This document shows positions 1 through 29,960 of a stretch of 29,960 nt of DNA, one piece after another. Made by a program: the position numbers and the translations under genes. The stretch is from Candidatus Fervidifonticultor sextus (GTDB lineage Bacteria > Sysuimicrobiota > Sysuimicrobiia > Sysuimicrobiales > Humicultoraceae). The notes beneath the pieces are model-generated. The model was not told where the DNA came from, did not search any database, and worked only from the letters and a program-made list of their open reading frames with translations. The number at the start of each line of letters is the position of its first letter. The stretch's first letter is position 1. The stretch spans positions 1 through 29,960 of the forward strand of contig JAVKHQ010000032.1 of the NCBI GenBank assembly GCA_031459875.1, given 5' to 3'.

Positions 1-177
1 GAGCCGGATGAAGTCGAGGGCGATGCCGGTCGCCCGGGGGAAGGCCGCCTTGATGGTGTCGCACCACTCCACGTTGGGGCTGCACAGGACCACCACGCGG
101 CCGGGCGCCGGTCCCGCCTGGGCGGGGACGAAGCCCGCCACTGCGGCGATCAGGACTGCAATGGTGAGATACCTCAT
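1..177 (-). CDS. ABC transporter substrate-binding protein, AfuA/FbpA class (5' part; runs off window)
   Basis: Not in the ORF track. Manual translation from ATG 177 gives MRYLTIAVLIAAVAGFVPAQAGPAPGRVVVLCSPNVEWCDTIKAAFPRATGIALDFIRL, a signal peptide plus the 'F...TGI.v..' start typical of these SBPs. GGAGG SD at 186-190. Confidence 0.8.
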   Translation of the reverse strand, partial: MRYLTIAVLIAAVAGFVPAQAGPAPGRVVVLCSPNVEWCDTIKAAFPRATGIALDFIRL

Positions 178-212
178 GCCCTGCACCTCCTCGAGATGGC
201 TACCTACCTTCC

Positions 213-218
213 ATTGTA
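213..218 (-). promoter_or_regulatory. Putative -10 element (TACAAT) for the SBP gene
   Basis: TACAAT on the minus strand about 35 nt upstream of ATG 177; no convincing -35. Confidence 0.4.
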
Positions 219-262
219 CCGTCAGCCGCGCTGCCCGTGCCGGGCCCACCCGGTTGCACACC

Positions 263-1183
263 TCAGCGGGCGGCCACCGGGATCATGGGCGCGCTGGCCC
301 ACGCCTCGACCACGGGCCTCCCGTCCCAGCCCGCCGGGATCGGCAGGCCGAGGGCGTGCAGCACGGTGGGGGCCGTGTCGTAGATCACGATGGACCGCTC
401 CAGCGCCGCGCCCTTCCTGATCCCCGGGCCCAGCGCGATCCACGGGATCGTCAGCACCTCAGGGACCAAGACCCGGTGATCCCTGTCGATCCCGCCATGG
501 TCGGCCGTGATGATCACGAGGGTCTGGGCCTCGATCCCGGCGTCGCGCAGCGCCTGGCGGAAGGTGGCGACGGCGGCCACGGAGCGCCGGAGTGCCTGGA
601 GGTAGGCGAACGACATCCACCCCTCGGCGTGGCCGACGGCATCGGGCTCCGAGATGTGCGCCAGCATGATGTGGGGTCTGGCCGACCGGAGGTGAGCTGT
701 GGCGGCCTCGACGAGGTCCGCCGTCAGGCTCGCCGGACGCCAGCGGACCAGGTCCACCCTGTCTGTGACCTGCGGGTTGGCAATGGCCAGCACGTAGGGC
801 TTCTGCGTGAACAGCGCCGTGCGCAGCCCCGCCTGCTTGCCGAGGCTGAAGATCGTGGGGGCGGCCGGATAGGGCATGCCGGGGCGCCAGTCGTTCTCAC
901 GGATGCCGTGCCTGTCGGGCCCCACCCCTGAGACCATGGATATGTGCGACGGCAGCGTCACCGGCGGCCGCGTCGTCTGCGCCGTCATGCTGGAGCTGGA
1001 CTCCTCGAGCAGCGGCCCGATGCCGGCGGCGCGGAGCCCGTCGGGTCGGGCGCCGTCCAGGCTGATGAGGAGGACGTGCTGGGCGCGGGCAGCCGGACCC
1101 GGCTGGCCCACCACCGCAGGCGGCCCGACCAGGAGCGCCGAGGCGGCCAGGGTTAGCGACAGGATCAGCGCGAGCATGCTCAC
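263..1183 (-). CDS. Secreted alkaline-phosphatase-superfamily nucleotide pyrophosphatase/phosphodiesterase
   Basis: Signal peptide; motifs LISLDGARPD, PPVTLPSHISMVSG (Thr nucleophile), DAVGH, TADHGG, DTAPT. GTGA overlap with the upstream stop. Confidence 0.88.
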   Translation of the reverse strand: MSMLALILSLTLAASALLVGPPAVVGQPGPAARAQHVLLISLDGARPDGLRAAGIGPLLEESSSSMTAQTTRPPVTLPSHISMVSGVGPDRHGIRENDWRPGMPYPAAPTIFSLGKQAGLRTALFTQKPYVLAIANPQVTDRVDLVRWRPASLTADLVEAATAHLRSARPHIMLAHISEPDAVGHAEGWMSFAYLQALRRSVAAVATFRQALRDAGIEAQTLVIITADHGGIDRDHRVLVPEVLTIPWIALGPGIRKGAALERSIVIYDTAPTVLHALGLPIPAGWDGRPVVEAWASAPMIPVAAR

Positions 1184-2076
1184 CTGCCCTCACCTCCATC
1201 ATGCGGGGCCGACGCACCTTGCCGCAGTCCCGGGAGATCTCGCTGTTGCTTTGCCGATCCTCCCCGCGCCTCCTGCGCCACCAGCGGCCGCAGCGCCCGC
1301 AGCGTCTGCCGGGCCGCCTCCTCGGGGTCGGGTTTCGGCAGGATCTCCGCGGAGAGGAACCCGCCGTAGCCGATCCGCGCCAGCGCCAAGACGATCGCCC
1401 GGAAATCCAGGTGCCCGAAGCCCGGCGCCTGCCGGTTGCTGTCGGCCACGTGCACGTGCCACAGCCGCGGCCCGGCGGCGGCCAGCGCGTCTTCGATCTG
1501 CACTTCTTCGATGTTCATGTGGAAGGTGTCGGCCAGCACGCCCAGGTGCGGGGCGCGGGCGGCTTCAATGAGAGCCAGGGTCTCTTCCACGGTGAGGAGG
1601 AAGTCGGTCTCGTACCGGTTGATCGGCTCGATGACCAGCCGGACGCCCGATGCGGCCGCGGCGTCGAGGACCGGGCGGAGCCCTTCCAGAAACCTGTGCA
1701 CCGTCGCCTCCCTTCCGCCCTCGATGCGGCCGCGGACCAGGCCGATGATGACCAGGCTGCCCAGCCGTGCGGCCAGATGCACGTGCCCGGCGACCCGCTC
1801 GGCGGCCGCGCGTCGGATCGCTTCATCGGGGCTGGAGAGGCAGAGCCCGTCCCGCAGGAACGCCTGACCGGTGCCCAATGCCGGCACCGTCAGGCCGGCT
1901 TGCCGGACGACCGCCTCGATGCGTCCGGGGTCAATCCCGGCCGGGTCGCGGATGGCCAGCTCGGCCCCGTCGAATCCCAGGGCGGCCAGGCGCGCGACCG
2001 CGGACTCCCACCCGCCGCGCATCGCCACGGCATCGAAGGCGGTCTCCTCGACCGAGACGACCAGGCCGAGCCTCAC
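1180..2076 (-). CDS. iolO: 5-keto-L-gluconate epimerase-like sugar epimerase (xylose isomerase-like TIM barrel)
   Basis: Motifs EPINRYE, DTFHMNIEE, HVADSNR..PG.GHLDF; N-terminal 'AFDAVA' and 'ALGTGQAF'; adjacent to iolN. Confidence 0.8.
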   Translation of the reverse strand: MRLGLVVSVEETAFDAVAMRGGWESAVARLAALGFDGAELAIRDPAGIDPGRIEAVVRQAGLTVPALGTGQAFLRDGLCLSSPDEAIRRAAAERVAGHVHLAARLGSLVIIGLVRGRIEGGREATVHRFLEGLRPVLDAAAASGVRLVIEPINRYETDFLLTVEETLALIEAARAPHLGVLADTFHMNIEEVQIEDALAAAGPRLWHVHVADSNRQAPGFGHLDFRAIVLALARIGYGGFLSAEILPKPDPEEAARQTLRALRPLVAQEARGGSAKQQRDLPGLRQGASAPHDGGEGR

Positions 2077-3038
2077 GGCGGATAGGCCAGCGTGTAGATG
2101 CTCTTGCCACCCTTCGTCGGGCCCTTGAGGACGGCGTCCAGTTCCTCCTTCTCGCGTTCCGTGACGTACTCGATCGGCGGCAGCACCCCGGGCGGGAACG
2201 TCTTCAGGATGTCGGTCACGAGTTTCTCCAGATAGTCGAGCAGCGCCTCAACCCCGGCCGTCGCCTTCTCTGCCGCCGCCAGCGTCGGCTTGCCCACCAC
2301 GCCCTCGGGGTAGGCCCGGACCTCGATGGGCCCGGCGCCCACGTGGCCATACCAGTTGATGGGCCGGCGCAGCAGGTTGCCGGCCTTGTCCACGTGGCCC
2401 TCCGGCAGGAAGCCGAAGGGGGAGTTGTCAACCGCCCACTCCTGCTTCATCAGTTCGGGAAACAGCGCCAGGCACCACGAGGTCTCCACCTCGTCGGCGT
2501 GGATGAAGGGAGTCTCATAGGGCCCGCCCTGGGCCTTCAATGCGAAGTGGTCGGGGATCGCGTGGTACCAGTTCACGTTCACGATCAGCGCCGGGACCCG
2601 GTAGCGTTTGCCGAACTGGTGGATGGCCACCGGGATCACGTACTCGTGGCCGTGGCCGTTGAGCAGGATCTGCTTGCGGAAGCCCATGTTCCAGAACCCC
2701 GCGATCATGGCCCGCACGAAGCCGCAGAAGATGTCTTCGGGGATCACCACCGTGCCCGGCATCCCCAGGTGGTGATAGGGGTGCGACCCGAACCACAGCG
2801 GTTCGGACACCGTGCACCCGGTCCGCTCGGCCACCGCCTCGGCCATGCGCGTGACCAGGAAGATGTCCTCGCCGAGGGGCGCGTTGGCCCCGTGGGCCTC
2901 AGTGGCACCCAGGGGCACGATCAGGACGTCGTTGGTCTTCAACCGCTCCTCGATGTCGCGCATGGTCATCGTCTGCAGGTAGATGCCCGTGCGCCTGTCC
3001 ATGTGCCCGCCCGGCGGCGGGAGTTGCCACTTGCTCAT
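2073..3038 (-). CDS. iolN: 3-dehydro-scyllo-inosose hydrolase (creatininase family)
   Basis: Start at ATG 3038 (MSKWQLPPPGGHMD, ATGA overlap with the ATPase stop); motifs PLGATEAHG, NGHGH, FIHADEVETS. Confidence 0.88.
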   Translation of the reverse strand: MSKWQLPPPGGHMDRRTGIYLQTMTMRDIEERLKTNDVLIVPLGATEAHGANAPLGEDIFLVTRMAEAVAERTGCTVSEPLWFGSHPYHHLGMPGTVVIPEDIFCGFVRAMIAGFWNMGFRKQILLNGHGHEYVIPVAIHQFGKRYRVPALIVNVNWYHAIPDHFALKAQGGPYETPFIHADEVETSWCLALFPELMKQEWAVDNSPFGFLPEGHVDKAGNLLRRPINWYGHVGAGPIEVRAYPEGVVGKPTLAAAEKATAGVEALLDYLEKLVTDILKTFPPGVLPPIEYVTEREKEELDAVLKGPTKGGKSIYTLAYPP

Positions 3039-4123
3039 GAGTCGTCCTCCCTCTCCTCTCTGCCTGCGTGGTCGTACAGCACGTGCATGCGGTCTGGCGT
3101 CAACACTAGGTAGACCTCGCCCCAAAACGCCGTCTCCCCCGGGGCGGCCTGGTCCACCACCCACTCCATCCCCATGGCCTCCACCCAGTACCGGGCGAGG
3201 CCGCCGAGGAACGCGCTGCCCCGGACGGTGCCTCGGAGGTAGGGCCGTCCCCCCTCGGCCGGCGGTGCGGCCGCCAGGGTCACGGTCTCCGGTCGGACGA
3301 CCAGGGTGGCGGGACCGGGTTTCGTCGCGGCGGCGACGGGCAGGGTGAGGTCGCCCAGGCGCACGCGGCCCGGTGTCTCCACGGCCGTCCGGACGAAGTT
3401 GGCCAGCCCGACGAAATCGGCCACGAACCGGTCCGCCGGCCGGTAGTAGATCTCGCGGGGCGCGCCCACCTGCACGATCCGGCCGTGGTTCATCACCGCG
3501 ATGCGGTCGGAGATCGACAGCGCCTCCTCCTGGTCGTGGGTGACGTAGATCGTCGTCTTGCCCAGGCGCTGCTGCAGCGCGCGGATCTCCGTCCGCACGC
3601 GCACCCGCAATTTGGCGTCCAGGTTGGACAGCGGCTCGTCCAACAGGAGGACCTCGGGCTCGACCACCAGAGCGCGCGCCAGCGCCACCCGTTGCTGCTG
3701 GCCGCCCGAGAGCTGGCCGGGGAACTTGCCCTCCTGCCCGGCCAGACCCACCAGCTCCATCACCGCGGCGATCCGCCGCCGGGCCTCGGCCCGGGGAATC
3801 CCGCGCATGCGCAGCCCGTAGCCGATGTTCTCTTCCACGGTCATGTGGGGGAACAGCGCGTACTCCTGGAAGACCATGGCCATGTTGCGGCGGTGGGCCG
3901 GGATGTCGGTGACCCGGACGTCGCGGACGAAAATGTCCCCGGCATCCGGCGCGTAGAAGCCGGCGATCAGGCGCAGGGTGGTGGTCTTGCCGCAGCCCGA
4001 CGGCCCCAGCAGCGTCGTGAACTGGCCTTCGGGCACATCCAGGGAGACGTGGTCCACGGCCAGCGTCGCACCCAGACGCTTGGTCACCTCCGCCAGGCGG
4101 ACGTGCGCGACCGCCGAACTCAT
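3035..4123 (-). CDS. ABC transporter ATP-binding protein (FbpC/PotA class)
   Basis: GPSGCGKTT, LSGGQQQRVALARA, LLLDEPLSNLD, C-terminal TOBE-like region. Start ATG 4123 overlaps the permease stop. Confidence 0.93.
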   Translation of the reverse strand: MSSAVAHVRLAEVTKRLGATLAVDHVSLDVPEGQFTTLLGPSGCGKTTTLRLIAGFYAPDAGDIFVRDVRVTDIPAHRRNMAMVFQEYALFPHMTVEENIGYGLRMRGIPRAEARRRIAAVMELVGLAGQEGKFPGQLSGGQQQRVALARALVVEPEVLLLDEPLSNLDAKLRVRVRTEIRALQQRLGKTTIYVTHDQEEALSISDRIAVMNHGRIVQVGAPREIYYRPADRFVADFVGLANFVRTAVETPGRVRLGDLTLPVAAATKPGPATLVVRPETVTLAAAPPAEGGRPYLRGTVRGSAFLGGLARYWVEAMGMEWVVDQAAPGETAFWGEVYLVLTPDRMHVLYDHAGREEREDDS

Positions 4124-5808
4124 CCCATTCTCATCGGCCGGACGGCCCGGCCGGCCGCCGCCTGGGCGACCCCCACCGACACGAAGGTGAGGCCGAGCAG
4201 CATGGTGGTCAGCGCGGCGGCCGCGCCCCAGATGTTGTTGCCGATCATGTTCAGGATGGCAAACGTGGCGACCACGTTCCCCGGGGCGACCAGGAAGATG
4301 ACGATGCTGACGTTGGTGACCGCCCGGATGAACGATACGGTGAACGCGCCGACGAACGCCCGCTGCAGCAGCGGCAGGTAGATGTCCCACAGCACGCGCA
4401 GGCCGGACGCCCCCAGGTTGGTGGCGGCTTCCTCGATGGCGCGTTCGATCTGCTTGAGGGTGGCCACGGCCGCCTGGTAGCCCATGGGCAGGTGCCAGAA
4501 CGCCAGCGCCAGCGCGATGACCCACACGGTCCCCACCAGTTCCAGCGGCGGCCGGTTGAAGGCCAGCACGAACCCGACACCCACGAACACGCCCGGCAGC
4601 GCGCCCGGCAGCACCGCCAGGAAGTCGAGGACCTGGCGCAGCGGCAGGGCTCGGGAGGTCAGGAAGGCGACCACGACGCCCACGATCCCGGTAATGGCCC
4701 CGGCCAGCGCGCCGATCTTCACGCTGGCCCACAGCGTATCGAGGCGGTCGGCGGCCAGGCGGTAGTGTCCCAGCGTGGGTGTCCAGTCGCGTCCCCAGCT
4801 GGTCGTGAAGCCTCCGGCGATGACGCCGAAATAGACCAGGATCACCATGACGCTCATGGCGGCGCAGAAGGCCGCCGCCCCCCACTTGAGCGCCGGGGGC
4901 GTGGGAGGCGGCTCGATGCGCGATCCGCGGCCCGTCACCGTGGTGTAGACGCGCCGGCTCACCCAGTAGCGCTCCAGCAGGAACAGGACCGTCGTGGGGA
5001 CGATCAGCATCGAGACCACCAGCGCCGCCCCGCGGAGGTCGGCCATCCCCTCCATGCGGAACCACGCCTCGGTGGCCAGCAGCGGATAGTTGCCGGCGAT
5101 GACGACGGCGTTGCCGAAGTCGGCCAGCACCGAGATGGCCACCACCAGCGCCGCACCGGCGATGCCGGGCCGGGCCAGCGCAAACGAGATCGTCCGGACC
5201 ACGGTCAGCTCGTCGGCCCCCAGGTTCCGGGCAGCGTGCTCCAGGCTCGGGTTGATCGCCTCGAGCACGCCCATGATGATCAGCATCGCCAGCGGGAAGA
5301 AGGCGACGGTCTGCACCAGCCACAGGCCGTGCCAGCCGAAGATGTTGACGTCGGCCCCCAGCAGCGTCTTGGTGATCAGGCCCTGCCGCCCGAACATCAG
5401 GATGTAGGCGAAGGCCACCATGAAGGGCGGGGCGAACAGCGGCAGCATGGCCACGTGGCGGAAGAGCCGGCGGCCCGGGACGTCGGGGCGGGTGATCGCG
5501 AAGGCAAAGATCAGGCCGGCCAGCGTGGCCGTCAGGGTGGAGATGACCATCATGACGAGGCTGTTGCGGGCGGCCTGGATCCAGCGCAGGCTCCGGGGGA
5601 TCTCCAGGTAGTCCTGCAGTCCGGGGTAGATCAGCACCCGGACGGTCGGGTAGAGGACGAAGAGGGCCAGTACTGCCGCCGCGCCGGCAAAGGCCACGAC
5701 GACCCCGGGGTCGCCGGCGTGGCGGCGGACCTCACCCCAGCGGATGACGGCCATGGGTGAGCCGCGACGGCCGGGGATGACCGGTGCCGGCGGGACCGAC
5801 CCGGTCAC
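4120..5808 (-). CDS. ABC transporter permease, FbpB/AfuB class (two fused permease domains)
   Basis: Many TM segments and two EAA loops (LEHAARNLGA, IEEAATNLGA). Start is either GTG 5808 or ATG 5754. Confidence 0.92.
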   Translation of the reverse strand: MTGSVPPAPVIPGRRGSPMAVIRWGEVRRHAGDPGVVVAFAGAAAVLALFVLYPTVRVLIYPGLQDYLEIPRSLRWIQAARNSLVMMVISTLTATLAGLIFAFAITRPDVPGRRLFRHVAMLPLFAPPFMVAFAYILMFGRQGLITKTLLGADVNIFGWHGLWLVQTVAFFPLAMLIIMGVLEAINPSLEHAARNLGADELTVVRTISFALARPGIAGAALVVAISVLADFGNAVVIAGNYPLLATEAWFRMEGMADLRGAALVVSMLIVPTTVLFLLERYWVSRRVYTTVTGRGSRIEPPPTPPALKWGAAAFCAAMSVMVILVYFGVIAGGFTTSWGRDWTPTLGHYRLAADRLDTLWASVKIGALAGAITGIVGVVVAFLTSRALPLRQVLDFLAVLPGALPGVFVGVGFVLAFNRPPLELVGTVWVIALALAFWHLPMGYQAAVATLKQIERAIEEAATNLGASGLRVLWDIYLPLLQRAFVGAFTVSFIRAVTNVSIVIFLVAPGNVVATFAILNMIGNNIWGAAAALTTMLLGLTFVSVGVAQAAAGRAVRPMRMG

Positions 5809-5814
5809 CCCCGG
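5771..5814 (-). other. Stem-loop downstream of the SBP gene
   Basis: CCGGGGGTGACCGG...CCGGTCATCCCCGG forms a 14-bp stem with one G-U pair on the minus-strand RNA and covers GTG 5808. Confidence 0.5.
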
Positions 5815-5841
5815 ACCGCACCTGTGTCCTCCCCTGTCCTG

Positions 5842-6861
5842 CTACCGGCCGATCTCCCGCTGCCACCGCTCCAGGAGCCGCGCCCGGTTCTCCGCCGCCC
5901 AGGTCAGGTCGTACCTGACGAACTTGAGCTGCTCGAAGGGTGTGGCCCCGGTCGGTACCGGGACGTCTCCCCGCACGGGGTAGCGGAAGCCGTAGGCGGC
6001 GTTGACCACCTGGGGCACCCGGCTCATGAGGAAGTCCACATAGGCCTTGGCGCCCTCGGGGTTCGGGCCGCCCTTGATGATCGAGACCGCGCCGATCTCG
6101 AAGGCGGTGTCGGGCGGGACGATGGTCTCCAGAGGCTGCTGGGCCGCCAGGCGCGCGCCGATGCCCTCGTGGGCCCACATCATGCCCACGATGCCCTCGC
6201 CGCGGGCCAGCAGGGTGATCGTGCCCGGCGCGGTGGGCGTATACTGCGAGGCGTTGGCGTTGAGCGCCCTCATGAAGGCCCACGCGCGGTCCTCTCCCAG
6301 CCGGAAGATCTGGGCCGCGAGGAAGATGAAGCCGCCGCCGGTCGTGACCGGGCTCGGCATGATGAAGTGCCCGCGGAACTCGGGCCGCGCCAGATCGTCC
6401 CAGGTGGCCGGCTTCGGCACCCGGCGCGGCGCCATCTCGCGGTCCCACCGGTCGGTGTTGATGATGATGGCCAGCGCCCCGAGATACCACCCATGCCAGT
6501 ACCCGTCGGGATCGCGGTAGGTGGGGCTGATCCGGGCCTCCACCGCCGCCGGCGACTTGTAGGGCAGCAGCAGGCCCTCGCGCGCCAGCGGGATGTGGAT
6601 CACCCGATCGCCCCCGACGAAGATGTCCGCGCGCGGCCGGTCCTTCTCCGCCCGGATGCGCGCCGCCAGGGTGCCGGCGGCCGCCACACTCAGGGCCTCG
6701 ACGGGAATGCCGGTCCGCCGCGTGAACTCGCGGTTGACGAGGGTCGTCTCGAGGTCGGGCAGGGCCGAGTAGACGACCACCCTCGACACCTGCGCCTGGG
6801 TGGCGCCGGCACCCGTCAGCACCAGCGCCGCCAACAGCAGGATGCTCACCACGCGCTTCAT
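5842..6861 (-). CDS. ABC transporter substrate-binding protein, AfuA/FbpA class
   Basis: ATG 6861 (MKRVVSILL... signal peptide); motifs IRAEKDRPRADIFVGG, PATWDDL, GGPNPEGAKAYVDF. Confidence 0.92.
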   Translation of the reverse strand: MKRVVSILLLAALVLTGAGATQAQVSRVVVYSALPDLETTLVNREFTRRTGIPVEALSVAAAGTLAARIRAEKDRPRADIFVGGDRVIHIPLAREGLLLPYKSPAAVEARISPTYRDPDGYWHGWYLGALAIIINTDRWDREMAPRRVPKPATWDDLARPEFRGHFIMPSPVTTGGGFIFLAAQIFRLGEDRAWAFMRALNANASQYTPTAPGTITLLARGEGIVGMMWAHEGIGARLAAQQPLETIVPPDTAFEIGAVSIIKGGPNPEGAKAYVDFLMSRVPQVVNAAYGFRYPVRGDVPVPTGATPFEQLKFVRYDLTWAAENRARLLERWQREIGR

Positions 6862-6911
6862 GTGCTTCCCCCCCTTATGGGTGATGTGCTCAGGGTCCTC
6901 GCCGCCGATCC

Positions 6912-7751
6912 TCATGAACTCGTGCGTGCGGCAGACAGGATGAACCGCTCGATCACCTCCCGCAGGCCGTGGTCGTTGTTGCTCGGTGCGACAGCGTCGG
7001 CGCGCGAGCGCAGGGCGTCCGGAGCGTTGGCCATCGCCACGCCGACACCCGCATACTCGATCATCTCCAGATCGTTGAGGTTGTCGCCGACCGCGATGAT
7101 CGCCTCGCGGGGAATCCCCAGGCGCTCGGCGAGGGCGCGCAGGGCAAAGCCCTTGTTGACCCCGGGCGGGAGGATCTCCAGGTAGTTGACCTCGGAAAAC
7201 ACGTGGTTGACCCGGTACGGCAGGGCCTCGATGTCGCAAGCCAGGGCCTGGAGGGCCGGCCGTTCCCCGATGTTCAAGATCTTCATGGGCACCCGGGCCG
7301 GATCGGCCTCCAGCCAGTCGGCCAGGTCCCCCACCGCTTCGGCCTGAAGGCTGTCCTTGCGCTGGTAGAGGCGTGTGGCGTCCGTCATCGCCGGGACGTA
7401 GACGCGGTCGTCCACGTACAGGTGCGGCTGGACCTGGGGGTGGCGCCGGAGGATGCGCAGCACGTCCAGGGCGTGTTGGACCGGCAGGGGATACCGCAGC
7501 CACACCTCATCGCGGGTGAAGTCGTAGACCATCCCCCCGTTGTAGAGGATGGCCGGCGGATCGGCGCCGAGGGCCTCCACGAACCGGCGCGCCGACGGCC
7601 AGATCCGGCCGGTCGCCAGGCACACGCGCACGCCCAGAGCCTGCGCGGCCCGCACCGCCGCGTGCACCGGGGGAGTGATCTCGCGGCTGGCGTTGACCAG
7701 CGTCCCGTCGATGTCGGCCACCACGAGGCGGTAGCGCACCGGATGGCTCAC
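6912..7751 (-). CDS. Cof-type HAD-IIB phosphatase
   Basis: Motifs DIDGTL, ATGR, NKG, GDNLND. Confidence 0.93.
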   Translation of the reverse strand: MSHPVRYRLVVADIDGTLVNASREITPPVHAAVRAAQALGVRVCLATGRIWPSARRFVEALGADPPAILYNGGMVYDFTRDEVWLRYPLPVQHALDVLRILRRHPQVQPHLYVDDRVYVPAMTDATRLYQRKDSLQAEAVGDLADWLEADPARVPMKILNIGERPALQALACDIEALPYRVNHVFSEVNYLEILPPGVNKGFALRALAERLGIPREAIIAVGDNLNDLEMIEYAGVGVAMANAPDALRSRADAVAPSNNDHGLREVIERFILSAARTSS

Positions 7752-8734
7752 CCCTCCAGCGGCAGCGTCACGGCCCGGCCGGTCCGCGCCGCCCGGTAGA
7801 CGGCCTCGACCAGTTCGGTGGCCCGGTACCCGTCGTCGGCGCCCACCGCCGGCGGTCGGTCGCCCAGGACCGCGTCAATGAACAGCCGGTCTTCCTCGAC
7901 ATACCCCCACTTCTGCTCGAAGGGCATCTGGAAGCAGTCGATGGCCTCCACCTGGTCGCGCATGCCCGGGGAAAACCAGGCGCGTTCCAGTTCCTCGGTG
8001 ACCACGGTGCAGTGGTCGCCGTAGACCTCCACGCGCTCGTAGGGAAACAGCCAGGACGTGTGGGCGACGCTGGTCACCGAAGCGACCACCCCGCTGGTGA
8101 AGGTGAACAGCATCACGAACCCGTCGAGTTCGCGGTAGACGCTCTGGCGCGCCGCCCCCTGCACCTGGGCGACCTCCCCAAACAGGTGGCGGGCCATGTC
8201 GAACAGGTGCACCGGCGTCTCGTACAGGTAGCCGCCGGTGACCGCGGGGTCCCCCGTCCACGGCGGCTGGACCAGTTCGCCCCGGTTGTGCTTCAGCTGC
8301 GCCAGGCGCGGCGTGATCCGGCCGTCGGCGATGCGCTGCTTGGCGAAGCGGTAGACGTGGGCAAACCGACGGTTGAAACCGATCTGGTAGATGCCCTTCG
8401 CCGCCCCGGCCGCCTCGCGGATCCTGCGGGCGTCTTCCAGCGACGTCGCCATCGGCTTCTCCGAAAAGACGTGCAGCCCGGCCCCCAGGGCGGCCAGGAC
8501 CGGTGCCACGTGCATCGAGTTTGGGGTACAGACGAAGACCGCCTGCGCCCCGGCATCGATCAGCGCCGGCAGACCGTCGTAGGCCCGGGTGCCGACCTCG
8601 GACGCCAGGCGGGACGCGACCTCCGGCACCACGTCCGCCACCCCCACCAGCTCCACGCGGGGATCCCGCTTCAGGTTCAACGCGTGGATCCGCCCGATGA
8701 ATCCCGCGCCCAGCACACCCACCTTCACCGCCAT
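7748..8734 (-). CDS. Gfo/Idh/MocA-family oxidoreductase (probable inositol dehydrogenase)
   Basis: GVLGAGFIG Rossmann motif, EKPMA, GFNRRF. ATG 8734 preferred (GGGGAG upstream). Substrate inferred from context. Confidence 0.88.
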   Translation of the reverse strand: MAVKVGVLGAGFIGRIHALNLKRDPRVELVGVADVVPEVASRLASEVGTRAYDGLPALIDAGAQAVFVCTPNSMHVAPVLAALGAGLHVFSEKPMATSLEDARRIREAAGAAKGIYQIGFNRRFAHVYRFAKQRIADGRITPRLAQLKHNRGELVQPPWTGDPAVTGGYLYETPVHLFDMARHLFGEVAQVQGAARQSVYRELDGFVMLFTFTSGVVASVTSVAHTSWLFPYERVEVYGDHCTVVTEELERAWFSPGMRDQVEAIDCFQMPFEQKWGYVEEDRLFIDAVLGDRPPAVGADDGYRATELVEAVYRAARTGRAVTLPLEG

Positions 8735-8753
8735 GTGCACGCTCCCCGTCCGC

Positions 8754-9584
8754 TCACCCAAACAGCCGGCGCAGGCTGTCCAGCCCCCGCCGGGCCACCT
8801 CGGCCGGGTCCTGCGCCCAGTACTCCGGCCTGAACAGTTCCAGCGAATAGGCGCCGCGATACCCCAACTGCTCCAGACGGGCCACCAGCGCCTTCAACGG
8901 GATGACCCCCTCGCCCGGAAGCAGGCGCTGGGCGTCGGTGAGGCTGGCCGGCTCGCCGGGCTCGGCGTCGTCCAGGTGCACGATGAAGAGACGCGAGGCG
9001 TCCAGCCCGTCCAGGTCCTCCGGCTGAGAGCCGCCGACGTAGAAGTGGAAGGCGTCGATGACCAGCCCCACGGCGGGGTCGCCGACCTCCTCCACAATCC
9101 TGCGGGCGGCGCGCACCGTGTTCACCGAGCAGGTGGAGAACCCGAGGAACTCGAACCCGAGCCGCACGCCTGCGTCGGCGGCGACCCTCCCCAGGCGCCG
9201 CAGCGCCTCCACCGTCCGGGCCCTGACCTCGCCCTCCGCCACCCCCCCGGGGGGGAGGACACTCGGGACGGCGACCACATAGGGACAGTCCAGCGCCCTG
9301 GCCCACTCGCACAGCGTGCGGCAGCGAGCCAGGACCGGCACGAAGGCCTCGCCGGTCCGCAGGGTCGAGTCTTCCAGGGCGTTGACGCTCAAGACGCCGA
9401 CCCCGGCGCTGCGCAGCAGGCCGCGCAGGGCGCCCAGCGTCCCGCCGGCAGCCAGGTAGCGCTCGATCTTGGCGTCCCGCACCTCGACGACCTGGTACCC
9501 GGCGGCGGCCGCCACCCGAATGTCGGTGGCCAGGTCCGCGCGGTCCCCGGTCGTCGCCCCGTTGAGGCCGAAGGTTCGCTCCAT
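8754..9584 (-). CDS. Sugar phosphate isomerase/epimerase, IolI (inosose isomerase)-like
   Basis: Motifs SVNALE, FEFLGF, DAFHF, VHLDD, RLLPGEG, SLELFRPEYW. Confidence 0.85.
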   Translation of the reverse strand: MERTFGLNGATTGDRADLATDIRVAAAAGYQVVEVRDAKIERYLAAGGTLGALRGLLRSAGVGVLSVNALEDSTLRTGEAFVPVLARCRTLCEWARALDCPYVVAVPSVLPPGGVAEGEVRARTVEALRRLGRVAADAGVRLGFEFLGFSTCSVNTVRAARRIVEEVGDPAVGLVIDAFHFYVGGSQPEDLDGLDASRLFIVHLDDAEPGEPASLTDAQRLLPGEGVIPLKALVARLEQLGYRGAYSLELFRPEYWAQDPAEVARRGLDSLRRLFG

Positions 9585-9588
9585 GCCC

Positions 9589-10431
9589 CTACCCCTTTTC
9601 CCTGATCACCCCGAAGGTCAACGCCGTGATCACGTAGCGACGCCCCAGCAGCAGCAGCACGACGGGCACCAGGGCCGAGATCGTCCCTGCCGCCGCCATG
9701 TCGTTCCAGATGATCTCGAACTGGGTCACCAGGCTCGCCACGCCGATGGAGAAGGTCTGGGACGAGGGCGAAGCCGTGAGGATGAAAGCGAACAGGAACT
9801 CGCTCCACGTCAGGGCGAACGTGATGACCCCGCCCGCCAGCAGCGCGGGCGCCAGCTGCGGCAGGAGGATGCGGAAGAAGGCGCGCAGACGGGTGGCCCC
9901 GTCCACCAGCGCCGCTTCCTCGATCTCCATGGGGATCTCGGCCAGGAAACCCTTCAGCATCCAGACTGCAAAGGGCAGGCTGAAGACGGTGTAGAGCAGG
10001 ACCAGCGACTGCCGGGTGTCGTAGAGGCCCAGCCCGCGGACGATGTCGAACCAGGGGACCACCACGACGATCGGCGGCAGGAACCGCAGGCTGAGGATCC
10101 ATCCCAGCAGGCCCCGCCGGAATCCGGGCCGGACCGGCATGCGGGTCAGCGGGTAGGCGATGAGCAGGCTGGCGGCCAGCGCGCCGACGACCGCCGCCAG
10201 CGAGATGACCAGGCTGTTGGCCAGCAGGCGGGTGTACCCTCGATGCGCCAGCACCGACGCGAAGGCCTCGGCGCTGGGCTCGGCGGGCACCACCGTCGGC
10301 GGATAGCGGTAGAGCTCCGCCCTGGACTTCACTGCGGTGGAGACCATCCAGAAGAACGGGAACAGATAGACGATGATGATGGCGGCCAGCAGGCCGTAGG
10401 CCACCAGCGACGCCAGGCGCCGGCGGGTCAC
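9589..10431 (-). CDS. Carbohydrate ABC permease (MalG-like)
   Basis: EIEEAALVDGA loop; GTG 10431 overlaps the upstream stop. Confidence 0.92.
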   Translation of the reverse strand: MTRRRLASLVAYGLLAAIIIVYLFPFFWMVSTAVKSRAELYRYPPTVVPAEPSAEAFASVLAHRGYTRLLANSLVISLAAVVGALAASLLIAYPLTRMPVRPGFRRGLLGWILSLRFLPPIVVVVPWFDIVRGLGLYDTRQSLVLLYTVFSLPFAVWMLKGFLAEIPMEIEEAALVDGATRLRAFFRILLPQLAPALLAGGVITFALTWSEFLFAFILTASPSSQTFSIGVASLVTQFEIIWNDMAAAGTISALVPVVLLLLGRRYVITALTFGVIREKG

Positions 10432-11309
10432 ATGACGCCCTCCGCGACCAGCCACCGGCCGAGGACCGAGAAGAGCACCGACGAGACGACGACCACATAC
10501 AACCCGATGGCGGCGGCATAGCCGAGGTCGAAGAACTTGAACGCGATCCGGTAAAGGTAGACGCTGACGAACTCCGTGGAGGTCCCGGGCCCTCCGGCCG
10601 TCAGGACCATGACGTGGTCGAAGACCCGGAACGTATCGGTAAACCGGAAGACCAGCAGCAGCAGCACCAGCGACTTCAGGTAGGGGAACTCGATGAGGCG
10701 AAACAGTCCCCACCCGCCGGCACCGTCCACCCGGGCGGCCTCCACCACATCGTGGGGCACCGCCTGCAGCCCGGCGAAGCACACCAGGAAGACGAACGGC
10801 GTCCACTGCCAGACGTCCACGCTGAGCACCGAGAACATGGCTCCCGCGCCGGTGGACAGCCAGAGGATGTCCTGCTCGATGAGCCCCAGGCTCCGCAGGA
10901 GGTAGTTGAGGATGCCGTAGTTGGGGGTGTAGACCAGCCGGGCGATGACGCCGGCGACGATGGGCGGGGTCACCATGGGGATGATCAGGAGCAGGTAGAC
11001 CAGGGTGCGCACCGCGCCGCTGGGGATGGCGCGGTGCACGTAGAGGGCGAGGGCCAGCCCCAGAACGACCTCGACCCCCACCGCCGTCGCGACGTAGAGG
11101 CCGGTGGCGCGCAGTGATGCCGCGAACGTGGGATCATCGAACGCCCGGGCGAAGTTGCCCGCGCCGATGAAATCCCCGCTGCGGTAGTCGCGCACGCTCA
11201 GGGCGACCGTATAAAGCAGCGGGTAGGCCACCAGCGCTCCCAGGACGAGGATGGGAATCCCAGCCAGCAGATAGGGGAGCGCGTGTCGCCGTCGGGCCGC
11301 CGCGGTCAT
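10428..11309 (-). CDS. Carbohydrate ABC permease (MalF-like)
   Basis: Motifs DVWQWTPF, EAARVDGA, LTAGGPGTST. Confidence 0.93.
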   Translation of the reverse strand: MTAAARRRHALPYLLAGIPILVLGALVAYPLLYTVALSVRDYRSGDFIGAGNFARAFDDPTFAASLRATGLYVATAVGVEVVLGLALALYVHRAIPSGAVRTLVYLLLIIPMVTPPIVAGVIARLVYTPNYGILNYLLRSLGLIEQDILWLSTGAGAMFSVLSVDVWQWTPFVFLVCFAGLQAVPHDVVEAARVDGAGGWGLFRLIEFPYLKSLVLLLLVFRFTDTFRVFDHVMVLTAGGPGTSTEFVSVYLYRIAFKFFDLGYAAAIGLYVVVVSSVLFSVLGRWLVAEGVM

Positions 11310-11315
11310 GGGGAT

Positions 11316-11338
11316 GGGGGCCGGCCAGGCCGGCCCCC
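11316..11338. other. Intercistronic GC hairpin after the sugar SBP gene
   Basis: Perfect inverted repeat GGGGGCCGGCC-A-GGCCGGCCCCC. Confidence 0.6.
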
Positions 11339-11344
11339 CGGCTC

Positions 11345-12643
11345 CTACTTGTAGTACCCCGCCTGGCGCATGTGCTTCTCGATCTCGCTGGCGGCCTTGG
11401 CGATCGCCTCTTCAGGGGTCGCGAGGCCGGCCAGGGCGGCGTTCACGTGGGTCCCGAGGATGGCCTCCACGGCGAACCACTCCTGGGTGCGCGGCCGCCA
11501 GTGGGCCGGCGCCGCCAGCGAGGCGGCCATGGCCTTGAAGAACGCAAACTGCCTGTTCATCTCCGGGTCCTCGAGCACCGACTTGCGGAACGGAATCCCG
11601 CCGCCCTGCGCGTAGGGCTTCTGGACCTGGGTGCCGGTCGCCCAGAGGATGAACTCGTAGGCCCACCGTTTGTTCTTCGACCCCTGCGGGATGCCCAGCA
11701 GCCAGTTGCCGATCAGCGGGCCGTGGATGTTGCCCGGGCCCCGGGGGGCCAGGGTGTACCCCATCTTGCCCACGACCTTGGAGACCGAGGGGTTCTCCAC
11801 GATGTCGGTGATCTCCGCGGGCCAGATGAACCCCTGCGCGGCCCGGCCGACCGCCACCTCCCGGGCACGCTCGGCGGCGTCGTAGTTCTCCACCCCGGGC
11901 GGCGCGTACTGCTTGAGGTCCTTGGTGAAGAACTTCAGGGCCGCCACGGCCTCCTTCGAGTTGAGCACCACCTTCCACGTGTCGTCGAAGATGCGGCCGC
12001 CGAAGGACAGCAGCACCGGCGTGAACTCCGAGATGACCGGGTTCCCCTTGGCCCCGCGGATGACGAACCCGTACATGGGCGCCGCGGGATTGTGCACCTT
12101 CTTGGCGTTGGCCAGCACGTCGTCCCAGGTCTTGGGCTCGGAGACCAGGTCCTTCCGGTACATGAAGAACTCGACGTTGCCGACCAGGGTAATGGCGTAG
12201 AGCTGGCGCGCCTTGCCCCGCTCGCCGGGCGGCACCGGCCCCCGCGGCGGCGGCCAGGTCCCCAGGTCGTAGACCACCGGGAAGATGTCGGGGTCGCGCT
12301 TGTAACCGAACTCCTTGTCCAGCGGCGTCAACCAGCCTTCCGCGCCGAACTTGGGCATCCAGGGATCGTCGGCGATCAGCAGGTCGTAGGTCGCGGCCTT
12401 GGCCTGGAATGTGGTCACGAGCTTCTCGTAGAGGGTATGGTAGGGGAACTCGACGAGGTCGATCTTGACCCCCTTCTCCTTCTCCCACATGGGCAGGATC
12501 GCCTTGAGCCCCTTGGTCTCACCGCCCGCCACCACCGCCATGGTGAGCTTGGCGGGCTTCGGTGGCAGGGCCTGGGCGCCGAGCGGTCTTCCGCTGGCGG
12601 CCAGCGCCAGGACAACCAGGAACACCACGGCTGTGATCCTCAC
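11345..12643 (-). CDS. Sugar ABC transporter substrate-binding protein (CUT1)
   Basis: GTG 12643 with a GGAG-rich SD, signal peptide, YRKDL, PKTWDD, AYEFILWAT. Confidence 0.92.
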   Translation of the reverse strand: MRITAVVFLVVLALAASGRPLGAQALPPKPAKLTMAVVAGGETKGLKAILPMWEKEKGVKIDLVEFPYHTLYEKLVTTFQAKAATYDLLIADDPWMPKFGAEGWLTPLDKEFGYKRDPDIFPVVYDLGTWPPPRGPVPPGERGKARQLYAITLVGNVEFFMYRKDLVSEPKTWDDVLANAKKVHNPAAPMYGFVIRGAKGNPVISEFTPVLLSFGGRIFDDTWKVVLNSKEAVAALKFFTKDLKQYAPPGVENYDAAERAREVAVGRAAQGFIWPAEITDIVENPSVSKVVGKMGYTLAPRGPGNIHGPLIGNWLLGIPQGSKNKRWAYEFILWATGTQVQKPYAQGGGIPFRKSVLEDPEMNRQFAFFKAMAASLAAPAHWRPRTQEWFAVEAILGTHVNAALAGLATPEEAIAKAASEIEKHMRQAGYYK

Positions 12644-12728
12644 GGTCTCCCCTCCCTCCCTGCATGGGGTCGTGCGCTGTCGTCCGGGTGCGCTCTCACC
12701 TCCTCCCGCCATCCCCGCCCGCGGGGCG

Positions 12729-13898
12729 CTACGATCGGACCATGATCTTCCCGTCCTCCCGCCGGGTGGCCTTCTGGACGGCCTCGACACCGCGGTCCAG
12801 CGGGAAGCGGCTGGTGATGATCTGGGTCATGTCAATGCGGCGGGCGGCCATGAGCCGGATCACGCTGGGAAAGTTCCCGTAGCCCGAGTGGCCCTGGGCC
12901 CCGAAGACCTGCGCCGCGTGGGTCTGAAAGTGCTCCAGGTACATGGGCACGCGGTCGGACGCCCGGCCGATCACGACGATCTTGCCGCCGACGGCCAGCG
13001 TCTCTTCCATCTCGGGGATCGTCTTCGGGGGGGCGCCCGCGGCCTCCACGTGCATGTCAGCGCCTTCCCCGCGGGTCGCTTCCATGATCACGTCCCGCGG
13101 GCGCAGCCCCTGGCGCTCCAGCTCCACCGGATTGTAGACGAGGTCGGCGCCCATCTTCCTGGCCAGGTCCTGGCGCACCGGCGACACCTCGAAGGCGATG
13201 ACGCGGCCCGCGCCCGCAGCGCGCGCCAGCGCGATGGCCGCGAACCCGATGGGCCCGGTGCCGAAGACCGTGACGTAGCCGCCCGGCCGAAATCCCCCGG
13301 CGCGGGTGAACATGGCGTTGTAGGAAACGCTGGTGGGCTCGCACAGGGCGCCGGCCTCGTAGGCCCGGTCCACGTCGCCGTAGACTTCGGCCAGTTCGTT
13401 GATCTTCCAGCAGTACTTGGCGCCGATGACGATGGAATCGGCCTGCGCGCCGTGGATCGTGAAGCCGATCTCCTCAAGGCGCAGGCACTGGTTGGGGTAC
13501 CCGTTGCGGCACGGCGTGCACTCCCCGCACCAGATCATCTCTTCGGCGGTCACCATGTCGCCGACGGTGAGGTCTCGCACCTCCCGGCCGACCTCGACGA
13601 CCTCGCCGGAGAACTCGTGGCCGATGATCACCGGGAACCTGGTGAGCCCCGGATACAGCATGTAGCCCTCCGCATCGGTCTCGTAGAAGTGGACGTCCGA
13701 CCCGCAGATGCCGCAGGCGCGCGGCCGCAGCCGGACGTCTCGGGGTCCCACCGGCGCCTCCGGCACGTCCCGCAGGTGCAGGCGGGGGTGCCTCCAGACG
13801 CTGCTGCCGGTCACGGCCTTGCCGGTGGTGCGCTCGAAGTCCGTGAGGGTGTATCCCTCGCGGGGCTGCCAGTCGGCCTCCAGCACCAGGCCTTTCAT
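12729..13898 (-). CDS. iolM: scyllo-inosose 3-dehydrogenase (Zn-dependent MDR)
   Basis: ATG 13898 with GGAG SD; N-terminus MKGLVLEADWQPR; CGICGSDVH, GHEFSG, CGECTPC...C, GAQGHSGYGNFP. Confidence 0.9.
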   Translation of the reverse strand: MKGLVLEADWQPREGYTLTDFERTTGKAVTGSSVWRHPRLHLRDVPEAPVGPRDVRLRPRACGICGSDVHFYETDAEGYMLYPGLTRFPVIIGHEFSGEVVEVGREVRDLTVGDMVTAEEMIWCGECTPCRNGYPNQCLRLEEIGFTIHGAQADSIVIGAKYCWKINELAEVYGDVDRAYEAGALCEPTSVSYNAMFTRAGGFRPGGYVTVFGTGPIGFAAIALARAAGAGRVIAFEVSPVRQDLARKMGADLVYNPVELERQGLRPRDVIMEATRGEGADMHVEAAGAPPKTIPEMEETLAVGGKIVVIGRASDRVPMYLEHFQTHAAQVFGAQGHSGYGNFPSVIRLMAARRIDMTQIITSRFPLDRGVEAVQKATRREDGKIMVRS

Positions 13899-13954
13899 TC
13901 TGCTCCCTCCTCGCTCGGCGCCCGCATGGAGCGGGGCATCCCTCTCCTCCTTCT

Positions 13955-15022
13955 TCAGGATACGGGATGGCGCCGTCTTCCTGCACCTGCCGCGACCCTG
14001 CCGACGGATGCGCGCCCCCTTGATGCCCCGCAGGAGTCGCGGACGATCAACCGGGGCTCCAGGACCAGGCGGCGTGGCGTGTGGTCTCCGCCGCCGAGCA
14101 GTTCCAGCATGCGTTCCATGGCCAGATGACCCATGCGGTACTTGGGCTGGGCGACCGTGGTGAGCGGTGGGTCGACCAGTGACGCGAAGGTGATATCGTC
14201 GAAGCCCACCACCGCCACATCGTCGGGCAGCCGACGCCCCCACCGGCGCAGTTCCCGCATGGCGCCGATGGCCATGAGGTCGTTGGCGGCCACGACCGCC
14301 GTGAAGGCCGCCCCGCGGCGGAGCAGCGCGCCCACCACGGCCGCCCCGCCGTCGGCGTGGAAGTCCCCGTCGCCGATCCGCGCCGGATCCACCGGGATGC
14401 CGGCGGCCTGCAGCGCATCACGGTAGCCGGCCAGCCGCTCCCGGGCCACCGGCAGCGTCCCGGGACCCCCGATGAACGCGATCCGCCGGTGCCCCAGGCG
14501 CAGCAGGTGCTCGGTCGCCTCGCGCGCGCCCCGGCGGTTGTCCACCAGGACCGCGTCCATCTCGACCCCATCGGGCGCCCGCGCTACCAGGACCACGGGC
14601 ACGCCCTGGCGGCGCAGCATTCGCAGATGCCCCGTGTTGGCACCCACGGTGGCGAAGATCAGGCCGTCCACCATCCGCTTGCGCAGCACGCTCAGGTAGG
14701 TGCGCTCCTTGGCGAGATCCTCGTAGGTGTTGCACAGCAGCACCGCCAGCCCTGCCCGGCTGGCCACGTCCTCGATGCCGCGGGCGATCGCCGGGAAGAA
14801 CGGGTTGCTGATGTCCGGGACGATCAGGCCGATGGTTCCGGTGACGCGCTTCTTCAGGCCCCGCGCCACCAGATTCGGGTGGTAGCCCAGGCGCGCCACC
14901 GCGGCCAGGACCCGGTGGCGGGTGGGATCGCTGACCCGGTGGGCGCTCCCGCTGACGACGCGCGACACCGTCGCGACAGAGACGCCTGCCGCCCTGGCCA
15001 CTTCACGGATCGTCGCGGTCAC
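13955..15022 (-). CDS. LacI-family transcriptional regulator
   Basis: TIREVARAAGVSVATVSRV HTH; NPFF, ANDLMAIG, VVGFDD, PPLTTV. Confidence 0.96.
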   Translation of the reverse strand: MTATIREVARAAGVSVATVSRVVSGSAHRVSDPTRHRVLAAVARLGYHPNLVARGLKKRVTGTIGLIVPDISNPFFPAIARGIEDVASRAGLAVLLCNTYEDLAKERTYLSVLRKRMVDGLIFATVGANTGHLRMLRRQGVPVVLVARAPDGVEMDAVLVDNRRGAREATEHLLRLGHRRIAFIGGPGTLPVARERLAGYRDALQAAGIPVDPARIGDGDFHADGGAAVVGALLRRGAAFTAVVAANDLMAIGAMRELRRWGRRLPDDVAVVGFDDITFASLVDPPLTTVAQPKYRMGHLAMERMLELLGGGDHTPRRLVLEPRLIVRDSCGASRGRASVGRVAAGAGRRRHPVS

Positions 15023-15072
15023 GCTTGTCCTCCCCGCACCGACACGAGCGGGAGACCGGCACAGGTAGAAGG

Positions 15073-15088
15073 TGGAAAACGTTTACCA
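15073..15088. promoter_or_regulatory. LacI-type operator TGGAAAACGTTTACCA
   Basis: Near-perfect 16-bp palindrome with central CG and AAAC/GTTT arms, 50 nt upstream of the LacI gene. Confidence 0.75.
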
Positions 15089-15132
15089 TCTCGGAGGTTC
15101 GTCGCGTCCGATGGCTCCTCCTGCCTGAACCC

Positions 15133-15162
15133 TTCCACGGGGCCCCGGCCGTCCCATACAAT
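15133..15162 (+). promoter_or_regulatory. Putative sigma70 promoter of the acyl-CoA dehydrogenase gene
   Basis: TTCCAC-N18-TACAAT. Confidence 0.45.
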
Positions 15163-15194
15163 CAGGGAGACGACAGCGCCGCGGAGGCGTTTTG

Positions 15195-16373
15195 GTGAGG
15201 GAACTGACGGTCCGCCCGTCCGACTACTTCCATCTCGAGGACGTGTTGACGGAAGACGAGCGGCTCGTGCGCGACACCGTGCGCCGGTTCGTGGACCGCG
15301 AGGTCCTCCCCCACATCGGCGGGTGGTGGCTGCGCGGCGAGTTCCCGCGCCATCTGGTGCCCCGGCTCGGCGATCTGGGTGTGCTGGGGCCCACCCTCCC
15401 GACCGACTATGGTGCCGCCGGGGTCAACAACATCACCTACGGCCTCATCATGCAGGAACTGGAGCGCGGCGACTCCGGCCTGCGGTCCTTCGCCTCGGTG
15501 CAGGGCGCGCTGGTCATGTACCCCATCTACACGTTCGGCAGCGAAGAGCAGCGCCGCCGCTGGCTGCCCCGGCTCGCCCGCGGCGAGGCGGTGGGCTGCT
15601 TCGGCCTCACCGAGCACGGCGCCGGGTCGGACCCGGCGGCGATGCAGACGCGGGCCCACCGCCGCCCCGACGGCTGGGAACTATCGGGCAGCAAGATGTG
15701 GATCACCAACGGCTCGCTGGCGGACGTCGCCGTCGTCTGGGCCAAGGACGACGAGGGGGAGATCCGCGGCTTCCTGGTCGAGCGCGGGACACCGGGGTAT
15801 ACCGCCCACGAAGTGAAGACCAAGGCCAGCATGCGCGCCTCGGATACCTCGGAACTCGTCTTCGACAGCGTCCGCGTCGGGGAGGACGCCGTGCTGCCCG
15901 ACGCGAAGGGGCTGCGGGCGCCGCTGGCCTGCCTGACCCAGGCGCGCTACGGGATCGCGTGGGGCGCCGTCGGGGCGGCGATGGCATGCTTCGAGGAAGC
16001 GCTGGCCTACGCCAAGGCGCGCGTTGCCTTCGGCAAGCCCATCGCCGCCACACAGATCATCCAGGAACGATTGGTCGACATGCTCACCGAGATCACCAAG
16101 GCGCAACTGCTGGCCTACCGGCTGGGGCAACTCAAGGACCAGGGGCGGATGCGCTACACCCAGGTGTCCCTGGCCAAGCGCAACAATGTGCGGACGGCTC
16201 TCGAGATCGCCCGCGCCGCGCGCAGCATCCTGGGCGCGTCGGGGATCACCCTGGAGTACCACTCGATGCGCCACGCGGCGAACCTCGAATCGGTGGACAC
16301 CTACGAGGGGACCTACGACATCCACACGCTGATCCTGGGCCGGGATCTCACGGGCCTGGATGCGTTCGGCTAG
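15195..16373 (+). CDS. Acyl-CoA dehydrogenase, glutaryl-CoA dehydrogenase-like
   Basis: ELERGDSGLRSFASVQ, CFGLTE..AGSDP, KMWITNG, TYEGTYDIHTLILG. GGAGG lies 7 nt before GTG 15195. Confidence 0.9.
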   Translation: MRELTVRPSDYFHLEDVLTEDERLVRDTVRRFVDREVLPHIGGWWLRGEFPRHLVPRLGDLGVLGPTLPTDYGAAGVNNITYGLIMQELERGDSGLRSFASVQGALVMYPIYTFGSEEQRRRWLPRLARGEAVGCFGLTEHGAGSDPAAMQTRAHRRPDGWELSGSKMWITNGSLADVAVVWAKDDEGEIRGFLVERGTPGYTAHEVKTKASMRASDTSELVFDSVRVGEDAVLPDAKGLRAPLACLTQARYGIAWGAVGAAMACFEEALAYAKARVAFGKPIAATQIIQERLVDMLTEITKAQLLAYRLGQLKDQGRMRYTQVSLAKRNNVRTALEIARAARSILGASGITLEYHSMRHAANLESVDTYEGTYDIHTLILGRDLTGLDAFG

Positions 16374-16398
16374 AGGGCGCGGCGGGGCCCCCGGAACG

Positions 16399-16432
16399 CG
16401 ACGAGACGGCGGGGATCCCCGCCGTCTCGTCG
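16399..16432. terminator. 34-bp perfect palindrome, probable bidirectional terminator between convergent genes
   Basis: CGACGAGACGGCGGGGA/TCCCCGCCGTCTCGTCG; no U-tract. Confidence 0.65.
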
Positions 16433-16449
16433 GGGCAAGCGCAGGGCGG

Positions 16450-16494
16450 CTACTTGCCCTTCTTCTTCGCGGCCTTCTTTGCCTTCTTCGCCAC
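16450..16494 (-). CDS. 14-aa Lys/Ala-rich microprotein MAKKAKKAAKKKGK
   Basis: AAGGAGG (16503-16509) lies 8 nt before GTG; TAG stop; downstream hairpin; candidate promoter TTGACG-N16-CATCTT (16517-16544). Confidence 0.6.
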   Translation of the reverse strand: MAKKAKKAAKKKGK

Positions 16495-16596
16495 CGTCCT
16501 CGCCTCCTTCTCCTGGAAGATGGACGGCAGAAGCGTGCCGTCAAATACCCGTTCGCTACTACATGTGGACATTCCTTCTTGCCCGGGCACAAATTC

Positions 16597-18498
16597 TTGA
16601 TTGGGTGGCTGACCGTCTCGGTCGTCCTCGGGGCTTCCGGGATCGCGACGGTCGCCCGGGAGCGTCCGGCCGACGTGCGCGGCCATTGGGGCGAAGGGCG
16701 CATCGTGGAATTGATCGGGCGCGGGATCATCGCGGTGGAGGCCGACGGCCTCTTCCGACCCGACGAGGCCGTCTCGCGCGGACAGTTCGTCCAGTGGCTG
16801 GTCGCCGCCCGCGGGCTCCCCCAGGTTCGCCAGGCGCTCCCGCCCTTCGCCGATCTCCCTGCGGGCTCCGAGCACGCGCCCGCGGTGGAGACGGCCGTCG
16901 CATTCGGCATCGTGCCGCCCGGCGGGGTGTTCCGGCCCGGGGCACCGCTCCTGCGCGGGGAAGCGTTCGGGTGGCTCGTCCGCGCCATGGGACACACCTT
17001 CGAGGCCGCCTACATGACCAACGCGGCCCTGCCCTTCCAGGATGTGGACGGCCTGCCTCCGTCGGTGCGCGGGTCGATTGCGGTGGTGGCGCTCGCGAGA
17101 CCGCCGATCCTCCGCGAACCGCCGTCTGAGCGCGTGCGGCCGTTTGCACCCATGACCCGCGCCGAAGCGGCCAGTCTCCTCTGGGGATACCTCCAGACCG
17201 TCGAGCGGGGCACCTCGCTGACTTTCACGGTCTCGGTGGGCCCGGGGGTCACGCTCATCCTCGAGAAGCGCGGCGTGCTGCGGGTCCTGCCGGTCTGGCG
17301 GGTGCAGGTCGGGGCCTTCGCGGACGAGGATCGAGCGCGACGGCTGGTCGACAGCCTGCGGGCGCGGGGCCTGCCGGTGACCATAGAGCAGGTAGACGAC
17401 CTGTTCAAAGTGCGCGTGGGGGACTTCACGACCCGCGATGAGGCGGCGGCCTTCGAGCGGCGGATGGTCGACGAAGGCCTGTCCACCTGGGTCATCCTGA
17501 CGGTGCGCGACTATGAAGCGCTGGGCGGACCGTTCTGGACCGGGATTTTGGTGGTCGAACCGGCCAGCGGCGTGCGCCTGCGCCCCGCGCTGGCCCGCGA
17601 GACCACCATCGGGCGGGGGCGCACCAGTGAGGCCGCGCGCCGGGCCGGCGCCCAGGCTGCGGTCAACGGCGGGTTCTTCTCGGGCGCGGGCGATCCCCTG
17701 GGCTGTCTGGTCATCGACGGCGACGTGCTCAGCGAACCGGTCGCCGGACGGACGTGCGCCGGCCTGACCGACGACGGCCAGGTGCTCTTCGATGTGCTCA
17801 GGTTCGATGCCCGGGCCGCCGGCGAGGCGGGGACGGTGGCCATCGACGGCGTCAACCGCGAGCGCGGGCCCAACGAGATCATCCTCTACCGCCCTGCCCA
17901 CGGCCCGACCACGCGCACCAACGCCTTTGGGGCCGAGGTGATCGTCTCGGGCAGTGCGGTCGAGCAGATCGTCGACGGCCGCGGCAACAGCCCGATCCCA
18001 CCCGGTGGGTACGTGCTGTCCGGACACGGCCGCGGCCGGGGAGCCCTGCTGACCGCCTTCAAACCGGGCGACCGCGTGGCCCTGCGGATGCGCCTGCTCC
18101 CGTCGTCCGGCGACCCCCGATGGGCGCATGTCCGGCACATCTTCGGCGGCGGCCCGCGCCTGCTGGCCGACGGACAGTTCGTCGGCGGCGAGGGCTTCCG
18201 GCCGTGGTTGGTCGAGCGACGCCACCCGCGCACCGCCATCGGCCGCCTGGGCGACGGCCGGATCATCCTGGTCGTCGTCGGCGGCCGGCAGCCCTACCAC
18301 AGCCTGGGCATGACGCTGCTCGAACTGGCGGTGCTGATGCGCCAGTTGGGGGCCACCGACGCCCTGAACCTGGACGGCGGCGGCTCGTCCACCTTGGTCG
18401 TGCGGGGCGTCGTGGTGAACCTGCCGTCGGACGAGACAGGTGAACGGCCGGTCAGCGACGTGCTGCTGGTGATGCCCCCGGGGACCGGCCACCGCTAG
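16597..18498 (+). CDS. Surface protein with SLH repeats, SPOR domain and phosphodiester glycosidase (NAGPA-like) domain
   Basis: DVRGHW...FRPDEAVSRGQF (SLH); WRVQVGAF...FKVRVGDF (SPOR); AAVNGGFF, RHPRTAIG, NLDGGGSS. Start uncertain; TTG 16597 precedes a hydrophobic segment. Confidence 0.85.
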   Translation: MIGWLTVSVVLGASGIATVARERPADVRGHWGEGRIVELIGRGIIAVEADGLFRPDEAVSRGQFVQWLVAARGLPQVRQALPPFADLPAGSEHAPAVETAVAFGIVPPGGVFRPGAPLLRGEAFGWLVRAMGHTFEAAYMTNAALPFQDVDGLPPSVRGSIAVVALARPPILREPPSERVRPFAPMTRAEAASLLWGYLQTVERGTSLTFTVSVGPGVTLILEKRGVLRVLPVWRVQVGAFADEDRARRLVDSLRARGLPVTIEQVDDLFKVRVGDFTTRDEAAAFERRMVDEGLSTWVILTVRDYEALGGPFWTGILVVEPASGVRLRPALARETTIGRGRTSEAARRAGAQAAVNGGFFSGAGDPLGCLVIDGDVLSEPVAGRTCAGLTDDGQVLFDVLRFDARAAGEAGTVAIDGVNRERGPNEIILYRPAHGPTTRTNAFGAEVIVSGSAVEQIVDGRGNSPIPPGGYVLSGHGRGRGALLTAFKPGDRVALRMRLLPSSGDPRWAHVRHIFGGGPRLLADGQFVGGEGFRPWLVERRHPRTAIGRLGDGRIILVVVGGRQPYHSLGMTLLELAVLMRQLGATDALNLDGGGSSTLVVRGVVVNLPSDETGERPVSDVLLVMPPGTGHR

Positions 18499-18609
18499 TC
18501 GGGAGTGGTGTTTGTCCGACATGCCAGACGAGGGGAGAGGTCCTCTCAGACCGGGGGGGCGCGGCTGTTCGGGGCGTCGTGGGAGGGGTGGAGCCTGAAG
18601 GACGACTGA

Positions 18610-19212
18610 TCAGGCGCTCATGGCGTCCAGATCGCCGGGCAGATCCACGTCGGCGGCCATGGGCTCGGGGATCGCGATGGCCACGCCCTCCTGGGGGTGC
18701 GCCTCGATCACGCTGCGCGCCCCGCGGTCGCCCTCGAGCGTCAGCAACTCCAAGAACAGGGCACGGTCGAAGTAGACGGGGGGCCCCACCGTCCCGTGGT
18801 AGGCGGAGGCGACAATCCGGCGCCGCTCGGTGACCGCGGTCTCGATGAGGCGGTCGATCACCTCGGCACCAACCAGCGGCTGGTCGGCCAGCAGGATGAC
18901 GACGCCGGTGGCCTCGGGCGAGACGGCTTCGACGCCGGTGCGGATCGAGGACCCCATGCCCTCCGCGGGATCAGGGTTCACCACGAGGCGCACGTCGAGC
19001 CCGTCCAGCAGCGGCCGGTAGACGTCCGCGTGCGCGCCGAGCACGACGATGACTTCGCGGCAGCGTGAGCCCAGCGCGGCCTGGGCGGCGCGGCGAATCA
19101 TCGGCGTGCCCCGGACCGGGATCGCCAGCTTCGGCCGGCCCATGCGGACGCTGGCGCCCGCGGCCAGCACGACCGCCGCGACGAAGGGTTGTGGCGGTGG
19201 TGCCTCGGTCAT
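18610..19212 (-). CDS. mocA: Molybdenum cofactor cytidylyltransferase
   Basis: VLAAGASVRMGRPK, GMGSSI, LADQP, GDRGAR, DVD; located in the cox cluster. Confidence 0.85.
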   Translation of the reverse strand: MTEAPPPQPFVAAVVLAAGASVRMGRPKLAIPVRGTPMIRRAAQAALGSRCREVIVVLGAHADVYRPLLDGLDVRLVVNPDPAEGMGSSIRTGVEAVSPEATGVVILLADQPLVGAEVIDRLIETAVTERRRIVASAYHGTVGPPVYFDRALFLELLTLEGDRGARSVIEAHPQEGVAIAIPEPMAADVDLPGDLDAMSA

Positions 19213-20351
19213 GCCCGGCGCAGCGCCGGGGCATCCTGGGACGGCATGTGGATGGGACCGCGGCGGGTGCGCAGGAAGCCGCCCTCACGACCGCGGGCGA
19301 CCGCCAGGATCTCCGCCAGCGCCGCCAGCGCGATCTCGTCGGGCGTCTCGCTGCCGATGTCCAGCCCCACCGGCCCGAAGATCTGCGCGCGCCGCTGCTC
19401 GTCGATCTCGAGGCCCTCGGCCTCCAGTTCCCGCAGGATCTTCTCGGTGCGTGCCCGCGGGCCGAGCACGCCGAGGTAGGCGGCCGGCGTGGGCAGGAAG
19501 GCGCGCAACAGGTCGCGGTCGTGCAGGTAGTTGTGGGTCATGATCAGCACGTAGGTGTGCCGGTCGGTGGGGACGGCGCGGCCGGCGTCGGGGAAGTCGG
19601 TCCTGACGAACCCGCTGGCGCCGGGAAACCGCTCCGGCGTCAGGAACGCCTCGCGCCGGTCCACGACCAGCACGCGCCAGCCGAGCTGCGCGGCGAAGCG
19701 GACGACCGGGATGGCATCGTGTCCCGCCCCGCAGACGACCAGCCGCTGAGGCGGGTGCAGGATCTCCACGAACAGGCGCAGCGGGCCGGCGGCGGTCTCG
19801 ATCCGATGGGTCTGCGAGCGGAGGTCGCGCATCGCCTGCTGCGCAAGCCGGCCCGCGGCCGCCTCAAGGGCGGCCTCCCCGAAGCGCCCGGCCACGCGGC
19901 CGTCGGGCCAGATGGCCAAGCGCCGGCCCGCTGGAACCTCGGGCGTGCCCTCGATGACGGTGGCCACCGCCACTGCGGCCTCATCGTCCAGTGCGGCGCG
20001 CGCGGCCTGCCACAGCGGGTCGTCGGGGGTGGTGGGTTCGACGAACACCTCGATGGCGCCGTTGCAGCCCAGGCCCAGGCCCCAGACTGCGTCGTCATCG
20101 GCCGTGAGGTCGTAGGTCGTCAGGCGGGGCGTGCCCTGCGCCAGCACCTCGGCGGCCACCACGGCCACATCGCCTTCCAGGCAGCCGCCGCTGATGTTCC
20201 CGGTCTGCCGGCCGGACTGCGTAATCAACAGCCTGGCCCCCTCGCGCCGGTAGGTGGATCCCCGGACGCCGACGATGGTGGCCAGGGCCACCCGCTCCCC
20301 GGCGGCGGAGGCCCAGGCCAGGGCGTCAAGGATGTCAGCCAGTTCCTTCAC
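19209..20351 (-). CDS. XdhC/CoxI-family Moco maturation protein
   Basis: GSTYRREGA, GNISGGCLEGD, GLGCNG, CGAGHD, GLDIGSETPDEIA. Confidence 0.92.
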   Translation of the reverse strand: MKELADILDALAWASAAGERVALATIVGVRGSTYRREGARLLITQSGRQTGNISGGCLEGDVAVVAAEVLAQGTPRLTTYDLTADDDAVWGLGLGCNGAIEVFVEPTTPDDPLWQAARAALDDEAAVAVATVIEGTPEVPAGRRLAIWPDGRVAGRFGEAALEAAAGRLAQQAMRDLRSQTHRIETAAGPLRLFVEILHPPQRLVVCGAGHDAIPVVRFAAQLGWRVLVVDRREAFLTPERFPGASGFVRTDFPDAGRAVPTDRHTYVLIMTHNYLHDRDLLRAFLPTPAAYLGVLGPRARTEKILRELEAEGLEIDEQRRAQIFGPVGLDIGSETPDEIALAALAEILAVARGREGGFLRTRRGPIHMPSQDAPALRRA

Positions 20352-20381
20352 GGCCCGCGCATCTCCCCTGCCAGACGGCTC

Positions 20382-21581
20382 CTACCTCCGCGCCAGATAG
20401 CGCTCCAGCTGCCGCAGGCTCTCCAGGTTGTGGGCGGGGGCGAAGATGTCCACAAAGGGGAGCGCCACCCGCATGCCCTGGCAGATCGGCTCGTAGCCCG
20501 GGCTGGCCAGCAGCGGGTTCAACCAGATCACCCGTGCGGCCCGCCGCCGCACCTCGGCCATGGCGGCCTCCAGCAGGTCGATCTCGCCGGTGTCCCAGCC
20601 GTCGCTGATGATGATCACCACGGTGCGCCCGTCGAGGACCTTCCCTCCGTACTCGTCCAGGAATCGTCGCAGGCTCCGCCCGATCTTGGTCCCACCCGAC
20701 CAGTCCGGGACGCGACGCGCGACGTCGTCGAGCGCCGCATGGATGTCGTCGCGGGCCAGCGACCCGGTGATGCGGCTCAGGCCGGTACTGAAGACAAACG
20801 TCTCGACCCGGCCGATGGCGTGCTGGAGCGCGTAGATGAACTGGATCAGGAAGCGGCTGTAGAGGTCCATCGAGCCGCTCACGTCGCAGAGCAGGACGAC
20901 GCGCGTCTTGGTCAGTTTGCGCTCACGGCGCAAAATCTCCATGACCTCACCGCCGCGGCGCAGGCTCGCCCGCATGGTACGGCGGAGGTCGACCAGGTGG
21001 CCGCGCCGGGCGGTGCGGGTGCGGCGCGACAGGCGGGTCGCCACCCGGCGCGCGATGGCACACACCACCGCCGTGATCTCCTCCAGTTCGTCGGCCGAAA
21101 ACATGCTGAAATCCTTGCGCGTCACCACCTCGACGGGGCTGTAGGCCGGCACCTCCTCCCCGCCTTCGGCATCGGCGTCCTCCTGCTGCCACTCGAGCAA
21201 CACGCGCTCCAGGGCGTGCTGGCCATCAAGTGAGAGGTCGGCGGCGTCCGGCCCGCCGGACGGCCGGCGCTGCTCGTCCGCCGCGCCCCAGAACTCCCAG
21301 AAGACCGCATCGAAAATGCGCTGGGCCTCGGGGCCGCTGGCCAGCACCGCGCGCAGGGCCAGGTAGGCCTCGCGGCGATCTGAGAGATCGACGACCCGCA
21401 GCGCCCGCAGCGCGTCGGCCGCCTCCTGGGCGCCCACCTGCAGGCCGCGCCGGCGCAACAGCCGGCAGAACCCCACCACGTTGGCGACCAGGTCGCCGTG
21501 GCGCGGCCGGCCGAGCCCCCGGCCCTCTACCGCCGCGCCTGCAGGCGCTCCGCGATCTGTGCGACGAGCTGCTGGCTCCAT
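20382..21581 (-). CDS. coxE: VWA-domain CoxE-like protein
   Basis: MIDAS DVSGSM, WSGGT.IG, ISDGWDTG, WLNPL. Start uncertain; ATG 21581 overlaps the coxD 3' end. Confidence 0.88.
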   Translation of the reverse strand: MEPAARRTDRGAPAGAAVEGRGLGRPRHGDLVANVVGFCRLLRRRGLQVGAQEAADALRALRVVDLSDRREAYLALRAVLASGPEAQRIFDAVFWEFWGAADEQRRPSGGPDAADLSLDGQHALERVLLEWQQEDADAEGGEEVPAYSPVEVVTRKDFSMFSADELEEITAVVCAIARRVATRLSRRTRTARRGHLVDLRRTMRASLRRGGEVMEILRRERKLTKTRVVLLCDVSGSMDLYSRFLIQFIYALQHAIGRVETFVFSTGLSRITGSLARDDIHAALDDVARRVPDWSGGTKIGRSLRRFLDEYGGKVLDGRTVVIIISDGWDTGEIDLLEAAMAEVRRRAARVIWLNPLLASPGYEPICQGMRVALPFVDIFAPAHNLESLRQLERYLARR

Positions 21582-22477
21582 GGCCGCCCTTCCCGCTCCA
21601 GCATGCCGAGGCCGTCCAGGATCTGATCCAGCCACTTGGCCCGCACCGCCGCCGCATCGTCCTGGTGCTTGAACAGCACGCCCAGCGTCTCCTCGACCGC
21701 CTCGCGGTCCAGATGATCCCGGTGCAGGGCGATCAGGGCCGCGCTCCAGTCCAGGGTCTCGGCCACACCTGGCGTCTTCTCCAGCCGCAGCCGCCGGATC
21801 ATCTGCATGACGGCACCGATCTGCTCGGCCAGGTGTCCGTTGACGTCCGGGACCTTGCGCCGGACGATCTCGAGTTCCTTCTCGAAGGAGGGGTAGTCGA
21901 TCCACAGATACAGGCAGCGGCGCCGGAGGGCATCCCCCAGTTCCCTGGTGCGGTTACTGGTGAGGACCACGTAGGGAGTCGACGTGGCCGCAATCGTCCC
22001 GATCTCGGGGATGGACACCTGAAAGTCCGACAACACCTCCAGCAGGAACGCCTCAAACTCCTCGTCGGCCCGGTCGATCTCGTCCACCAGCAGGACCGGT
22101 GCCCGATCCCGCGTGATGGCATCCAGCAGCGGGCGCTTGAGCAAGAAGGGCTCGCTGAAGATCTCGGCTTCCCGCTCGGCGACCGGCCGGTCGCTGCCCT
22201 CCGACAGCCGGATGTGGAGGAGTTGCTTCTGGTAGTTCCACTCGTACAGCGCGGTGGTGGCGTCCAGCCCTTCGTAGCACTGCAGCCGGATCAGGTCGGT
22301 CTCCAGCGCCCGGGCCATCACCTTGGCCACCTCGGTCTTGCCGACGCCCGCGGCACCCTCGATCAACAGCGGCTTGCGCAGCGCGATGGAGAGGTAGACG
22401 GCCGTCGCAATCGTCCGGTCGGCGATGTAGCCCTGCGCGGCCAGGAGGTCCTGGATACGGCGAATCTCCGGATGCAT
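21527..22477 (-). CDS. coxD: MoxR-type AAA+ ATPase CoxD
   Basis: GAAGVGKT, RLQCYEGLD, LLVDEID, DALRRRC, PGVAETLDW. Confidence 0.92.
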   Translation of the reverse strand: MHPEIRRIQDLLAAQGYIADRTIATAVYLSIALRKPLLIEGAAGVGKTEVAKVMARALETDLIRLQCYEGLDATTALYEWNYQKQLLHIRLSEGSDRPVAEREAEIFSEPFLLKRPLLDAITRDRAPVLLVDEIDRADEEFEAFLLEVLSDFQVSIPEIGTIAATSTPYVVLTSNRTRELGDALRRRCLYLWIDYPSFEKELEIVRRKVPDVNGHLAEQIGAVMQMIRRLRLEKTPGVAETLDWSAALIALHRDHLDREAVEETLGVLFKHQDDAAAVRAKWLDQILDGLGMLEREGRPWSQQLVAQIAERLQARR

Positions 22478-22543
22478 CCCTCACTCCACTGGACCCGTCG
22501 AAGCGCGAAGGGATGGCGGCGCCATCCCCTCGTGCCCACTCTC

Positions 22544-22572
22544 ATCTTACCCCATGCCCGCGGGCCGGCCAA
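22544..22572 (-). promoter_or_regulatory. Internal promoter for coxD-coxE-xdhC-mocA
   Basis: TTGGCC-N17-TAAGAT, followed by a 12-bp 5'-UTR stem-loop at 22506-22532. Confidence 0.55.
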
Positions 22573-22612
22573 GTCCGATCACCCACGACCCCGCTGGGCC
22601 AGAGGCCGCGGC

Positions 22613-22795
22613 TCACCCCTCCGGTGGAGCCTTCAGGCACGCGAACAGCCCGCCATTGAACTTGCCCTCCTCCAGCACCTCGAGCCGCTGCACATCGGGC
22701 AGGCATCGGGCCACGGCCTGGGGGTCTGTCAGGAACGCCCAGACCCTGTCTCGGGGAGCGTGGATCGCCAGGCTTCCCTGGAAGCGCAGGGCCAC
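22613..22795 (-). pseudogene. coxG: CoxG (SRPBCC) remnant with an apparent in-frame internal deletion (60 aa)
   Basis: CoxG N-terminus (APRDRVWAFLTDP..VARCLP) joined directly to a C-terminal-helix-like tail GLFACLKAPPEG; the full-length paralog in this window is 147 aa. Confidence 0.7.
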
Positions 22796-22796
22796 G

Positions 22797-23768
22797 CTAC
22801 GGCCCCGCCGTCACATAGCGCGCCGGCTCCCGCTCAAAGGTGTGCCGGCAATGGTCGCTGCAGAAGTAGAACCTGACGCCCTCGTGCTCGACGGTATGTC
22901 TCGCCTTCGCGATCACCACGGCCATCCCGCAGATCGGATCGGTGGCCACGGCTTCCCGAAAGACTTCCGTGGCGGGCCGCGTTCGGGACCGGCGGACCTG
23001 GATGATCTCGGCCATGATGCTCACGGCGATCTCTTCGGGGGTGACGGCGCCGATGTCCAGCCCCGCCGGCACCTTGACCCGGTGGACGCCTTCGGCCCGC
23101 CCCCCGCGGCCCCTCAGGTGTGCAAACACCGCCTCCGCGCGCTTCCGGCTGGCGACTAGGCCGATATAGGCAGCCTCGGTGTCCACCAGGGCCTCCAGCG
23201 CCCGCTCATCGTCGGTGCCCATGGTCGCGACGACCGCGTACGTGTCCAGCGTGACCGCACTCCGGAGCCGCTCCAGCGGCAGCCGCTGGTCGGCCTCCAG
23301 ATCGGGCGTCGGCTCCCGGCGCGTGGCCTCCTGGCCGGTCTCGGCCGTTACCACCGCAAACCCCGCCAGACGTCCCAGATGGGCCAGGGATCGGACCAGC
23401 GGGGTCTCGCCGACGAGCAGCAGCCGGGGCCGGGGCAACACGGGCTCAATGTAGATCTCCAGGCTGCCGCCGCTGTGGCAGGTCATCGTGTGGTGGATCA
23501 CGCCTTCCTGTCCGGTGAGGTCGGTGGCGCCCGGGGTCAGGCGGATCAACCGGGGGGCGCCCTCGCGAAGCAGCCGGAGGCCCTCGGTGACGACGATGGG
23601 GTGGGCGCAACTGCCTCCCACCCACCCCTCCAGTGTCCCGTCGGCCCGGACGATGGCCTTCATGCCCGGCCGCGCCGACGCCGGCCGCTCCACCCGCACC
23701 ACGGTAACCAGGGCGAACGGCTCCCCCCTCGCCTGCAACTCCTGTGCCCGCGCCAGCAGGTCGTCCAC
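22797..23768 (-). CDS. XdhC/CoxF-family protein with C-terminal YHS (TRASH) domain
   Basis: GWVGGSC, CHSGG, GLDIGAVTPEEIAVSI; tail DPICGM...FYFCSDHC. Confidence 0.9.
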   Translation of the reverse strand: MDDLLARAQELQARGEPFALVTVVRVERPASARPGMKAIVRADGTLEGWVGGSCAHPIVVTEGLRLLREGAPRLIRLTPGATDLTGQEGVIHHTMTCHSGGSLEIYIEPVLPRPRLLLVGETPLVRSLAHLGRLAGFAVVTAETGQEATRREPTPDLEADQRLPLERLRSAVTLDTYAVVATMGTDDERALEALVDTEAAYIGLVASRKRAEAVFAHLRGRGGRAEGVHRVKVPAGLDIGAVTPEEIAVSIMAEIIQVRRSRTRPATEVFREAVATDPICGMAVVIAKARHTVEHEGVRFYFCSDHCRHTFEREPARYVTAGP

Positions 23769-23778
23769 CGGGACCGCC

Positions 23779-26130
23779 TTATTCCGTCACGCCGCGCTCA
23801 CGCAGCACCTTCCACACCTTCCAGGGCGTGATGGGGATGTCGAGGTGCCGCACCCCCAGGTGCCAGAGGGCATCGATGACCGCGTTGGCGATGGCGGCCG
23901 GCGCGCCCACCGTGGCCGACTCCCCGACGCCCTTCGCCCCCAGAGGGTGATGGGGGGACGGCGTCGTCGTCTTGTCGGTCTCCCAGCGCGGCGTCTCCAC
24001 CGCCGTGGGCAACAGGTAGTCCATGAAACTGCCGCCCCGGATGTTGCCGTCCTCGTCGTAGGTGATCTCTTCGTAGAGGGCCGGGGCCAGCCCCATGGTG
24101 AGCCCGCCGTGGATCTGCCCTTCGACGATCATCGGGTTGATGATGTTGCCGCAGTCGTCCACGGCGACGAACCGCCGGATCTTCACCTCGCCGGTGCCCT
24201 TGTCGATGTCCACCACGCAGATGTAGCTACCGAAGGGGAAGGTCATGTTCGGCGGGTCGTAGTAGGCGACCGCCTCGAGCCCGGCCTCCAGGCCCGGCGG
24301 GTGGTTGGTATAGGCGGCGAAGGCGATCTCCTGGATGGTCTTGGCTCGGTCCGGCGACCCCTTCACGTAGAACTTCCCCCGTTCCCAGGCCAGGTCGTCC
24401 TCATGGGCTTCCAGCAGGTGCGCCGCGATCTTTTTGGCCTTGTCCCGGATCTTCCGGGCCGCCATGGCGCCGGCGGCGCCGGCGGTGGGCGTGCTGCGGC
24501 TGGCGTAGGTGCCCAGCCCGTAGGGCGCGGTGTCGGTGTCGCCTTCCTCCACGACGATGTCGTCCTCAGGGATGCCGAGTTCGTGGGCGATGATCTGGGC
24601 GTAGGTCGTCTCGTGGCCCTGGCCCTGGGACTTGGTGCCGAACCGCGCGACGACCTTGCCGGTGGGGTGGATGCGGATCTCGGCGCTGTCGAACATCTTG
24701 AGCCCCAGGATGTCGAAGGTGTGCGAGGGGCCCGCCCCCACGATCTCCGTGAAGCTGGAGATGCCGATCCCCATGAGTTCCCCGCGCGCGCGCTTCTCCG
24801 CCTGCTCCCGGCGGAGATCAGCATACCCGATCTTCTCCATGGCCTTCCGGAGTGCCGCGTGGTAGTTGCCGCTGTCGTAGGTCCACCCCAGCGGCGACCG
24901 GTACGGGAACGCCTCGGCGCGGATGAAGTTCTTCAGGCGGAACTCTGCCGGGTCCATCCCGAGTTCGTGCGCCATGATGTCCGCCATCCGCTCGATCATG
25001 TACGACGCCTCGGTGACCCGGAACGAACAGCGGTAGGCGATGCCCCCCGGCGGCTTGTTGGTGTAGACCCCGTCCACCTCGGCGAAGGCGGCCTTGAAGT
25101 CGTAGGACCCGGTACAGATGGAGAACAGGCCGGCCGGGAACTTGGAGGGGTTCGCCGCGGCGTCGAACGCCCCGTGGTCGGCGATGGTCTTCACGCGGAG
25201 GGCGGTCAGCGTGCCGTCCCGCTGGGCCGCCAGTTCGGCGGTGATGTGGTAATCGCGGGCGAAGGAGTCCGCCTGGATGTTCTCCATGCGGTCCTCGATC
25301 CACTTCACCGGCTTGCCGGTCAGCACCGAGGCCGCCACGGCCAGGACGTAGCCGGGGTAGACCGGGACCTTGCCGCCGAAGCCGCCGCCGATGTCCGGGG
25401 CGACCACCCGGATCTTGTGCTCGGCCAGGCCCAGGTGGCCGGCTACGAGCGCGACGACGGTGCGGATGGCGTGGGGGGCCTGGGTGGTCATCCACAGGGT
25501 GAGTTTCCCCTCCACGGGGTCCCACCGGGCGACGCACCCGCACGTCTCGATGGACGAGACGTGGATGCGCGGGATGTAGAGGTCCTGCTTGACTGTGACC
25601 GCGGCCTCCTGGAAGGCCCGGTCTGTCGCGGCGCGGTCGCCGACCTCCCAGTGCCAGATGTGGTTGGTCTTCTGCTCCCGATCCTGCCGCAGGATGGGGG
25701 CGTCGGGTTCCAGCGCCTTCCTGGGATCGACGACCACCGGCAGCGGCTCGTACTCCACCTCCACCGCCGCGACGCCATCGGCGGCGATGTACCGGTCCGT
25801 AGCCAGCACGGCGGCGACCTCCTGCGACTGGTAGAGCACCGTGTCGATCGGGAGCACCATCTGGCGGTCGGACATCAGCGTCGGCATCCAGGCCAGGCCG
25901 TACTTGTCCAGATCCCTGCCGGTGATCACCGCCAGCACGCCGGGGATGGCCAGGGCGCCCTCGGCGTGGATCGCCTTGATCCTGGCGTGCGCGTAGGGGC
26001 TGCGCACGATGTCCAGGTAGAGCATGCCCGGCAGCTTGATGTCGTCGATGTACGTGCCCTTGCCGCGAAGGAACCGCGCGTCCTCCTTGCGCTTGACCGC
26101 GTGTCCCATGCCGTGTGCCTGCGTGGCCAT
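23779..26130 (-). CDS. coxL: Aerobic CO dehydrogenase large subunit, form I
   Basis: Active-site motif AYRCSFR (25018-25038), GGGFGGK, QGQGHETT, GAKGVGES. ATG 26130 follows GGAGGTGA. Confidence 0.96.
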   Translation of the reverse strand: MATQAHGMGHAVKRKEDARFLRGKGTYIDDIKLPGMLYLDIVRSPYAHARIKAIHAEGALAIPGVLAVITGRDLDKYGLAWMPTLMSDRQMVLPIDTVLYQSQEVAAVLATDRYIAADGVAAVEVEYEPLPVVVDPRKALEPDAPILRQDREQKTNHIWHWEVGDRAATDRAFQEAAVTVKQDLYIPRIHVSSIETCGCVARWDPVEGKLTLWMTTQAPHAIRTVVALVAGHLGLAEHKIRVVAPDIGGGFGGKVPVYPGYVLAVAASVLTGKPVKWIEDRMENIQADSFARDYHITAELAAQRDGTLTALRVKTIADHGAFDAAANPSKFPAGLFSICTGSYDFKAAFAEVDGVYTNKPPGGIAYRCSFRVTEASYMIERMADIMAHELGMDPAEFRLKNFIRAEAFPYRSPLGWTYDSGNYHAALRKAMEKIGYADLRREQAEKRARGELMGIGISSFTEIVGAGPSHTFDILGLKMFDSAEIRIHPTGKVVARFGTKSQGQGHETTYAQIIAHELGIPEDDIVVEEGDTDTAPYGLGTYASRSTPTAGAAGAMAARKIRDKAKKIAAHLLEAHEDDLAWERGKFYVKGSPDRAKTIQEIAFAAYTNHPPGLEAGLEAVAYYDPPNMTFPFGSYICVVDIDKGTGEVKIRRFVAVDDCGNIINPMIVEGQIHGGLTMGLAPALYEEITYDEDGNIRGGSFMDYLLPTAVETPRWETDKTTTPSPHHPLGAKGVGESATVGAPAAIANAVIDALWHLGVRHLDIPITPWKVWKVLRERGVTE

Positions 26131-26135
26131 GGCGA

Positions 26136-26642
26136 TCACCTCCCCGCCCCGGCGGGTGCCGGCGCGCTGCGCAGCTTCTCGGCGGCGTCCTTGATCGCCT
26201 CGACGATGTTCACGTATCCGGTACACCGGCAGAGATTGCCCGAGATCGCCCAGCGAATCTCCGCCTCGGTCGGGTTGGGGTTCCGCTGGAGGAGGGCGTA
26301 GCCGGTCATCATCATCCCCGGCGTGCAGAACCCGCACTGGAGGCCATGCTTCTCATGGAACCCTTCCTGGATCGGATGGAGCTGGCCGTCTGTGGCCAGA
26401 CCCTCCACGGTCATGAGGTCCCGCCCGTCGGCCTGGACGGCAAAGATCGTACAGGACTTCACCGGCCGGCCGTCCATGAGCACGGTGCAGGCCCCGCAGT
26501 TGGTCGTGTCGCACCCGATGTGGGTGCCCGTGAGCCCCAGCACCTCCCGGAGGAAGTGGACGAGCAGCAGCCGCGGTTCCACCTCGGCCTGGTGGGCCGT
26601 GCCGTTGACGGTCACCGAGATCCGGCTGACCACCTCACTCAC
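26136..26642 (-). CDS. coxS: CO dehydrogenase small (2Fe-2S) subunit
   Basis: [27 protein letters not shown]. Confidence 0.95.
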
Positions 26643-27807
26643 CCCCCGTGGCCCGCTCCAGGGCCCGCCTCAGCGCCCGAGCGGTCAGCACCCTCACGAC
26701 GTCGCGTTTGTACTCCGCCGGCCCACGCAGGTCGGAGGCCGGGTCGGACTCCTCGGCGGCCGCCTGTGCCGCCTGCGCGATCGCGGCCTCGTCGGGCGGC
26801 TGCCCGCGCAGGACCTGCTCCGCGCGCCGGGCGCGTAAGGAGGTGGCTCCCACGTTGCAGAGGCCGATCCCCACCTGGTCGCACCTGCCCCGGGCGTCCA
26901 GGAGGAGGGAGACCCCGACGGCGGCGATGGCGAAGTCGCCCACCTTGCGCTCCAACTTGAGGTAGGCCCCGCCGCTGCGAGCCGGCGGGCGCATCACCCG
27001 AATCTCGGTCAGGAGCTCGTCGGGTTCGAGGGCGGTCGCAAACGTGCCGACCAGGAAGTCGTCGATCCCCATGGTGCGCGTCCCGCGGGGGCCGGCGAGC
27101 ACCACCGTCGCCCGCGAGGCCAGCATTGCCGCCCCCCAGTCTCCGGCCGGGTCGGCATGGGCCAGCGACCCGCCGATGGTGCCCATGTTGCGGACCAGCG
27201 GGTCGGCGATGACCCGGGCAGTGTCGGCCAGGAGCGGGTAGTGGGCCCGGATGAGATCGGAGGCTTCGAGGTCGGCGTGCCTGGTCAGCGCCCCGATGCG
27301 CAGGGTGCCATCCACCTCCCTGATGTAGGCGAGGTCCGGGATGCGGTTCAGGTCGATCAGGTAGCGGGGGGCGGCCAGGCGGAGCTTCATCAGCGGGATC
27401 AGGCTGTGCCCGCCGGCCAGCGGCTTCGCCTCGGTCCCATAGAGCTGAAGGAGGCCGACCGCTTCCGCGACGGTCCTTGGCGCGAAATAGTCGAACCGGT
27501 CCGGTATCATCCCACCCCACCCCCTGTGCCGCAGTCGCCGTGGCGCGATCCTCACGCCGGAGGCCAGATGGGGCCGCGCGCGGTCTGCCGCGCGGCCCAA
27601 CTCGAATACCGCCTTTCCCAGCCCGTATCGCCTGGACCGAGGAGAATACTCGACGAAGCCGAATCGCTCCAGGGTCTTGAGGATGGCGAAGCAGGTGCTC
27701 TTGTTCAGGGCGAGCGCCCGGTAGATCTGGGCGAGGGTGGCTCCCCGGCTGCCCCGGCGCTCCAGGTACCGGAGGATCCTCACCGTCCTGGCCACAGCAG
27801 GTACCAC
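26635..27807 (-). CDS. coxM: CO dehydrogenase medium (FAD) subunit with an in-frame N-terminal IclR-type HTH
   Basis: CoxM begins at ATG 27510 ([31 protein letters not shown]). The upstream 99 codons are in frame with no stop and read as an IclR HTH. Confidence 0.9.
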
Positions 27808-27892
27808 TGACGCCCCCCCGCGTCGGAGTCACCTGCAGACCCAGCAAAGTCAATCGTTCTGTGGAGAGAACAGTCGGGGCCGGGTTGGGACC

Positions 27893-27921
27893 ATAATCTG
27901 CCACGGATGGCAGATTGTCAA
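27893..27921 (-). promoter_or_regulatory. cox operon promoter with overlapping operator palindrome
   Basis: TTGACA-N17-GATTAT; inverted repeat AATCTGCCA-N4-TGGCAGATT (27895-27916) fills the spacer. Confidence 0.75.
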
Positions 27922-27969
27922 TCCCCAAAACACAGCGCTGCCAGGGAGGATCGGCCCGAGGCCGGTTCC

Positions 27970-28413
27970 CTATGTGCGGGCGCGGACCTCGCGCTCCAGG
28001 GCCTTGAAGAACTCGCCGGCCAGCTGCTTGGCCACCCCGCCGAAGAGCCGGTGGCCGACGCTCATCAGCACCCCGGTCACCTGGGCGTCGCCGGTGTAGC
28101 GCACCAGGGTCGCCTCGCCCTGCGCCTCCAGGGTCAGCACCCCGGTGGCCTTGATCGTTCCGGGCCGGCCGCTGCCTTCCACGATCAGGGTCATCGTCTG
28201 GGGCGGGGTCTTGTCGGTGATGCGGGCCGTCCCCTGGTAGGCCCCGCGCACCGGACCGACGGCCAGCTCAATGGTGGCGTCGTAGGTGTCCTGACCTGTG
28301 GGCTTGAGCGCCTTCAGGCCGGGCGTCGTCCTGGTCAGGACGTCGGGGTCGTTCAGCGCGGCCCAGACCCGGTCACGGGGCGCGGGCAGCAGGTGCTGGC
28401 CTTCGATCTTCAT
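27970..28413 (-). CDS. coxG: CoxG-family SRPBCC protein
   Basis: APRDRVWAALNDPDVL...PG, VGPVRGAYQG, VGHRLFGGVAKQLAGEFF. Confidence 0.9.
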   Translation of the reverse strand: MKIEGQHLLPAPRDRVWAALNDPDVLTRTTPGLKALKPTGQDTYDATIELAVGPVRGAYQGTARITDKTPPQTMTLIVEGSGRPGTIKATGVLTLEAQGEATLVRYTGDAQVTGVLMSVGHRLFGGVAKQLAGEFFKALEREVRART

Positions 28414-28485
28414 CCCATGCCTCCTCCATGCCTGCGGCGGAGGCCGCCAGCCGCCTGGCTCGCTGCATCCGCCGCGTCCCCTCGC

Positions 28486-28513
28486 ATTGTACCGGGCTGC
28501 AGGCGGGTGTCAA
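28486..28513 (-). promoter_or_regulatory. Near-consensus sigma70 promoter of coxG
   Basis: TTGACA-N16-TACAAT. Confidence 0.75.
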
Positions 28514-28535
28514 ACCTCCGGCGCCGCGCGGGGGT

Positions 28536-29651
28536 CTAGCGCGCGATGCGGAGGATCCGGTCGGCCCCCCCGCCGTTGCTGGTCGAGACGTAGAGCGCGC
28601 CGTCGGGGCCGACGGCCACGTCGCGCAGCCGACCAAAGGCATTCGTCAGCAGTGCCTGCGACTGCACCACGTCCCCGGTGCCGGGACCGGCCAGCCGCAA
28701 TCGGTGAAGGCTGGCGCCTCGCAGGCAGGTGAAGAGCAGGTCTCCGCGCCAGTCGGGGAACATCGGGCCGGTCACGAAGGTGGCCCCGGACGGTGCGCAT
28801 GTCTCTGGATAGAAGAGGAAGACAGGGTCCACGTAGTCCGCCGCCTCGCCGCGGCCGACGATGACCGGCCAGCCGTAGTTCCGGCCGGGCAGGATGCGGT
28901 TCACCTCGTCGTGGGACTGCGGGCCGTGCTCGGTGGCGTAGAGGACTCCGGAGGCGTCCCAGGCCAGCCCCTGCGCGTTGCGGTGGCCCAGGGTGTAGAC
29001 GAGGGAGCCGGGGTAGGGATTGTCCGCAGGGACCTGCCCCGTGCGCGTCAGGCGGATGATCTTGCCGGCCAGCGAGCCGGGGGACTGGGAGACTGACGGA
29101 TCGTTGGCATCACCGGTCCCGGCGTAGAGCATCCCGTCCGGGCCGATCTTCAGGCGGCCGCCGTTGTGCCGGTCGAGGGAGCCGGGGATGCGATCCAGGA
29201 GCACGCGGTCGCGGACGGCGGTGTGGCCCGACACGCGCAGGCGCTCGATCCGGTTCGCGGGCGCGCCGAACTCCATGTGGGTGTAGAACACGTAGAGGAA
29301 CCCGTTGGCGTCGAAGTCCGGATCCGCTACGAGCCCCAGGGCGCCGCCTTCCCCCGATGCGCAACAGGTCGGGAGGGTGATCACCGGCGCCGGGTGCAAC
29401 ACGCCGCTCGCGATGACGCGGATCTGCCCGGAATCGCGCTGGGTGAAGAACAGCCGGCCATCGGGGACAAAGGCCAGCGCCCAGGGGATGTCCAGCCCGG
29501 ACGCCAGCGTGGACACCTGGAGGCCGAGGCGGAGGAGCTCGATCCGGCTGCCGATGGGCCTCAGGCCCAGCCGCAGGCGCTCGGCCCGGCCGTACGCCAG
29601 GACGGTCAGCGCGACGAGGAGGATCGCAGCGACCGCCGCAAGACGTTGCAC
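28536..29651 (-). CDS. PQQ-dependent soluble aldose sugar dehydrogenase (YliI/Sdh family)
   Basis: PWALAFVPDG, HNGGRLKIGPDG, GHRNAQG, EHGP, NYGWP, GRLRDV. GTG 29651 has a GGAG SD; alternative start ATG 29687. Confidence 0.92.
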   Translation of the reverse strand: MQRLAAVAAILLVALTVLAYGRAERLRLGLRPIGSRIELLRLGLQVSTLASGLDIPWALAFVPDGRLFFTQRDSGQIRVIASGVLHPAPVITLPTCCASGEGGALGLVADPDFDANGFLYVFYTHMEFGAPANRIERLRVSGHTAVRDRVLLDRIPGSLDRHNGGRLKIGPDGMLYAGTGDANDPSVSQSPGSLAGKIIRLTRTGQVPADNPYPGSLVYTLGHRNAQGLAWDASGVLYATEHGPQSHDEVNRILPGRNYGWPVIVGRGEAADYVDPVFLFYPETCAPSGATFVTGPMFPDWRGDLLFTCLRGASLHRLRLAGPGTGDVVQSQALLTNAFGRLRDVAVGPDGALYVSTSNGGGADRILRIAR

Positions 29652-29794
29652 GCGGCTCCGCCCGCCGAGCCGCAGGAGGGGAAACATCTTTTCATCCTGA
29701 ATCCGGCGGCAATTGAGCTGATCTCATGACAGCTCCGGTTGGGAAACCCGCGAATGGCGCGGCTCCAGGTGCTGGAAAGAGGGATTGGGGCGTG

Positions 29795-29831
29795 TTCCCA
29801 ATAACCTTGCTAAAATCAGGGTTATTGGGAA
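29795..29831 (+). promoter_or_regulatory. Inverted repeat enclosing an extended -10 element upstream of the transposase
   Basis: TTCCCAATAACC-N13-GGTTATTGGGAA, with TGcTAAAAT (29808-29816) in the middle. Confidence 0.6.
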
Positions 29832-29861
29832 GACGGAAATTCATGCCTGTCGGAGGGTCTG

Positions 29862-29960
29862 GTGCGCCATCGCCGGGGTCCCAGGCGCATTCGAGTTGTG
29901 TTTACTGGAGACCACCTGACCCGATTTGGCGGTGTGTTTCTGCTGCATCGCTTCCTTCAG
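29862..29960 (+). CDS. Probable IS1380-family transposase (5' part; runs off window)
   Basis: GGAGG then GTG 29862 gives MRHRRGPRRIRVVFTGDHLTRFGGVFLLHRFLQ, matching the F-x4-T-x2-GG-x2-L pattern of IS1380 transposase N-termini. Confidence 0.7.
   Translation, partial: MRHRRGPRRIRVVFTGDHLTRFGGVFLLHRFLQ

Follow-up and report, generated by a model that had tools for sequence, protein, structure and literature searches.

A 14-codon, lysine-rich reading frame on the minus strand of a 29,960-nt stretch of DNA (the whole of which is referred to below as the window) is very probably a real protein-coding gene, kept across the phylum CSP1-3/Sysuimicrobiota. It is missing from every annotation because gene finders discard ORFs this short. 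The frame encodes the peptide MAKKAKKAAKKKGK, and the proposal of the first-pass annotation that it is a hidden gene with its own Shine-Dalgarno (SD) sequence and terminator is borne out by conservation, by changes that are exclusively synonymous, by length differences that stay in frame, by a paralog and by gene order. As to function, we favor with modest confidence a reading of the sequence in which an independently transcribed micro-gene would make a polycationic peptide that binds nucleic acid, either at the ribosome or another RNA or in the nucleoid. Here and below, we infer that the peptide is translated, how abundant it is and what it binds.

The micro-gene and its place in the window

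The window has a G+C content of ∼70%, and the micro-gene lies in the spacer between two plus-strand genes (16374-16578). Read directly on the minus strand, its coding sequence occupies 16450..16494, from a GTG start (16494-16492) to a TAG stop (16452-16450), and 8 of its 14 codons specify Lys, with AAG used for all 8. The SD, AAGGAGG (16503..16509, minus strand), is separated from the GTG by an 8-nt spacer and does not vary among the 23 sequences of the alignment. SD, spacing, start and Lys codons are all found where the first-pass annotation had placed them on the minus strand. It had also described a 7-bp inverted repeat at 16523-16542, which is present and consists of the DNA arms GACGGCA (16542-16536) and TGCCGTC (16529-16523). 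In the transcript, these arms (GACGGCA and UGCCGUC) would close a 5'-UTR hairpin with a 6-nt loop (16523..16542, minus strand), whose core is conserved and which is recovered in prefix folds.

Two further hairpins are predicted at the 3' end. The first, at the stop codon (16433..16459, minus strand), pairs GGGCAAG (16459-16453) with CUUGCCC (16439-16433) in both consensus and single-sequence folds. By eye, the two most distant aligned copies show a different helix at this place. The second is the terminator hairpin of the micro-gene, a 34-nt palindrome of 15 pairs and a 4-nt loop (16399..16432, minus strand) that shows compensatory changes. It begins 17 nt past the TAG, and thus the palindrome reported earlier at this distance from the stop does exist, at 16432-16399.

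The convergent neighbor is an acyl-CoA dehydrogenase gene (15192..16373, plus strand; Pfam Acyl-CoA_dh_N/M/1), and the divergent neighbor (16579..18498, plus strand) encodes a cell-envelope protein with Pfam SLH, SPOR and NAGPA domains. The latter gene would start at a TTG at 16579 or 16597, the first in-frame starts past the dehydrogenase stop in the ORF frame 16360..18498. On the plus strand, positions 16441-16470 combine the complement of the stop-codon hairpin with the pyrimidine-rich antisense of the coding sequence, and they score as a terminator-like site. This site might help to end the acyl-CoA dehydrogenase transcript or might be a mere by-product.

A minus-strand ORF of 690 aa (16450..18522) shares its TAG with the micro-gene, which had for that reason been described as the tail of a spurious frame. 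That description is correct, since the 690-aa ORF had no match in a Pfam search and runs antisense to the SLH-SPOR-NAGPA gene. A 747-aa ORF on the plus strand (14357-16600) also had no Pfam match, and like the 690-aa frame it overlaps genuine genes, which are read from the opposite strand or in a different frame. Both are typical spurious ORFs for a genome of 70% G+C.

Conservation and coding signature across the phylum

The 227-nt spacer had a match in 19 of the 24 other genomes of the same family, and alignment with relatives was lost beyond ∼105 nt upstream of the micro-gene start. With a covariance model of the ∼170-nt unit, built from 21 sequences that were all copies from family f1 and used with E values up to 0.01, we found matches in 71 of the 94 genomes of the window's phylum. 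These comprised 32/33 genomes in family f1, 22/22 in f2, 9/23 in f4, 4/12 in f5 and 1/1 in each of f3, f6 and f7. A model made from f1 copies may be less sensitive outside f1, which could account for the smaller numbers in f4 and f5. Many genomes contained two copies of the unit. The counts take in two unpublished genomes (G013 and G022), and no claim made here hangs on either of them alone. The named public records that carry the element are labeled as Candidatus Fervidifonticultor species, Armatimonadetes bacterium CSP1-3 and Armatimonadota metagenome-assembled genomes (MAGs). The main text of PMC11604079, in which CSP1-3 is the phylum Sysuimicrobiota and Fervidifonticultor is among its genera, does not contain the terms "small protein" and "histone", and we found no paper in the literature that describes the micro-gene.

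We inspected 50 hits of the model, namely, the best 30 and 20 weaker ones picked by hand. An SD followed by a Lys/Ala-rich ORF of 10 to 30 residues was kept in 49 of them; 48 had an ATG or GTG start, an SD and at least 35% Lys, and 1 further copy started with TTG. Only these three start codons occurred. The sole broken copy (L113, at G026:C2 ∼21163-21323) has a one-base frameshift in a recognizable AKK-repeat ORF of ∼33 residues, possibly an artifact of assembly or the mark of a pseudogene. Distant copies have an SD of the GGAGG or GGGAGGG type. The inspected peptides begin with MA(K/A/T) and are composed nearly entirely of Lys, Ala, Gly, Thr, Ser and Arg, with a Lys share of 50 to 70% in relatives. 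They are 10, 11, 12, 13, 14, 17, 27, 29 or 30 residues long, and every change in length is in frame. Relatives preserve the MAKK start, a positive net charge and a mixture of Lys and Ala rather than the exact sequence.

The 14-codon form shows how the frame is constrained at closer range. Among its 19 distinct DNA copies, only 6 of 45 columns vary, each at a synonymous third position (AAG/AAA, GCN and TAG/TAA), and the 14-mer is strictly invariant across at least 10 genera. Furthermore, all 12 metagenome contigs that we retrieved by the 5'-UTR motif alone carry the ORF, one variant of which has 11 residues. The ORF is also retained at loci with differing UTRs, in f2, f4, f5, f7 and the paralog.

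Gene order is conserved at two loci. At loci of the window type, the micro-gene is divergent from an SLH-SPOR(-NAGPA) gene in 20 of 20 f1 loci, in 3 of 3 f2 loci and in genome G006; the two start codons are usually 113 to 190 nt apart in relatives versus 85 to 103 nt in the window. The acyl-CoA dehydrogenase gene was found on the other side in 18 of the 20 f1 loci examined and in none of the other families examined. The second locus is that of the paralog, a 12-residue peptide, MAKKKAAKKKGK, encoded on the minus strand of contig G000:C21 from a start at 3212 (L017 ∼1518-1557). The paralog has its own purine-rich SD, a 5'-UTR hairpin (GGACGG...CCGUCC) and a terminator made of a hairpin and a T-run. 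In f1, f5 and f7, a beta-eliminating lyase gene precedes the micro-gene at 4 of 5 loci of this type and a convergent gene for an MlaD-domain protein is found at 4 of 5. The peptide varies here from 12 to 30 residues, with AKKA-repeat versions of 27 to 30 residues in other families. That two gene orders are conserved across families fits vertical inheritance. The neighbors at the micro-gene loci share no functional theme.

A pattern scan returned 52 loci, which comprised 23 stand-alone micro-ORFs in records of the CSP1-3 type, 24 C-terminal tails of ribosomal protein uL29, 3 out-of-frame matches and 2 tails of longer ORFs. At the 24 uL29 loci, which are from Bryobacterales/Terriglobia, the pattern is the end of the protein (...VAKKKKKGK-stop), directly upstream of S17; the assignment was made with Pfam Ribosomal_L29 and Ribosomal_S17 for one locus (L018, 188-430) and by shared upstream sequence, as judged by eye, for the others. 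A similar oligolysine tail thus sits on a ribosomal protein in another phylum. On an uncultured-bacterium contig (L048, 401-530), we observed two tandem Lys-rich micro-ORFs, each after a GGAAGGAGGTGA site, the first of 13 residues and the second probably of ∼10, as judged from an antisense ORF listing; both are convergent with a gene that Pfam identifies as that of ribosomal protein L28. Two viral contigs from IMG/VR (L136 and L137) contain SD-preceded ORFs of 12 residues, MAKKRKGKKKGK and MAKKCKPKKKGK, with a clear terminator in one of them. We do not count these two as independent evidence, given that the search pattern imposed their MAKK...KKKGK ends.

Transcript elements and alternative readings of the locus

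The promoter proposed in the first-pass annotation, TTGACG-N16-CATCTT, fared only in part: its letters are present on the minus strand (TTGACG at 16544-16539, then 16 nt, then CATCTT at 16522-16517), but TTGACG is not conserved, relatives having GCGACG or ACGACG at this place, and the site overlaps the 5' hairpin. A sigma-70 scan of 16300-16700 on both strands found no promoter-like site. To judge from its conservation, a better candidate for the promoter and the transcript 5' end is an upstream block at 16551..16600 (minus strand), which is conserved in f1, f2 and partly f4, with unalignable sequence beyond it. This block contains a -35-like TTGTGC (16592-16587), an A/T-rich box CACATGT (16567-16561) and GTAGCGAAC (16559-16551), all on the minus strand, and it gave no match in a scan with the sigma-70 consensus. 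A search for a regulon with motifs from the block was negative: GT[AG][GT]CGAAC occurs 102 times in the genome, mostly within genes, and longer motifs occur only 1 or 2 times elsewhere. Four loci of one f1 genus (L093-L096, genus g3) have a direct repeat in this upstream region, with TCTGGTGGCGAAC and TCTGGTAGCGAAC ∼31 nt apart, and a weaker version of it is present in the window. By its sequence, this repeat may be a putative regulator binding site.

The core of the 5' hairpin, GACGGC/GCCGUC, was invariant in 21 of 23 aligned sequences, and GACGG/CCGUC was invariant in all 23. The loop varied in sequence and length. In prefix folds, this hairpin is the first to form. Minimum-energy and consensus folds instead pair GCCGUCC with GGACGGU and CUUCC with GGAGG, which hides the SD and the start codon, and this form is predicted to be ∼5 kcal/mol better than the 5'-hairpin form. 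We considered a switch based on SD hiding and rejected it: the outer helix is broken in L014 with no compensating change, and at 23 loci taken from five families, pairing of the SD did not exceed that in controls with shuffled flanks (depending on the locus, between 0.02 and 0.95 of the shuffles were at or below the native value).

At the 3' end, 7 pairs of the terminator stem show compensatory double changes among the 23 sequences. Relatives have a T-run after the stem, and only on the minus strand, which assigns the terminator to the micro-gene. A simple terminator scan missed the copy in the window because there is no clear T-run there.

The signs of expression are weak and consist of contigs from relatives that cover the unit. 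These are assembled contigs, without strand, ends or level, from two RNA runs and two further runs guessed to be RNA, and the shares of sampled words in the RNA runs were small (0.10 to 0.15). In a hot-spring RNA run, a 780-nt contig covers the equivalent of 16418-16542 and continues into the neighboring gene; contigs of 109 and 151 nt from two other runs span ∼16432-16534. Many other contigs from RNA runs were discarded, as they covered only the AAG-rich coding sequence and came from unrelated lysine-rich genes.

The alternative that survives best is a regulatory short ORF, in which translation of the Lys codons would sense lysyl-tRNA or translation capacity and the peptide would be a by-product. 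We regard it as improbable. Two traits of leader peptides are present, namely, a run of Lys codons (8 of 14 here, 50 to 70% in relatives) and a strong hairpin that always lies close after the ORF, in the window the terminator hairpin. The third, a downstream gene on the same strand, is absent at both main loci and was found in f4 only, where the micro-ORF precedes a same-strand Peptidase_M29 aminopeptidase gene at 3 of 3 loci and the hairpin is poor in T-run, an attenuator-like layout. A precedent for a functional leader peptide of 14 residues is peTrpL of the Sinorhizobium trp attenuator, described as a functional peptide whose transcript doubles as a small RNA (sRNA) (bioRxiv 10.1101/606483, PMC7968998). 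The micro-gene resembles peTrpL in its 14 residues and its short terminated transcript. However, the peTrpL frame precedes genes of trp biosynthesis and contains Trp codons for attenuation, whereas at the two widely conserved loci studied here the gene past the terminator is convergent, so there is nothing downstream to control. In addition, no antiterminator pairing was seen by eye or in consensus, single-sequence or prefix folds, relatives keep both the Lys/Ala pattern and the MAKK at the N terminus, and the 27- to 30-residue forms resemble repeat proteins rather than leaders. The neighbors are also unconnected to lysine synthesis. The acyl-CoA dehydrogenase, which from its C-terminal motif we first took to be a glutaryl-CoA dehydrogenase, could have provided a link to lysine catabolism; we rejected this link, as the protein passes no NCBIfam equivalog cut-off and its position next to the micro-gene is confined to f1.

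Less likely again is a role mainly for the RNA, either as an sRNA or as a cis element shared with the divergent SLH-SPOR-NAGPA gene, with the ORF secondary or at most part of a dual-function transcript. In its favor, the UTR conservation exceeds the needs of a plain mRNA. Both UTRs hardly vary within f1, including the 17-nt 3' UTR in the 23-sequence alignment, and the micro-gene block, with a coding part of just 45 nt, is 70 to 91% identical between genera, which is similar to the acyl-CoA dehydrogenase gene (75 to 83%) and higher than the SLH gene (66 to 73%). The whole transcript also folds better than shuffled sequences (z of -3.5, with 0 of 200 shuffles as stable), and the order with the SLH-SPOR gene, kept in all f1 and f2 loci counted above, would suit a shared element. 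On the other hand, it is the ORF and not the UTR sequence that persists in f2, f4, f5, f7 and the paralog, and variation in the coding sequence has a three-base period. Covariation was detected in the terminator only, the predicted occlusion of the SD did not exceed that in shuffled controls, and the Rfam 15 covariance models gave only chance miRNA matches on the palindrome (E of 0.33 to 0.69). Moreover, the conserved block stops ∼105 nt before the micro-gene start, and in most relatives unconserved sequence separates it from the SLH start.

A functionless chance ORF inside a conserved intergenic spacer or terminator region might be suspected, given that spurious ORFs abound in high-GC genomes and that gene callers do not report the micro-gene, but it is already contradicted by the 49 of 50 phylum-wide hits that retain frame, start, stop and SD, by the synonymous changes and in-frame lengths and by the rarity of Lys-rich ORFs, and we consider it next to impossible. 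This rarity is pronounced at 70% G+C: among the 44,124 ORFs of 8 to 31 codons on both strands of the whole 3.05-Mb genome, only 2 contain at least 40% Lys, and these are the micro-gene and its 12-residue paralog. Three genomes simulated with a first-order Markov model had no such ORF among ∼63,000 each. A chance origin of the Lys-rich frame is excluded.

Candidate targets of the peptide and comparison with known systems

For the favored reading, a gene for a nucleic-acid-binding polycationic peptide, we propose the following model. The micro-gene would be transcribed into an mRNA of ∼150 to 170 nt that carries the upstream block, the 5' stem-loop, the SD, the 14-codon ORF, the stop-codon hairpin and the intrinsic terminator. 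The peptide would probably lose its initiator Met, given that methionine aminopeptidase prefers small residues such as Ala at the second position. The conserved effector would be the peptide and not the RNA alone, and it would act by its charge on an intracellular polyanion, a mode of action for which we see a slight preponderance of support. Composition, charge and the MAKK start are kept while the length ranges from 12 to 30 residues at one syntenic locus, which fits charge-based binding. RNA or the ribosome would be the likeliest polyanion, as for the polybasic ribosomal microproteins, which act by filling rRNA pockets; we put this target forward tentatively. Chromosomal DNA or the nucleoid, as for the Lys/Ala-repeat H1-like proteins, would come second and seems unlikely, and another polyanion, such as polyphosphate, seems very unlikely. 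The first-pass annotation had offered a histone-H1/protamine-like binder or a tiny ribosome-associated peptide, and this pair is still the most plausible functional reading. The spread in length counts against a ribosomal site, as a protein that docks specifically on the ribosome would not usually range from 10 to 30 residues. We also considered that the peptide might fill a gap in the genome's repertoire and dropped the idea, as HU (2 matches) and bS21 (1 match) are already encoded.

Searches of Pfam, Rfam, NCBIfam and PDB gave no family match for the micro-gene or its peptide. As the 14-mer is below the length limits of the tools, the family and PDB tests used natural homologs of 27 to 30 residues. 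A 29-residue homolog had no match among PDB sequences at E values up to 10. In NCBIfam, the 27- to 30-residue homologs did not match bS22, bL37 or bTHX, and the best scores fell far short of the cut-offs (13.8 bits for Rv3852_fam, with an E value of 0.061 and a cut-off of 100; 11.3 bits for NF038053, with an E value of 0.3 and a cut-off of 80). In a protein atlas, the related clusters, of 29 to 38 residues, are otherwise unnamed, and the nearest one with any Pfam assignment has HC2 in 17% of its members (score of 0.89), a connection that is only a lead.

If the peptide is a component of the ribosome or the nucleoid, it would push down the size limit of conserved bacterial proteins, and a phylum that is widespread in hot springs and deep soil but uncultivated would gain a further part of its basic machinery. 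A broader and rather speculative extension is that the oligolysine peptides of 10 to 14 residues in CSP1-3/Sysuimicrobiota are abundant and essential, as an unrecognized ribosomal protein or a nucleoid counter-ion, and belong to a much wider class of ribosomally made polylysine peptides that annotation systematically misses in many uncultivated bacterial and archaeal phyla. If so, few conserved protein-coding genes known would be as short as theirs.

Among known systems, the ribosomal proteins bS22, bL37 and bTHX and the eukaryotic/archaeal eL41 are like the micro-gene in being very short, very basic and often unannotated and in having small stand-alone genes. The strict invariance of the 14-mer and the strong constraint on its UTRs are, by this analogy, more like those of a ribosomal-protein gene. 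Proteins of the bS22/bL37/bTHX type mix Arg with Lys and have a fixed length of ∼24 to 35 residues. In contrast, the peptides described here are mostly of 10 to 14 residues and at most of 30, are nearly pure Lys/Ala and have no detectable similarity to these proteins. The reports on bS22 and bL37 themselves concern mycobacterial, Cutibacterium, Borrelia and Bacteroidota ribosomes.

The second group consists of chlamydial Hc2/HctB, Pseudomonas AlgP and the Burkholderia-type H1-like protein, which share with the micro-gene product a low-complexity Lys/Ala sequence of the AKKA type. Tandem AKKA-type repeats are clear in the 27- to 30-residue orthologs of f5 and f7, whereas the 14-mer contains one or two units at most and the H1-like proteins have 100 to 240 residues. 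AlgP is described as binding DNA or polyphosphate granules through its charge (PMC9239181), and Hc2 is described as varying in length by gain and loss of lysine-rich units (PMC2848022). As far as the analogy goes, the change in length by repeat units at a single syntenic locus of the micro-gene resembles that of Hc2.

What the first reader, a model, noticed from the sequence alone, without database searches (positions are those of the whole stretch)
26635..27921. IclR-type DNA-binding domain fused in frame to CoxM: candidate self-regulating CO dehydrogenase
Seen: one 390-aa ORF from GTG 27807. About the first 75 aa ([14 protein letters not shown]...[29 protein letters not shown]...YGLG) read as an IclR winged HTH. 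An Arg-rich linker of about 25 aa follows, then a complete CoxM from ATG 27510. There is no IclR effector domain, and it is the first gene after the promoter. Known: CoxM is normally a stand-alone FAD subunit of about 290 aa, and PutA is a precedent for a flavoenzyme acting as its own repressor. Inference: the flavin subunit may replace the effector domain and couple redox or assembly state to cox transcription, possibly with long and short isoforms from two starts. I do not know this architecture from characterised cox clusters. The alternative is a degraded iclR remnant that happens to be in frame.
Basis: partly seen in the sequence, partly recalled or inferred. Interest (0 to 1): 0.85.

Follow-up and report, generated by a model that had tools for sequence, protein, structure and literature searches.

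The report
IclR DNA-binding domain fused to CoxM
The flavin subunit of an aerobic carbon monoxide dehydrogenase carries a conserved regulator-type DNA-binding head, and a matching conserved DNA palindrome lies in its own promoter region, so the enzyme subunit probably represses its own operon.

Summary
ORF 26635..27807(-) encodes 390 aa: HTH_IclR (aa 4-55), a disordered Arg-rich linker (71-99), then a complete CoxM whose Met100 aligns with residue 1 of solved CoxM/CutM.

It is not a chance remnant:
- The in-frame fusion occurs in 10 of 94 genomes of the phylum (3 families) and in 17 of the 120 listed database clusters.
- HTH dN/dS is 0.09-0.37, close to CoxM at 0.14-0.28.

New here:
- One dyad, GTTCT-N6-AGAAC (27856-27871), lies just downstream of a sigma-70-like promoter. 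It is invariant in 16 of 16 fused loci.
- The closest full-length IclR paralogs head 2Fe-2S/Mo-subunit operons. 15 of 16 carry GTTC-N8-GAAC sites upstream, often paired.
- The coxM Shine-Dalgarno sequence and ATG 27510 are kept at nucleotide level, so an ordinary short CoxM is probably also made.
- The head has decayed or split at least five times while coxM stayed intact.

Best reading: negative autoregulation by the long isoform. The releasing signal (assembly or flavin redox) is untested. No RNA or protein evidence was available.

The parts
27893..27921 (-). Sigma-70-like promoter of the fused gene: -35 TTGACA (27916-27921), 17-nt spacer, -10 GATTAT (27893-27898). The transcription start is inferred near 27886.
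   Evidence: 10 of 12 hexamer matches. TTGACA aligns in 13 of 16 fused loci and TTGACG in one more.
27856..27871 (.). Candidate operator: dyad GTTCTCTCCACAGAAC (arms GTTCT/AGAAC), at about +15 to +30 of the inferred transcription start and 48 nt upstream of GTG 27807.
   Evidence: Present with 0 arm mismatches, as the only such site, in 16 of 16 fused loci. The strict pattern occurs in only 3 places in the 3.05-Mb genome. The same GTTC-N8-GAAC dyad type lies upstream of 15 of 16 closest full-length IclR paralogs.
27814..27820 (-). G-run (GGGGGGG), Shine-Dalgarno-like, 6 nt upstream of the GTG start of the long isoform.
   Evidence: Sequence. A G-rich run is aligned at this place in the fused loci. 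Its function is inferred.
26635..27807 (-). Long ORF: HTH(IclR)-linker-CoxM, 390 aa, GTG start.
27598..27807 (-). IclR-type winged helix-turn-helix with the start of the IclR linker helix (aa 1-70). The recognition helix contains the invariant NKSTC.
   Evidence: Pfam PF09339. PDB 5tjj_A. AF2 block means 83-96. dN/dS 0.09-0.37. A modelled homodimer of aa 1-78 scored 0.85 against a best control of 0.00.
27511..27597 (-). Arg-rich linker (aa 71-99), predicted disordered. The variable part evolves fast.
   Evidence: AF2 pLDDT under 50. dN/dS for codons 69-92 is 0.3-0.96 in distant pairs.
27515..27525 (-). Internal Shine-Dalgarno AGGGGGTGGGG of coxM, read as Arg-Gly-Trp-Gly in the long frame.
   Evidence: Nucleotide-invariant in fused loci and present in unfused orthologues L009-L012. 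Arg95 is AGG in 15 of 16 loci and Gly96 is GGG in 16 of 16. Elsewhere in these genes AGG makes up 12.8% of Arg codons and GGG 32.8% of Gly codons.
26638..27510 (-). Canonical CoxM (FAD subunit) from ATG 27510, 291 aa. This is the likely short isoform.
   Evidence: Lineages with a decayed head can make CoxM only from this start.
26136..26642 (-). coxS (2Fe-2S subunit). Its start overlaps the coxM stop.
   Evidence: Pfam Fer2_2 and Fer2.
23779..26130 (-). coxL (Mo-Cu large subunit) with the AYRCSFR loop. The start at ATG 26130 is inferred.
   Evidence: Translation. Pfam Ald_Xan_dh_C, MoCoBD_1 and MoCoBD_2.
18610..23768 (-). Accessory genes downstream: XdhC/CoxI-type with a YHS domain, AAA (CoxD-like), VWA_CoxE, XdhC/CoxF-like, MobA-like NTP transferase.
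27970..28413 (-). coxG, upstream on the same strand. It has its own promoter-like site at 28513..28486.
   Evidence: Pfam COXG. Promoter scan, 11 of 12 matches.

Best explanation
The ORF is a genuine, selected gene fusion. An IclR-type winged-helix DNA-binding domain (aa 1-70) is tied by a disordered linker of about 29 aa to a complete CoxM.

Origin (inferred): an iclR of the subfamily that heads molybdenum-hydroxylase operons in this phylum lost its effector domain and was joined to coxM through the coxM 5' leader. The old Shine-Dalgarno sequence is now read as Arg-Gly-Trp-Gly.

Products (inferred): two are likely. A minor long HTH-CoxM starts at GTG 27807. Ordinary CoxM starts at ATG 27510.

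Mechanism (inferred): the long form pairs through its IclR-type domain and binds the single conserved dyad GTTCT-N6-AGAAC (27856-27871), just downstream of the transcription start. There it blocks transcription of coxM, coxS, coxL and the accessory genes. This is negative autoregulation.

Release (guessed, not tested): it most plausibly depends on the fate of the CoxM moiety, either capture into CoxLMS complexes or flavin reduction.

Shown here: the anatomy, its conservation, the selection on it, and the co-occurrence of head and dyad.
For: - Architecture.
- Conservation: 8 of 41 relatives and 10 of 94 phylum genomes (3 families, 7 genera) carry the full in-frame fusion without stops. 17 of the 120 listed clusters carry PF09339+PF00941+PF03450, at 59-100% identity.
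- Selection: HTH dN/dS is 0.09-0.37 in 27 pairs, against 0.14-0.28 for CoxM. NKSTC in the recognition helix is kept in all 17 fused proteins.
- Operator: the dyad is the only invariant block of the leader in 16 of 16 fused loci. Flanking sequence has diverged (dS up to about 1 or more).
- Specificity in this genome: the strict pattern has 3 places in G000. Of 16 HTH_IclR places in G000, only this one has GTTC-N8-GAAC within 400 nt upstream.
- Independent link between head and dyad: 15 of 16 fetched loci of the closest full-length IclR paralogs have an exact GTTC-N8-GAAC. That is 20 sites in 49,340 nt against about 0.8 expected from the G000 rate, and 19 of the 20 lie just upstream of the iclR.
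- Site number: 9 of those 16 loci have two sites 19-20 bp apart. 0 of 16 fused loci do. This fits loss of the IclR_C domain.
- Context: 7 of 7 examined paralogs are iclR followed by a 2Fe-2S subunit and a Mo large subunit.
- Dimer model of aa 1-78: score 0.85, best of 3 controls 0.00. The mark was reached by 20 of 30 proteins solved as pairs of one chain and 1 of 23 solved as single chains. The runs agree in at least 95% of contacts and the partner pLDDT is at least 92. IclR DNA-binding-domain dimers have been solved, so the pass may come from memory.
- Short isoform: the SD and ATG are conserved at synonymous sites.
- DNA rather than RNA: in L007, L008 and L032 the dyad is nearly perfect with a 2-nt centre, which cannot form an RNA hairpin loop. 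Selection therefore acts on double-stranded DNA symmetry.
Against: - No DNA binding, transcript or peptide evidence exists.
- The head is dispensable in some lineages. It decayed by deletion or frameshift in L009, L024, L033-35 and L010. In one cluster (P0124, 99 aa) it is split from coxM, with changes at two otherwise invariant recognition-helix residues.
- The distribution is patchy: 10 of 94 genomes, and 2 of 6 in the window's own genus.
- Head and dyad are physically adjacent, so part of their co-occurrence is shared descent.
- L009 and L024 keep perfect dyad arms without a head.
- 5 of the 10 fused genomes also encode a full-length paralog that could bind the site.
- In solved (LMS)2 enzymes the two M subunits lie far apart (recalled, not tested). 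Pairing of two heads within one holoenzyme is therefore uncertain.
- With the effector domain gone, no ligand response is evident.
Confidence: 0.55

Rival explanations
1. The dyad is the site of another regulator, for instance a full-length IclR paralog acting in trans. The fused head then only competes or forms mixed dimers (a dominant-negative or anti-repressor role), or it binds elsewhere.
For: 5 of 10 fused genomes (G010, G012, G019, G020, G041) have a second match of the same HTH subfamily. L009 and L024 keep the dyad arms after losing the head, and G011 (the genome of L009) has such a paralog.
Against: G000, G002, G006, G029 and G061 have only the fused copy at E <= 1e-10. Even so, the dyad is perfectly kept there (G061 was not examined for the dyad). 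The decayed heads are still recognisable, so survival of the dyad may simply mean the loss is recent.
Confidence: 0.12
2. The head is a functionless, slowly decaying leftover of an iclR deletion that happens to be in frame. Only ordinary CoxM matters.
For: At least five independent decays or splits occurred with coxM intact. The internal SD and ATG are retained. The distribution is patchy. A GC-rich 29-codon linker would often lack stops by chance.
Against: HTH dN/dS is 0.09-0.37 across pairs with dS up to about 1 or more, close to CoxM. The linker between them runs at 0.3-0.96. Recognition-helix residues are invariant. The dyad is invariant in 16 of 16 loci. The fusion is kept in three families.
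Confidence: 0.1
3. The winged helix has been re-used for a role that does not involve DNA. It could be a pairing or tethering module for the dehydrogenase, for instance for higher-order assembly or contact with CoxG or the membrane.
For: The model supports self-pairing of aa 1-78 (score 0.85, best control 0.00, same calibration counts as above). coxG is adjacent.
Against: The DNA-reading helix (NKSTC..LKTL) is the best conserved part. The dyad matching this paralog family's sites sits in the leader.
Confidence: 0.08

Closest known systems
IclR-family transcription regulators (solved example 5tjj_A; closest full-length relatives P0121 and loci L036-L051)
   Same: The N-terminal winged HTH matches (PF09339, E 1e-10), with 44-52% identity to full-length paralogs over the head. 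The dyad operator is of the same GTTC-N8-GAAC type, upstream of its own gene. The gene is first in a molybdenum-hydroxylase operon.
   Different: There is no IclR_C effector/oligomerisation domain; a complete CoxM stands in its place. There is one operator site, where many paralogs have two sites 19-20 bp apart.
CoxM/CutM, FAD subunit of form I Mo-Cu CO dehydrogenase (1n5w_C, 1ffu_C)
   Same: Full-length colinear match from residue 1. The gene order is coxM-coxS-coxL, CoxL has the AYRCSFR loop, and the accessory genes follow.
   Different: It carries a 99-aa N-terminal extension with a DNA-binding domain. Solved and typical CoxM proteins are 287-296 aa.
PutA and other enzyme-regulator fusions ('trigger enzymes'): BirA and NadR (recalled); archaeal RbkR (PMC5397151, abstract start seen in the listing)
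   Same: An enzyme or flavoprotein and a DNA-binding domain share one polypeptide, with a candidate operator in its own promoter.
   Different: PutA uses a ribbon-helix-helix and is a single-chain enzyme (recalled). Here the head is an IclR wHTH on one subunit of a three-subunit Mo-Cu enzyme. A second, head-less isoform is likely. No functional data exist.
Known regulators of aerobic cox genes: CoxC, MHYT-domain regulator of Afipia carboxidovorans (PMC11347149, abstract start seen in the listing); RcoM and CutR (recalled)
   Same: They control transcription of coxMSL-type operons.
   Different: They are separate proteins with dedicated gas- or ligand-sensing domains. None is part of a structural subunit.

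Membership tests
IclR family regulator | N-terminal HTH_IclR winged helix (PF09339) | tested here: met
   41.7 bits against a cut-off of 22; 5tjj_A, E 1e-14; confident winged-helix fold.
IclR family regulator | C-terminal IclR_C effector-binding domain (PF01614) | tested here: not met
   One search gives no IclR_C hit down to E 0.1; aa 100-390 are CoxM. Full-length paralogs do have it.
IclR family regulator | Binds a dyad operator as a dimer or tetramer, often autoregulating | not testable with these tools
   Indirect only: the conserved dyad, the paralog sites and the modelled homodimer.
CoxM, form I CO dehydrogenase medium subunit | FAD_binding_5 plus CO_deh_flav_C, colinear with solved CoxM/CutM over the full length | tested here: met
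   aa 100-386 align with residues 1-286 of 1n5w_C.
CoxM, form I CO dehydrogenase medium subunit | Encoded in coxM-coxS-coxL order next to a CoxL with the AYXCSFR active-site loop (signature recalled) and coxD/E/F/G-type genes | tested here: met
   AYRCSFR appears in the CoxL translation. Pfam hits for the neighbours.
CoxM, form I CO dehydrogenase medium subunit | Binds FAD and assembles with CoxS and CoxL; the enzyme oxidises CO | not testable with these tools
   No assay is possible.
Enzyme-regulator fusion (trigger enzyme, PutA-like) | Enzyme moiety and DNA-binding domain in one translated polypeptide | tested here: inconclusive
   One open frame in 10 of 94 genomes, with selection on the head. 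No peptide or RNA evidence.
Enzyme-regulator fusion (trigger enzyme, PutA-like) | Own operator in the promoter of its own operon | tested here: inconclusive
   A conserved dyad lies at about +15 to +30. Binding is not shown.
Enzyme-regulator fusion (trigger enzyme, PutA-like) | DNA binding switched by the state of the enzyme (substrate, redox, assembly) | not testable with these tools
   None.

The most novel reading that the evidence does not exclude
The CO dehydrogenase is its own CO/redox sensor. The head, tethered to the flavin subunit, holds the operon off. It is pulled from the operator when the CoxM moiety is built into CoxLMS and its FAD is reduced by CO turnover, or when the enzyme is recruited to the membrane with CoxG. 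This would be a PutA-like switch in a trace-gas enzyme. The long/short isoform ratio would set the threshold.
Probability: 0.15. Interest if true: 0.85.

Novelty: new variant of a known kind. Interest (0 to 1): 0.62.

Why it matters
How aerobic CO oxidisers control their Mo-Cu dehydrogenase is known for only a few cultured bacteria. In those, control relies on separate sensor-regulators.

Here a structural subunit carries the DNA-binding head of a regulator family, and the likely operator can be read from comparative data. This gives a directly testable case of an enzyme subunit regulating its own operon: a 16-bp site, a 99-aa head and two candidate isoforms.

It also shows step by step how such a fusion arises. 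An iclR at the head of a molybdenum-hydroxylase operon loses its effector domain and reads through the next gene's ribosome-binding site. The record also shows how the fusion is lost again.

The proteins are in public databases only as 'FAD binding domain-containing protein'. I found no description of this architecture in print. A paper on this phylum has no occurrence of 'IclR' in its main text, and its passages on carbon monoxide dehydrogenase concern only the anaerobic CODH/ACS complex (passages only).

Tried and rejected
- **Expression.** No RNA holder was listed. Laying the one offered metatranscriptome run gave only pieces of 35-55 bases, each with 3-4 differing letters and mostly running on unlike the window. 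This says nothing on expression.
- **Earlier notes of this scan.** Nothing to show.
- **The window's own inverted repeat in the promoter spacer (27895-27916).** Its 9-bp arms here shrink to 6 bp in L002 and are absent in the other fused loci. It is not the general operator.
- **An RNA hairpin over the SD and start codon of the long isoform.** It folds in L001-L003, but the structures differ among the 16 loci. I did not pursue it.
- **Counting gains and losses on a CoxM tree (128 rows, at least 11 changes).** Rejected as unreliable. 291-aa database entries can be short gene calls or come from cut contigs: P0038 and P0035 have CoxM parts identical to the fused P0010 and P0011. Only loci whose DNA I read are used for loss claims.
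- **In-frame indels among fused proteins.** Not used as evidence. Proteins called as fused are in frame by construction.
- **Profile search of 1.84 billion representatives with the N-terminal 110 aa.** The fused family is hidden behind CoxM representatives at 50% clustering. Besides ordinary IclR-length proteins it returned only the split form P0124 (99 aa) and the truncated form P0133 (45 aa).
- **A weight-matrix scan of the genome for further operator sites.** Not run (see steps_to_tell). Possible further regulon members beyond the strict-pattern scans therefore remain open.
- **Supplementary files of the papers.** Not looked at.
Full report
**1. The observation**

The window holds one ORF on the minus strand, 26635..27807. 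It is 390 aa with a GTG start, and the frame is open for only seven codons further upstream.

Pfam finds three domains:
- HTH_IclR at aa 4-55 (E 1e-10, 41.7 bits, cut-off 22)
- FAD_binding_5 at aa 104-271
- CO_deh_flav_C at aa 281-381

There is no IclR_C hit.

Against solved structures, aa 100-385/386 align with residues 1-285/286 of CutM (1ffu_C, E 6e-75) and CoxM (1n5w_C). ATG 27510 is therefore exactly the canonical CoxM start. Aa 2-76 align with an IclR-family regulator (5tjj_A, E 1e-14).

AlphaFold2, run with a 76-row alignment, gave mean pLDDT 87:
- a confident winged helix (aa 1-70, block means 83-96)
- a linker at aa 71-99 with pLDDT under 50
- a confident CoxM

**2. Surroundings**

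The gene lies in a complete form I cox cluster:
- coxG (27970..28413)
- the fused gene
- coxS (26136..26642)
- coxL, with the AYRCSFR loop
- an XdhC/CoxI-type gene with a YHS domain
- an AAA (CoxD-like) gene
- VWA_CoxE
- a second XdhC-type gene
- a MobA-like transferase

The consensus scan of 27700-28600 found two promoter-like sites on the minus strand. One is upstream of coxG (28513..28486). The other, TTGACA-17-GATTAT at 27921..27893, is upstream of the fused gene. Shuffles gave 0.0 expected.

**3. Is the fusion more than chance?**

*Distribution*
- Of the 120 best database clusters listed, 17 carry PF09339+PF00941+PF03450, at 59-100% identity. Three carry other HTH families (see section 11). 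The other 100 are ordinary CoxM of 289-320 aa.
- In whole genomes, 8 of 41 relatives and 10 of 94 genomes of the phylum have the full in-frame fusion with no stops. The 10 span 3 families and 7 genera. In the window's own genus, 2 of 6 genomes have it.
- Named public records with the fusion are MAGs titled Candidatus Fervidifonticultor octavus, Ca. F. secundus, Ca. Geohabitans tengchongensis and 'Armatimonadetes bacterium'.
- A paper places Fervidifonticultor and Geohabitans in phylum CSP1-3/Sysuimicrobiota (PMC11604079, passages read).
- Seven further fused loci came from metagenome contigs.
- The same junction appears in many independent assemblies, so an assembly artefact is excluded.

*Selection*

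| Region | Pairwise Nei-Gojobori dN/dS, 8 genome loci |
|---|---|
| Head (codons 2-68) | 0.09-0.37 (27 pairs with a defined value) |
| CoxM part | 0.14-0.28 |
| Variable linker (codons 69-92), distant pairs | 0.3-0.96 |

All 17 fused proteins keep NKSTC in the recognition helix.

**4. A second start**

The 11 bases AGGGGGTGGGG end four bases before ATG 27510. They are invariant in the fused loci. They also stand upstream of coxM in unfused orthologues (L009-L012), where stop codons lie further upstream. More distant orthologues have GGAGG-type sites at the same place.

In the long frame these bases read Arg-Gly-Trp-Gly. Codon use at the two synonymous positions, compared with the rest of these genes:

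| Codon | At the junction | Elsewhere in the same 16 genes |
|---|---|---|
| Arg95 = AGG | 15 of 16 loci | 12.8% of Arg codons |
| Gly96 = GGG | 16 of 16 loci | 32.8% of Gly codons |

The constraint is therefore on the nucleotides. The coxM ribosome-binding site has been kept inside the fused frame, and an ordinary 291-aa CoxM is probably made as well. This step is inferred.

**5. A conserved dyad in the leader**

In every fused locus the pattern GTTCT-N6-AGAAC lies 54-79 nt upstream of the start codon. In the window it is 27856-27871, read as GTTCTCTCCACAGAAC on the coding strand.

- In an alignment of 16 distinct fused loci it is the only invariant block of the leader. The other conserved elements are the -35 (TTGACA in 13 loci, TTGACG in one), the -10, the G-run and the start region.
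- I left out L016-L019, L021 and L022 as duplicates of L002-L007, and L031 as near-identical to L030. All of these also carry the dyad.
- At a loose threshold (up to 2 arm mismatches, 350 nt upstream) each of the 16 loci has exactly one site.
- In the 3.05-Mb genome the strict pattern has 3 places, against about 0.5 expected from composition.
- The looser GTTC-N8-GAAC has 47 places. Of the 16 HTH_IclR places in this genome, only the fused gene has one within 400 nt upstream.
- With the -10 ending at 27893, the dyad spans about +15 to +30 of the inferred transcription start. A bound protein there would block RNA polymerase.
- In L007, L008 and L032 the dyad is nearly perfect with a 2-nt centre. 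That cannot make an RNA hairpin loop, so the symmetry is a property of the double-stranded DNA.

**6. Independent link between this head and this dyad**

The closest non-fused relatives of the head are full-length IclR proteins: 52% identity for P0121, and 44-52% for paralogs within the phylum.

I fetched 16 of the 33 non-fused places listed.
- 15 of the 16 loci hold at least one exact GTTC-N8-GAAC. That is 20 sites in 49,340 nt, against about 0.8 expected from the G000 rate.
- 19 of the 20 sites lie just upstream of the iclR reading frame.
- In 9 of the 16 loci two sites stand 19-20 bp apart.
- All 7 paralogs whose neighbours I examined (L036, L039, L040, L043, L045, L047, L049) have HTH_IclR plus IclR_C. 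Each is directly followed by a 2Fe-2S small subunit and a molybdenum large subunit.

So this IclR subfamily heads molybdenum-hydroxylase operons and is associated with this dyad type.

The fused gene looks like such an iclR in which CoxM replaces IclR_C. It has one site, where many paralogs have two. That fits loss of the domain which (recalled) mediates tetramer formation in this family.

A homodimer model of aa 1-78 passed the test:
- score 0.85, best of 3 controls 0.00
- the mark was reached by 20 of 30 proteins solved as pairs of one chain and by 1 of 23 solved as single chains
- the runs agree in at least 95% of contacts, and the partner pLDDT is at least 92

IclR DNA-binding-domain dimers have been solved, so the pass may only reflect that likeness.

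L014 and L045 rest on the unpublished genome G022.

**7. Evidence against a strong functional claim**

The head has been lost repeatedly while coxM stayed intact:
- L009: residues 1-29 are gone and there is a frameshift before the linker.
- L024: an internal deletion plus a frameshift.
- L033-L035: residues 40-84 are deleted out of frame, leaving a 45-aa ORF. That ORF is P0133, seen on 23 contigs.
- L010: only linker traces and a half dyad remain.
- L011 and L012: no head and no dyad.

One cluster (P0124, 99 aa, 2 members) is a split form. It ends just before the coxM start in another frame. It has changes at two otherwise invariant recognition-helix residues. Its DNA could not be fetched.

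Further points:
- L009 and L024 keep perfect dyad arms without a head.
- Five of the 10 fused genomes also have a full-length paralog.
- No expression or peptide evidence was obtainable.
- Head and dyad are neighbours in the DNA, so part of their co-occurrence reflects shared descent.

**8. Mechanism proposed**

Shown here: the anatomy, the conservation, the selection, and the pairing of head and dyad.

Inferred:
- The long isoform pairs through its IclR-type domain.
- It binds the single dyad and represses the promoter that drives coxM, coxS, coxL and the accessory genes.
- The short isoform supplies most of the CoxM.

Guessed: release follows capture of the CoxM moiety into CoxLMS or reduction of its flavin, as in PutA.

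I put 0.55 on autorepression at this dyad and 0.15 on the sensor version. The rivals are:
- another regulator uses the site: 0.12
- a functionless remnant: 0.10
- a role that does not involve DNA: 0.08

**9. Comparison with what is known**

It works like an IclR-type autorepressor and like enzyme-regulator fusions such as PutA (recalled) or RbkR (PMC5397151, abstract start seen in a listing).

It is not a full IclR-family member. The defining effector domain was tested and is absent.

It is a full CoxM by sequence and context.

Known cox regulators, such as CoxC (PMC11347149, abstract start seen in a listing), are separate proteins.

**10. Novelty**

Full-text searches gave nothing on this architecture:

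| Search terms | Result |
|---|---|
| IclR + CoxM | 4 papers, none relevant by title or abstract |
| CoxM + helix-turn-helix | 14 papers, 13 listed, none relevant by title or abstract |
| Armatimonadota + CO dehydrogenase + coxL | 6 papers, 5 listed, none relevant by title or abstract |
| The two Pfam names together | 0 papers |
| A broader IclR-fusion query | 8 papers, none relevant |

The proteins are public, but named only 'FAD binding domain-containing protein' or 'carbon-monoxide dehydrogenase medium subunit'.

I rate it a new variant of a known kind. Interest is 0.62: surprising for the field and directly testable, but confined to an uncultured lineage, repeatedly lost, and without functional data.

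**11. Side observations**

Three clusters (P0097, P0098, P0105; 453-458 aa) join a different, transposase-type HTH to a CoxM. Heads on CoxM may therefore have arisen more than once.

Noticed in passing
Database proteins P0097, P0098, P0105: A second kind of head on CoxM. These proteins are 453-458 aa, with a transposase-type HTH (HTH_23/28/29/32, aa 35-138 in P0097) in front of a complete CoxM. The three clusters have 12, 6 and 3 members. This may be an independent fusion or a gene-calling artefact next to an insertion element.
   Followed up: partly
L036-L051 (relatives' genomes): Full-length IclR genes of one subfamily stand as the first gene of operons made of a 2Fe-2S small subunit and a Mo large subunit. 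They have one or two GTTC-N8-GAAC dyads, 19-20 bp apart, just upstream. This is a candidate regulon motif for molybdenum-hydroxylase operons in this phylum.
   Followed up: partly
window 22797-23768 (-): An XdhC/CoxI-type maturation protein carries a C-terminal YHS domain (aa 276-321). YHS is a small metal-binding-type domain. It could bear on copper delivery to the Mo-Cu site.
   Followed up: no
window 27895-27916: A 9-bp-arm inverted repeat (AATCTGCCA/TGGCAGATT, 4-nt centre) fills the spacer between the -35 and -10 of the fused gene's promoter. It is shared only with the closest relative L002, where the arms are 6 bp.
   Followed up: partly
window 27790-27845 and the same place in L002 and L003: GCAGGT...ACCTGC pairing encloses the G-run and GTG start of the long isoform in a predicted hairpin. 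It could limit translation of the long form. The fold is not uniform across the 16 loci.
   Followed up: partly
L003 (G010), L009, L010, L013, L014: A second, 45-48% identical CoxM paralog lies directly upstream of the fused gene or of the orthologous coxM. In the window the upstream gene is coxG instead.
   Followed up: no
Database protein P0124 (99 aa; 2 members): A split form. The head plus linker end just before the coxM start in another frame, and two otherwise invariant recognition-helix residues are changed. One member sits on a contig of the same length (2930) as that listed for the 291-aa CoxM P0023.
   Followed up: partly
window 28486-28513 (-): A near-consensus promoter-like site (TTGACA-16-TACAAT, 11 of 12 matches) lies upstream of coxG. 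coxG and coxMSL may therefore be separate transcription units.
   Followed up: no
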